This document shows, piece after piece, positions 1-64,000 of a DNA stretch of 64,000 nucleotides. Both the position numbers and the translations under genes were made by a program. Below the pieces are notes generated by a model, which saw nothing but the letters and a program-made list of their open reading frames with translations, was not told the origin of the DNA and did not search any database. The stretch lies in the NCBI GenBank assembly GCA_965287045.1, contig OZ336886.1:10168001-10232000 (forward strand), given 5' to 3'. This DNA is from Carcharhinus amblyrhynchos. Its lineage: Eukaryota. Every line of letters begins with the position of its first letter. Position 1 is the first letter of the stretch.

Positions 1-325
1 CCTAGTGGTATTATCGTTAGACTATTAATCCAGAAACTCAGCTCATGCACTGGGGACCCAGGTTCGAATTCTGCCACGGTACTTGGGATTTGAATTTAGT
101 AAAATCTATGTGGAATTAAGAATCTATTGATGACCATGAAACCCTTGTCAATTGTTGAAAAAACCCATTTGGTTCAGTTTTTTGGGGAAGGGAATCTTAC
201 TTGGTCTGGCTTAGGTGTGACTCCAGAGCCACAGCAACTTGCTTGACTCTCAACTGCCCTCCGAACAAGCTATGGACAATAAATCCTGGCCGGCATCCAT
301 GTCCCATGAATTAATTTTTAAAAAA
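1..325 (+). mobile_element. tRNA-headed SINE sharing its 3' tail with the local L2/CR1-group LINE (5' end cut by the window edge)
   Basis: A-box-like ctagtggt and B-box ggttcgaattc. Body is homologous to 48810-49150 and 63662-63997. Confidence 0.8.
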
Positions 326-539
326 TGAGTCCCATGAATCAATCATGATCTGGTTGAATGGCAGAGCAGACTAGATTGCCCGAATGGTGTACTTCTGAAC
401 CCACGTCTTATGGTCTAACAGCTTCCTAACTAGCCAAGAATCATTTCTGAACTTGACCAACTTGCATATTCCAACTTGCTTCGGAACCCTGATGATGTAT
501 ATCTATATTTAATCCAGCCACTACCTATGAGACACAAAT

Positions 540-990
540 CAGGAATATGAGTGCAATTCTAACCCTCAAGAATCTTGACTCCATGGATAAAGCAATCTGT
601 TTGATTGGCACCGCGTTCACAACCTTGAATATTCGCTCCCTCTAACCTCAGCATTTTATGGCTGCAGTGCGTAACACCTACAAGATGTACTGCCAGAACT
701 TGGCAAAGCTTCTTTAACAGCAGCTTTCAAATCCTCGACCTCCACCACTTGGAAGGACAAGGGCAGCAGGTGCATGAGAACACCACCAACTGCAAACTAC
801 TCTAAGTCACACACCGGCCAGATTTGGAAATAAATCACTGTTCCTTCATCATTGCTGTGTTAAAATCCTGGAATTTCCTACTGAACAAAACTGTAGTGTA
901 ACTACACCAGCAGAACTGCAGCAATTGAAGGTGACTGCTCATCAACAACTTCTCAAGGGGAATTAAGGATGGGCAATGAATGCTAACATT
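540..990 (+). mobile_element. Decayed 3' end of an L2/CR1-group LINE
   Basis: Homologous to 17877-18270, 20225-20720 and reverse 53900-54690. Ends in cttctcaagggggaattaaggatgggcaatgaatgc, the tail shared with the SINE. Confidence 0.7.
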
Positions 991-1044
991 TGCACGGAGA
1001 TCCTAGGATTTATGTTTAAAAAGTTCCTCTACCTAGTACCTGTT

Positions 1045-1410
1045 CCTTTTTTTAGTTCATTTCTCATAGCCTCCCATCCATTGACTCTGTCTACATTTCC
1101 CGCTGCCTCAGCAAAGCAGCCAGCGTAATTAAGGACCCCACACACCCCAGACATTCTCTCTTCCACCTTCTTCCATTGGGAAAAAGATACAAAAATCTGA
1201 GGTCCCGTACCAACCGACTCAAGAACAGCGTCTTCCCTGCTGCCATCAAACTTTTGAATGCGTCTAACTCGCACTAAGTTGATCTTTCTCTACACCTTTT
1301 TCCACTCTCTCCTTTCCTTCTTTATGAACAGTAGGCTTTGTTTGTATGGCATGCAAGAAACATTATTTTTCACTGTTCGCTAATATGTATGACAATAATA
1401 AATCAAATCA
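1045..1410 (+). mobile_element. Rex1/Babar-type LINE 3' end
   Basis: Encodes IKDPTHPRHSLFHLLPLGKRYKNLRSRTNRLKNSVFPAAIKLLN, a Rex1-type C-terminus, followed by a tgacaataataaatcaaatca tail. Confidence 0.8.
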
Positions 1411-1479
1411 TGTCAAACAGCCACTTGAATTGCAATTTGTATTGTGGTAATAGTAGTAAAAGAGCGAAGTCATTGTTTG

Positions 1480-1830
1480 TGGGTGGTGACATACTGGTAA
1501 TGGGCTCTGGGCTAGTAATTCCAGAGGCTTTGACTAATACTCCAGAAACCCGGGTTCAAATCCAGTCATGCCACCTGGAGAAATTTAAATTTAATTAACT
1601 CTGGAATAAAAGAAATAATAATCATAAAACTGCTGGTTATAACAATGTCATTCAGGTGGGGAAATCTGTCATCCTTGCCTGGTCTGGCCTGACTCCAGCC
1701 CCTGCCCTCTGAAGTGACCTAGCAAGCCATCTAGTTGTAGGTAACTTGCCTGCAACTGTTCAGGGGCAATTGGGGATGGGTAATTAATGCTGGCCTGGCA
1801 AGTTGCACTAACTTCCCAACAACATTTTTT
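1480..1830 (+). mobile_element. Decayed copy of the tRNA-headed SINE
   Basis: gggttcaaatcc B-box and ggaaatctgtcatccttgcctggtctggcct core; same tail as 1-325. Confidence 0.7.
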
Positions 1831-1876
1831 AAAAAATCATTTAGGATGGAGAGAGAGAAGGGGAAGGAAAGATATG

Positions 1877-2012
1877 GGGCGTGATCTTACCTGCAGTTCA
1901 TACCACTCGCCCACTGCAGTGAATCTGGAGAATTTGGCAGCCAGTCAAATCTCTGTTCACTGCGGTGGGATAGGAAGCATTCACCAGCATTGAATGGTGG
2001 TAGGATTCTGAC
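1877..2012. mobile_element. Short MITE-like element
   Basis: Homologous to 28299-28434 and related to 34397-34573; imperfect inverted ends. Confidence 0.55.
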
Positions 2013-3243
2013 CATGATTGGTTCTGGGATCATGTTATACATGGCAGAAATGGCAAATGATAATCCATTGGTTGTGATAGCTGGTGGGATGGAAGATGTG
2101 GACAAAGAGGCCATCACATTGGGAAGGGGGAGAAAGAATAAAAAGAGAGGTCTCCAACTGTATTAGGGGTGGTGAAAAGTTATTTTGCGTTGCAGACAAA
2201 AAAACTTTGGTGAAGAAGAAATCAGGATATTTGGGAAAACTGTTGACAAAGTTCAGGTTGTGGAGATGATATGGCAGAAATTAAGAAGCTGTTAGAGAGA
2301 GTGCTTTCAAGGCAAGTGATAGGAAGAATCATAATCAAAGTTAGTCCATCTTTGTCATCTCATTAAATTTCAGCTAAACAAGATGTCGATGTTTTTAGAA
2401 TCAAATCTCATTGACTGTAAAGTTGGAAATATTGTATTTTTTTTAATTGCTTAAAACAGCTAGATCGGTATTATTGTTGTATAATGGTTTAAATGGAATG
2501 CAAGCAGAAAAAGAATCAGCTTGAGAATGACTTGCAATGCAAGCATACACATTCATTAATTAAGTAATGCTGCAGCTACCTGAACCAGTGTATTTAATTA
2601 ACTTTTAGACAGCTGCTGTTTCAATGCAAGACCGATCAACAAATCCAACTCACTGTTTCAGCTCATCAGTCATACTCTTTTACAGCTCGTGGTCAAATTA
2701 GTTAGTAATCTTGGCCAATCAATAATGATTTTCCCATTTCCTCTTCACTAATCTCTAACCAACGTAGTCTTTTGCTTTTGCCTCTTTTTATATGCATTGT
2801 TTAATGAAATTATCCAGGATTAATTATTTTTTAAATGTATACCAGCATCCCGTTCAATTTATGTGACTCGATAGATATTTTGCCACATGGGTTAACATTA
2901 AATTATATTCTAAGATGCTTAAGTGTTTTCTGTCATGTACTTGTAACATTCCATTACACAAAATACATTGTTGTGATGGTGCTTGTATTTGATAGAAATC
3001 TGTAGACATGTTGTGCATTTCAATCAAAAACACATTTGTTTATGAAGTTAATTTGGACCCACTGTAATTGAAAATTGGCTTGAATTCACTCATTAAAGTG
3101 TTAGCTCCAATCTAGTTTTAACTCGGTGCATTAAAGAAGTTTGACATCCGATAGATATAATGCTATCTTGACAAGACAACTTGTTATTTTAGAGTGGTAA
3201 GCTGGTTCTCAGCTCTACCGTGTAATTCAAGGGAGCTTGCACT

Positions 3244-3872
3244 TAAGAACATAAGAAATAGGAGCAGGAGTAGGCCATCTAGCCCTTCGAGCCTGCCCCG
3301 CCATTCAATAAGATCATGGCTGATCTGTTGTGGCTCAGTTCCACTTTCCCGCCCTCTCCCCATAACCCTTAATCCCCTCTCTTATCAAGAACCCATCAAC
3401 CCGCTTCTTAAAAATATTTAGCGAGGCAGCCTCCACCACTTCAACGGGCAGAGAATTCCAGAGATTCACCACCCTTTGAGTGAAGAAGTTCCTCCTCAAC
3501 TCCATTCTAAACCGCCTCCCCTTTATCTTGAGGCTGTGCCCCCTAGTCCTACTGTCTTTTTTGAGCGGGAAGAGTCTCTCCACCTCTATCCTATCCATCC
3601 CATTCATCATCTTATACGTCTCAATGAGATCTCCCCTCATTCTTCTAAACTCTAACGAGTACAAGCCTAGTTTATTCAGCCTCTCCTCATAGCTCAATCC
3701 CCTCAACTCCGGTATCAGCCTAGTAAACCTCCTCTGCACTCCCTCCAGGGCCAAAATATCCTTGCGCAGGTGCGGCGCCCAAAACTGCACACAGTACTCC
3801 AGCTGCGGCCTCACCAATGCCCTATACAGCTGCAGCAAGACCTCCCTACTTTTATATTCAATCCCCCTCGCT
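3244..3872 (-). mobile_element. Young 5'-truncated CR1 LINE (ORF2 C-terminus and 3' UTR)
   Basis: Open frame LYRALVRPQLEYCVQFWAPHL...RRNFFTQRVVNLWNSLP; (ttcttatg) tail; nearly identical to 29009-29711. Confidence 0.95.
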
Positions 3873-3874
3873 TC

Positions 3875-4140
3875 TCGGTGCTTGTCCTCTGATGTGGATG
3901 TAAAAGATTTCATGACCCCATTTGGAGAAGGAAAGAGGAATTCTCTTCAGTGCCATGTCCAATAACTGTCCCAGTACCAACATTGTTGAACGAATGATTT
4001 TGTTATTGTTTATGGGAGCTTCCTGCATGCAAATTGAATGTTAAATGTTACACGAATAATTGGTTTGGAGGTATTTGAGTGAGTGGCTGCTTTTAGGTGT
4101 GCTGAGATCATGAAAGACACTTCATAAAACAAACTTGTCA
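3875..4140 (+). mobile_element. Decayed Deu-domain SINE (SacSINE1-like), 3' part; 5' part probably at about 3190-3243, split by the CR1
   Basis: gtggatgtaaaagatttcatg...gggagcttcctgcatgcaaattg...atgaaagacacttcataaa resembles the recalled DeuSINE core and tail. Confidence 0.65.
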
Positions 4141-5583
4141 TTTTAATAGTGGTGCTTAAAATTTTAGGATATAGTACATGAGCAATTGAGACATGGTCCT
4201 GCAACCAGCGTTGCATGCCTGTAAGGGAAAATAGTGATCTGGATGGAGAAATCCAGGCTCCATTTCAAAGAGACCCTGGGCAGGAGTGGTGGGGGGTGGG
4301 GAGGAAACGGGGGTCAGGTCATGAATTACAGAGATCAGAAACTCAAATTCAGCAAGGCCCTTTGATTTGACTCCTGAGTACAAAGACACCCAATTTTCAT
4401 TGCTCTAACAGCCTTAGCCCACAGTGTGCAAACCACAATTTTATGGAGGAGTGTCAATGCTTGTGAAGGATGGAGTTAGGTCAATTTAAGTATAATGATC
4501 CAAAGTTATTTATTCCCAAGCACTTAAAAATTAAAAGAAAACAGTTTGCAGCTTTCATTAAGTGAAAAAGAAAGACCCTGCTGCTAGACGACAGTGAATG
4601 GCAGGCCATCCGGTGTAGCTTACAATAAACTATTAGGTACCTGTTTTTGCAATTTCCATAAATGCTACTGTTTACATTTTCCAAGATTTGTTATTATTGC
4701 TAAGTTTGTTATGAATGTTTGGCTTAGTTTCAATATATCCAAAATGACTTATCTCAGCATGGAACTGCATAGACACTTAGATTTGCACTTTTAAATAATT
4801 TATTGAAAGATTAGCTATCTTCAGTGTGGTTAGTGAGATAGATGTTTGTTATTATGACAGATTAATCACTTGAGGGAATTTACATTTTACATCAGTTTTA
4901 TGAATGAGAGATTTTTCAGTATCAAGTATATGTGAATATTAGTATTAATATCTGCACGAACAGATACTAATAGTTTATTGTAAGCTGTACCGGATGGCCT
5001 GCCATTCGCTGTACTCTAGCAGCAGGGTCTTTTTTTTTCACTTAATGAAAGCTACAAACTGTTTTTTCTTTTAATTTTTAAGTGCTTGGGAATAAGTAAC
5101 TTTGGATCGTTATACTTAAATAGACCTAACTCCGTCCTTCACAAGCATTTACACTCCTCCATAAAATTGTGGTTCGCACACTGTGGGCTAAGGTTGTTAG
5201 TGCAATGAAAATTGGGTGTCTTTGTACTCGGGAGTCAAATCAAATGGCTCTGCTGAATTTGAGTTTCCAACTTCTGTGATTCATGACCTGACCCTGTCCC
5301 CCATCCCCCACCTCCCCCACACAAATACCTGCCCAGGACCTGTTTGAAATGGAGCCTGGATTTCTCCATCCAGATCACTATTTTTCCTTACAGGCATGCA
5401 ACACTTGTTGCAGGACCAAGTCTCAATTGCTCATGTACTGTATCCTAAAATTTTAAGCACCACTATTAAAATGACAAGCTTGTTTTATGAGGTGCCTTTC
5501 ATGATCTCAGCACACTTAAAAGCAGCCACTCACTCAAATACCTGCAAAACCAATTGTTCGTATAACATCCAACATCCAAATTG
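4030..5583. repeat. Long inverted repeat: arms about 4030-4650 and 4953-5583, spacer about 300 bp
   Basis: Arms are reverse complements along their length. The same peptide (QDxVSIAHVLYPKILSTTIKMTSLFYEV) appears in ORF 4010..4216(-) and ORF 5396..5635(+). Confidence 0.97.
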
Positions 5584-7655
5584 TATTGTCAGAAGCTCTT
5601 TTATTAATCACTTCTACATAGCTCCTGAGATCTGACGATAGTGAATTCTGGGTGAGTGGTTCAGGAAGGTACATGAAGTGTGCATGGAGGGAGCATAGGG
5701 GTATTAGGGTGGATGGGGATATGCCAGGGCATGTAAGTGGCATGGGGAATATAAGGATTTCTGGGCACCAAGAGCATGGAGATGGCATGTAGGCATGGAG
5801 ATGGAATAGAGTGAAGGGCCATTGAAGTGGCATGGAGAAAATGAAGGGACATAGGGATGGGAGTGGCATCTTGGTGAGGGTTTTGAGGGCTTGATATTTA
5901 TCATTAAACTGGACTAATGTCCCAGTAAATGGCACTGGATTTTCTAACCTGCTAACATGGCCATCAATCCACCTTTGTTGCCATGTTGGGTCTGTCTATG
6001 GTGGTGATGGATCCAAATCCATCTCACTTTGCGTCCCTGACATGAAAAACGTAGCAGGTGGGGCCCTTTTAAAGAAGATGAGTTTGCTGGGTTGGGAAGT
6101 TCCCAACTTGATGAAGAATATGCAAGTAAAAAAATCCATTTTCAGCTGACCAAGAGAGCCCACTCTTCAGAGGGGAAGTTTGTTTCCTTGTATTACAATA
6201 GCTGCACTGAAGATAGTATCAACATTCAGAATAAATTATCAAGACTTGAACAAACAGTGATGTTACCTGCCTACTTTTCTGTAAATGGACAGTGTTATAA
6301 TGGGTATAAGTCAAGGATTGGTCCAACCATGTATCGTGTTTTGAATGATAGAAAAAGGTATAAAAGGGGAATACGAACAGAGAGAAAGTGTGGAAAACAT
6401 CAGGAAGAGAGACACTTAGGATTGAGCCATTGGAGGCTAGAGAATGCAAGAGAGGATCAGAACACAAGAGCCAGAGGTACAAGTCACTTTGTCATTGAAA
6501 CTTCTGCCCAGGACATAATGGGGTTATTATACATTTTCATTCTCTCTTGTATGTTGAGAACTATTGTTAAAATGCTGTATTGCATCCAAGTCACACATGC
6601 ACTAAATAAAGTTTAATTGCTGCCATCAAGACAGGTCAACATCAAATCATTTGGCTACCAACATTTATCAAAACGTAAGCAAGTAATGCAATCAAACATG
6701 CCTCTCAGAATTTTCCAGCAAAGTGACTAATTGCAAGTGCCTCTTTAAATCAAACTGAAACTGGCTGTTTCAGGCCTGCCTCGCTCATGATTGGTGCTGT
6801 TGGTTAGTTGCATCTTCCTCTCAACATCCACATGCTGTCATAATGCCAGATGATATTAGGAGCTCACCCACTTCATTGCACCCTGATTTGTACATTCTAA
6901 TAAGATTTTGTTCTGTTTGCAGCTTTGATCAAATCGAAAACAGCTTGCTACTGTTCTTGCTACTGCCCACATTCTTATTTAAAACAAAGAAGTAGAAAGA
7001 CCAAAATTGGAACTTTGGTATTTGTTAAGTTCCATCTAAACATAATTTTATTTTTTAACCATCTATCGTCCAAGTAAAAGTTGCATTTGTCACAGGAATA
7101 TCTATAAGATCCATTTTGCTTCCATCCCATCAAACTTTCCTGGGAAAGTACAATGGGGTGGGTGGGGGAAGTGGTGGTGGCAGGGGCAGGCAGGTCTTCT
7201 GCCTGTCCACCCTACCCTGATCAGCTGCTTCATGGAGTACTGCCTGCATTTGGACCCTTCTTAGCAACTTGTCAGCTGCCCTGCCCTTAGAAAAGAGTTT
7301 CATCCCCACAACTTAAGACAAGGTTTGGGACATCTTAGCCTTCAGGCAAGGGAGTATCCTGCTCCGCTGCACTTCCTTTGCTTGGAACTTCTGGACCAAT
7401 TGTGCTGTCCTTAATTTTTAAACTCCTGAGCATTGGGGCTGGATTTTTGTCTTCGGTTCTGGGACTGCAAGTCTGCCCTTCTGTTATATTGGAATACTGT
7501 CTCACATAAGGCATGAGAGTTTCAGAATGAAAGGGTGAACATCAGGAATGGTGCTGCAGGGCTGGGACCACCATTAAAAATTACACAGGAGATCATTAGA
7601 GCATAATAGATATAGTAAGTGGCTTTCATCAAAAGTAATTTTTAAAATACTATTT

Positions 7656-7945
7656 CATGGAATCCCTACATTGCAGAAGGAGGCCATTTGGCCCATCAAG
7701 TCTGTGAAGACCACAATCCCACCCATGTTCTACCCCTGAAACCCTTCATATTTATCCTGCCAGTTCCCCTAACACGAAGGGCAATTTAGCATGGCCAATG
7801 AACCTAAGCTGTACATCTTTGGAGCCGGAGGAAACCCACGCAGACACAGTGAGAATGTGCACACGCCACACAGAGAGTGAACCAAGGCTGAAATTGAACC
7901 TGGACGCCTGGCACTGTGTGGCAGCAGTGCTAACTGCTGTGCCAC
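7656..7945 (-). mobile_element. HE1-type tRNA/V-SINE
   Basis: Reverse of ggcacagcagttagcactgctgcc...gtctgcgtgggtttcctcc...gccatgctaaattgccc with a CR1-like tail. Confidence 0.9.
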
Positions 7946-8069
7946 ATTTTCCACATTGCTCCAGGCTTCATCTCTTGCTAGATGGGTGAGGCAATCTAAG
8001 GTGAAGGCTTTATAGTGGTCTGTTACTACAAATTATTCTATGGAACTGGACAAAGAAAGAATGAATTTG

Positions 8070-8320
8070 TGGTGATATGTACCTTTGACACCTACAGAGA
8101 TTCCAAAGTGCTTCACAACCAACTAATTTACCTTCTTGAAGAACAGTCACTGTTATCATTCAAGCAAATGCAGCAGCTAGTTTGTATCTAGTAATGCCTT
8201 ACAGATAGAAAATTAATAACCAGGTAATGTGTTTATATTTTCTTTGCACTGGGGCTTTGGTGGTAAGGGGCACCAGGAGAACTCTGCTCTCCTTTGAATA
8301 TTACTGTGGAATATTTTATG
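8070..8320 (-). mobile_element. Decayed Deu-domain SINE
   Basis: ccaaagtgcttcacaaccaa...gtcactgtt...caccaggagaactctgctctcctttgaata is the reverse of the DeuSINE tail and core. Confidence 0.65.
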
Positions 8321-8929
8321 TTGGACTCTGGTAATATGATACTTCCTGTTGTGTTGTTTTGCTTTTCTTCTCCTCCCCTCATCCAAAGAGAAATATGCCA
8401 CGGTCATGTAACACTCTAATTAGAAGGTTGTTCAAGGCTGATTGCACGCATTCAACGGGAGTAGCTGAAATTGAATAATTGTTGAAACTGAGATCCAGTG
8501 CTGTGGCTACTGGGACACCTGTTAGAGAATTTTATCATTCTAAATGAATATTTTGTAATGAATGCATTCCAAACCTCCGTCACAACAGGAAAGTCCTCCA
8601 CGGAGAACAAGTACAGAAATAGAAATGGTAATAGTTGGTGTGAACTGAATGCAAAATATAGGAACCATTACAGAGACTATGCTTTCTGCATTTACAAACA
8701 GTTTTTTTTACAATATTTAGGAATAGGAATGTTTGTGTTAACAACATTATTGTTGCAAGGTTGACTGATACTTTTGAAATTCACGTGGAGATCTTTCACA
8801 ATTGCCACAAAAATCTATTTTGTGCTTTATATTTAAAACATCTCTGAGTAAAATTGATCAAAATGTAGCCCATAAGAAACAGCATCAGCAATGCCAGTAA
8901 AGTCAAATTCTATTTCTGCTATTTTAGAA

Positions 8930-9042
8930 GCTTGAATGTGTTGTCCAGGCTGACACTTCAGTGCATTACTGAGGGAATGCTGCACTGTTTGAGATGGCAT
9001 ATTTTGGAAGAGATGTTAAACCGTGGTTTCATTTGCCCTGCT
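8930..9042 (+). mobile_element. Deu-domain SINE 5' fragment
   Basis: ccaggctgacacttcagtgcattactgagggaatgctgcactgt...gagatgttaaaccg. Confidence 0.65.
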
Positions 9043-9119
9043 AAATAGGGAATCACCATAGACCAACTAGTGCAGGAATTTGGGTAAACAGGACTTGGTG
9101 TGAGTTTTGCTAAAGGAAT

Positions 9120-9945
9120 GAGACTTTTCTTGTCTTGCACTCACCAGGACAATTCACGTGAATATCAAAGGCAAAGGGAAGAATAATTCATACATATGAG
9201 AAGAGTATGTTGATTGGCAAGTGGACTCTGATTGATCGAGGCATAGAAACCAGAAGCAGAAGTAGGCCATTTAGCCCTTTGAGCCTGCTTCACCATTCAT
9301 TATGATTATGGCTCATCATCAAATTCAATATCCTGATCCCCCCCCTTCCCCCATTTTCCTTGATTTTTTTTTAGTCTGAAGTGCTATAACTAATTTCTTC
9401 ATGAAATCACACAACATTTTGGCTTCAATTACACTCTGTGGTTGTGAATTTCACACATTCATTATTCTCTGGGTGAAGAAATTTCTTCACATCCCAGTTC
9501 GGAACGGTTTACCCGTTATCCTCAAACTATGACTCCTAGTTCTGGACTCTCCCTACCATCAGGAACATTCTTTCCGAATGTGCCCTGTCTAATCCCGTTC
9601 AAATTTCTTTGAGATCCTCTCACTCTTCTGAACTCCAGTGAATATAATCCTAACCAACTTTGTCCTTCCCCATATAACAGAGACCTGCCATCCCAGCAAT
9701 CAGCCTGGTGAACCTCCACTGTACTCCCTCTATAGCAAGGGCAACCCTTCCTCAGATAAGGACCTCAAAACTGCACACAGTACTCCAGGTGTGGCCTCAC
9801 CAACGTCCAGTTGAGAGTGATGGTGGATTCTCCATGGCAACACCAACCAACTCGCACTCTCTTCTCCGGCAGTATCAACTGTTGTTCATTTTACATTTGA
9901 TATTCATGTGAATTGTCCTGAGTGCAAGTTGAAATGTTTTGTCAG
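9120..9945. mobile_element. Palindromic (foldback) element split by a CR1 insertion
   Basis: cttgcactcaccaggacaattcacgtgaatatcaaa (about 9134) is the reverse complement of tttgatattcatgtgaattgtcctgagtgcaag (about 9896-9928). Confidence 0.7.
9242..9803 (-). mobile_element. CR1 LINE 3' fragment
   Basis: Reverse frame includes LGLYSLEFRRVRG; CR1-type 3' UTR. Confidence 0.9.
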
Positions 9946-10422
9946 AAGAATGTCTGTATTTGAGTAATATTTGGTGTGAGCAAGGATACCAGCAGCAGAA
10001 TTTGGATGAGTTCAACTTATGATTATCTAAATCATTTTGGTATAATTGGTTAAATTATGTAGTAGAATAAGCTCCAGGATTACTTCTAGTTAAACGAAGT
10101 AATTTTTTAAAATAATTAACGGATGTTGAATGGCTGAAAATACTACCCACCCCCAACCCCCCAAATTTGCTATGGGGTGAACTGCAGCTCAATTATACTG
10201 TCATCAAATGTCCATTAATCTGTAGGACATTGTCACCATCATTAGTTTTAAAAGCCTGTAAAACGTTCTAAACTCAGCTGCCAGCTGGTACACAAAATTA
10301 CTTCTGCCACAGATTTGAGGCATTTTAACACTTCAGCAAACTGCATTCTGTTAAGTCTAATTTACTGACCAGTCAGTCCCTAGGCATCGCTAATAAGATA
10401 TGATTTTCTGTTTCTCGACTAG

Positions 10423-10629
10423 GCAGAACAAGACAACAGACACCCACTGCCAGCTTTTGCCAATTTGCACATAGAGGTTCTAGATGAAAACAACCAAGCC
10501 CCCTACTTCGAGCAAGCTACCTACCAGGGCTTCATCATTGAGTCTGCTCCAGTGGGGACAACCCTTTCGGACAGTCGGAATTTAACTGCACCTTTAAGAA
10601 TTGTGGCCCTGGACAAGGATGTGGAGGAG
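10423..10629 (+). CDS. PCDH15: PCDH15 coding exon, 207 bp (equivalent to human exon 11; end of EC3 and start of EC4)
   Basis: Acceptor ttttctgtttctcgactAG, donor GTAAGT. Translates [69 protein letters not shown], matching recalled PCDH15 [29 protein letters not shown]...[11 protein letters not shown]. Phase 0/0. Confidence 0.97.
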
Positions 10630-10787
10630 GTAAGTGCTGCTTATGGTTCTGAGTGCCCATCCCATAATTAGGACTTTAGACAAAAAGGACAACTAATTTG
10701 TGAAAGAAATGCAAATTGCCAACCAAATCAGCAGCATAAACCTGCTTCAGTTTCATTGTAAAATGTCTATGACATTTGAAAGTCTTG

Positions 10788-10839
10788 TTAGCCTCTGGCC
10801 CCTGTGCAAGGATGACACGCAAGTTGGTGAAGTGTTCCA
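10788..10839 (+). pseudogene. U6 snRNA 3'-half fragment
   Basis: 10796-10839 TGGCCCCTGTGCAAGGATGACACGCAAGTTGGTGAAGTGTTCCA matches recalled vertebrate U6 nt 57-100 at 40/44, preceded by TTAGC. There is no 5' stem, ACAGAGA box or U-tail. Confidence 0.9.
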
Positions 10840-10975
10840 AGCACTGCAGAGCCTGTTCCATGTGTAGTAACACTTAGTGGTGGTTAGATGATATTGAGGA
10901 TATTTTAATCTCATCCTCATGGAATCCGTTTCCATTTGTTTGAATCTTTCTTTCTTTTTGTCTGTTTGTTTGTAG

Positions 10976-10996
10976 GTGCCATCACATGCTACGCCT
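10976..10996 (+). CDS. PCDH15: Candidate 21-nt alternative microexon (VPSHATP), equivalent to mammalian PCDH15 exon 12a (VPPSGVP)
   Basis: Long T-rich tract, then tgtAG|GTG CCA TCA CAT GCT ACG CCT|GTATGT. Seven codons, phase 0/0, between the DKDVEE and TKDP exons. Confidence 0.85.
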
Positions 10997-11999
10997 GTAT
11001 GTATTTATTGTTGTTTTATCTGTCTGTGCGTGTGCCAGATATTTTATCTGTTGCATGTTTGTGCTTCTTGTCGAGTTGTTTTGTTTTTAAATTTCGCTAG
11101 CCAACTGATCGGGTTTGCAATTTTGCTTTAATATATATTCCAGTAAATTTTGTCCATCAACTGCCCTACACACACACATGTACACACACACCCCTGCATG
11201 AGTCTGTATTGTATGTATATTTCTGCCCTGGTAAGTTGCTGACATTGTAAGACCTTGCTCTTTAATTAAATAATAATGGATGACCATTGTTCTTGAACAG
11301 ACAACTAAGGACAGCCAGGTTAATTTGACAAATGAAATCCAGGGTCAAGCTTTTTCGGCTAAGTCCTTTCTCTGGGTCGTGATGGATAGTAATTGTTTTT
11401 TTTTAGTATTTGATTGTAATTTCAGCTACTGTTCAATCACATTTTTCAAAATCCTACTTTCTAATGGCAGAACATTGTATGATAGCTCAATTGAAGCTAA
11501 TCATGACTGATTAAGAAAACGCTTGCTGAATACTTTAACAGATGACGGAATGTTAACGTCAGTGGAAACTCACCAGCTGTTCTCATTGGCTGTGAAAATG
11601 GCCACATATTAAATTGAAACAATTATCTGGAATCCCGATAAGAGAACCTGGCCTTCCCGACTCTTATCTCAACACAGGCTTCCTGTTCAATAGCTGAACT
11701 ATTTTACATATCACCAGTTGGAAAACTGAATTGATCTAACAACATTTTTTTTCCCCAGCGTGTCAGCATTTTTAAATGCTTTTCTGTGCAATTTAGTTGA
11801 AACGCTTGTCAGCCTTAGTGGGGTCAAAATTTTCTCGCCCCCAAAATCAGACACTGGGATCGCAAAATGCGGCTAACTAACCCTGGCTCAGTGTAACTCG
11901 GGCAGAAGGTGAAATCTGTACTCCCTACTGTTTTACATGGGTGTACTGTGCAGCCTGCACACATCGTGTTGCTAATTGGCCAGAACATGAGTAGGGGTC

Positions 12000-12800
12000 A
12001 GGATCCTGAGGGGATAATGCAGGTAAAATCTATCTGCACACTTAAAACCAGCAACCCTTGTTAAAGGTCAGGTGCATCATGGCTGGAGCAGCTGCTCAGA
12101 ATATTTTGTGAGCTGAACCTGACCTGGGAAGGTCAGGAACATGGTAAAACATGCGATCGAATAGACACCGAGGATTTCCAACGCTGCACCAAAGGCCCTG
12201 GTGTAAAAGGTGCAGCAGAGAAGTGTTCTGCAAGCATGGAGGCCCTCCAGATACTTGCTTGGAAGGCAATGGGAACATATGGAGGTCAACCCAGGAGTGA
12301 AACCTCAAAATCTTGGATGCGCTGCCGCAAGCACCATACATGGTTGGCAAGCTCAGCAAATATATATTCAAGTCCCGTATCCTACCAAGAGCACCACTAA
12401 CTGTAGACATTGTTCATTTCATGAAATGCCCATCACTTACTTACCAACAATCTCTGCCAGTCAAGATTTAAATTTAACATTCATTGGCTATACCTCGCAT
12501 ACTTAGCAGTGTTGCAAGGCTCAGACCCACACCTCACAGTTTCCACTACTGCCAGCCGTTCACCTGTGATGGCCAGATCAACCATTCATGTTATGGGACA
12601 GTCACCGACACTCTCCTCTTCCTTGTGGGAAAAGGCACATGCAACTGGAGGTAGTTGGAGCTAATTGCAGGAGAACATGCATGCTTCTGCATGTCCTGAC
12701 CCTGAGATGGTACTGGACATTATTGGGCTGCCCATTGCTGAGACAATGGCCAGCGCAGGTCCTGAAACTATCAGATTTGACATTGTCCTCATACTTAATC
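12000..12800 (+). mobile_element. Decayed Harbinger-type element with a Myb/SANT-like remnant
   Basis: Broken frame PRISNAAPKALV*KVQQR...RRPSRYLLGRQWEHMEVN resembles the Harbinger-associated DNA-binding protein. Confidence 0.5.
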
Positions 12801-15185
12801 CTCTTTTTCATGTCCTACCTCTCCCTAACCCCACACTTTTTCTTCTGGTTTACATGCTGCCGTTAGTGTAAGGGTACACTGGCCGCTCTCTGCCCACCAC
12901 AATCTTAATTTTGTGCCTTTGCCCTTTCGGAATATGTACTGCCACACAGGCCCCAAGCTTGCTATCATTGAAACTGAGGATATCAGTTCTCAAAGGAGTG
13001 CTTGCAGGTAGGAACGGCACCCAGCAATCTGTCCTCCAACAGATTACTAGAATCGTTGAGGCACTGCTCTGGGAAGGTGGCAATTGCCAAGAGCTTATAA
13101 TATTCTCAGGAAGGCAGTCTTCATGCTCCCACCCTTGATCAGTGTTGTTGCTGTTTCTCATTCATCCCAGTGCACTGGGAGATCTCCTGCCATGCATTCA
13201 ACACTCTCATGGCCCCCACTATAGACATCCACACCCCCCGCTCCCTGCCCACAGTATCAATGGCAGAGCAAACTCCACCACCCCCACCCATGGTGACGCG
13301 GGTTGCCAGCATCAGGGCATTGGGCCACTCCCAATGAGCCCACCATCACAATCCCTTCCATAGCCCCCTCCACTTTGCCGATCATTCCCCATGCATGCCC
13401 CCTCCATGCCTTCTCCCTACAGAATTCCCCTTTACGTTATCTGCTGTCCCCCCCGCAAGTCTCTCCCAACCCTACCCTCTAGCACAGCTCCTCCCCTTTC
13501 CCGGCAGAGCTCATATCCTTCCTTCCCCCTCTCCCCGGCAGAGGTCCCCCTCCCCCACCTCCCCGGTAGAGCTTCCCCTCCCCCCCCCCCCCTGCAGAGC
13601 ACCACCACCCCCCCCTGCCCCCGCAGAGCACCCCCACTTGACTTCCACTGTAAAGCTTCCCCATTGCTTTCCCCACCCTCACTCAAGCTACTACCCACTT
13701 AGACCCCAATCCTTAGTGTTGCCACTGGCACTCTTATGGTGTGTCTAGTGGACGATGCTGATGTGCCAAGTGGGTATTACCAGTCTGGCACTTCCCCGTG
13801 GGCATGTCTGGCCATGCCTCCAACAATCCAGGGGTGTCAATACCTATAACCAACCAACCAACCAACCACCACCCCACACCCCCGGCATGGCCATCATGTC
13901 TGATCTCCCTTGGTGGGGTCCAGGAGTGATTTTTGTCAGTGCAACGTCTTGCTGATGAGGAGGGGTAACATCCAGGAGGCTGGACATGGCCATGCAGGAT
14001 GCATTACTGTTACGTAAATCATGACAACATTTAAATCTGCTTCACTGTTCTGTCAAAACAGTGCTGGGACCTTGTTTTTTGCCGTGAGATCTGCTCGTGC
14101 CTGGCGCAAAAGCCTCAGCACTGTCTTCCCAATTGACTGCTGATCAACTGGCTCAGTGGGCCAGAACGATTGTGCTCATCTGCAAACTTGACAAATCTGT
14201 ACCTGTATTTTTGTTATGTGTGTTGGGCATCCTCTCTTGTAGTATTAATAATCGCTCTCAAATTTCTGAGAAAGTAGAATAGGTGCTAGGTCGTAAATTG
14301 ACATGCACTTGTCCACTGAACATGAGCTCTTTTAGAGAAGGAATAGTTATGCCTAAGGGTGTCGCTCCTTGGATGCAATGTGTAGATCTTGCTTGGTCTG
14401 TCTACATTTACGTAGAATTTCATTGTGCAAATCATTCATTCAGCTAGGCTATTATAACTAGGGTAATGAGGGGAAGAAGTAATGTGATCAATATCTCACT
14501 TCAGCACGTGTTGAAATTGCTTACCAGTAAGTTGCGGACTGGTATGCATAATGATCTCTATGGGCATACAATATATACCAAAAATAACACTTGAGTGTGC
14601 GCAACAGTTGTGCTTGGCATATACTACAGTTGTCAAATAATGGCGCACATACCTCATAGTTCTTGATGATGACTTCAATATCATTGTTCACACCTGCCTA
14701 GCAGACAGTCGCTTGCGAGTCTTCTCTTCAATGCCCATGTGTGAGTGATGAAGTTGTTGGAGAATATAATTCACAAAGATATCAATATGATGTTCTGCCT
14801 ACCTTGGAAAATGACTGCCTAGCTCATCCCATAAGGCCAAAATGATCCCCACGTGTTTGGGGACATGGTGTATTGAATCAGGTTGTTCTTCAATAATTGT
14901 AAATTTTTGTAATGTGGAACCTTTTGCTGTCTCTTCTTGCAGCTGCTGGTATTTGCATTGTGCAACATGTATCAGATCAATTTGGAAAACATCTTTAAGT
15001 TCAATGTCATGGATCTATCTTCTGTTTTCGCTGAGTTAGACAATCTGCCAAATGTATCCAATGTGACCATCAAGTTACTTTGCTTGTATCTGTTCTCACA
15101 ATCATAACCGTGAATCCTTTATCAAGAGACGTACCAATTTGGCAGTCCACTGGTTTTTGTCAGACCATCTTCATTACTTTCTGAT

Positions 15186-15302
15186 AAAGGCAAAATATGT
15201 GGATGTTGGAATCTGAAACAAAAAGAGAAAATTCTGGAAAATCTCAGCAGGTCTGGCAGCATCTGTGGAGAGAAAATAGAGCCAATGTTTCACGTCTGGA
15301 TG
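15186..15302. mobile_element. Terminal fragment of a second Penelope-like family (also 35163-35255 and reverse at about 46230-46315)
   Basis: Shared ctggaaaa..tcagcaggtctggcagcatctgtggagaga motif. Confidence 0.55.
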
Positions 15303-15788
15303 GGAAAGAGAACCTGGCTGACTGTTTCATCTTAATGGGATGAAAAATGCAGTAAGCTCTTGGGGCCACTCCATGAGATATACTGAGCAGTCTCAAGCAT
15401 CGAGAAGAAGATTGCACTTATAAATCTCAGGTTTAACTCTTCTAATGTGACTGTTTTATAAGGACAATGCTTCAAAGCTGGTTTTAAATATTGCGGATCA
15501 AGGCAATGATTCGTTTTTCTTTGTGACACATCTGTTTGAGCTGCATCAGTTTGTGTGATACACTCTTCTAATTATACAATCCTTCTTCTCTCTAGTTCGA
15601 TCTTTAATTTGCCTTGTAAGTGCATGATGCACTTAGGTGCAGGATCATTTGATGGACTTACATTCTCCTGCAGGTTTAATGTTGCAGCTCCCTTGAAACT
15701 GCCAATTTTGTCAAAGTATTCTGGATATTTTGATGTTAGGTTGAGTGCTGAGATGGTAGGAGTAGTTTCTGAGGTTGACCTGCCATAT

Positions 15789-16318
15789 GAACATAGAACA
15801 TCGAATAGCACAGCACAGTACAGGCCCTTCAGCCCTTGATGTTGTGCCAAGCTATGTCCAACCCCAAGATCAAGCTATCACACTCCCTATCATTCTGGTG
15901 TGTTCCATGTGCCTATTCAATAACTGCTTGAAAGTTCCTAAAATGTCTGACTCCACTATCACAGCAAGCAGCGCATTCCACACCCCAACTACACTGAGTA
16001 AAGAATCTACCTCATTCATCCCTCCTACATCTCCCACCATAAACCTTATAGTTATGCCCCCTAGTAACAGTTACATCCACCCAGGGAATAGTATCTGCAC
16101 GTCCACTCTATCTGTCTCCCTCATCATTTTATAAACTTCTTTTAAGTTGCCTCTCATCCTCCTCCATTCTAAAGAGAAAAGTCTGAGCTCCCTCAACCTT
16201 TCCTCAGAAGACCTACTCTCCAAACCAGGCAGCATCCTGGTAAATCTCCTCTGCACTCACTCCAATGCTTCCACATACTTCTTATAGTGAGGTGACTAGA
16301 ATTGCACACAATATTCTT
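15789..16318 (-). mobile_element. CR1 LINE 3' fragment
   Basis: QRRFTRMLPGLESRSSEERLRELRLFSLEWRRMRG; gaacatagaaca tail. Confidence 0.9.
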
Positions 16319-16560
16319 TTGCCATGGCCTTCCATATCAGTGGATACATGTCTTTTAGAATTCGGAGATAACGTGTTGGCACTTGACCTGTGTCAATCTT
16401 GGCCAATAACGAATAGTTACCAACTTTCTTAGGGCTGATAATTAGAATCATGGCAAACACTTTGGATGGTGTGATGGTGCCTATGCTTCCGTATGATTAA
16501 CAGTGAGAAACCTGTTCACTGTTCATCAACTCATTGTGCATGTCACCTCCTGTATATAGC

Positions 16561-16860
16561 ATCATAGAATCCCTACAGTGCAAAAGGAAGCCATTCAGCC
16601 CATCAAGCCTGCACCAACAATAATCCTACCCAGACCCAATCCCTGTGATCCCACGTATTTATCCTGTTAATGCCCCTGACACGAAGGGGCAATTTAGTAC
16701 GGCCAATCAACCTAACCCCCACATGTCTTTGGATTATGGGAGGAAACCAGAACACCCGGAGGAAACCCACACAGACGTGGGGAGAACATGCAACCTCCAC
16801 TCAGACAGTCACCCGAGGCCAGAATTAAACTGGGTCATCAGTGCTAATCTCTGTGCCACC
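16561..16860 (-). mobile_element. HE1-type SINE
   Basis: Homologous to the other HE1 copies. Confidence 0.9.
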
Positions 16861-17404
16861 ATATGTTGATGGAATACCAAATGGTTATTCAGATTGCTTA
16901 AAGATACCTGTTGTGTACCATCTATTTGGATCAATGCACGATTCTTTCTATCTGCATCAGCCTTTGCTCTCGTGCACTGCTGCTGTAATAATCCATTCTG
17001 CCACAGCCCTTGCAGAATTGCTGGAAAGCTGGCCATTTCTTGGGTGCATGCAGAAGGCCACAGCTTTCACATGTTTTGCGATGTTGGGTATTCTACTAAA
17101 TACATCACCAATTGGGGGTGCATTTGGAACTTGTAAACTTTGTTCATCTGCAGGGGTCACTTCATACTTATGTCCATCCCTGAGTAGCTCTTTGATGCTC
17201 TACAATACATTGATTCTGCCTGCGAATCGCAGAAGGAACCCTTTTCTCTATACTTTCTGATGAAGTTGTCAATGGATGTTGTAGGCTGTGGTGATGAACC
17301 TTAGTCAATGAATTCAAAAGCTTAACTTTGATGCTGAACTAGTCTTTCAATGATGTCCTTGTCTTTTGGGGATCATTTAACTCCTGTTCTGTTAACACTG
17401 TTGT

Positions 17405-18270
17405 GTTCAGCCAGTTTGGAGTTTCTGGTCAATGGTAACCCTGAGGATGTTGACAGTGGGGGATTAAATGATGATAACACCAAGGGATGATGGCTAGATT
17501 ATCTCTTATCGGTGATGGTCATGGTCTGGCATTTATGTGGAGCCACTTGTCAGTCCAAGCCTGGATATTATTTAGATCTTGCATTTTGAACATGGACTGT
17601 TTTAGTAACTGAGGAGTCATGAATGGTGCTGAATATCATGCAATCATTGGTAAACATCCCCACTTCTGATCTCATAAGAACATAAGAAATAGGAGCAGGA
17701 GTAGGCCATCTGGCCCTTCGAGCCTTTCAATAAGATCATGCTCATGATAGAGGGAAGGTCATTGATGAAACAGCTGAAGATGGTTGGGCCTACTTTGAAG
17801 AAGACAGAGGTTGAGATTCAAGAATAAACTAAAAGCACAAGATTCCATGGGTTTGAACAAGTTAAAATAAACATTGCTGTCAACATCCTTGGGGTTACCA
17901 TTGACTAAAAACTCAACTAGAGTTGCCACATAAACACACTGGCTACAAGAGCAGGTCAGAGGCTAGGAATACTGCAGCGAGTAACTCACCTCCTGACTCC
18001 CCAGAGCCTATCCACTATTTACAAGGCACAAGTCAGGAATGCAATGGAATGCTCCCCACTTGCCTAGATGGGTGCAGCTCCAACAACACTCAAGAAGCTC
18101 GACACCATCCAGGTCAAAGCAGCCTGCTTGCTTGGCATCACATCCACCAACATCCACTCCCTCCACCATCAACGTTCAGTAGCAGCAGTGTGTGCTATCT
18201 GCATAATGCACTGCAGAAATTTACCAAAGATTCTTAAGCATACATTCCAAACCCATGACCATCATGTCAG
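17405..18270. mobile_element. L2/CR1-group LINE fragments in opposite orientations (17405-17795 minus, 17877-18270 plus), with a short CR1 tail at 17672-17740
   Basis: Plus piece encodes MGAAPTTLKKLDTIQVKAACLLG...SLHHQRSVAAVC. The minus piece is the adjacent upstream LINE region. Confidence 0.75.
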
Positions 18271-18840
18271 TAACACAGAGATAACCAATCTCACTGAAAC
18301 CCTAGCTGGCTCATGAGGGATTCCACAACATCATTGATGGCCCATTGATTTTCTCCTGAGATTTCGTTCCCCAGAATCCCAAGTGTGCACTCGAGCACAA
18401 ACTCACATCCACAATTTCAGCTCTGAGGCGCACCAAGCAGTGCACAACTGCTTCCAAGGGGAGCTTACACTCCAGTGGCCCACAGCATGGACTCACAAAC
18501 CTGTGGCTGCCTTTTTGGATCTTCAGAGCTTCTCCTAAACCTTATTCTCTTAGATGGACTTCCCCTGAGACTTCTTCAATCATTCTTGCATCCTTTGGGT
18601 TCTCTGAAATTACCAAAACTTCTCTTGAACCTGCCTCACTTAAAATCTGCCAACTGCAACCCTTTAATTACGTTGCAATTTAACTTGAACCTCTTTCTGT
18701 TCATGTGCTGTCTCTGCACCCCTTATTTTGGAGCCTCTCCCCGTGCCCTTACCTTTGGGATCTATTCCTTCCACCTCTCCCCGTTCCCTGCCTGGAACAT
18801 TTTTTTTTGAATAGCATGTCAATACTGGTCAAATGGCCCA

Positions 18841-19177
18841 GCGCGGCATGGTAGCACAGTGGTTAGCAGTGCTGCTTCACAGCTCCAGGGACCTGGGTTC
18901 GATTCCTGGTTTGGGTTACTGTCTATCTGGAGTTTGCATATTCTCCTCGTGTCTGCATGGGTTTCCTCTGGGTGCTCTGGTTTCCTCCCACAGTCCAAAG
19001 AGTTGTGGGTTTGGTTGATTGGCCATGCTAAAAAAATTGCCCTTAGTGTCCTGAGATGCGTAGGTTAGAGGGATTATGGGTAAATATGTAGGGATATGGG
19101 GGTAGGGCCTGGGTGGCAGTCTCGATGGGCCAAATGGCCTCCTCCTGTACTGTACGGTTTCTATGATTTCTATGACA
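18841..19177 (+). mobile_element. HE1-type SINE
   Basis: ggcatggtagcacagtggttagc A-box, gggttcgattcc B-box, tttctatgatttctatga tail. Confidence 0.92.
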
Positions 19178-19898
19178 GTGATGCAGGAGTTCCTCAGGTC
19201 TGAGGCTCAATCATCTTCAGCTGCTTCATCAATTTGCCCCCTGCCATCAGAAGGTCAGGCACAAGTATGTTTGCTGATGATTGCACAGTGTTTGGTACAA
19301 TTCACAACTCCTCAAACAATGAAGCAGCCCTTGGCTGCAAGACATGGGCAACAGTCAGGCTCGGCAAGTTTGTTCAAGGGAGACTGCTGGAACAGCCAAG
19401 GTTATTCAGCCTGTGTATAATTCTTGTCACCGTGTGCAGAACTGTTTACCCAACGTAAATAAAACCATGCTGTGCATTCCAGTAATCAGTGCTCCACTTC
19501 ATTGCCTTACATTAAAAAAAATCAATTTTAAAGCATTTTTTAATCATTACTTCACATTCTCATGTAGTTTAAGCTATTCCAATTAAAATATTAGAACACA
19601 AACAATTCACCAGTCACTTATTCAATCTTTTATAAACACGCACTTGAAAATTCAGATAAGTGGCAAGTAATATTTGTATCACACACGTTCTATGTGCGGA
19701 CTATCTTCCACTAACGTGTCTAAAACTCTTCCTTTGTCAATTAGCAGCATTATCATAATTGAAACCCTCACTACTGACATCCCATTAACGACAAACTCAA
19801 CTCGAGTAACCGCATAATTATTGTGGCTACAGAGGCAGGCTAGGGCTGGGCATTCTTTGGAAAGTAAACCAACTCTTAACTTCCCATGTCCTTTCATG

Positions 19899-20220
19899 TC
19901 ACAGTGGCACAATGGTTAGTACTGCTGCTTCACAGTGCCACGGACCTGGGTTTGATTCCCGGCTTCGGTCACTGTCTGTGTGGAGTTTGCACATTCTACC
20001 CATGTCTGTGTAGGTTTCCTCCGGGTGTTTTGGTTTCCTCCAACAGTCCAAAGATATGCAGGTCAGGTGGATTGGCCATGTTGAATTGCCCATTAGTGAC
20101 TGGGGGTTGAGCTAGGGTAAATGCATGGAGTTATGTGGATGGGGCTTGGGGGGGTGGTATTGTGGTTGGTGCAGATTCGATGGGCCGAATGGCCTCCTTC
20201 TGCACTGTAGGGATTCTGTG
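19899..20220 (+). mobile_element. HE1-type SINE inserted into an L2/CR1-group LINE remnant (about 19650-20720)
   Basis: SINE head and tail recognisable; LINE sequence resumes at ccatctgcaaggcacaggtcag. Confidence 0.88.
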
Positions 20221-20791
20221 TTTTCCATCTGCAAGGCACAGGTCAGAAATGTGGAGTCAAGACCTCCTCACTTTCCAGGATTAGTGCCTCTCCAACAACA
20301 CTTCAGAAGCTCAGCAGCATAGAGAAATCAAGCAGGTTCCTTGATTGATGGCATGACTGGGACACTGTGGCTGCAGTGTATGTATTACAGCACTACAGAT
20401 GTACGGCTGTAATTCACCGAAGCTTCCACTACAGCAAGTTCCAAACCCGGGGCCTCTGCCACTTAAAAAAAATGTGGGCAGTAGGCACATGGAAACACCA
20501 CAACCTACAAGTCACACACATCATCCTGATTTGGAAATATTGAGACGCTCCTTTTTTGCCACTCATTCAAAGTCATGGGACGCCCTTCGAAACAGCACTG
20601 TGAGTGGACCTACGAAACTCCATTGCAGTGGTTCAAGAAGGTGGCTCACCAGGAACTTTTCAGTGTAATTCGGGATGAACAGTAAATGCTGACCTCGCCA
20701 GCAATGCTCAAACTTCATGATTATTAAAACGTCGTAGCATCCTTTTCTTTTCATCCTCTTCCCCGTCGTTGCCTTCACCCTTCCCCTCTTC

Positions 20792-21418
20792 CAGGGGTCT
20801 CCAAACTACGGCCCGCGGGCCACATCCGGCCAGCAGCGGGCTGCATCTGGCCCGCAGCCAGTGGGGCGGGACGGGATTCCAGCATCCGGAACCCTGCCGC
20901 TGACTCAGGACCCGGACGCGGGGACAGAAGCCACAGGCTGGACATGTGCTGCCGCTCCGCGCAGTGTCTGATGGACCCATAGGAATGCCCGCCCTCTTTA
21001 CTGGCCTATTGTCCAATCAGAGCTGCCGCTCTGTGACTGACAGTTCATTAAACGAATCAGCAATCGAGGCACCTGTTATCCAGTTGCCGCTCTGCATTGA
21101 CTGAGTGACAGCTGCTTTATCCAATCCGTAAGCTCCATCCGTCTGAAATGAATGGGAACGATGACAGTGGCAATTCAGACCAATCGTAGGGCGATGTGCT
21201 CAGCGCAACACCCACATTGTGATTGACATCTGCTGCAGCCAATTGCCGTGTGCTGTCATAAGTTGCGATGAATTTAAAATTATTTGGTGCCTTTTTTTAG
21301 AAAAAATAACTTTATTATAAAAGTAACCCCCTAACTTTAGAACCATTTTTTTTATGGCCCGCGAAAATGTTTAAAGTACACAATGTGGCCCTCATACTGA
21401 AAAGTTTGGAGAACCCTG
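20792..21418. mobile_element. Non-autonomous hAT (Charlie-like) DNA transposon
   Basis: TIRs CAGGGGTCTCCAAACT / AGTTTGGAGAACCCTG (15/16); subterminal cggcccgcgggcc motifs; TSD not cleanly preserved. Confidence 0.88.
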
Positions 21419-21900
21419 CTCTATCCCACCATCCCTCTCAGTCTGCTGTCACCGCTAAATCCTTCTCACCCGCCAACATGCAGGTGAACACCAGATTCCA
21501 GAGTTCTTGGAGGGTTGACAAGTGCCGGAAATGTGCACACAGTGAATTCACTAGTCCCATCTATGTCAGATGGCCTTCTGATAACTTTGTCATGTTTTTG
21601 TTTAACCTATTAAATCCACGTGTTTCATTGAAAACAATTTTAAAGGATTGGCAAATAACAATAAAAATGTTGGTATAATTATTTTGTTGGAACAAGACTG
21701 AGTTTGTACAATATAAAAAAAGAGTGAAAGTCACTTTATGGAATAGGATTTTTTTGAAATATCAGAGGCCCTTCAAAAGTTGAGAGAGTAAATTTGTTGT
21801 ATTACATGGGTACCAATCCCTTTAGATCAAGTTGGTTTCACCCTTGATTACTGCTGGATGCTGAGGTGGCTAATCCTGGCCTGAACTATGATAAAGTCAA

Positions 21901-22179
21901 CAGAAATCATAGAATCCCTACAGTGCAGAAGGAGGCCATTCATCCCACCGAGTCTGCACCGACCACAATCCCACCCAGTCCCTATCCCCATGTATTTATC
22001 CTACTAGTGCCACTAACACTAAGGGGCAATTTATCATGGCCACTCAACCTAACCTGCGCATCTTTGAACTGCTCAAAGAAACTGGAGCAGCCAGAGGAGA
22101 CCCATGCAGACATGAGGAGAATGTGCAAACGCCACACAGACAGTGACCGGGAACCGCTAACCACTGCACCACCGTGCCA
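21901..22179 (-). mobile_element. HE1-type SINE
   Basis: Homologous to the other HE1 copies. Confidence 0.9.
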
Positions 22180-23809
22180 CCCCTACAATGATCACAGCAT
22201 CCCTCATCTTCAGGAGAAGCAAACAAAAAGAGAACAAAAATACAATTTCTACAACAGATTGCTAATCAGTGATCCTTTACAGCACATCTACATATAAAGA
22301 TATTAAAAGGAGACCAAATCAGACAACTTTTTTTGTTTACATCTTCCATGTTTGAGTTCCCAGTTGACAGGTACTGTTTAAACTGACACACAAGTGGCCC
22401 CGTTGGCTGAGTACCAGTTGTGAGTGGTCATAGAATTGTTCCCTAAGGTGAAACACCATCCTCAGCAGAAATGTAAAAGATAGATAATTGGTAGGACGTT
22501 TATGGTTGCTAAAGTGGTTGAGTGCTTGCCCTCCTTTTGACGTTGCACATTTGAATCCCAGTTTCGTTCACTCTAAACATTTATTCAGGATGAATAGCCT
22601 GTTCAGTTTTATAGCGACCAATTCAGTTGATGTGGTTACGCAGTTCTTTTCTTGCAGGATAATTATTCTGGCCTCCTTTCAAAGAATTTTCAGGTTGAAC
22701 ATATCACAACTGTACGAGTCAGTTAATGAGCAGCTTGTTAAAAGGAATGTTACTCAGACACAGATTCCTGCCTTGTACACCCTTAATGTAAAAATACTTG
22801 TTTGTGAGGACCGTTTAGATCAAAATTAATGCTTTATATTGATGGTTCTGAAGCAGCATTGTAACTGAGCAATTACTAGTTAAAGAACACAGCGATATTT
22901 TTAAGAGGTGACATGCTGCTGTTGCATAATGCAAGCTACTTCAGTGAAATAAGCAAGGCTTCAACATATTCACCATATGTTTTTTTGTTTCATTTTTCTA
23001 CTGGCCACATTCCTACTTTTTCCTCTTGGGAGTGTTGTGTACTTGACGACTCCATGGACAAATGTTGCCTCGCTAAATTGACCATCAATCATATGTGAGC
23101 CTTGCTGTTATCAGTTGCGGCCAATCAGCATCCATGACCGAGCCAAATCTTGTCTTTCCCAATCTCTGTGAATCCATATTTCAATTATGAACAGCAATCA
23201 GGGGTCACAACTTTGGATGATTTCCCTTTGCCCTAACGCTGAGGCTGTGTGTCCAGTTATGGTGCCTTTTTGGTGACATCAGTTGACTGAGCCCAAACCG
23301 GTGTTGAAGAACATTGGAAATTCTTGGTGTGTGGATTTTGGCCAATAACTATCAAAACCGAGGAGAGCTACCCAATGATGTTAAACTGTTTGCTTAACTG
23401 TGTCAATCTATTGTTGGCAGTGGTTTATTGACAGTCATAATTGGTCACTAACAAACTGTCTAGGATGAGAATTTTTATGGGAGTAGCTCAGTTGAAATAT
23501 TTAAAGGCTAATTTTTCCTTCATTACTGTTGCTTGTTATGTTTGCTGCATGGGAGTGAAACAACCATATTCATGTATTAGAGTTTGAAACGACAGACAGC
23601 AATGGCCCACATACGAACAACTGAAGGCTCACAGCTGCACAGTAAACCACAGGTGTAAAATCATGTAACACAACCAGATGCGTCCAGAAGATAATGCACA
23701 GTTAATGGTTTGCATGTCAATATTAGCAGTCAGTAAGAAATAAAATTCTAAAAGCTACATTTCTGATGTTCGCTTTAGTTGACCATACATACCCTTAATT
23801 TCTTTCAAG

Positions 23810-23944
23810 ACAAAAGACCCAAAGTTGCGGATTTCACTGAGCGACTTTGTCACAGCTTTTACCGTAACTCCTTTTGGAATAACTCGTTATCTGACTTTGC
23901 GCGAGCCGGTTGACCGGGAACGTCAACAGAATTACACTTTCACG
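23810..23944 (+). CDS. PCDH15: PCDH15 coding exon, 135 bp (EC4)
   Basis: tttctttcaAG|ACA...ACG|GTAAGA. Translates [45 protein letters not shown], with a cadherin DRE motif. Confidence 0.97.
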
Positions 23945-24250
23945 GTAAGATATATTGCTTGTTTCTTTAGTATACAAATCATGTCATACAATGAGCGACC
24001 TGAAATGAAAAGGAAATGATTGGATAGACAGCTAATCCAAATAGCCAGTGAAGCTTTTTTTATTTTTCATTGCATTTAAATTGGTTTCGATGTTGAATGT
24101 ATCTATTGTCATGTAATTTGAAGTACATCAATGTAACATAACAGCAATGGCAAGTACTTTTTTTTTAAACAAAGCTTTTTCCAGTGTTTCTTTTTAGTCA
24201 ATGTTAGGAATCCCTAAGTTGAGCGTTTTGCCTTTCTTTATTTCTTGAAG

Positions 24251-24400
24251 ATGACTGCTTCTGATGGTGTTCAAGAGAGTACTTCAGTCACTGTCAATGT
24301 CTTAGTGATCGATGCAAATGACAACACTCCAATTTTTCAAAACATTTCCTACAAAGTGAATGTTTACACTGACATGAAACCTGGAGAACCTGTCATACAG
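24251..24400 (+). CDS. PCDH15: PCDH15 coding exon, 150 bp (EC4/EC5 boundary)
   Basis: tttcttgaAG|ATG...CAG|GTAATC. Translates [50 protein letters not shown], with the DxNDN motif. Confidence 0.97.
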
Positions 24401-25696
24401 GTAATCAATGTAAAACTACTATATTGCAAGTTGAAATCCATTTAATATAAAATGCAGTCATTGTTTCAATCAATTTTGAGTAAATGCTTTTTGTGTATGC
24501 ATTCTAACTTTTCAGGTTGTTGCTAAAACAATTCTTTTGATCCTCTTGTTTGACATGGTTGTCATGGATTTGTATCCAAATACTCAAAGTTAGCAGTTTC
24601 TTTTTTTAGCATACTTTTAGAGAGGCAATTGCTAAATCGCTTCCATCTCAGTGCTCTACAATTGGCCAATGGAGAGACCTTTGATATCTCGGTGAATCAA
24701 GGGATTTGGAAAGCAGGCGGAAAAGTGTTGTTATACCCAAGATCAGTTATGATGATATTGAATGGCAGGCTGTGTACTCTGCACCTGCTCCTATCTCTGA
24801 TGTTCTTCATTGGACTACAATGATTTAGTTGCATTTCATTCATTTAATGTTTGCATTGATTTAACATGAAGCATGCAATCTTACGACACCTCATCCTGCC
24901 TGATGTTTTAATGAGGCGAGGTGGTAAGATCAGGGTGCCCTTTCTGAGCTCAAAGCCGACTTCAGTATGTCTTGACGTTATCGTCTGGGCTTGAAGTTAA
25001 ATGCTCGCCGGGTGAACTTCTCACTGATGAGAATCATAGCTGGTCTCCATCAGCTGAGACCAGAGATGATGCCTTGATCTGGATGAACTGGAAGCCATTG
25101 AAGCCACTGGGTGGTCAGGGGGCAGTGCCAGGTTGGCCTTGGCGCTGCCCGGGCACCATAAATGCCAGGGGCAGTGTCAAGGGAGTAGGGCCTGAGACGG
25201 TGCAGAGACTGAATGGGGGTGAAACAATGGGGGTTGGGAAGAGGGGAACTCTGCAGGGGTGGTGATCGGGGAGGGAAAGGGAACTCTGCAAACAAGGGTG
25301 ATTGGGGAGGGAAGGGCAGAACTCTGCAAGGGTGATTGGCAAGTGATGAATGTGATGTCTGTGGGCCAGATGGAGGCTGGTAGAATAGCACAGGGGGTGT
25401 GGGGTGATCAGCAGATGAGGAGGGGTGTCTTGATGTCTGTGGGGGAGGTGGGGGGTGGCAGTAGATCTCCCATGACACCGAGAGGTTGGGGCACTTGTTA
25501 AATGGCACCCTAAGCGCTCAGCAGCTGGCACCACCAGAGCTCAGGCTCTGCTGTTCCCCCTGCATTGAATGCCATAAGATTGCAACTCATTGACAAAACC
25601 AATGCAGTTCTCTCTCATTTTCTCACTCATTCGGCACTTAGGGTGTGATCTTATGAAAAAATTCCAAGTGTCTCTCTTCTCATCCACTGACCTCCT

Positions 25697-27835
25697 TTGT
25701 CATAGCTTCTCCGCTCTGGGGAAGTACTGGATGATAAAGGGTACTCTGTCCACCATGTCCCGTGTTTGTCTTCTGAGGAGGTCGGTGGGGTTTTTCGCTG
25801 TGGCGTGTTGGAACTTTCGATCAATGAGTTGAGTGCCGTATCCTGTTCTTACGAGGGCGTCTTTCAGCGTCTGAATGTGTCTGTTGCGACCCTCCTCATC
25901 TGAGCAGATCCGATGTTTACGGAGGGCTTGTTCGTAGGGGATGGCTTCTTTAACGTGTTTAGCGTGGAAGTTGGAGAAGTGGAGCATCGTGAGATTATCC
26001 AGGGGCTTGTGGTACAGTGAGGTGCTGAGGTGACTGTCCTTGATGGAGATGCATGTGTCCAAGAATGCAACCGATTCTGGAGAGTAATCCATAGTGAGTC
26101 TAATGGTGGGATGGAATTTGTTGATGTCATTATATAGTTGTTTCAGTGATTGTTCACCATGAGTCCAAAGGAAGAAAATGTCATTGATGTATCTAGTGTA
26201 TATCATCAGTTGAATGTCCTGTGTGGTGAAGAAGTCTTGTTTGAACCTGTGCATGAAGATGTTGGCATATTGAGGTGCGAATTTGGTCCCCATGGCTGTT
26301 CTGTGTATCTGGATGAAGAACTGGTTGTTGAAGGTGAAGACATTGTGGTCCAGGATGAAACGGATGAGTTGTATAATTGCATCTGGAAACTGGCAGTTGT
26401 CAGTGTTGAGTACTGAGGCAGCTACAGCAATGCCATCATCATGGGGGATGCTGGTGTAGAGTGCTGAGACATCCATTGTGACAAGGAGTGCCCCTGGTTC
26501 AACTGCTCCACGTGTGTTGAGTTTCTGCAGGAAGTCCGTAGTGTTGCAACAAAAGCTGTACAATGGGTTTCAGGATGCCCTTGACATAGCCGGAGAGGTT
26601 GTCGCACAGGGTCCCATTGCTCGATACAATGGGACGGCCGGGTTTGTTTGTCTTGTGTATCTTCAGGAGGCAGTAAGATCTCCAATGTGGGGAGTACGTG
26701 GGATGAGAGCACGGAGGGTGCTCTACAGGTCTGGATCAAAGGTCTTGATCAGTCTGTTGAGTTGACGGGTATGTTCTTTGGTTGGATCTGCGAGTAACTG
26801 TCTCTGGTGTTCTGCATTGTTCAGCTGTCGGTACACTTTTTTGCAGTGATCAGTATGACGATGGCCCCTCATTTGTCTGCTAGTTTGATGACAATGTTGC
26901 GGTTGGTCTTGAGAGCGGGGGTGGCATTGCGTTGTGCTTGAGTGATATTCAGGGCTGTCTTGTGAGTGTGGCCAATGAATCTGGTATCGACGCATCTCCT
27001 GATGACTAGGGCATACATGTCAAGTCGAGGGCAGCGGCCTTCCGGAGGAGTACATTTGGACTCTTTCATCTTCGGTTGCTGCACCACAGATCTCTCTGTC
27101 GGCTGTTCTGGTTTATTGGCAGTCTCATTGTGTTCGCTGTTGGCCTCTTGGGGTTTGTGGAAGAACTCCCGCAGCCTCATTTGCCTAATCAATTCCTCTG
27201 TGTCTGCTGCGAGACTGATGGGGTCCATTTTTGTGGTGATTTCATCTGGTTGAAGTGTGTAGTCTGACAAGTTGACATTGGAGTTCCCTGCAGTGGCACC
27301 TGTGGAGGGCTAGGTTGCTGCTGGTGGTGATGCCGAGTTTCTCAAGTTTCCTGTTCTTGGTGTGCATGTAGGTGGTGTAGTTCCTTTGTCTCGTCTGCTT
27401 GGCAGAGTTTCGCAGCTGGCCTGCGTCCTGAGCGCAAGTTGAGAATATGGATTCTATCGTGGTTTCCAGGACACGGCGTTTGCTGTAGAGCTAGTGTTTG
27501 AAGTGGTTGAGGAGTGTGAGAGAGGTGCGATGGCAAAGTCTGTCAGCATTGTCTGTGTTGTAGGTTGACCTGAGTGGGTTTGTGATCTGTAGTCCTTTCG
27601 ATCGCTAGTCTGCTTTCGTGCATTTTTGTAGAAACTTGATGCTTGTGTCGATATGCGCAATCTTCTTGGAGATCCTCTCCACTTGGAGCCGGCAGTTTGC
27701 AGTGTCGATGGTAGCCATGATGTGGAGATGCCGGCGCTGGACCGGGGCATACACAGCAAGAAGTCCCACTACACCAGACCAAAGTCCGACAGGTCCACCT
27801 GGTAGCAAATGCCACTAGCCCTCAGAGCACCACTT
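25697..27835 (-). mobile_element. Penelope-like retroelement, 5' part (ATG at 27718 through RT), frameshifted and lacking GIY-YIG
   Basis: MATIDTANCRLQVERISKK N-terminus; NRNIVIKLADK; RT motifs LVTMDVSALYTSIPHDDG, TAMGTKFAPQYANIFM, YTRYINDIFFLW. Confidence 0.95.
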
Positions 27836-27977
27836 ACCCACGAGCTGGAGCCGTTAGCTGTGTCACTCAGGTGATGCCTCTCCACTGCCTGTGCACCCGC
27901 TTACTTGCCCTTCCTGCTGCTGGTTTTGCGTGGTAAAAGGGTGGATTCCAGGGCCTCTAATGGCAGCGGGGTGTGAT

Positions 27978-28065
27978 CTGACGAAGGAGTAGCGCTCCGA
28001 AAGCTAGTGGTGTTTGCTACCAAATAACCTGTTGGACTTTAACCTGGTGTTGTGAGACTTCTTAC
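27978..28065 (+). ncRNA. Inverted Penelope terminal-repeat copy with a minimal hammerhead ribozyme core (27978-28006)
   Basis: CTGACGA-a-GGAG tagcg CTCC-GAAA-GC-TA: core motifs, 4-bp stem II and palindromic AGCT in place of stem III. The stem I 5' strand is truncated. Confidence 0.75.
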
Positions 28066-28298
28066 GGTGGGATGTGAAGCCAGACCATGAGAATTCTGTC
28101 AGGGATTTAATCAGGATAGAGGCAGAAAGGTAATAAGGTCATCACCTGCCACCAAATCCACCCAGGTGTGGCCATTAAATACCACCACTCTTTCCTTTCG
28201 GCTTTCCTGAAGGTAACAGCCACTTTGGGGCTGTTTGAAGTGGGAACTGCTGAGTCCACCTGCCAGTGGCAGTTTATTTTTGAAAAAGCGACATCATA

Positions 28299-28434
28299 GT
28301 CCAGAATCCTCCGGTCTCGTACGCCCAGTCACTGCTGCCAGCGAGAACAGAGAACTTGACACTCAGCCAAATTTCCATTCACAGTAGCAGGATCGGAGAA
28401 TCCCAATCACGTGTGAGGTCAGAGAATTCTGACC
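28299..28434. mobile_element. Short MITE-like element
   Basis: gtccagaatcctcc...agagaattctgacc ends; homologous to 1877-2012. Confidence 0.55.
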
Positions 28435-29008
28435 ATAGAAAGAAAAGCAATGTGAACAAAATGTAATGGGAAAAGAGGAAGCTCAGAAAGGGGGAGAAGA
28501 TTGAGCAAATTGTAGAGAGACTGGAAAGGCCCTCGGTCAATGTTAAAGTAACTCAGTCAGTTTAATTGAATGATTTATGTAAAACAGTTTTTTGTTTTGA
28601 AAAGCGTCATGCTGTACTGATCCATCAATCATACAATAAAGAAAAGTTAAGATGCATTGTGAGGCATCGTTGTAAAATTAAGCAAAATCTCGAAGACAGT
28701 GCTTTTATTCCTCTTCTATTCATAAAAAATGTCTCCAAATGTCATACCATTCACTCCTTCTGCAACCTTGAATGAAGCTGCTTTTGAAACATTCTTTAGA
28801 AGTGAGTGCTGTACCAGCACCTCTGAAGGGTACATCCTGAAAGGGTGTAATTTGTCGTCCTCACCTTGTTGCAGCAGTTGCCATAACAGCAAAGCTTAAG
28901 ACAAGCAGTGGTCCTCTGGGCGTAGCTGATGCTGAATAACGTACTTCTTATCTCCTGCATTGTGCACCAGAGGTTTGCAAAGGAGTTGATGCACCGTGAG
29001 TACAGCTT

Positions 29009-29711
29009 ATAAGAACATAAGAAATAGGAGCAGGAGTAGGCCATCTAGCCCTTCGAGCCTGCCCCGCCATTCAATAAGATCATGGCTGATCTGTCGCTGC
29101 TCAGTTCCACTTTTCCGCCCTCTCCCCATAACCCTTAATCCCCTCTCCTATCAAAAACCCATCAACCCGCGTCTTAAAAATATTTAGCGAGGCAGCCTCC
29201 ACCACTTCAACGGGCAGAGAATTCCAGAGATTCACCACCCTTTGAGTGAAGAAGTTCCTCCTCAACTCCGTTCTAAACCGCCCCCCTTTTATCTTGAGGC
29301 TGTGCCCCCTAGTCCTATTGTCTTTTTTGAGCGGGAAGAGTCTTTCCACCTCTATCCTATCCATCCCATTCATCATCTTATACGTCTCAATGAGATCTCC
29401 TCTCATTCTTCTAAACTCTAACGAGTACAAGCCCAGTTTATTCAGCCTCTCCTCATAGCTCAACCCCCTCAACTCCGGTATCAGCCTAGTAAACCTCCTC
29501 TGCACTCCCTCCAAGGCCAAAATATCTTTGCGCAGGTGCGGCGCCCAAAAATGCACACGGTACTCCAGTTGCGGCCTCACCAATGCCCTATACAGCTGCA
29601 GCAAGACCTCCCTACTTTTATATTCAATCTCCTTCGCTATGAAGGCCAGCATCCCATTCGCCTTCCTGACCACCTGCTGCACCTGCAAGCTGGGTTTTTG
29701 CGACTCATGCA
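29009..29711 (-). mobile_element. Young 5'-truncated CR1 LINE
   Basis: Open 203-aa frame (KANGMLAFIAKEIEYKSREVLLQLYRALVRP...); nearly identical to 3244-3872. Confidence 0.95.
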
Positions 29712-30667
29712 AAAAAACACACTATGGTGTCTCAAGTGTGCAAAGCAGTCAAATGAGCAGTGGCCCAGCTGCCATTAATTGATAGAATCATGAAGTGTGG
29801 AAAAGGCCCTTGATCTGTTGAGTTTGGATCACCAGCCCCTTCATGGGCAAGGCTGAGATGTGAAGATCTTCTTGAGAACATTTATGAAATCCCAAACTTT
29901 GCTCTTCCTATCAGGGTCAGGAAAGAGAGAATGTGCCTTCCAGTTTGTTAGGTTCTTTAGTAGAGAAGATTGTGATTTGGATTCATGCGTAAAAAAGATT
30001 TATACCACCAATTGCACTTTATTAGCTTTACCAAATAAATTTATGCTCTTATTTCTGCTGCAAGGGGTAAAAGCAGATAATGATGATGTTTTCTGCTGTT
30101 GAGCTTGACCACATGTTTTTTCTTTTGTGCTATATTCAAAAAGCCCTTAAAAAGCTTAGAAACATGGATGCTAAGCAAATAATCTCAATGTCTGAAAAGA
30201 TAGGTTTGAGGTGTGCATGGGTATTGGCCCTTTAGTCTTGTTCACTGAATTGATGGGTTGCAAACCACAGGAAAGGACATTAGTGGTGAGTTGGCAGGGC
30301 AGAGGCCAGGACCAATGAGAGTGAAAATGGTGGAGTGAGAGAGGGTAATCTGTAGATAGATGTAATCTGCGGTGAACTGGGTTTGAGGTACTGGTGGCCA
30401 GTGGATGTCCCATCTTGCTTTTGTATGGGTTCTGGAGGACCCTGCCAGCTCCACCTTCACACAAGAATATTTTAAACACTACCCTTCTTAGTTGCTGCCT
30501 GCAGTGGTTCTTTAAAGGACTTTCTGTTTGGCCATACAGTGCCACCTTCATTCAGCGAATCCAACATTATAAAAACCAGCTTCGAGGACTGTTGGCCACT
30601 TATTTCAACAGCATAATTGTCCTTGTCAGCATTGTTGTATTTGAGTAAGTCCAGGTTTAACGCTTTT

Positions 30668-30954
30668 GTGACCCTCTTTAACCCCTCTAACCTGTGCTTC
30701 GCCCTCTCTTCACACACATTATCTGTACTTTTAAAACTTGATTATCTGTGAAGGCTCTCATTCCAACCATTATCTTGCAATTTGAGTTTGTGTCTATGTA
30801 TGTCCTGTTTGTGAACACAATTGCTCACTCACCTGAAGAAGAAGTGAGACTCCAAAACCTCGTGCTGCCAAATAAACCTGTTGGACTTTAACTTGGTATT
30901 TTGAGACTTCTTACTGTGCTTATCCCAGTCCAATGCCGGCATCTCCGCATCATG
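30668..30954 (+). mobile_element. Solo Penelope terminal repeat with decayed hammerhead
   Basis: Reverse complement of 52392-52720; cacCTGAAGAagaagtgagactccAAAAcctcgtg; ends ccggcatctccgcatcATG. Confidence 0.85.
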
Positions 30955-31794
30955 AATTTTCCAAGCCCACCTTCTTCAGGAATGTGGAGCATACATTCCC
31001 ACAGAGAACACCATGACAACATTGGGGCATTCGGGGTAAAGACGGCGAAGTTTCAGCTTTATGGCACTAGCTGCCGTGGGATAAGATTAATCCAATGTGA
31101 ATATCAGTGAATGGGAGAGCAAATAAATGAGTAAATGTGCATGGTGGTATGGTAGACCGGTGGTTAAAGTAAGCAGGTTGTGTAACAGGTAGGTTGGGTG
31201 GCAGATGGGTGAGATGGTGTGTGGTTAAGGTGAATATGTGGGTGAGGTGGCCGGCGAACAGGGTGTGTATGTGTTTGAGGTTGGCGGATGGTCAGGAGGC
31301 GGTCAGGTTAGGAGATGAAGTCAGGCCGGGCGCTAGTCAGGTCTGGTCAGGGTGGTAGCCATGTGACCAAGTATTCGCAGATCATTGTGTCGGGTTGGCA
31401 GTTAGTCCAAGGCTTGTGTTTAGGGGTTAGTTATGGATAGATTTCAGTTTGGTGGGTTTCTGTGTGAGTGATAGCGGGGGGGTGGGGTCAGTTTTGTAGT
31501 TACCCAGAAATTAGACTGCGATCTTTTGTCTAATGTTTTCTGGGTAACTATTCAGAATTACCCGAAGTCTCCAACTCTAAATCAGAGTTAGACACATTTG
31601 GGGAGGGCCCAGGAAGTGGGGGCAGGGAAATTGTCCAATTTCAAACCCTTGGAGGTTCACCTGTCAAGACATCAGCAGAGTCTCAGCACATATGTTGTGT
31701 CAGATATCTGATCTGCTATGATCTGGAGACTGGCAGATCTGGACCATTAATTAATAGAAAAGTCAAATGCAGTATTTCATTCTTGTGGAGTGTG

Positions 31795-32474
31795 AGAATG
31801 ACTGTGCTATTTCTCTCCCACACTGACGACACAGCGGGCATGAGGCATTGCCAAGGAGCTGGGGCCTGGGGGGGCATGGACTGGGGCAGGGCCAACTGGG
31901 GGGCCATGCCTAGGAGGCAATCTGCAGACAGGCTCATTTGGGGCTGGTGGGCGGGGGTACGGTCTGCCGGGGTGGGGCGGGGTAGTCTGCCTCCAGTGGT
32001 GGGTGGTGGGGGTATCTGCCAGGGTTGGGGGGACCATCACTGCTGAGGGGGCGGGGTGCTGGTCGTTGGTGCGCTCCGGGATGGAATGGGATTGGGGGCG
32101 GAGGGGGTTCGGGGCTGGCCTGGGAATGCTCATGGGGCCATGGTCGGACCGTGGGCAGGAGGGTGGGGGAGGGGAGGGTGGTGGAGCTGGAAGGGCAGCG
32201 CTGTGAGGATCCCAGGCTGGCCAGTGATTGAGCTGGCTAGCAAAGCGCAGGCTGACAGTTCAGGGCCGCTGTGCATGCGCAGAGTTGTGGAACTGTCACA
32301 CTCTGGTGTGAATAGGCCCCACGCCCCTGAGCTTTTAATGATATTTACGATTGTGACCTCTGCGTTGCACAGAGTGTAGGAGATTCGAGTCTGAACTCCC
32401 ACTGGAAAAACAATGGTGATTTACACCAGTTTTCCCACAAATTCAACATTTGAATTTTTTTGGGAGAATCGCCC
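31795..32474. repeat. G-rich interspersed repeat (related C/G-rich bodies at about 13150-14170, 24870-25670 and 59040-59700)
   Basis: Shared ggcattgccaag/ggcagtgccagg-type motifs; ends in gggagaatcgccc, like the local MITE termini. Confidence 0.5.
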
Positions 32475-34177
32475 ACTGTGTGTCTCACAAAATAAAAATT
32501 AAACAGTGGGCACAGGTTTAATATGATTTGCAAATGGCATTTTCTGTGGAAGCATGTTCAATAGTAATTTTCAGAACGGAAGTTGATAAACCCTTGAAAA
32601 GAAAAATAAATTGCATGACTGTGGAAAGAACCAGGAAGGAGGACTATTTGAGTAACTCTTCCAAAGAACCAGCAGTGGGCACAATGGGCCAAATGGACGC
32701 CTCCTTTCCCACACGATTCCATTATGAAACAACCCAATTGCTTAATTTATCAAAGAACATCTAGGTGAAGAGTACAATAAACGTAAATATAATTGGAGAG
32801 AATTTATTAGCAGAAATTACTATTAACACATTAAATCCACTGATTATAAAAAGCAGCAGAACAAACCAATAACTAATACTGATTATTTGTTAATTCTTAG
32901 TAATAACTTTCTCATTGTGACCTCTGTTGTAGGGCTTAACTGAATGTAATCCTCACATTATAAATTGCTAAACCTTCTTTAAAGAGATTTTTGGAATACA
33001 TCTGACATTTTGTTATGGAACATTATGGATTACATCCTGTGCCAATGTCTTGATCATGCACCACAGCAACTTAGAATGCAAATTAGGTGATTTATAAAAT
33101 AATCTTTTCATTTCCAACCTGAAGATGTCTTGACATTACTTTGACCGTATTAATTCCTCACGTGATCTTGTGTCAATTAATGCGCACTCAACTTTCATTA
33201 ACCAGGGAACCAGACAAACAAAATCAAATTTCACAGGGTTTGCACATACAACGTTTTGATGGACCAGTCGCCACACGCATCAAAAATTACAAAACCACAA
33301 ATCGAAGAAATAAAGAGTAATTTGGGTACAGCGTTTGTCAGTTAATATGCTGTTGATCAAAATTTGCGTTATGTACCTCCGAAGTTGAATCTGACACAAA
33401 AGCATTGTTAAGAAAAGAACATGGCCAGTAGATGTTGCGCACTATATCTAAAGCCGTGGTACATATTACAGACAAAATACAACATCAACCCTGTCAGTAA
33501 GCTATGCATACCTGATTAACTAGCTTCTGCCAGCTCAACAGGGTTTTTACAGCTTGCCATCTGCTTGCAGTCAACCAGTATTACAGTGCAGATGTGGCTG
33601 TGATCATAAGCTGATGTTGTTTGCCAAGTCTTCCTTGCACTCTATAGAGAAAGGCTGTGCATCAGTGGCTACTTATTGAATTTTTCGGCAGGGAAAAGGC
33701 ACAGTGGGCATTAGTGAAACATTTTCTATTTCAGCGAGAGGTATTACCGAAGGGGATGAAGCACTCAGTCACCTTTATCATGGAATACATTGAGATTAAA
33801 ATCAGGTATTTGTTCTAAGAAATTACGAAACAGTCATGACATTTACTTTGAAAAGCCACGTATAGATCAGAAATCTAAATATGAATTAAACTTCAAATTT
33901 ATGACATCCATCCTGCACATGGCCTTCTGTGTAGAGTAGAAAATACTGCAATCGTTTGAATTCTAAATAATAGAATTGAATGTCGTTTATGTGAAAAAAG
34001 CATGCTTTGTGAAAGCAAATGAATTGATCACTGAGGAAGTACCATGGTTTACTAAGGTAGGATGGTGGGTGCTCAGCAATGTTTCACTTTGTGGACAATC
34101 TTAAAAGATGGCCAAGGCAGTGCTGATTAACGTTTGTGATTTTAACAATTTAACAAATTAATAATTCATTTGTGAAT

Positions 34178-34620
34178 GTAACCAATTTATGCACAGCAAG
34201 GCCTCACAAACAGCAACGAGATAACTGACCAGATAATCTGTTTTCATGGCATTGATTGAGGAATAAATATTGGCTTTGACAGCAGCAGAAGTCTCCTCCT
34301 CTATGCTCACCTAAGAGGTAAAAAAGAGTTTCAACTTGATGCCTCATCCAAAGGCACCACCCAACAGTGGAACAGGCCCTCAGCATTGCAAATCTGGGCC
34401 GGAATTCTCCGGCCGTTCACTCCGGCGGGATTCTCCCGTCCTGCCAGCAGCGGGCAACATCAGTGGAAATTCCTATTGATAGCAGCGGGACCAGAGAATC
34501 CTGCTGCTAGCAAACATCATATCACCTCTCGCCAGTGGGAAACAGGCGGCTTTGAGGCTGAAGAACCTCACCCTTGGTGTTAGCTCAGATTCCTGGAGTG
34601 GAGTTTGAACTCAAATTCTC
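34178..34620 (-). mobile_element. Deu-domain SINE interrupted by a MITE (34397-34573)
   Basis: gcacagcaaggcctcacaaacagcaa...tgaccagataatctgtttt...aataaatattggc is the reverse Deu core. The insert starts gggccggaattctcc and ends agaacctcaccc. Confidence 0.7.
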
Positions 34621-35468
34621 AAGAAAATTAATCCATGACACGTTGTTGGAAGCAGAAAACTGATGATATTAGATTTGATTGTGGCCGTGCCTAAGTGCTG
34701 AGGCTAACATCTACTTACATTCTTAGAGGAAAAAAACTATATTTGTTTGAAATTAAATATGTACATCTTGGCCTATTTGTGAATTCCATTGGTTTAGGAG
34801 GATGCAGGCATGGTATCACCAATACTGCTTCAAATATCTCGTTCATAATTCGTATGTTTGAAAATATAACTTTGAGTTTTAGGAATTATGAAGTTTTAAC
34901 AATAGAAAATTAGGGTATCGGATAAAATTGCTTATCAGTTTCTCATAAGTAAACGCAAATACAAACAAATTTACAATTTATTACACTTAGAAGGCGAGGA
35001 CCACGTTGCCTTTGGAGGTCAGAATTCCCAATTCTGAGGAAGAATTGTAAAATTCCACTGGAGATAGAAATGATCGATATGGTTTCACAGAATCAAGAAA
35101 AAAATTTGCAATAAAGGGGTAGCTCATTTGCATTTCTGTTTGGGGCCAGGCTTTGTATGTCTGTAACAAGAACCGAGGATGCTGGAAAAATTCAGCAGGT
35201 CTGGCAGCATCTGTGGAGAGAGAAGCCTTCAAGTCCACATGACTCTTCCTCAGAGCTGTATTAATTATCTGTCATGTTACTGTCAGGAGTCTGTGAACAT
35301 GCACTCCAAGGTCCCTCTATTCTTATTGTTTCTCAGTATCCTACCATTTCCGTTGTTTCCAGGTCCATACTATTGGCCCTTCAATGTAGTTGTAACTGTA
35401 CATTTTTATTTAGGACTGAAGTTGAATTGTACTTTAATGCATTTTCATTGCTGTTGTCTATGTTTCAG

Positions 35469-35662
35469 CTCACTGCATCAGATGCTGATGAAGAGAAGAA
35501 TGGACAAATCATTTATGAAATTGTGACTGGTGATGGTGGTGACTTTGTCATAAATAACAGCAGTGGATTGATTACTGTTGCTCCTGAAGTTAGTTTAGTT
35601 GTTGGACGAACCTATGCCCTGACTGTCAAAGCAACAGATAATGCTCAGCTAGGTCAAAGGAG
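35469..35662 (+). CDS. PCDH15: PCDH15 coding exon, 194 bp (EC5)
   Basis: tgtttcAG|CTC...AG|GTAAGT. Translates [64 protein letters not shown](R); ends in phase 2. Confidence 0.97.
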
Positions 35663-35689
35663 GTAAGTGTTTCATGAATAAATTAAACT

Positions 35690-36190
35690 TAATAAATAAA
35701 TAGGAACAGGAATAAACCGTACATCCCTTGAGTCTGCTCCATCATTCAGTAAGATCAAGGTTGATCTGCTCTTGGCCTCAACTCCACTTGCCTGCCCACA
35801 ACCCAAGACATGCTATGGTCCAAAAATATGTCTACAATTGTCTGGAATACATTCTATGACTCAGCTTGCACATTTAGGCAGTTCTAAATTTTATAATATA
35901 CTGAGAGAAGAAAATCTTCCTCATCTTTGTCTTAAATGGGTGACCCCTTATTCTGAAACTGTGCCCCCTAGTTCTACATTCCCTCCATTAATGAAACATG
36001 TACCCTATCAAGCCCCCTTAATTTTATGTTCCAATAAGGTCATCTTTCATTCTTCAAACTCCAATCAGCATAGGTGCAACCTTCCCAACCTTTCGTCATA
36101 AGACAACCATTTCATCCCATGAATCAACTCATTGATCTTCTCTGAACTGCCTCCAATACAAGCATATTGTGTGAGGTTCTGGTACTTCAT
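35690..36190 (-). mobile_element. Decayed CR1 3' fragment
   Basis: ataggaacaggaataaacc tail; reverse frame LSYDERLGRLHL. Confidence 0.75.
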
Positions 36191-36412
36191 TATTAGAATG
36201 TGATTACAGCGGAGAGTTACAAGGATGTTGCCGGGGCAGGAAAATTGCATCTATGAGGAAAGATTGGATGGGCTGGAGTTGTTCTCCTTGGAACAGAGGC
36301 GGCAGAGGGGAGATTTGGCTGCGATGTCGAAAATTCTGATGGGGCCTGAATAGAATGGATAGGAAGGGCCTATTTATCTTAACAGTAAGGTCAATACGTA
36401 GATTATACAGAC

Positions 36413-37385
36413 CAGGCTTGTCCAATATGCCTCCCGAGGGCTGAAACTGCTCTACGCGAACCTCGGTACAGGTTTTAAAAATACCTTTCAAAGAAATACG
36501 TTGAAATGGAAAATGCTTTTCCTCTTACAGGTTATTTCTCTCTGTGTTTGCGAGAGAGAGGGTGCAGAGGGAGAGAGAGAGATTGAGAGAGTGTGGAGGG
36601 TTGAGAGAGGGGATGCAGAAGGGAGGAGAGAGAAGGAAAGGGTGCGGAGAGGGAGAGGGTGCGTAAGGGTCGAGAGGGTGAGGGTGCGGAGGGAGAGAGA
36701 GAGAGATTGAGAGTGTGTGGAAGGGTGAGAGAGGGGATGCAGAAGGGAGGAGAGAGAAGGAAAGGGTGCGGAGAGGGAGAGGGTGCGTAAGGGTCGAGAG
36801 GGTGAGGGTGCAGAGGGTTAGAGAGGGAGAGGGCGTGGAAAGGAAGGGAGAGAGAGGGTGCGGAGGGGGAGTGAGAGAAAGAGGTGCAGAGGGGGAATGA
36901 GAGAGAGGGTGTGGAGGCATGAGAGAGAAGGTGCAGAGGAGTAGAGAGAACGAAAGGGTGCAGAGTAGGAGGAAAAGAGAGGTTGAGTGGAATGTACATA
37001 TGGAGAGAGAGAAGTTGAAGGAAGTGTGCTAGGGACAGAATGTATTCATAAGCCTGGCTCACTCCCATGCTTAGAGTTCTCATTCACCCTCACCCACACA
37101 TACTATCATGCACTCTCAGCCACTTCCTCAGGGTGAATGTGTGTGTGAGTATGCTGAGCCTGTGAGGGAGCCAGATAGCTGCACTGTCACCCTATTATTC
37201 TAATACTCATATGTATTTATTACTTATTTGTTTTGTTCTGTATATATTTTTTTCTCATTTTTATTTTGAAGTTCCTATTTAATGTTGTGCCAAATTTTAT
37301 CTTTCTAATGTTTGATAATCGGCCCCTTCGGTGAGAATATTCTGAATGTGCCTCTCCACCAATGAGAAAAGGTTGGACGAGCCTC
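36413..37385. mobile_element. Non-autonomous hAT-type element with internal purine-rich repeats, inserted in a + strand CR1 fragment (about 36205-37680)
   Basis: TIRs CAGGCTTGTCCAA / TTGGACGAGCCTC; 8-bp TSD atacagac / atatagac. Confidence 0.75.
36552..36990 (+). repeat. GA-rich tandem repeat with a duplicated unit of about 120 bp
   Basis: gagagaggggatgcagaagggaggagagagaaggaaagggtgcggagagggagagggtgcgtaagggtcgagagggtgagggtgc occurs twice. Confidence 0.9.
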
Positions 37386-38029
37386 ATATAGACTATAGAT
37401 TTTTGATATAGCACAGAGTTAAAGTGAATGGTTGAAGGATTAGAGGGAAGACTGGGAAATAAAATTTCATACTGAGGGTTGTAATGGCCTGGAACTTTCA
37501 ACCTAAAAGGGTAGTAGAGGCAAAAACTCTTCACCCATTTAGAAGGGGTCTGGGTATACACCGAAAGAGCTGCAACCTGCAGGACTATTCACCAAACATT
37601 GGATAGTGGGTGAATCTGGGTGGCTTGTTTTCCAGCTGGTGCAGACACAATGAGCCAAGTGGCCTCTTTCTGTGATTCTGTGACTCACCAATACTCCCCC
37701 TCTGCACCCTCTCCCTCTCTACCCTTCCGCACCCTCTCCCTCTCTACCCTTCCGCACCCTCTCCCTCTCTACCCTTCTGCATCCCCTCTCTCTTGCAAGT
37801 TGGAGCAAGACTTCCATGTGCTTACACTCCACCCAGCTCGCCATCAATGCCAACATTCTATTCACTTCCTCATTACTCAGGAAGGTGAATACCTAGCTAT
37901 GCCTTTATGCTACGTTTTTGTGTGTCATGCAGGAAGGTACCTAGATCTCTTTGTACTGCCGTCTCTGACTCTTTAAATACTGCCCCAAACCTTCTGGTTT
38001 CTGGATAGAAATGTTGCATTTATCCTGTT

Positions 38030-39300
38030 TTCTGTTAATTGGCCAAGCTTTTGTCCATCATAATATATCATACCAATACTATGAACCCTTCTTTTCTGCA
38101 ACAACCTTTTGTGTGGCATCTTATTGAATGCACCTTGGAAATCCAAATACAGCTCCTGAATCCCCTTTATTCACACTGCTCGCTGCAAGCTCAGAGGTCT
38201 CAAATAATTTGGCAGGCACGATTTCTCTTTCATAAAATCATGTCGATTCTGCTTGATAGCATTAAGATTTTTCTAAATTCCTTACTACTACTCCCTTACT
38301 AATAAGCTCTGAAACTTGCCCCAGCACAGTGGCTAGCACTGCTGCCTCACAGCGCCACAGACCTGAGTTCAATTTCCAACCTCGGGTCACTGCCTGTGTG
38401 AAGTTTCCACATTTTCCCTGTGTCTGCGTGGGTTTCGCCCGGGTGCTCCGGTTTCCTGCCGTAGTCCAAAGATGTGAGGGTTAAGTTGATTGGGGTCAAT
38501 TTAGCATGGCCAATGTCAGGGGATTGGCTTTTATGTGATTAGGGCCTGGGTGGGATTGTGGTTGCTACAGGCTTGATGGGCCAAATTACCTCATTCTGCA
38601 CTGTACAGGTTCTATAATTCTATGACAGGTGACAGGCTAACTGGCCTACAGTTTACTGCTTTCTACCTCTCTCCCTCTTGAATGCAGCATTACACTTGGT
38701 CGGTTTTCCAGTCTGCTGAAGTTTTTCCAGGTCTAGAGAATTTTAGGAGATTATAACCAATGCATCCACTATCTTTGAAAGTCCTTCTGTCCCTGGATGC
38801 AAGCTATCAGGTCTAGGGGATTTGTCAACCTTTAGTCCCATTAGTTTGCTGAGCATTTCTTTTGTATGATGATGTTTAAGTTCCACTCTCTTATTTGCCT
38901 CCCTGACTTTCGTCAATGGTTGGAAGGCCTTATGTTCTTCCCTGAAAGTGGATATAAAATATTTGTTCAAAGCTTTGTCATTTATTAATTCTCCACCTCT
39001 CAAGCTACTCTGTTCCTTTTTAAAATATATGTAGAAGTTCTTGTTGGTTTACTTCCATAATCTATTTTCATTCTTTTCATCATCCTTTGTTGGATTTCCA
39101 AAGTTTTCCCAGTTTCTGACCTCCCATCTAACTTGGCAACATTACATGCCTTTTCTTTCAATGTTATACCATCCTGAATTTCCTTTGTTAGCCGCAAGGT
39201 TCATCCTTCTTGTGAAGTCCTTCTCTTTCAGTGGAATAAATCTTTGTTGAGGATTATGAAATATCTCTTCAAGTGCCTGACACATGTAACAAACCATCTT
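38030..39300 (-). mobile_element. Decayed CR1 ORF2 fragments with an HE1 SINE (+) inserted at 38322-38624
   Basis: KALNKYFISTF...LSKLMGLKVDKSPRPDSLHP...IVDALVII is CR1 pre-RT sequence. Confidence 0.8.
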
Positions 39301-40274
39301 AGTGATCTTGACTAATGCAATAGACCGCAATCTTTGACTTCAGATGATGTCCCGTTGTGAAAACCTCAGTCTCTAAGCAACCCAGATAAAATAGCTCTCT
39401 TCATAATGCACTTCTACGTTTCCCCTCAATCATAAGTTTGGTGTGGGATGAAGTATGGAAAGAAAAATAACATTTAGAATAGAACTGCCTGTTCTCAAAG
39501 GTGTTAACTGTTTGAATTAATTTAACAAGTAAGGCTGTTTTGATTTTGCCCTGGTGTTTTACGTTGTAAAAAGTCAATCACAGTTGAAAGCCTGAAATGA
39601 CTCCAGAGAGCATTACCTCTGTTCCATTATTGAGTCAGGCTCTGTCTCTGGATTTGACGCTACATTTGCATTGTAAATGTAATATCAGCACAACATGAAA
39701 CCACATCTCACTGACACGATGGTACAAATACACTTCAAGTCATTGATGCAGTGAGTGTACAGAAGAAGGAGCCTTTGATGGACCAAACGGTCTTTTCTTT
39801 GATTTTCCTTGTGTTTCCTGTCAACATAGTCACTTTCTCGGAGGACAATCTCACAGGTTAATATAATTTCTGTAACTGGATCATTGATTTGTGTAACACT
39901 CCAATGCCAAAGAATCAAAGCAGTTTCAATGCAACCTCAGTGCAACTTTTTATTCTTTCTTTCATCAATGTCTTTCTCAAATGTTTTCCTTTGTATTTCT
40001 TAGATTGGTCATTATGAAATTGTTTAATTAATTAATTTTAATTGTCTTTTGGAGAATGCTTACTGCATTAATATCACATTCCTTGGTGTACTTTTTTAAA
40101 TGGAAACATTACGCTGTTTAAAACAAAATTTGACACGTGTGGCAAAACAGGTGACAAAGGCATATTAGGTCAACATATTAAGTGTTAAGCTATTTTCATT
40201 GACAACAGTATCTATGTTTTACAGTTGAAGTGTATTTCATGAAGATTTTGATGCTGAAATTCTGTTCTTTGCAG

Positions 40275-40407
40275 AAGCTCTATAACCACTGTCTATATTG
40301 AGGTTCTTCCTCCAAACAACCAGAGCCCTCCAAGGTTTCCACAAATGCTGTACAACGTTGAAGTGAGTGAAGCTATGCGAACAGGGGCAACATTACTAAA
40401 TTTGAGG
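40275..40407 (+). CDS. PCDH15: PCDH15 coding exon, 133 bp (EC5/EC6 linker); absent from the ORF track
   Basis: tctgttctttgcAG|A AGC...AGG|GTAAAT. Translates [44 protein letters not shown], including the diagnostic PCDH15 [12 protein letters not shown] linker. The phase-2 start fits the previous exon. Confidence 0.97.
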
Positions 40408-40984
40408 GTAAATATAAGTTTCTAAACTACCTATTTTATCTCGTTTGCCATCACTGTTTAAGACAGTGAACCTATTGTAAAACCATTTCCTACTCTGCAT
40501 TTTAAGCTTACTGTACTGCCTAAACTCCATTGACATAAACTTGTAACTTCATAAAAGCTTTTTACATAGAAAAGACATGAAAAATTAACTAAAGTCTGAT
40601 TTCTGGCAATGCTTCTGCCAATAACTTATGAGCTGTAGAATTTCCCATGGCATAGATGCTGAAAAGGAACATTTTCATCATTGCAAAACTGAGAAATGGG
40701 TCATTGAAATTTTGTTGCAGGTGACAACATGCTTATTATTATAATGCATTCAGTCAAACTGGTATATAAGATGACTTTTTTCTTGCTTTACATATCATCT
40801 TTTGCATGCTTTATTTAGAAATTGAAATTACTCCAGTTTAAGGTGTATTACCACTTATTTATTTGTCCTCAGTTAAAATTAAATGTTTTTCTTTTAATTA
40901 CCTATTTGAGCATGAGAGAGTAAAAATATAGAAATGTATCTTACAGTTGTCTAATTGATAAATTTTCCTTTTCCCCTGTTCACT

Positions 40985-43900
40985 CAGATTGAAACCAGTG
41001 GAGTGTAGTATGTGTTTTATTGATCTTTTCCTGCGCTTCACAGTCCATCAAAATCTCACTTTCATTTCAAGGATGTCATTACATGTACCCGGGTTTTGCA
41101 GCTGGAGCAGCTGCTGTGGACACAGTAGATCAACCGTGAGGCGGAGAAGATCGTGGTCAGCATGTATGGAGAGATGGTCACACCGCAGGCTAAGATTCCC
41201 CAGGCAGGAAGGGAAATAGATGAGAGAGCGAGGCAGGCAGTGCAGGAATCTGCTGTGGCCATTCCCCTGAAAAAACAGATATACTGCTTTGGATACTGTT
41301 GAGGGGAATGACCTCTCAGGGAAAAACAGCAACAGCCAAATTTTTTGCACCGTAGTTGGTTCTGCTGCAGAAAGAAGGAGTAAAAATATGGCAATGCAAT
41401 AGTTATAGGGGATTCAATTGTAAGGGGAATAGATAGGCGTTTCTGTGGCTGCAGGATGGTATGTTGCCTCCTTGGTGCTGGGGTCATGGATGTCTTGGAG
41501 AGGTTACAAGACATTGTAGAGGGCAAAGATGAACAGCCAGTGATCATGGTACATATAGGTACCAATGACAGAGGTAAAAGAAGAGATGAAGTCCTGAAAG
41601 CAGAATGTAGGGAGTTAGGAAGAACATTGAGAAGTTGGATTTCAGATATGGTGATCTCAGGATTACTACCACTGCCACGTGCTCGTCAGAGGAGAAATAG
41701 CAGGATGTATTGGATGAGTACATAGCTCAAGAGATGGTATAATGGGGGAAGGTTGCAGATTTGTGGGGCATTGGGACCAGTTCTGAGGGAGATGTACAAA
41801 CTGGATGGATTACACCCGGGTAGGACGAGGACTGATATCCTATGGGGGAGTGTTTGGTAGAGTGGTTGGGGGTGGTTTATACTGAAGTGACAAGGGCATG
41901 GAAACCAATGCAAGAAATCAGAGGAGGGGGAATCAAGGACAAAAATCAAAGCATAGAAGAGGAATAAGCAGAGAAATCAAGGTCCAAATTCAAAGAGGGC
42001 TTCAATGAAAATTAGTGGAAACGGGACCAGTAATGTTAAAAAGATGAACCTAAAGGCTTTGTACCTTAATGTGCGAAGCATTCACAATAAAAAGTGGATG
42101 AACTAATCATGCAAATAGATGTAAACATGTATGATATAGTTAGGATTACAGAGGCATGGCTGCAGGGTGACCTGAGATAGGAACTGAACATCCAGGGGTA
42201 TTCAGTACTTAAGAAGGACAGACAAAAAGATAAAGGCAGCAGAGTTGCATTGCTAGTGAAAGAGAAAATTAACATCATACTGAGGAAGGATATTTGCTTT
42301 GACAATATGGAATCTCTATAGGTACAGATAGGAAACACCTAGGGGCAAAATCATTAGAAGAGGTTGTACATGGATTCCCAAACTGTAGTGGTGATTTTGG
42401 GAACGACATTACACAGGAAGTTAGAGATGCAATAAAGGAACATCTGTAATTATGGATGATGTTAATCTGTACGTAGATTAGGCAAATCAAATTAGTCGCA
42501 ATACCTTAGAGGAAGGATTCCTGGGGTGTACATGGGATGGTTTTCTTGACCAACAAGTTGAGGAATCAACTAGAGCAGGGCATTCTAGAATGGGTATTTA
42601 TATTGAGAAAGTAACAATTGGCAATGCGGTGTGTGACCCCTTGGGGAAGAGCGACTGTAACATAATAGAACTTTTCATCAACATGGAGAGTGATGGAGTT
42701 GATTCGGAGACTAGATCCTGAATCTTAATAAAAGAAACTACTATTATGTGATGTACGAGTTGGCTACTATAGATTTGGAAACATTACTTAAAGAGATGAT
42801 GGTGCATAAGCAATGGCAAACATTCAAGGAGCGCATGGAAGAACTGCAACAGTGGTTTTTTCCTGACTGGTGCAAAAGTAAAACTGAAAAGGTGGCCAAA
42901 CCACGGCTTGCAAGAGAAATTAGAGATTGTATTAGATCCAAGGGAGAGGCATACAAATTGGCCAAGCAAAACAAAAAAAGGTAGGTAGAGAGAAAACAGG
43001 GAATTATAGACCAGTAAGCCTGAAGTCAGTAGTGGGGAAAGTTCTAGAATCCATTATCAAAGATTTTATAGCAAAACACTTGGAAAACAGTGGTAGGATC
43101 AGACTGAGTCAACATGGATCTATGAAAGGAAATCATGCTTGTTAAATCTACTGGTGTGTGGATGTAGCTTTTTTAGCTTTCAGAAAGCTTTCAACAAAAT
43201 CCACAAGAGATTTGCATGTAAAATTAAAGCATATGGGATTTGGGGTAGTGTATTGAGATGGATAGAAAACTGGTCAGCAGACAGAAAATAAGAATAGCAG
43301 TAAATGGGTCTTTTTCCAAATGGCAGGCAGTGACTAGTAGGGTACCACAGGATTGGTGCTAGGACCCCACCAATTCACAATACATATTAATGATTTAGAT
43401 GAGGGAATTAAATGTAATTTCCCAAACTTGGAGATGGCATAAAACTAGTTGGGAGGGTAAGCTGCAAGGAGGATGCAGGGACACTTCAGTGTGGCTTGGA
43501 CAAGTTGAGCAAAAGAATAAGGAGGCAATGTAATTTGGATAAATGTGAGGTTATCCACTTAGGTAGCAAAAATGGGAGGCAGAATATTATCTGAAAGGCC
43601 GTAAATTAGGAGAGGGGAATGTGCGACATAAACTGGGTGTCCTCGTACACCAGTCATTGAAAATAAGTATGCAGATGCACCAGGCAGTAAAAAAGGCAAA
43701 TGGTATATTGGCCTTGAAAGTGAGAGGATTTGAGTGCAGGAGATGGATATTTTGCTGCAATACAGGGCCTTGGTGAGGCTACACCTGGAATATTGCGTGC
43801 AGTTGTGGCCCCCTTATCTGAGGAAGGATGTTCTTGCTCTGGAGAGAGTGCAGAGAAGGTTTGCTGGACTGATTCCTAAGATGGCAGGACTGATGTATGA

Positions 43901-44317
43901 AGAAAGATTGAGTCGGTTAGGATTGTATTCACTGGAATTCAGAAGAATGAGTGAGGATCTGATAGAAACCTATAAAATTCTTCCAGAACTAGACAGAGTA
44001 GATGCAAGAAGAAAGTTCCTAATAGCGTGGGTGTCCAGAACCAGAGGTCACAGTCTGAGAAAACAGGCTGGGCAGTTTAGGCCAGAGATGCGGAGAAATA
44101 TCCTCACCCAAAGAGTGGCTAGCTTGTGGAATTTACGACCTCAAAAAATAGCTGAGGCCAAAATATTGTATGTTTTCAGGTAGGAGTTAGATATAGCACT
44201 TTGGGCAAAAGGAATCAAAGGATAGGGGGAAAAGGCAGGATCAGGCTATTGAGTTGGATGATTCGGCATGACCATAATAAATGGAGGAGCAGGCTCCTAT
44301 TTTTTGTGTTTCCTTTT
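40985..44317 (+). mobile_element. Near-full-length but decayed, internally deleted CR1 LINE (ORF1 esterase, APE, RT, 3' UTR)
   Basis: VIGDSIVRGIDRRFC...VCCLLGAGVMDV...VHIGTND (SGNH esterase); LNVRSIHNK and GITEAWL (APE); YRALVRLHLEYCVQLWPPYL. Confidence 0.92.
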
Positions 44318-44422
44318 CATAAGAACATAAGAAATAGGAGCAGGAGTAGGCCAACTAGCCCTTCGAGCCTGCCTCGCCATTCAATAAGATCATGGCTGAT
44401 CTGTCGTGGCTCAGTTCCACAT
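44318..44422 (-). mobile_element. Short young CR1 3' end, tail-to-tail with the older CR1
   Basis: Nearly identical to 3244-3345. Confidence 0.9.
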
Positions 44423-47400
44423 TTTCCCCATTGCTGCACTGAGAATCTGGTAATTGCATTTTGAAGGATTGGATTTTAATGTTCTTTCTGACTGTGCCAA
44501 TAATCTCCTCTATACTACCTTTCTGAGTCAAAGGTAAAAGCTTCCTTATGTAGAACAATGAGACATATTTAATTATCATCCTGACTTATAATTATATCCA
44601 TTATAGATAAGTGTAAATTTGCTATTAAAAATTGTACAATTATCTAAACAAATTATGTTACGTCACAAATAGAAAATTCTCATTTATGTATTAAATTATT
44701 AATTAGATCAGGAGGACTGCATAATTCATTACCATTTCGATTTTCTCGATACTTAAGGAAACCCATTCAACAGCCATTCAACACATCAGACTCACTCCAT
44801 CCAGAGTCCATGCATTATGATTGTACTATTGAAATCCCTCCCATCTCATCTGCTGATACAATACTTTCAGGGACATTATTATTTTCTTAGTCTGACCTCG
44901 AAACTGCAGAAAAGACAGGCAGTGTTGTTAACTAACCTTCAATCCTTCTTCTCAACTGATATTCAATTACCTTCCCTGGGAGTTGTTTTCCACACATCAA
45001 ATGCGCAGCAGCAGGAAACTTTTTTTTTAAATCCTAATATTGTTTCTAGTGTAAGAATGTTCTGCTATATGTCATGCCATCTTCTGTTCGTCGCCGAGGT
45101 AATTAGATTCCCACTCCACCATGTTTTTATCTGACTTGATAATCATGTCCTCCTTCAGACATTTTATCAAGCAAAGTTAAGTTCAGTTTCTGCGTGACTT
45201 TGTATTACAGTACCAGGCTGGCTATTTTTGATAGGTCCTTTCTCATACATCATTACCATTTATTTTTTTGAGGCAGCAATCACAATACCTTAGCACTGGC
45301 TTCACCATTGATCTATTCTGTTTTGATTTGCCTTGTCAAAATTATTTTCAGATGTACCTAAATACACAATTTATCTTATTAGTACATGCCTCAGTCTTAG
45401 AAATTATGAACAATGACCACTTCCAAATCTTTTTCCTCTCTCAGCGCCAATTAATGCAGTTACCATCAAGACCATTTAGCATTATCCTGGTAGACCTGAA
45501 CTTTGCCTATTTCCTGCCCTACAAAATAGGACCCTTACTGTCATCTGTCTGAAATGCATTTCCCAAATTTATATCCCAATGAATATATGCCTGCCAAATC
45601 TCAGACATTTATCTGGTGATTGCCGCTCTGAAGATGCATAAAATTACAGGAATGTACAAACACGAACAAGCAATTCAGTGCAACCATTCATCATGCCATT
45701 ATTTCTATTTTTCATTACCTTCCATCTTCTAATAGTCAAGCGAAACTGTTTGTAAGCTATGACCAGGACTACAAGGTTTAAGGATGGAAGGTCGACTGGG
45801 AGAGCACTGGATTCATTTAGTTTGGAGTTGGTAGGAGCATGAGTAAACATTTCAGAGTCAGCTGATAAGAAGTAGGCTGAAGTTAGAGGTAGATTGAGGA
45901 AGACTTTCCTTTGCTTTCTCAAAACATTGTATTTTTTTCCAATTTGTGGTAAAACCTTTTGTTACAATGGTCGGGAGTCTTTGCTGTTAAGTGTTTTCTA
46001 TGAGGTGATTTTAGATTGGCCAAGTTTCCTTAGTTCCATATCTCTACAATTATGCCAAAATAATCCCAATGGTGATTTCCAACCCTTGACCACACAAACA
46101 TTTCTGGGGTAATTGGGAGAAAATCTCATTTACATTTGGCAGGAATGGGCAAATACAACTGTAGGCACATCTGAGATACCTACTTGCCTCATGACCTTGA
46201 ACTTAGCTGCCTGTACATCTTTGGATTCTGACCTGCAACAATAACCTTATCTTCCTCTTGCTGCAAATACTGCCCGTACTGCTAAGCATTCACAGCATTT
46301 ACTGTTTTCATTTCTGAAAATGCTGGAATTGAAGGGGATCCAACAATTGGTTCAGTGTTATTTACAAAAATGGGGGTGTGGAGAGAGTCCTGGAGAGAGT
46401 ACTGGTGTTTAGGAAGACCCCTGCTTATCCTTCCCTAAGTTATAGTGGAAGACGAGCAGGCCTCTTAAAGAACCTGATGTCCAGAAGTTGTATGAAACTA
46501 ATTCCCAAATTCTTTGAGACAGATTGGAAAATAAAGTGGATTAGAAATTAAAATCTGATTGAGAAACCTATTGCTTTATTTTGCTTACCTCTCAATCCCC
46601 CATTGTCAAGCAACATCTTGATTTTAAAATTCTCATCCTTATTTTTAAATCCCTTTTTCCATATCCCTGTAATCTCTTCCAACTCTACAGCCCTGCAGCG
46701 TAGCTATAATCAAGTAATTTTGGCTTCTTGTGCATCTCAATGTTAATTGTTCCATCATTGGTGGATGCACCTCCAGGCACCTCTCCACCTTGCTTTTCAC
46801 CTTTTAGACACTCCTTAAAATATGTCTGTTTGACCATGTTTTTTATCATCTGACCCAACACTTCCCTATGTATGTCAATGTCGAGCTTTGATTTATAATG
46901 CATCTGTGCAATGCCTTGGGTCACTTGATTCCTTTAAAGGCACTAAATAGGTATAGGTCTTTGTTGTGACCATATTGGTAAGAGCAGGCTAAGTTTCATC
47001 ACCCTTCAAGTTGCCCAGCTGAACACTCATCAAGTTGCAATTTTGCAGTCCAGTTTTAGAGTCCTTATTACCTGGAAAGGATGTAGACTAGTAGTGATGT
47101 TTTTTGCCTTCCTGTCATATGCTTGTCTAATCTTGATGCATAGACTTAGTTGTAACTATTTTGTGGGGCACAGCTTAGAAAGGTTTAACAAACTCTTCTG
47201 ATATAAAGACACTCTCCATCAGCTGGAGTGCCTATTTGGAATGCACAGTTTAGACCAGCAATTCAAAAGGATAGACACAAATGACATTGCTGCTATCCAC
47301 AATTTTTGACCCAGGTAATTTACCTTGAAATATAACAGTAGTTGCAAAAGGTTAATTTACCTGTATTATATGCCAACTGGTCTCGCATACACCAAAATTA

Positions 47401-48809
47401 TCCTTTTTTGCTCCAGGATCATTCATGGCTGTTTCAACAGTTGTTGAAGGTAGCTGAAGAGTACCAATTAATGACCTTTGCACTGGTAATTCAACATTAA
47501 TATCAACTTTAGCAAAAGGTGTCACGAAAGGAGAAAAACACAATTACATTCCAGATTTTACAGTTCATACCATTATGATCCATGTATGTCTTTGTCAATG
47601 TAGGTTGTTAGCCTGTGCTCCACAGTTCTCACTATTATTCTGTTTGCTTCTTTAGAATAGTGTCAGCACTTTGTAAATGAGATATGGTGGACACACTCCA
47701 AATTCACACCAGGTCATATATAATAGAGAGGTTAGACATATCAGTCATCCTACCTTGAGCTGGACCTGTTAGCTGTAGCTATTAGTCGTCTGGGAAAGGT
47801 GGTTTAGTCATTTGTCATACGCATTCTTTACCAAATATTTACTTTTTACAAGAGAGAAAAGTGATCACACGTGAATGTTGCATTTACATAAGTGACAGAT
47901 TAACAATGCTGTATCTCTGTTGTTGCTTATTTTATTAATCAAATAGAAGTTATTGATCCTAATAGTGACCGTAGACTGAGCAAGCAATGACCCATATTTT
48001 ATGGTTGTTATGGTGGTGAAACCATCAACATTCACTCTCATTAGAAATATGAAACTGACAGCCACTCTTAGCCTTTACACATATACAGATTAACAAAGAT
48101 ATCCAGTAATTGATGCCAGAGTCTGTGTTCCTTCAAAGGCTGTGCTCTTGAACTCTCCATAGATAGCAATCTTCAGGAAACAGTTGAACTGATGTGAAGC
48201 TTCCCTTTTACACCATAATATCTGCTGTTTAAAAAAAAACCCTGATAAAATGATACTTTATAGAATGAGGTGTAACTGGATTTGGAGCAGAGTTCTAAGT
48301 TATTTCATGGGTTGTGAACATCACTGGCAAGGCCAGCATTTGTCGCCCATCCTTAATTGTCCTTGATTACTCATGGACAATTACTCATGAACAACTTCTC
48401 TGGCCCTGAAAACTTTTTTCTTAATTTGTGGAGTATTATCAAATGTTAAGATAATTCCATTGGTTGTAATATAATATAACTCAAATTGTTTACAATTTTA
48501 CGATAATTCAGTTCTACCTTATTCTTATCTGTAGATTACATTTGCTATTTTTCTCTGTAAAATTCATAAGAAATGAAAGATAATCAATGCATTTTACCTT
48601 CTATTTTGTTGTCGTTGTAAATTCTTCAATGTGATTAGCTATACAACTCACCAAAGACATCAATATTGCTGAATGCTGGAGATTGCTCAGACTCAGTGCT
48701 AGAATCAAATTAAGATTGTAAAAGATAAAATTCATGCAACAAAGATTGCTTCAGGGTTAGCAGCAAGCATGGTCACATTGCCACTGACTGCAATATCTAG
48801 GCCCACTTT

Positions 48810-49150
48810 AGGGGAGGCAATGGCATATTGGTATTATCTCAAGATTATTAATATAGAAACTCAGCTGATGTTATGAGGACATGGGTTTGAATCTCGCCAT
48901 GGCAAATGGTGGAATTTGAATTCAATAAAAAAAAAACTGGAATTAAGAATCTACTGATGATCATGAAACCATTATCAAAAAACCCATCTGGTTCACTAAT
49001 GTCCTTTTGGAAGGAAAATCTGCCATCCTTACCTGGTCTGGTCTACATGTGACCCAGAGCCACAGCAATGAGGTTGACTCTCAGCTGCCCTCCAAGGACA
49101 ACTAGGGGTGAGCAATAAATGCTGGTCAGCCAGCAATGCCCATGAGTAAA
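48810..49150 (+). mobile_element. tRNA-headed SINE (same family as 1-325)
   Basis: ggggaggcaatggcatattggtattatc...ggttcactaatgtcc...gctggtcagccagc. Confidence 0.85.
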
Positions 49151-50911
49151 ATAACCGTTTAACCCAGGGTAGTTTGGCTGTATTAAATTTGAACTCTCAG
49201 AATACAGTTATGTTCTGTATTTTAGTTTAGATGATCCATTGATCAACTCATCAACACTCAATGTAAACACAATCATTTTTTGAAGTTGAAATAAACTAAA
49301 GAGTGGGAATTTCATTGCCTAGTTCATAAAGAAGTATTAGTGGTGAACCATGTTACGAGCCAAGAGTTACTGTCAACAAAGGTATATTTTAATATCATGC
49401 AAAATTGAAAATTAATTCACTTTTTTTCCATGTATCTCCTTGTACTATTTGCTCTGTTGGATGGTTCCTTGGGTTTTAGTAGTCTGAGGCGTTACTGAGC
49501 ATTATGCCATGAAGTACTAATATGCATAGTTGAACATTCTGGGTTAATGGCTTCCAACTTTGGTGATGTTAATTCAGTTTTGTCAAGCTGTTAAAGCAAA
49601 GTGACTGTTCCAAGCAATGTTTTTCTTGTTTTTTGGTGTACTTTATAATAATGATATCAATGAGTAGACTGGTGGTTAGACAATGCTGCGCTCTCTTTCA
49701 GCTTTCTGTAAATCAAGAAAATCTGTACAAAAGGAGATCAGATTATATTTGTACATTTTATTATTTTAGAAATTCTTATTTTAAAATATTATTTGGTCAC
49801 AGTTCTGACACTTGTATCCTAGCTTCAGTAGTCTTGAAGAATTTTCAGAAATTAATTTATTGGTTCACTTATTTTTATAAGTCCAGAATTGCTGAATATT
49901 ACAAAAATACATCCCAAAGAAATATTTCTTGATTGCATCTATGAGTTTAATGTGCATTTTCTTCACTGAACTGCAGCATTTAATGGTGTGTACTGGGGAC
50001 AAGTATTAGGTGCCATTGTCTGCACCGAAGTTCAGATGATCAACTGCATTGAAGATCTTAACAAACCATGCAGAATATCAGTTAGCCTCAAAAATAAAGT
50101 CCATGTCACAGAAACAGAGAAAGCTGTGTACCCAGTTTGTTCTCATATAGTAGCTTATTTTAAATTGGATGTTTTTTTATTAGTAATAAAAATCAATCTC
50201 TCATGGTGTTGGCTGCAGGATGTCAAAACAAGTGTGGTGTCCAGGTTAAATAGAGGCATGGGAATGGGGGATAATTAGACTTAGTTGGAGGAAAAAGAGA
50301 GGCGAAGAGGGCAAGAAGAAAGACAGCTATCAAGAACGAGGAGGAAGAGGGGTGCAATGGCAGGGGAGGAGAGGGTGCAGTGGAGTAGTGTTGGACTCAA
50401 GGATGGGAGAGGGAAGGGAGAAGAGGAGGAAGACAAGAACAGGGTGATGGGGAGAATGGGAGAAACAAAAGAGGCAACAGGGAAAGGAAGAACAAAGGGT
50501 GATGTGCAAGTTGCACAGGGACAGAGAAGTGAGCCATGATGTGGAGGTTGACAATTTGTGGCAACAAGAGAGGGCTGACAAAGTTGAAAGTCTATCGACA
50601 GTATTGAGTTTCAAAGTATCAACTATAGCAGGCTGCCTTTTCTTCCACCAACTCTGTATTCAGACAAGAGGAAGCAGTGGGGAAAGATTTACTTAGTTGT
50701 CAGACCATGTAGAGCACAGAAACAGCTGAATATAATCTAGTGATTGCAAATTCTAACATTATAGAAATTGAATTAGGTTCTTATTAACAAGTTTGTTGTT
50801 GCCCTTAACTGTGTGTACTAATCCACACTGCCCTATTTGAATGGTTCCAGCATGTAACATATTTGATTTCTAAGCCAAAATAATTTTTGAAAAAAATTTA
50901 TACCAAAACCA

Positions 50912-51122
50912 GCGGGTGGTGAGGGATTGGAATGCCCTGCCTGCTGCAGTTGTAAATGCGTCTAGTTTGGGGGCGTTTAAGAGATCTCTGGATAGGTTTA
51001 TGGACGAAAAGGGATTGGTATAGGCTAGTGGGTCATTGTTTTTGTAACTGGTCGGCGCAACATCGTGGGCCGAAGGGCCTGTTCTGCGCTGTAATGTTCT
51101 ATGTTCTATGTTCTATGTTCTA
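50912..51122 (+). mobile_element. Young CR1 3' end with (ATGTTCT)4 tail
   Basis: Frame QRVVRDWNALP...; tandem atgttct tail; CpGs retained. Confidence 0.9.
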
Positions 51123-52391
51123 AAACCAGAAGTATGCAGAACTTGATTACTGATGACCATCTTTAAACATTCTTTTTTAAAGAAGAGTGTTATCAATGGT
51201 GATAATCAATGACCTGAACTCTACCACCTTGCCTGCCCTGAAATCAGCGCGGGCAAGATTCCCAAAAAGATATCTACGTTGACCTTGGGTGGGATTTTAC
51301 GATCTCACCCGAGTGAGGCTGTAAAATCCCACCCAATGCTTCAATAAATATTATAAGACAAGACAATGCATTACTTAATGAAATACTTCTTGAAATGCAC
51401 ATTTTTCTTAGTGCTAATGTAGAAAATATTTTTAGAAGTGCAGAATAGCAGTTTAAGCAAACTAGATGTTTACCTCCTAACTACAATATTATAATCACAT
51501 TTTTGTTAATTTTGCAAATAGATTCGCTGTCTGAGGTTTCTTGGAAGTACTGACTGTTTAATTTGTGTTCTCTCTCTAGCAGGTCAGCAATCTGGTCCAT
51601 TCATAAAATAATATGTAGGTATATATGTGCAATTTTATTTCTGCTCATGAGCAATAAAACATAGCTGAGGCTTTCTGTTGCTGACTCAATGTTCTTTCAT
51701 GTCATTCTAAGGCTACGCTATGTTTTATAGAAGCTCATGGTTCGACAGTGAGGAAGATTTGGATATTCTATTAAAATTTATGGATAAAATTTATAAGCAA
51801 GGTGATCCATTAAATGGATACAATACATAATCAGATGTTGATAAATTCAGGAAGATGGACAGTTGTTCCAGAGACAAGTATATCATGGAATTTAACAGAC
51901 TATGTACAAGATTGCAGAAATTCTATTTGCAGTTTCCTGGTTCAGTGCTTGCTTTTGAATTATTGGATCTTGCTAAAGTGTCGCACATGAATAGTCTTAA
52001 CTTGAGTTAAATTGTCAGAAAGAGACATGCTTTTGGACCAGACATCTGACACTTTAAGGAATTCCTGGGAAAGTAATCATTTGTAGCCAGTTTCATGGCA
52101 TGAATGGGACATTTGGCATTATCACAAAAGATGTAGAATATAATGCTCACAGCATTTTGACATTGTTGAGATATGGGGGACATGCATCAGTACAACGGAA
52201 GTATCAGAGACAAAAGAAATGATGATGGAAACATTTTTGCTGGACTTTGCAGATGATTGGGATGGAGTAATAATAGCAGAAGAATGAGCCCTAGGAATGC
52301 TTGGGGAATTATTTCAGATGTGACTCGAAATATCATAGTGCAATAGATGATCAAGAGTGGAACAACAGGGTTTTCTCTTTCCCATTGATAG

Positions 52392-53885
52392 GATGATGTG
52401 GAGATGCTGGCATTGGACTTGGGTGGGCAGTAAGTAGTCTCACAACACCAGGTTAAAATCCAACAAGTTTATTTGGTAGCAAAAGCTTTCGGAGTGCCGT
52501 TCCTTCATCAAGCGATTGCAGGATTTGTTTCACAAACAGGGCATATGTAAACACAAACTCAATTACAATGGTTGGAATGCGAGTCTTTACAGGTAATCAA
52601 GTCTTTACAGGGTGCGGAAAATGTGAGTGGAGAGAGGGTTAAGCACAGGTTAAAGAGATGTGAATTGTCTCCAGCCAGGGCAGTTAGTGAGATTTTGCAA
52701 GCCCAGGCAAGTCGTGAGAGTTACAGATAGTGTGACATGAACCCAAGATCCCAGTTGAGGCTGTCCTCATGTGTGCGGAACTTGGCAATCAGTTTCTGCT
52801 CAGCGATTCTGCATTGTCGTGTGTTGTGAAGGCCGCCTTGGAGAACGCTTACCCGAAGATCAGAGGCTGAATACCCGTGACTGCTGAAGTGTTCCCCGAC
52901 TGGAAGGGTACACTCCTGCCTGGTGATTGTTAAGCGGTGTTCATTCACCTGTTGTGGTAGTGTCTGCATGGTCTCCCCAATATACCATGCCTTGGGACAT
53001 CCTTTCCTGCAGCGTATCAGGTAGACAACATTGGCCGAGTCGCAAGAGTATGTACTGTGTACCCGGTGGTTGGTGAAGCCATCTCATCTCACGTGAGATG
53101 ATGGCATCCATTTCAATGATCCAGTACATCTTGCAGACGTTGCTGTGGCAAGGTTGTGTGGAATTGTGATCACTGTTCTCCTGAAGACTGGGTAGTTTGC
53201 TACGTATAATGGACCTGTTTGAGGTTGTGCAGTTGTTTGAAGGCAAGTAGTGAGGATGTGGCCTTGGTGAGATGTTCGTCTTCATTGATGACATGTTGAA
53301 GGCTCCAAAGAAGATGTCGTAGCTTCTCCGTTCCGGGGAAGTACTGGACGACAAAGGGTACTCTACCGTGTCCTGTGTTTGGCTTCTGAGGAGGTCTGTG
53401 TGGTTTTTCGCTGTGGTGCGTCGGAACTGTTGATCGATGAGTTGAGTGCCATATCCTATTCTTACAAGGGTGTCTTTCAGCATCTGGATGTGTCTGTTGC
53501 GATCCTCCTCATCTGAGCAGATCCCATGTATATGGAGGGCTTGGCCATAGGGGATGGCTTCAACATGTTTAGGGTGGAAGTTGGAGAAGTGGAGCATTAT
53601 GAGGTTATCCATGGGCTTGTGGTCCAGGGAAGTGCTGAGGTGACCGTCCTTGATGGAGATGTGTGTGTCCAAGAATGCAACCGATTTTGGAGAGTAGTCC
53701 TTGGTGAATCTGATGTGAGATGGAACTTATTGATGTCATCATGTAGTTGTTTTCGTGATTGTTCGCCATGAGTCCAAAGGAAGAAAATGTCATTGATGTA
53801 TCTACTGTACAGCGTTGATTGAAGGTCCTGTGCAATGAAGAAGTCTTGTTCGAACCTGTGCATGAAGGTATTGGCATATTGAGGT
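52392..53885 (-). mobile_element. Penelope-like retroelement, 3' part (RT end, GIY-YIG, terminal repeat with hammerhead remnant)
   Basis: LYSRYINDIFFLW; NEHRLTITRQECTLPVGEHFS...AEQKLIAKFRTHEDSLNWDLGFMSHY; minus-strand ttgatgaaggaacggcactccgaaagctt at about 52484-52512. Confidence 0.93.
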
Positions 53886-53899
53886 ATCCACTTGATAGG

Positions 53900-54690
53900 A
53901 TGTAGCCATTATTGGCTTAGCCCTTTCCTAATTGTCCTTGAGAAGGTGATAGTGAACTACCTTCTTGAACTGCTGTGATCTAAGTGGTGTAGGTACACCC
54001 ACAGTGCTGTTAAAGAGGGAGTTCTGGGGATTTGACCCCGCGACAGTGAAGGAACACCAAAGTATTTCTAAGGTAGGATGGTGTGTGGCTTGGACTGGAA
54101 CTTGCAGTGGCGTTGTACCCAATCATCATGGAACTTCCAGGTAGTGGTGTACCCAATCATCTGTTGACCTTGTTCTTCGAGATGGTACTGGTCATGAGCT
54201 TGGATGTTCCTGGTTTGGTGAGTTCCTGCAGTGCATCTTGTTGATGGTACACGTGGCTGCCACATTGCATCAGTGATAGAGGGATTGAATGTTTGTGGAT
54301 GGGGTGCCAATTAAGAGGTTGTTTTGTCCTAGATGATATCGCTCTTGGAGCTGTATTCATCCAGGCAAGTGGAGAATTTTCTATTACACTCCTGATTTGT
54401 GTCCTGAAGATGGTGGAAAGGCTTTGATGAGTCAGGAGATGAGCTACTTGCTGCAGGATTCCCAGACTCTGACTTATTTTTGTAACCACCATATTGGCAA
54501 TAAGCAGGAGGTTTCATAGCCTATTTCTGACCTGATGCCATGAAACTTGATGAGGTCTGAAGTTGATATTGATAACTCGCAGGATTACTCCCTCCCAACT
54601 GCACGCCACCTCTGCTGGGTCTGTCCTGCTGATGGGATAGGACATACCCAGGAGTGATAGAGGTGTTTGGGAAGTGATGCACAACATGGA
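53900..54690 (-). mobile_element. L2/CR1-group LINE 3' fragment
   Basis: SQSLGILQQVAHLLTHQSLSTIFRTQIRSVIENSPLAWM; reverse of 540-990. Confidence 0.8.
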
Positions 54691-56908
54691 AAGTTTGGAA
54701 GGGGAAGATGACAATATTGATTGGTCTGAGGGAATTGTACTGGTCACAAGAAGTTTCAGTCTGTTAATGAGTGTACAAGTCACAGATTCACTTAAGTCCA
54801 CCATTTTGAACCAATTGGTTTAAATATTGTTTAAATGCACTCAGTATAAGATCAAAAAAGGGTCAAAGAACATGGAAGTTCTACTTGTTTCAAACTAGGA
54901 CTTAAGGTCACCACAAAGGTCGATGATTCCAAGTAGAAAAGCTGAGATTAGCCACTTTACCAGTACAGATGGAGTATCTGGTGAGATGTCCTTGCTACTG
55001 ATGTAAGTCATCCATGAAAAAGGCACAAATGAAATTAGACATGGAACATATAAAGCAGTTGCCTTTGGAAAGTTAGTAGATTTGCAATTTATCCAATCAG
55101 AACATGATTGTATCCTTTTAACAAAACTAGACATCTTTAATCTTACTGTTAATGAAACGTGAATGATATCAGGTGATAGGAGTTTGAGAGATTAGAAGCA
55201 GATAGTCTTAAAGCTACATTGACAATTTGCTCATGCCTCTCAGCACAGATTAAAAATTGTACTTAAGGATGCGAGGTTAGGCGATGAAGTGTACAGCAGC
55301 TTTGTAAAGAGATTAGTGAAAAATGTAATATATGCAGAAAGTACCAGAGGATACCATCATGACTTGAACAAAGTCTCTCATTAACATGGCCCTTATTGAC
55401 TTTGTAGCTATGGACCTAAATGTGTGGAACAATGACAGAAACATCTCAATTTCACATCTCGTAGACATGGTAACATGATTATGTCTTTCTGCAGTAATAC
55501 ATGGTAAAGTCAGAAGAATGGTTGTAGATAAAATAATGGAAGATGGATTGTTACTGGACTGGAGGCACTGGCTAAATTCCAAATTGACGTGGTTGGGGAG
55601 GTGGAAGTTGTCAATGAGAAATTTGGAGACGTGCGAAAAAATGAACACTATAGCTGAAAGGACGCTGGTTATGAGGAAACATTGTGACTGGATCTCATAT
55701 AGCCACTAGCTTAGATACGATAATAGAGATTAATGTGGAGGCTTGATTTTCACTTGACGAGAGCAGGTTGCAACCAAAGCAAGGAAAAAGAATTAGTGTC
55801 ATCTCTCCAGGAAGGCAAAGTCATGCAAACATTTTGCTGCAGAAGGTTTAAGTGAGTACTGGACACTAGTGCTGAAAGAGGTTTGCATGGCCTCCCAGTA
55901 GAAAAGCAACCTAATCCAACATGCATGTTTAGACTGCTAAGTCACCGCCCCAGGGAAGTGCCAGCATCTCAGTGAAGCACAATTCTACGGCAATCCCTCG
56001 GAATGACATAATTTGTCGCCTCACCACCGTCACTCCCACCTGTGCTCTTGCAGTTGTCTGTCAGCCAATCAGTTTTTTGCCTTCCATGCCTAGGTGCTGC
56101 AGTCCAAAGTCAGATTTTCTAGGCCCATAGCTATACAAGAACATCCTGCAAGGTTATTTGCAGTCTCCCCTCTGAAAGTCAGCAATCTTCTATCAGCCAT
56201 GCTATAGCCACTGGGGTTACAGTATGTAGGAGCTAGGCAAAGGCACCTGCAAGAGATGCACCAAAGTGAATGCACAAGGGTGCCTGTTTGAGTTTTGCAA
56301 GGAATATTAGCTATTTTGTTCAATGAATATTCTGCTTCACTGAGACAAACTGAGGAGCTGTCAATGACTTGTGATAAGCAGGAAAGCATTTTATTGGGCA
56401 TTGTCCCAAGAGCTGTCACAGCCTTTTCATCACAGTCCTCATCATCAGTATCTTGTAGAATCTCAGGCTTCTGAACCTGTTGGCTTTGTCACTTCCTTTC
56501 TCTTTCTCCATGTCCTTCTGAAATATCAAATACCCTTAAACATTCAGACTTCAGCCTTGGTCACATTGTAACTAGGTGTCTGCAATGGCTGTTGTATCAT
56601 ATTCATTTATTTCTACTTGTCCTATCAATTCAGCCATCTTGTAATAGAGAAAAACATAAGAACTAGGAGCAGGAGTAGACCATTTGGAGCAAGCTTGCTC
56701 TGCCATTCGGTAGGATCATGGGTGATCTTTTTGTGGACTGCTGTGTAAAGAGCTCTTCACCCTGTCTTTTTACTATTTGTCCCTACTCTGGCCTTACTTG
56801 CTGATGTATTCATACATTCTTGCCCTGCTTACCATTACCCACATTGCTATCCTTTACTATTGCCTTCTCCTTTCCCTTTAGCATTCCAAATCTCCCCTCA
56901 CTTGTAAA

Positions 56909-57148
56909 TGGTAGCCATGGTGTGGAGATGTCAGCTTTGGACTTGGGTAGGCACAGTAAGAAGTCTCACAACACTAGGTTAAAGTCCAACAGGTTTATTT
57001 GGTAGTACAAGCTTTCAGAGTGTGTCGCCCCTTCATCAGGTGAGTGAACCTGACTATCTGATGAAGGCCCAGCGTGCTGAAAGCTTGGGCTACCAAATAA
57101 ACCTGTTACACTTCAACGTGGTGTTGTGAGACTTCTTACTGTGCTCAC
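56909..57148. mobile_element. Palindromic non-autonomous Penelope-derived element flanked by a 12-bp direct repeat
   Basis: Arms gcacagtaagaagtctcacaacac...ccttcatcag / ctgatgaagg...gtgttgtgagacttcttactgtgc; ctcacttgtaaa at 56897-56908 and 57144-57155. Confidence 0.85.
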
Positions 57149-57688
57149 TTGTAAAGCAATAATGCTTGCATCACCCCGGTACCAGTTTAAAACACTTTCC
57201 CAATCTAGAGAAAAAAAAAAGACCCTTAAAACTCCCCAACTAATCACTTACCAACTCATTCAATTAATGCCTCAGGGCTTTGGCTTGCGGGTTTTGAATT
57301 TGATCAGTTTGAACTAAATTAAGCTTACCAAGAAACTCAGCTCACTGGCTCTTTGTCCTGTGACCTCACTTCATTTTCAGGTCATCTAAATTCCACAAAG
57401 CTCTGGTTGCTCAGCGCCCATGTTTGTTCGGTGAACCAACCACCTACTGCTTCCCTGTTTTTTATATATTAACTGGTAGCTGTGTTCTCTATACCAGCAC
57501 AGTGTGATTCCGCTATTTGCCTTGGATTGACTCTTTCTACCACTGTGACTCTCACTGTCGTTCAACTCCTGGCCTCACTTTTTATGTGCTGTCACTCTCA
57601 CTCAACTGTAAGCGCAACTGGATTGGGTTTCTATGCTGTTTTGTAGCTTCCACCAGGGATAGGATTCACTTACCAGTCTCTCAGAACT

Positions 57689-57787
57689 ATGGGTGGAATT
57701 TTACATACCCGTCAGCGTGGAGCTGTAAAATGCAGCAAGCCATTCAGAAGTCCATTGACTTCAGCAGGACCATAAAATTCCACCCAT
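57689..57787. mobile_element. MITE of about 100 bp
   Basis: Perfect 15-bp TIR atgggtggaatttta / taaaattccacccat. Confidence 0.8.
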
Positions 57788-58256
57788 GAGATCAATTTCT
57801 ATGAATGCAGTGGTAAGTTGCAATATTGCTTTTTATGGCTACTCATTGGAAGTGGCCACCAGAGATCCTGTGATGCAATTCACTGCTTTGCCACACTTTG
57901 TGTTGAGATATTTTTGCATGAAGACTTAAGTCTGGGTAGGTTCCTTGGGATGCTGCTGCCTTCTAATTGTCTGGCATCTAGACAAGTTTACATATGAACA
58001 TGTTTGAAACCAGAGTCTGGATTTCCTCCTTTGAGATGGGAATAGGGAGGTGGTTTCAGTCCTGGGTCATGAACCTGTCTCTGTTGCCTGCCTGTTGGAG
58101 GCGTGGCTGAGATCTCAATTGGCCTACAGTTGGGTCTACTATCCAATTAAGCAGATCCAAGGCAGAAACACAGTGGGCCAAGTACGGAGTGGGCATTCCA
58201 ATAGCCTGCCTCTGTCGCATCCCAGTTTGGTGTGAGAGAATCTTGTCGCTCAAAAA

Positions 58257-58582
58257 TAGACTTAGAATCACTACAGTACAGAAAGAGGCCCATCGAGCCC
58301 TCACCACAATCCCACCCAGGCCCTATTCTCATATCCCTACATATTTACTCACTAATCCCTCTAACCTATGCATCTCAAGATACGAAGGACAATTTTTAGC
58401 ATGGCCAATCAACCTAACCTGCACATCTTTGGACTGTGGGAGGAAACCGGAGCACCCGGAGGAAACCCACACAGACACGAGGAGAATGTGCAAACTCCAC
58501 ACAGACAGTGACCCAAACCGGGAATTGAACCCAGGTCCCTGGAGCTGTGAAGCAGCAATGCTAACCACGGTGCTGCCATGCC
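58257..58582 (-). mobile_element. HE1-type SINE
   Basis: Reverse complement of 18841-19177. Confidence 0.92.
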
Positions 58583-60969
58583 ACCCATGCTAACGATCAA
58601 AAACCAACTTTATGTATGTCGTATCTTGCAAAGACAGGTGACCACCAAGTAGGTTAATGAATCAACAGTTTTACTTCAATGAAGGAAGTAACAGTGTTCA
58701 GAGAATGATATAAAGACGACCGTACTTCATGCCTCCAGACTCCTAACTGGCAGGAAAAACTCGGACTCAGCTCCAGGATTTGCATGGTCTGGCCTGATTG
58801 GCCAAGCAGGTCACATGTCACTCCAAGCGCGTGCTTCTGCAATATAGATTTATAGTGCAACTTTAAGGACTAGAAGTTGGTTTAACCTCAGATGAAGAGA
58901 AAGTTTGTTATTCAACCGTAACTATGCCAAAAGTGAAGCAAAGCCAAACTTTCTCATTCAAAGGATAGGTGATCCTTTTTTTTAATTTGGAGTGAAGATA
59001 TATTCCCACTGGAGAGGCTGAAGGATTTGAGCTAAATGGGCCACTGTACACGCGCTGATCTGTCAGCGGAGATCGGCACATGTGCAGTGGAACCACACTG
59101 CCGGCCTCCCAATTGCTGCGCAGTTCGACCCCTCACTGCTGGCCCTACGACCCTGCCACAGCCCAATCGCTGGTTCCCCGAACATGTTTGAGGCAGCCTC
59201 GACCCCGCTGCAGCCTGCCTCAATGTCCCCTGCAGCCCCGATCTCCCGATCTGCCCCTGCAGTCTCAACATGTCCCCTGTAGTTCCAATGTCCCCAGCAG
59301 GCTAACCACCTCCACCGTCCCCTCCAGTGGCCAGCCCCAATCACTGGCCTACCTCCCTCAGCCCAAATGCAGAGTGGCAGTGGCGCCCCACACCCTCACC
59401 GAACTCCCCCATCTGCACTGCCCAATACCAGGTGGGCAGTGCCGGGGTCCCAGGCTGGCACTGCTAAGGTGACAATGTCTGGGAGCAGCCCCCATCCCCC
59501 CGGTCGCCCAGCCCTCTGAGGGGCCTCGATTGTCTCCCTTCATTCCAGCAGGATTAGGCTGCCTTGGGGAGCTGTAATAATCCCCACTGGAATGAACCGC
59601 TGCTCGCGGGGGAGGAGATTTCAGCCCTGGGCACTCTAATGAGATTTTAATTCCAGAGAAATGAAGGTTACTGTAAACTCTGCAACTCACGGAGCTGACG
59701 GCACTGGAAATCCAGCCGCCAGAGATTTGCGGATAAAACTGCAGTTCATCAAAACTGCCACTGAACCACATTTCTGAGTTGTTCGTGTCTCTTGTAGCCT
59801 GCAATTCTGTTGAGATACAGATGTAAGTTTTAAAGTGTGGCCGTCTGGCATTTTGGGATGGAAATTGAGTGTTGCGTGCAATTCACCATGATGCAGATGA
59901 GAATTTGGGGATTTGGAGGGAGCTAAGCAGGAGTAAAGGAAAATAATAAATTCCCCTGGATTGGCAGTGTACAAGTGTCAGGGTTTTCATTTGTAGTTTC
60001 ATAATTCAATACTGAAATTGTACCTAATACGGCATCTAAATGGAGGAAAGTCGAGACCAGCACTGACATTATCAGTGACTGCTTCCCAGGCTTGCTGCCT
60101 GTCTCAAGGCATTGCTATCTGTGCAACCACCCAAAAATTCCTTACCAAGCCTTTCAGTCTTTTTGTGAAGTGTGCTTTGCACTGCTGCCTTGCAGCTGCC
60201 ATTTGAGGATGAGTGTTGCTCCAACTTGCAATAATTGTAACAAGCCCTTAAACTCCATATCACCTCACTTGTTTGCCCTGTGAGCAGTTGTGATCCTAAA
60301 AATGCAAACCTGCAGCCCTGACTTTACACTGAACCATTTAATTGGGTTAAAAATCCAGGGACTACAGGTCTATGACTTCCTTATTAGTGCCTATGTAAAT
60401 GCTGCCCCTTGCCAGAAGCACCTGATTGTGAACCAGCCTCTAATTTTTGACTTGTTGCGTCTCCAATTGAATAACCAGAACAAAATGTTTAATCCTGTTG
60501 ATGGACATTGTTTGCAACTAAATACTTAATTCTCATGTGTGCAATTCCTTTGTTATTTCAGCGGAGACATTAAACTGATTCTTCTCTGTCTCTGGACATA
60601 TTGTTATTCTACTTATTCAAGTTCTAGTAAACAGCTGTTCATTGTGCTTTCTCTGAAGATTGATGGCTAAATTCTCTATGGTAGAAACTTCCAGTGTTCA
60701 ATCACACAATCAATTACACTCAGGAGCCCCTAATTGTTTTTTCTTGCTGAAAAGAAGATCTGTGTGACAATAAACTGGAATGTTCTTCAATTGATAATGA
60801 AACAATTTCACCAACGTAGCAATTAGCATGAGCCCACAGCATGCAAGCAGTTACTGTGAGTGTGGGGAAAATCCATCTAAAATGGGTTAGGAACCTCAGA
60901 TTGGTACATTATACTTGACGACCTTTAACTGCTGTATTATAACCATGCTTCCTTTTCTATATGTTTTAG

Positions 60970-61049
60970 GCAACTGATCGTGAGAGGGACCCAATCACCT
61001 ATCACATTCAAAATGGAGATCCGCAGCATGTTTTTAACATTACACAAAA
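60970..61049 (+). CDS. PCDH15: PCDH15 coding exon, 80 bp (EC6); absent from the ORF track
   Basis: atgttttAG|GCA...AA|GTAAGA. Translates ATDRERDPITYHIQNGDPQHVFNITQ, versus recalled human [26 protein letters not shown]. Confidence 0.95.
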
Positions 61050-61426
61050 GTAAGACAAAATTGATAACCTGACAAATGTAGCCAATGTGACTCATTAAGT
61101 GAATGTCATGACTATGCATGATGGGAAATTTGGGGATGGACTCAGCATGCCACATTCACTGCCAACACTTTCCTCCCCATTCATTTCATTGCTATAGCGT
61201 GATGTGTGGCGGTCTTTGGAGACAAGAGTATGTCAAGTTTTTAAGTTGTATGATTGTAAATGAATGTGGTCCTACTGAAGTATTCAGTTGTACATATGAT
61301 GGTATGAAAAAGATACAAGGTGAGATGGTAGCTTGGCAAGAGCATTGGGGTAAATGTGCAACATGTTGACAGGTAACATGGGTATCATGCAATCATGGGC
61401 CAATTGGAGTGTGCCACTTACTTATT

Positions 61427-61734
61427 ATAGAATCCCTACAGTGCAGATGGAGGCCATTAGGCCCATCGAGTCTGCACTGACTCATACCTAGGCTTACCCT
61501 GTGACCCCACTCATTTACCCGGTAACCTTAATACGTGGGACATTGAGGTGCAAGTTATCATGGTCAATCAACCTAACCCACGCATTTTTGGACTGTGGGA
61601 GAAAACTGGAGCACTCAGAGGAAACCCACACAGACACAAGGAGAATGTGCAAACTTCACACATGCAGTCATCCGAGGCCAGAATGGAACTTGGCACTGTG
61701 AGGCAGCAGTGCTAACCACTTGTGCCACCATGCC
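61427..61734 (-). mobile_element. HE1-type SINE
   Basis: Homologous to the other HE1 copies. Confidence 0.9.
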
Positions 61735-63439
61735 ACTTTCTGCTGCATCTGTTCATCAATTCTACTGGAGACTAGTAACACCACCATTACTCAATTGGAT
61801 AGTGCTCTGTTAACCTATTTCAGACAATAGCACTTCCATTTCTCCTATCCCCAACGAAACAATCAGTTGTTGTCATTCCACCATGTGCTCATAGATCACA
61901 TTACAAGGGCTGAATAATACAGGGAAGTACAGATGGCATCCCTCTAACTGGAAACAACATTGGCGAGGAGCCTGTATGGTCCACATGCCTCATGTCCTAT
62001 GGCCATAAAGCGCTACAGGGTGGGTTATTGAGGGCAGGGTATGAAGGGGGGGTGGACATCTCAGTCTTCGGAGTTGTTGGCCGATCAATCCCGAAAGCTC
62101 CAGGAAACCATCAGTGACCTTGCTGGAACTGCAGAAGCAAAAGCAGATCAAGACCCGTAGATTGCTGGAGCAGCTGTGTCCAAGTTCTTGGGCTACAAAG
62201 ATTGGGGTAGGCTAGGGAGACGGGCACAGAAGGGGAAAGAGGACAAATGGTGTTATTGAGGCAGGAGCAGCTGAGAAGGAAGGGGAATGGTTTGACATAG
62301 GGTGGGGGAGGGGGGCACTCCATGATTGACAAAGTGCAGCCCTGAAACACGATGACCGCCTTTTTTCTTCCCATCCTTTAAATATTTAAGTTCAGGTTTG
62401 GGCACCCTGCTGCCCACACCAAACATTTTATGGAATGGATTGCATATTATCAGAATCATAGAATACTATAGTGCAGAAGAGGTCCTTTGGCCCTTCAAGT
62501 CTGCACCAGTGCATGAAAGGTCCTCCCCTGCCCCACCTAATCCCACTTGTCAGCACATGGCCCATAGCCTTGAATGTGTTATGTGTGCCAAGTACTCATC
62601 CAAATCATAATGGGGCTTGATAAATAGCCTAATTTGGCCCTTGCGTTATTCACTTCAATCTGGTGGGTGGACAGCTGATTTCAGCCTACCCCCCTCCTCT
62701 GTATTATGGACTGTTCGGGGTCGGATGGGAAGGTAGTGGTATGGATGGCCACCCTATTTGCATGCCACCTCCCAGATGGGAAATGTATCCACCAGTGGCA
62801 CATAAGATCAAGACCCATGTCTTTGTTTTGTGTTTGCTTTCATTTAATATTCTCTGCCACCTCTTTCTCTCTCTCCTTTACAATTTATTTTTCATCCCAT
62901 TTTAAAGGCTGCAAGAATTTATGACCATGACCCCACTACATACAGTCATACACTTCCAAATTCAAGGGCAAAGCTGCTCAGGAAGCTTAAGATCATTGTT
63001 TAAATGAATTAAATGCTGCAAATTGGTGGAAACCAGCTTGCTGGTATTTTGATTGGCACATGTCAGGTGCAAAGTGTTACCAGCTGCACTTAACCAGGAA
63101 AATCTGTCCACATTTCAATTTCCCTTGCAGTCATAAAACCATCCCCTTGTGCTACCCATCTTATCAGCTTGGAAAATTAAGATGGAAGAGTAAAATCTTA
63201 TTTTTCATGGAGTAGAACTACTACTGATAGATAACATCTAAACTGAAAAACATGTTTTCCCACACTTTAAATCATTCAAAAACGTGAGCCAGATTAGTTC
63301 TGGGCATTTTGATGACAGCAAAACTATGAACAAAATGCATCGTGATTTCACCCTTTGAACATCTGACAAAATCCGAGTCAAGGAAGAAATCAGGTCGTAG
63401 AAGCACCAAGTATTTATTTTTAAAGGAGTTAAGTAATCT

Positions 63440-63660
63440 GTTGAACAAATCCTGAAATCAAATGTCTCTCAGAAGCAGAGTTCCTAAGTTTGCTTGTGCT
63501 CTTTAAACAAAGACAGTTTCATTGGCTAAGGCATGAGTGCAAAATGGAAGACATTTGCATACCCAAGGACATTCTCTATGTTGAGTTAACCGGAAACAGC
63601 CAGCCAGTAGGATGCCCAAAGGTCCACTTCAAGGATGCTTGCAAGAAAGATCCTAAACAC
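63440..63660 (+). mobile_element. RTE-clade LINE fragment
   Basis: LFKQRQFHWLRHECKMEDICIPKDILYVELTGNSQPVGCPKVHFKDACKKD matches the RTE C-terminal pattern RWLGHV.RM...IPK.LLYGEL...GRP...FKD..K.D. Confidence 0.8.
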
Positions 63661-63661
63661 A

Positions 63662-63997
63662 GGGGAGGTGATGGCCTAGCATTATTATTGCTAGACTATT
63701 AATCCAGAATCTCAGCTAATGTTCTGGGGACCTGGGTTTAAATCCCACCCTGGTAGATGGTGGAATTTGAATTCAATAAAATGTATCTGGAATTAAGAAT
63801 CTGCTGATGATCATGAACCCATTGTCGATTATCAGGTTCACTAATGACCTTTAAGGGAGGAAATCTGCAGTGACTCCAAAGCCACAGCAACGTGTTTGAG
63901 TATTTAGCTACCCTCCAAGAGCAACTAGGGATGAGGGATAAGTAAGTGCTGGCCAGCCAGCAACACCCATGTCCCATGAATGAATTTAAAAAAAAAC
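63662..63997 (+). mobile_element. tRNA-headed SINE (same family as 1-325)
   Basis: ggggaggtgatggcctagc head; cccatgaatgaatttaaaaaaaaa tail. Confidence 0.88.
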
Positions 63998-64000
63998 ACA

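Follow-up and report, generated by a model that had tools for sequence, protein, structure and literature searches.

A 21-nt microexon in the hearing gene PCDH15 of Carcharhinus amblyrhynchos corresponds, almost certainly, to exon 12a, an optional mini-exon already described in mammals and present in the annotation of many sharks. It was found in a stretch of 64,000 nucleotides, here called the window, where it occupies positions 10976-10996, reads GTG CCA TCA CAT GCT ACG CCT and is translated as VPSHATP. We consider it very probably a functional cassette microexon that preserves the reading frame, orthologous to exon 12a and derived from the last ancestor shared by all jawed vertebrates. It is also highly probable, by analogy with the predicted models of catshark and percomorphs, that the microexon is spliced into some transcripts and skipped in others. 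The shark exon is already implicit in RefSeq, and the value of the present analysis is one of synthesis and not of discovery.

The host gene was identified by protein homology search, in which every named top match was PCDH15. Six further PCDH15 exons were located, spread over window positions 10423 to about 61049. When the identities of these six exons were summed against 26 proteins, the values were highest for Mustelus asterias (287/296) and Cetorhinus (285/296), with 268-280 for other sharks, 247-261 for batoids and 204-223 for bony vertebrates, values that by themselves indicate a shark, probably a galeomorph. The features around the microexon are collected in Table 1. The intron between the exon 12 and exon 13 equivalents has a total length of 13,180 nt and is divided by the microexon into flanking introns of 346 nt on the 5' side and 12,813 nt on the 3' side. 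The preceding exon (10423-10629) ends with ALDKDVEE, the following exon (23810-23944) starts with TKDP, and all three exons are in phase 0/0. The position between an exon ending in DxD-x-E-E/D and one starting with TKDP corresponds to the BC loop of EC4. A preliminary description of this DNA had reported a strong pyrimidine tract with an AG, seven codons for VPSHATP, a GTATGT donor, phase 0/0 and a distance of 346 nt from the preceding exon, and all of these are present. The acceptor AG lies at 10974-10975 and the donor reads CCT/GTATGT. The 40 nt before the AG contain 31 pyrimidines (27 T), the highest count of the six PCDH15 acceptors compared (others 23-28). No AG occurs between 10898 and this acceptor, and YTNAY, a branch-site-like motif, is found at 10905, 10910 and 10916, i.e., 60-71 nt upstream of the microexon.

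Table 1. Coordinates of the microexon, its neighboring exons and the surrounding intronic features in the window.
Feature	Position	Strand	Remarks
PCDH15 exon 12 equivalent, EC3 end to EC4 DxD motif	10423..10629	+	207 nt, phase 0/0, donor GAG/GTAAGT
3' splice-site region of microexon	10905..10975	+	YTNAY sites, U-rich pyrimidine tract, AG
Microexon VPSHATP, PCDH15 exon 12a orthologue (very probable), lengthens EC4 BC loop	10976..10996	+	
5' splice site GTATGT	10997..11002	+	CCT/GTATGT, 6/9 consensus matches
UG-rich intronic tract	10997..11096	+	16 TG per 100 nt
GTGTG, intron position +34, candidate RBM24/RBM38 intronic enhancer	11030..11034	+	
TGCATG (RBFOX motif, +56) followed by TTTGTGC; putative likeness to worm composite site UGCAUGGUGUGC	11052..11064	+	
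Second TGCATG (+199)	11195..11200	+	
PCDH15 exon 13 equivalent, begins TKDP	23810..23944	+	135 nt, phase 0/0

The intron of 13,180 nt contains 29 stretches of 21 nt bounded by AG and GT, 22 of which are open, and the microexon has the best pyrimidine tract among the 29. Scored against 11 homologous inserts, VPSHATP reached 17.5, while the next best of the 22 open candidates reached 1.3. The corresponding scores were 12.4 and -2.2 when only the 5 non-chondrichthyan inserts were used, and 12.0 and -0.7 with only the 3 mammalian inserts. When the splice-site condition was omitted, VPSHATP ranked 2nd (with a tied score), 19th and 26th of 9,555 open 7-mers, and the peptide alone is therefore weak evidence; the case for an exon stands on peptide, splice sites and position together. 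Other in-frame AG/GT candidates in the same intron, at 11101 (42 nt), 20573 (27 nt) and 22685 (33 nt), have good pyrimidine tracts and donors, but no homologous insert matched them and they were rejected.

To place the insert among jawed vertebrates, 347 PCDH15 proteins were retrieved, and the exon 12/13 junction was parsed in 341 of them (6 unparsed). A 7-residue insert was present in 54 (16 distinct sequences) and absent in 283, and 4 had an insert of another length. These counts are not frequencies, because in two of the three protein searches insert-bearing forms were favored on purpose. The record set is without chimaera, coelacanth, lungfish and cyclostome proteins, and absence from a gene model does not equal absence from the genome. 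The odd-length inserts VRLSIQKLL, VER, SFPPKGTG and VKRGEPLSSY, from UniRef models, were regarded as likely artefacts of annotation and not counted with the 7-residue inserts.

Among the chondrichthyans, an insert-bearing model was found in 10 of 19 species, namely Stegostoma, two Chiloscyllium, two Scyliorhinus, Cetorhinus, Heterodontus, Amblyraja, Hypanus and Hemitrygon. The remaining nine (Heptranchias, Hemiscyllium, Mustelus, Pristiophorus, Carcharodon, Rhinoraja, Pristis, Mobula and Narcine) are represented by skip-only models. In Scyliorhinus canicula, eight of the ten isoform models include the insert while X3 and X9 skip it, and the pair X1 (with) and X3 (without) displays cassette behavior at the level of models. 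C. punctatum has one model of each kind, and in several species the sole model includes the insert. The preliminary description had expected gene predictors to miss the exon, which holds in part: the microexon was not among the matches of a tblastn search with an insert-bearing query, and nine of the 19 species are skip-only, but the insert is annotated in the other ten, so the exon is not hidden. The annotated chondrichthyan isoforms agree with the microexon in gene, junction and 7-residue length. The insert VPSGATP of Cetorhinus maximus (XP_078422067.1), Stegostoma tigrinum (XP_059509133.1) and Scyliorhinus torazame (XP_072335032.1) is identical to VPSHATP in six of seven residues; VPSHATP itself occurs in none of the 341 parsed PCDH15 proteins.

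Inserts at the same junction were also found in bony vertebrates. Ten teleost species in or near the pcdh15a clade carry LAPGDTP or a near variant; five of these were placed in the tree, where the clade support was 100/100. Both forms, with and without the insert, exist as predicted models within Etheostoma cragini, E. spectabile, Larimichthys and Sander. Megalops has LAPNATP, and its protein groups with eel pcdh15b (99/93). The amniote inserts are IPPGAIP in Rhineura, VAPGAIP in Falco, VPPGAFP in two passerines and VPPGGVP, VLPGGVP or VPPDGVP in mammals. The seven-residue mammalian insert VPPSGVP, which the preliminary description had placed at this EC4 position, is represented in the human exon 12a structure PDB 6E8F. 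The insert form of S. torazame aligns gap-free with this structure, while a 7-residue gap is left against PDB 5T4M, a mammalian structure lacking exon 12a, and against 5W1D and 11IY. VPPSGVP and VPSHATP are identical in three of seven residues, and both have the form V-P-x-x-x-x-P. The mammalian insert lies at the same position in the EC4 BC loop, beside the EC3-4 linker, according to passages of PMC7547225 and PMC3679001.

Over the 16 distinct inserts, position 1 is V, L or I, position 3 is P (12) or S (4), position 4 is G (14), D (1) or N (1), position 6 is T (9), V (3), I (3) or F (1), and position 7 is P in all 16. Fish inserts have Thr at position 6 (with one exception, Ile in Amphiprion), whereas those of amniotes have Val, Ile or Phe. 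The microexon peptide follows the pattern h-x-[P/S]-x-x-x-P common to the other inserts, with a deviating His at position 4. The claim that the exon predates the split between cartilaginous and bony fish and kept its length and V-P...P frame is supported, as 7-residue inserts, all with Pro7, occupy this junction in sharks and rays, in teleosts and a squamate, and in birds and mammals. A single origin that preceded the gnathostome split would by far be the simplest reading, and gnathostome ancestry of exon 12a is well supported by the compared sequences. That the length and key prolines were kept from sharks to mammals argues that the exon is under selection.

The match to human VPPSGVP extends to only three of seven residues and the annotated distribution is patchy, as would be expected if 7-residue exons had arisen convergently at one junction in several lineages, or if the microexon were a chance intronic look-alike. 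We regard this as extremely improbable. Length, phase and junction are the same throughout, Pro7, the hydrophobic first residue and Pro/Ser3 are each found in 16/16 inserts and Gly4 in 14/16, and the pattern spans sharks, rays, both teleost paralogue clades, sauropsids and mammals. In addition, no other intronic candidate comes near in score (17.5 vs 1.3).

Several groups lacked the insert in the retrieved records. It was found in none of 15 Danio and none of 3 frog records, nor in those retrieved for eels, salmonids, syngnathids, Polyodon, Acipenser, Amia, Polypterus and osteoglossomorphs. An 861-aa catshark fragment, searched against representatives clustered at 50% identity, matched mostly giant cadherins; 3 of the 150 matches listed were PCDH15 (elephant, halibut and medaka), none of them insert-bearing, and neither a cyclostome nor a chimaera was among the matches listed. 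In the teleosts, the insert is annotated in percomorph pcdh15a and in a pcdh15b-like protein of tarpon. No retrieved pcdh15b record of zebrafish, eel, salmonid or syngnathid contained an insert, and paralogue-specific loss of the insert after the teleost genome duplication is possible. A model of Acipenser sinensis, flagged as unverified, has the exon-12 peptide twice in tandem, which is probably an assembly or annotation artefact.

The window differs from the annotated chondrichthyans in two residues of this region: His replaces Gly at position 4 of the insert, and Lys replaces Asn in the preceding DxD motif. His4 is found in none of the 16 other distinct inserts (Gly 14, Asp 1, Asn 1), and its codon is two base changes away from a Gly codon; the substitution could mean relaxed constraint. 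The DxD motif of EC4 reads D-K-D in the window (AAG, 10615-10617) and D-N-D in 19/19 chondrichthyan proteins; Lys in the middle position also occurs in mammals and Scleropages. Only 3 of 296 residues are private to the window when compared with the 19 chondrichthyan proteins. In the exon at 35472-35660, Val at exon position 43 (elsewhere mostly Asn or Lys) and Gly at position 61 (elsewhere mostly Ala) are private. His4 and the DxD Lys place two private basic residues in one EC4 loop, which may reflect chance, relaxed constraint or tuning.

Such changes would also be expected if the exon, though a real orthologue, were degenerating or seldom used in the lineage of this shark. The Gly>His change is unique and has a second private change nearby, the DxD Lys, and the closest carcharhiniform/lamniform models that lack the insert, those of Mustelus and Carcharodon, are skip-only. 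We nevertheless consider decay or rare use quite unlikely: the frame is open, acceptor and donor are intact, no other of the six acceptors compared has as strong a pyrimidine tract, the downstream motifs are present and 6/7 residues are ancestral. Single-model annotations, moreover, are often without cassette exons, as C. punctatum with its one model of each kind illustrates.

The structural consequences of the insert are described for the human protein in passages of PMC7547225, where it enlarges the EC4 BC loop with the fold unaltered. The same source considers the insert consistent with greater flexibility and raises a possible effect on calcium affinity in the EC3-4 linker, a single ion being held in two of the three linkers. 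The shark insert occupies the equivalent site, three residues C-terminal to the DxD calcium motif in EC4, and a similar effect may be expected by analogy, although both the structure and the tissue pattern of exon 12a come from mammals only. For a functional cassette exon, inclusion would add seven residues at this point and enlarge the BC loop, which adjoins the flexible EC3-4 linker. The insert would keep the fold and, judging from the human structure, may lower calcium binding and favor bending, and the mechanics of the tip link or of other links could thereby be tuned. A mini-PCDH15 in which EC3 is joined to EC9, and which is thus without EC4, rescues hearing in mice according to passages of PMC10133396; the loop is therefore not essential for tip links there. 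The mini-PCDH15 gene-therapy constructs in that source were designed without exon 12a. A crystal structure of exon 12a exists, but no tested function for it was found in the literature searched.

The first 100 nt of the downstream intron are UG-rich; their TG count is reached by 1.8% of the 100-nt stretches of the window. This tract contains GTGTG at +34, a motif absent from the 250 nt after five of the six other PCDH15 donors, and TGCATG follows in the intron at +56 and +199. GTGTG alone, a motif chosen after looking, is present in 8.6% of the 70-nt stretches of the window, whereas GTGTG and TGCATG together, likewise chosen after looking, are present in 0.5% (7 places). Two copies of TGCATG are found in 1.2% of the 250-nt stretches. 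The composite TGCATG-N0-3-TGTG occurs five times in the window, and five were reached by 4 of 100 shuffles, so it was set aside as not rare enough alone.

Passages of PMC7397384 describe the activation of Cdh23 exon 68 by RBM24 via (U)GUGUG 30 nt downstream, and the GTGTG of the shark intron is at a similar distance (+34). The Cdh23 site has a leading U (TGTGTG), whereas the window site is CGTGTG without it, and RBM24 is here a candidate regulator. RBM24 can also aid the recognition of a weak donor by U1 (PMC5558909, in part). By simple consensus matching, the microexon donor is tied with three of the six other PCDH15 donors; it is not unusually weak on this measure, which gives the weak-donor argument for RBM24 no support. 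In Rbm24 hair-cell knockouts, Pcdh15 splicing is nearly abolished, as stated in passages of PMC13099659 that cite another paper. A review (PMC10018040, in part) reports that RNA-seq of zebrafish rbm24-mutant otic vesicles was without significant splicing changes.

The RBM24-regulated event in mouse could be located through its primers. Those given for Pcdh15 in the passages of PMC13099659, in which the exon is unnamed, encode ATISES (412-417) and TGITRY (457-462). The mouse exon 12/13 junction follows residue 435 and is spanned by the amplicon. As exon 12a is the described cassette at this junction, the RBM24-regulated exon is very probably exon 12a. Together with the GTGTG at +34 and the two RBFOX sites, the primer position is suggestive of a hair-cell splicing switch of ancient origin at the hinge between EC3 and EC4. 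For the shark microexon, RBM24, acting through GUGUG (+34) in the downstream intron, would promote inclusion, with RBFOX (UGCAUG at +56 and +199) as a helper; this is a more weakly inferred part of our reading, to which we give roughly an even chance. RBM24/RBFOX control would make this a hair-cell-enriched event and not a neural microexon of the SRRM4 type.

The microexon could also be real but mainly neural, through RBFOX alone or SRRM3/4, or near-constitutive in sharks, with no role of RBM24 in hair cells. Two downstream TGCATG motifs and a length below 27 nt fit a neural microexon, TGCATG being the only motif with enrichment 3' of alternative microexons (PMC4317164, in part), and near-constitutive use would agree with the inclusion in 8/10 catshark isoform models and in the only model of several species. 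The SRRM3/4 layout, as described in passages of bioRxiv 2024.09.17.613571, has a UGC between branch point and AG and a pyrimidine tract set back from the AG. In the window, by contrast, no TGC occurs in the 100 nt upstream of the microexon and the pyrimidine tract abuts the AG, which disfavors a neural microexon of the SRRM3/4 type, although the same source gives UGC as absent in 21-26% of true SRRM4 targets, i.e., about a fifth to a quarter. The mouse event, moreover, is RBM24-dependent if the primer reasoning holds. Neural or near-constitutive use is thus conceivable, but we rate it as somewhat improbable.

Returning to control by RBM24, we tentatively propose a programme as old as the jawed vertebrates, in which RBM24, with RBFOX, would switch on the 7-residue loop at the EC3-4 hinge of PCDH15 specifically in hair-cell-type receptors, and in which the loop sequence would tune calcium binding and link compliance. 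We hold this to be possible but less than probable. In sharks, the receptors concerned could be those of the ear and lateral line and, perhaps, of the ampullae of Lorenzini. The tuning residues might be Thr6 in fish, a hydrophobic residue at that position in amniotes, and His4 with the neighboring Lys in the lineage of the window.

In the literature searched, outside which most subscription papers fall, no description of the deep conservation of exon 12a was found, nor a statement linking exon 12a, RBM24 and deep conservation. Cross-species microexon catalogues of the VastDB type may, we presume, already contain exon 12a. The supplementary species alignments of PMC7547225 may likewise already show non-mammalian inserts. 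The putative RBM24/RBFOX hair-cell switch is the part worth testing, and the probable control of exon 12a by RBM24 makes a hair-cell-specific tuning of the tip-link hinge cheaply testable. The PCDH15 introns of the window also contain open reading frames at 3335-3946, 29101-29721 and 43734-44183 and at 25700-26569 and 52721-53726, which we take to resemble C-terminal fragments of LINE-type and Penelope-type retrotransposon proteins.

What the first reader, a model, noticed from the sequence alone, without database searches (positions are those of the whole stretch)
27737..27831. Penelope terminal repeat with a clustered A>G hyper-editing signature fixed in the genome
Seen: compared with four other copies of the repeat in this window (27978-28065, 30830-30954, 52392-52512, 56909-57148), the copy just upstream of the Penelope ATG has about 14 T>C changes on + within about 95 nt. 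These are A>G on the element's sense strand: GAAAGC>GAGGGC, CCAAATAAACC>CCAGGTGGACC, TTTAAC>TTTGGT, CTTACT>CTTGCT, CCAGTCCAACG>CCGGTCCAGCG. By my count 12 of the 14 changed As have a 5' U or A, and most GA sites are unchanged. Established: this is the ADAR neighbour preference, and reverse transcriptase reads inosine as G. The changes stop short of the ATG and are confined to the segment that these elements carry as inverted repeats. They also destroy the hammerhead GAAA core. Inference: an ADAR-hyperedited Penelope RNA was reverse-transcribed into the germline, a fossil of host editing acting on PLE hairpins and ribozymes. Caveat: the nearby inverted arm (27978-28065) is unedited, so the original pairing partner may have been another copy.
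Basis: partly seen in the sequence, partly recalled or inferred. Interest (0 to 1): 0.85.

Follow-up and report, generated by a model that had tools for sequence, protein, structure and literature searches.

The report
ADAR-edited Penelope RNA fossilised in DNA
This jumping-gene copy has about half of the adenosines in its terminal repeat changed to guanosine on one strand, as do at least a dozen other copies in the genome, most likely because the RNA-editing enzyme ADAR edited their hairpin RNAs before these were copied back into germline DNA.

Summary
Confirmed and extended. The copy has 14 sense-strand A>G changes in 27737-27831 (17 of 27 A to the 5' end), against 14 of 595 in its own ORF. 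The haplotype is unique in the genome and is present in DNA contigs of runs from three studies, so it is neither subfamily nor assembly error.

It belongs to a rare class: at least 13 other loci. In six hairpin insertions both arms carry A>G on the same strand, inside the stem (101/174 A) and not outside it (5/40). One edited hairpin inside a CR1-type LINE has an unedited paralog with the same junctions: arms 108/184 A>G, loop 5/42, flanks 27/407. Pooled 5' neighbours follow the ADAR order (U 0.62, A 0.56, C 0.32, G 0.29).

Corrections: 11, not 12, of 14 have 5' U/A, and the bias is not significant in this copy alone. The neighbouring inverted arm is not the partner; the partner was probably lost by 5' truncation. 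ADAR itself is inferred: no RNA data. Precedents exist in retroviruses; this scan noted similar cases in LINEs of other genomes.

The parts
27737..27831 (-). Hyper-edited terminal repeat (pLTR) of a Penelope-like element: 14 A>G on the sense strand; hammerhead GAAA box (27823-27820) now reads GAGG
27832..27852 (-). 5' end of the copy: hammerhead stem II and CUGANGA box, with 3 (by script) to about 6 (by eye) further A>G; alignment ambiguous; 5' truncation point at about 27852
   Evidence: letters of runs X5 and X6 at 27836 and 27846; junction with host DNA
25698..27718 (-). Unedited, broken ORF of the element, ATG at 27718-27716, ending at 25698 without the 3' part
   Evidence: 14 A>G of 595 A; stop-free frames
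25700..26569 (-). Reverse transcriptase fragment
   Evidence: Pfam RVT_1, E 1.2e-6, 28.9 bits, just under the curated cut-off of 29.6
27853..27977 (.). Host DNA between the two repeats; one paralog elsewhere at 84%
27978..28069 (+). Unedited inverted repeat copy with intact hammerhead core; probably a separate solo insertion (8-of-9 direct repeat at 27968-27976 and 28069-28077, seen by eye); not the editing partner
   Evidence: 0/21 A>G and 0/24 T>C; spans reference columns 284-376 whereas focal edits reach 391
56903..57148 (.). Ordinary unedited hairpin insertion of the same repeat (internal control)
52393..53885 (-). Unedited family copy with 3' ORF, UTR, hammerhead and tail (internal control)
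30685..30955 (+). Unedited family copy (internal control)

Best explanation
This copy is likely the DNA product of a Penelope-like RNA whose terminal repeat was paired in a hairpin, hyper-edited by ADAR (inferred) and then reverse-transcribed into the germline, where the inosines would be fixed as G. Step 1 (shown): the family inserts very often as a diverging inverted pair with one long and one short arm. Step 2 (inferred): transcription through such a pair, from the element itself or from a LINE or SINE that carries it, gives a long double-stranded stem. Step 3 (signature shown, enzyme inferred): about half of the A in the stem are changed on the transcribed strand, on both arms, while loops, tails and flanks are spared. 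Step 4 (shown for other loci, inferred for this one): the edited RNA is retrotransposed to a new site. For the focal copy cDNA synthesis probably ran through 2 kb of unpaired ORF and the edited sense arm and stopped near 27852, so the antisense partner was not copied. The dead hammerhead is a by-product.
For: Focal: 17/27 A>G against 14/595 in the ORF and 1/37 T>C; unique haplotype; present in contigs of runs from three studies. Hairpins are common: 15 diverging pairs and no other orientation within 2 kb among the first 100 of 37,909 exact matches; 19 of 20 background pairs have one long and one short end. Six hairpins have both arms edited on one strand: L010 13/24 and 7/28, L025 9/22 and 9/23, L064 49/73 and 49/90, L096 14/23 and 13/21, L108 8/19 and 11/20, L090 8/13 and 12/21; 101/174 inside the stem against 5/40 outside, P=1e-7; in 6 of 6 the edited strand ends in the longer arm. 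L064 against its unedited paralog L154: arms 57/99 and 51/85 A>G, loop 5/42, tail 0/9, LINE flanks 12/125 and 15/282; shared sequence starts inside the LINE and stops at its 3' tail; the LINE is in sense to the edits. L081 and L226 are edited and share junctions with unedited L224. Solo edited arms cut at the 5' side, like the focal copy, exist: L072 59/87, L091 10/21. Neighbour order over 25 edited arms: 5' U 109/175, A 146/261, C 79/250, G 44/152, flat in 92 background arms. A triple-edit pattern has 10 matches against 0.2-1.0 expected. Literature: Penelope RNA is massively edited in lizard, and hyper-editing is abundant in elephant shark (PMC5625713, passages).
Against: The focal copy's partner arm and donor were not found; its neighbour bias alone is not significant (P=0.26). 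The 5' G depletion is milder than in RNA data sets: 0.29 of GA sites are changed, 0.41 in antisense arms where it is not significant (P=0.37), and 18/39 in L064. The 25 arms were picked by eye as edited, which makes the rates conditional. The two-edit pattern (36 matches) is not clearly above chance (11-34 expected); only 12 of 41 arms with that pair have 4 or more further A>G. L109 and L114 carry T>C in a long arm without an edited partner, which the simple polarity rule does not explain. L010's private loop has no second copy in the assembly. The focal 3' end at 25698 is not a usual element end and has no visible target-site duplication.
Confidence: 0.88

Rival explanations
1. Same editing, but written back in place: a transcript of a resident hairpin is edited and its cDNA overwrites the source locus by recombination, without a new insertion. 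This would apply to the short hairpins with unique flanks and possibly to the focal copy with its neighbouring arm.
For: L010, L025 and L090 have clean 11-13 nt target-site duplications, both arm ends at or near the usual element ends, and flanks with little or no match among the loci held; L010's loop has no donor elsewhere; the focal copy folds into a long stem with the neighbouring arm (z -6.55); PMC11167929 proposes that the element can nick its own pLTR.
Against: L064/L154, L081/L226/L224 and L072/L068/L218 are dispersed copies with shared junctions, which is new insertion. In the focal case the neighbouring arm is unedited and 3 of 14 edits lie outside its reach. Donors can be lost or diverged over the age implied by several percent divergence.
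Confidence: 0.07
2. The deamination or miscoding happened on DNA or during cDNA synthesis: ADAR on the DNA strand of an RNA:DNA hybrid, a DNA adenine deaminase on hairpin DNA, or RT misincorporation under skewed dNTP pools.
For: Penelope pairs could form DNA hairpins; T>C in long arms of L109 and L114.
Against: Attack on first-strand cDNA would read as T>C on the sense strand, and RT error would not stop at stem borders; observed changes are A>G on the carrier's sense strand and spare loop, tail and flanks. A double-stranded DNA process would hit both strands of each arm; own-strand T>C is 0-4 per edited arm.
Confidence: 0.03
3. Ordinary divergence, a G-rich subfamily, GC-biased gene conversion or an assembly artefact.
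For: A T>C-rich subfamily variant exists at a few columns (L065, L087, L090); L064 holds a long G run that may be mis-assembled.
Against: Haplotype unique; background arms have at most 2 A>G (92 arms); gBGC would raise T>C equally; contigs of other runs carry the focal letters.
Confidence: 0.02

Closest known systems
ADAR hyper-editing of an inverted repeat in avian retroviral RNA (Hajjar & Linial 1995; Felder et al. 1994), seen only as summarised in the review PMC12925331 (passage); the original was not held
   Same: Nearly 50% of A changed to G in an inverted-repeat region of a reverse-transcribed RNA.
   Different: There single virus isolates; here an endogenous non-LTR element, many independent germline loci, shared between differently labelled organisms, with unedited paralogs in the same genome.
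APOBEC 'DNA editing' of LTR retrotransposons fixed in vertebrate genomes (Knisbacher & Levanon, PMC4866542, passages)
   Same: Host deaminase footprint fixed in genomic retroelement copies as strand-biased clusters.
   Different: G>A from cytidine deamination of cDNA, along the element; that screen covered LTR elements and found other mismatch types very rare. Here A>G, limited to RNA stems, in Penelope repeats.
RNA-level hyper-editing of Penelope elements in lizard (Porath et al. 2017, PMC5625713, passages)
   Same: Same element class as a major ADAR substrate; G depleted upstream.
   Different: Seen in RNA reads against an unedited genome; here the edits are in the genome.
Poseidon element PAc of Anolis (Frangieh et al. 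2024, PMC11167929, parts 1-2 of 4 read)
   Same: pLTR with hammerhead, two internal RT start sites that define a 30-40 nt tail, both target strands nicked and extended, ribozyme not needed for insertion.
   Different: No editing reported in the parts read; the start sites here lie just before and at the ATG, not about 110 nt into the ORF; clade membership not tested.
Earlier notes of this scan e1-8045164 (L1 copies) and e1-7810917 (inverted-repeat transposon inside a LINE)
   Same: Sense-strand A>G clusters in germline retrocopies, read as ADAR footprints.
   Different: Other genomes and elements; unchecked AI notes. Here the substrate is the element's own insertion geometry, and three carrier types are seen.

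Membership tests
Penelope-like element (EN+) | Reverse transcriptase in a single ORF behind the terminal repeat | tested here: met
   Pfam RVT_1 E 1.2e-6, just below the curated cut-off; ORF is broken by stops
Penelope-like element (EN+) | C-terminal GIY-YIG endonuclease | tested here: inconclusive
   Missing from the truncated focal copy; no Pfam hit in frames of L176 or the window copy; a GIY-YIG-like stretch in L176 is recognised from recall only
Penelope-like element (EN+) | Minimal hammerhead in the pLTR (CUGANGA, stem II, GAAA, palindromic helix III) | tested here: met
   Read directly in unedited copies, matches the description in PMC4209133; no Rfam hammerhead hit; cleavage not tested
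Penelope-like element (EN+) | Two alternative 3' ends (tail) | tested here: met
   Ends cluster at reference columns 370-384 and 405-419
Penelope-like element (EN+) | Clade (Poseidon, Neptune or other) by RT phylogeny | not tested
   No tree built
ADAR hyper-editing footprint | Dense A>G cluster on one strand only | tested here: met
   17/27 A>G against 1/37 T>C in the focal copy; for other loci
ADAR hyper-editing footprint | Confined to double-stranded stem, both arms on the same strand | tested here: met
   Six hairpins, 101/174 against 5/40; L064 against L154. For the focal copy itself the partner is missing, so only confinement to the repeat is shown
ADAR hyper-editing footprint | 5' neighbour preference with G depleted | tested here: met
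   Pooled 5' G 44/152 against 334/686 for the others, P=9e-6; P=7e-4 in sense arms without the columns used for searching. Not significant in the focal copy alone or in antisense arms alone
ADAR hyper-editing footprint | Inosine or A>G seen in RNA of these hairpins; dependence on ADAR | not testable with these tools
   Needs stranded raw RNA reads or an enzyme test
APOBEC DNA editing | G>A clusters on the sense strand | tested here: not met
   No G>A scored in the focal repeat (1); changes are A>G

The most novel reading that the evidence does not exclude
The Penelope enzyme can write an edited transcript back over its own source locus, so that hairpins with unique flanks (such as L010, L025, L090) were rewritten in place from ADAR-edited RNA: heritable RNA-templated change of resident germline DNA, beside the ordinary new insertions. 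The edit patterns would then also serve as barcodes of single germline RNA molecules and show how Penelope builds its inverted repeats.
Probability: 0.12. Interest if true: 0.93.

Novelty: new variant of a known kind. Interest (0 to 1): 0.74.

Why it matters
It shows a route by which A-to-I RNA editing becomes heritable DNA change in a vertebrate: the ADAR counterpart of the known APOBEC footprints. It implies ADAR activity in cells that contribute to the germline and gives a dated record of its sequence preference. It also makes an open question testable from genomes alone: how Penelope elements make their inverted repeats. Edit patterns label the template. Mirror insertions whose halves share edits (L003: 19 shared, 4 not) point to one template used from both target strands, and L226 joins an edited and an unedited half in one insertion. 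Screens of LTR elements alone would miss the class, and such copies can look like RNA editing in RNA-seq.

Tried and rejected
Neighbouring arm as partner: rejected (unedited, too short), although the fold is stable. A LINE subfamily carrying the L064 hairpin: the junction pattern has 26 matches, but of 24 other loci aligned none shares the loop or right flank, so they look like independent insertions at a favoured target; only L154 is a true paralog. Donor of L010: not found (the second hit L222 has no element). Donor of L072/L068: not found; the pattern gave only a third truncated copy, L218. Laying four runs on L010 showed the insertion's edges in X1, X6 and X9 but no listed contig across the edited core, so it did not decide between new insertion and rewriting in place. 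Run X4 has no cover at 27834-27957; a hole proves nothing. No RNA holder listed. 25698 as a recurrent internal RT start: rejected, other copies run through it. Single-molecule barcode reading of L081: weakened, since its halves share 12 of 19 edits, within the range of unrelated loci (23-73%; up to 83% for the related pair L068/L072), and L226 shares them too. T>C pattern: of 12 matches only 8 arms at 7 loci could be scored at both chosen columns; 5 arms have 4 or more further T>C. Rfam gave nothing relevant. Both-strand TpA hypermutation (note e1-9889545): excluded by strand bias.

Full report
Observation. The window (G000:C17:10168001-10232000, a 2.9 Gb assembly) holds a retroelement on the minus strand, ATG at 27718-27716, ORF broken and ending at 25698, with a weak Pfam RT hit. 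Upstream lies a repeat with a minimal hammerhead. Against other copies, column by column, the focal repeat has 14 A>G on the sense strand in 27737-27831 and 17 of 27 A up to 27845, but 1 T>C of 37. Its ORF has 14 of 595. Ninety-two background arms have at most 2 A>G each; they came from loci chosen for likeness to unedited sequence, so their 1.7% rate may be low, but P stays at 3e-11 at a 10% rate.

Not a subfamily, not an artefact. The best other matches are 81-87% identical (40 scored of 1822 candidates). Contigs of public runs carry the stretch: X1 with 1 other letter in 284, X6 (organism B) with 5 in 292, four of them placed off the edited sites, and X5 (organism A) with 15 in 299, eight placed off the edited sites. 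X1 may be the assembly's own sample. The edits therefore look older than the split between these samples.

The family makes hairpins. An unedited 24-mer has 37,909 exact matches. Among the first 100 listed there are 15 diverging inverted pairs within 2 kb and no other arrangement. The 3' ends fall in two clusters about 40 nt apart, and 19 of 20 background pairs have one long and one short arm. This fits the two RT start sites and the extension of both target strands reported for the anole element (PMC11167929, parts 1-2 of 4).

A class of edited copies. A pattern that demands three of the focal-type edits has 10 matches where 0.2-1.0 are expected. A two-edit pattern has 36, not clearly above chance. 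Of 41 non-focal arms that carry this pair, 12 have four or more further A>G and 3 have four or more T>C; totals are 139/914 A>G against 56/1166 T>C. Clear loci besides the focal one are L003, L010, L025, L064, L072, L077, L081, L090, L091, L096, L100, L108 and L226. That is a lower bound, since the patterns need exact matches elsewhere. The class is rare: of the order of one in a few thousand copies.

Both arms, one strand, stem only. In six simple hairpins the sense arm has A>G and the inverted arm has T>C, which is A>G on the same strand. Inside the stretch covered by the partner 101 of 174 A are changed, outside 5 of 40. In 6 of 6 the edited strand ends in the longer arm, the usual 3' end. 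L010, L025 and L090 have 11-13 nt target-site duplications. Over 25 arms picked as edited, the 5' neighbour rates are U 0.62, A 0.56, C 0.32, G 0.29, and flat in the background. G depletion upstream is the published ADAR mark (PMC5625713, PMC2873906; passages). It is milder here and not significant in antisense arms alone.

Edited copies with unedited paralogs. L064 (C4) and L154 (C17) share the hairpin's loop junction, its target-site duplication and 2.4 kb of a LINE. The shared part starts inside the LINE, which continues upstream in L154, and stops at the LINE's 3' tail; the flanks translate to RT motifs on the edited strand (the label CR1-type is recalled). From L154 to L064: arms 57/99 and 51/85 A>G, loop 5/42, tail 0/9, flanks 12/125 and 15/282. 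This is a 5'-truncated retrocopy of a LINE transcript whose passenger hairpin was edited; L154 is the donor or a sister. Second set: L081 and L226 (C3) carry edited arms around a minisatellite piece, and L224 (C16, near arrays of that minisatellite) has the same junctions unedited. Third set: L072, L068 and L218 share one element-to-SINE-array junction and are each cut at the 5' side inside the sense arm, L072 with 59 of 87 A changed (the label SINE is recalled); no donor was found.

The focal copy. It resembles the solo edited arms L072 and L091. The DNA at 27853-27977 is host sequence with one 84% paralog. The inverted copy at 27978-28069 has no edits, covers reference columns 284-376 while focal edits reach 380, 385 and 391, and has an 8-of-9 direct repeat at its ends (by eye), so it is probably a separate insertion. 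The likely history: an RNA with antisense arm, loop, sense arm and ORF was edited in the stem; cDNA covered the ORF and the sense arm and ended near 27852. The partner, the donor and the reason for the 3' end at 25698 are not shown. The GAAA box is hit in most edited copies; ribozyme mutants insert normally in vitro (PMC11167929), so this is no barrier.

Results against the simple picture. L109 and L114 have T>C in a long arm with no edited partner. L010's loop has no donor, which leaves rewriting in place open for hairpins with unique flanks. Mirror halves share edits strongly in L003 (19 shared, 4 not) but in L081 (12 and 7) no more than unrelated loci do through hot spots. The 26 loci with the L064 junction motif are not one carrier subfamily.

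What is known. A-to-G hyper-editing of an inverted repeat in avian retroviruses is on record (review passage, PMC12925331; original not seen). APOBEC footprints are fixed in LTR elements, where other mismatch types were very rare (PMC4866542, passages). Penelope RNA is a major editing target in lizard (PMC5625713). ADAR1 restricts L1 without needing its editing activity in HeLa cells (PMC5224506, passages). Minimal hammerheads and opposite-strand pairs in Penelope elements are described (PMC4209133, passages). Eight searches aimed at germline-fixed ADAR edits in retroelements listed no paper reporting this; I saw listings and abstract starts only for most hits, the library lacks most subscription papers, and no supplements were read. 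This scan has unchecked notes on similar cases in L1 and in a LINE-borne hairpin of other genomes, none on this sequence or genome.

Verdict. A real, repeated, strand- and structure-specific footprint that works like retroviral ADAR hypermutation, fixed in a vertebrate-type germline through a Penelope element's own hairpin insertions. New variant of a known kind; interest 0.74.

Noticed in passing
L003:1045-2876 and L081:531-1932: Mirror-symmetric insertions in which both halves carry an edited sense arm, host spacer and edited antisense arm; L081 has a 12-nt target-site duplication around the whole 1.4 kb (by eye). The element mobilises read-through RNA with host sequence.
   Followed up: partly
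L226:358-1793: One insertion that appears to join an unedited half and an edited half, suggesting two different RNA templates; it lies 47 kb from L081 and shares its edits.
   Followed up: partly
L072, L068, L218: Three dispersed copies with the same element-to-SINE tandem-array junction, each truncated inside the element's sense arm.
   Followed up: partly
one search matches (L191-L217): 26 loci share the same target-to-element junction, a likely favoured insertion motif; five on contig C39 are near-identical to each other in scoring.
   Followed up: partly
L109:1437-1591, L114:1345-1563, L105:1417-1632: T>C-rich long arms, or both arms T>C-rich; may be re-mobilised copies of earlier edited antisense arms, or subfamily variants.
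   Followed up: no
L064:1430-1465: A long G run replaces the hammerhead core; editing plus slippage or an assembly error.
   Followed up: no
window 4064-5548: Nested long inverted repeats (arms of 221, 231 and 104 nt, 91-94% complementary), a further potential double-stranded RNA substrate.
   Followed up: no
window 25641-25657 and 27969-27985: A 17-nt direct similarity (15 of 17) on either side of the element; could be chance or a remnant of a duplication.
   Followed up: partly
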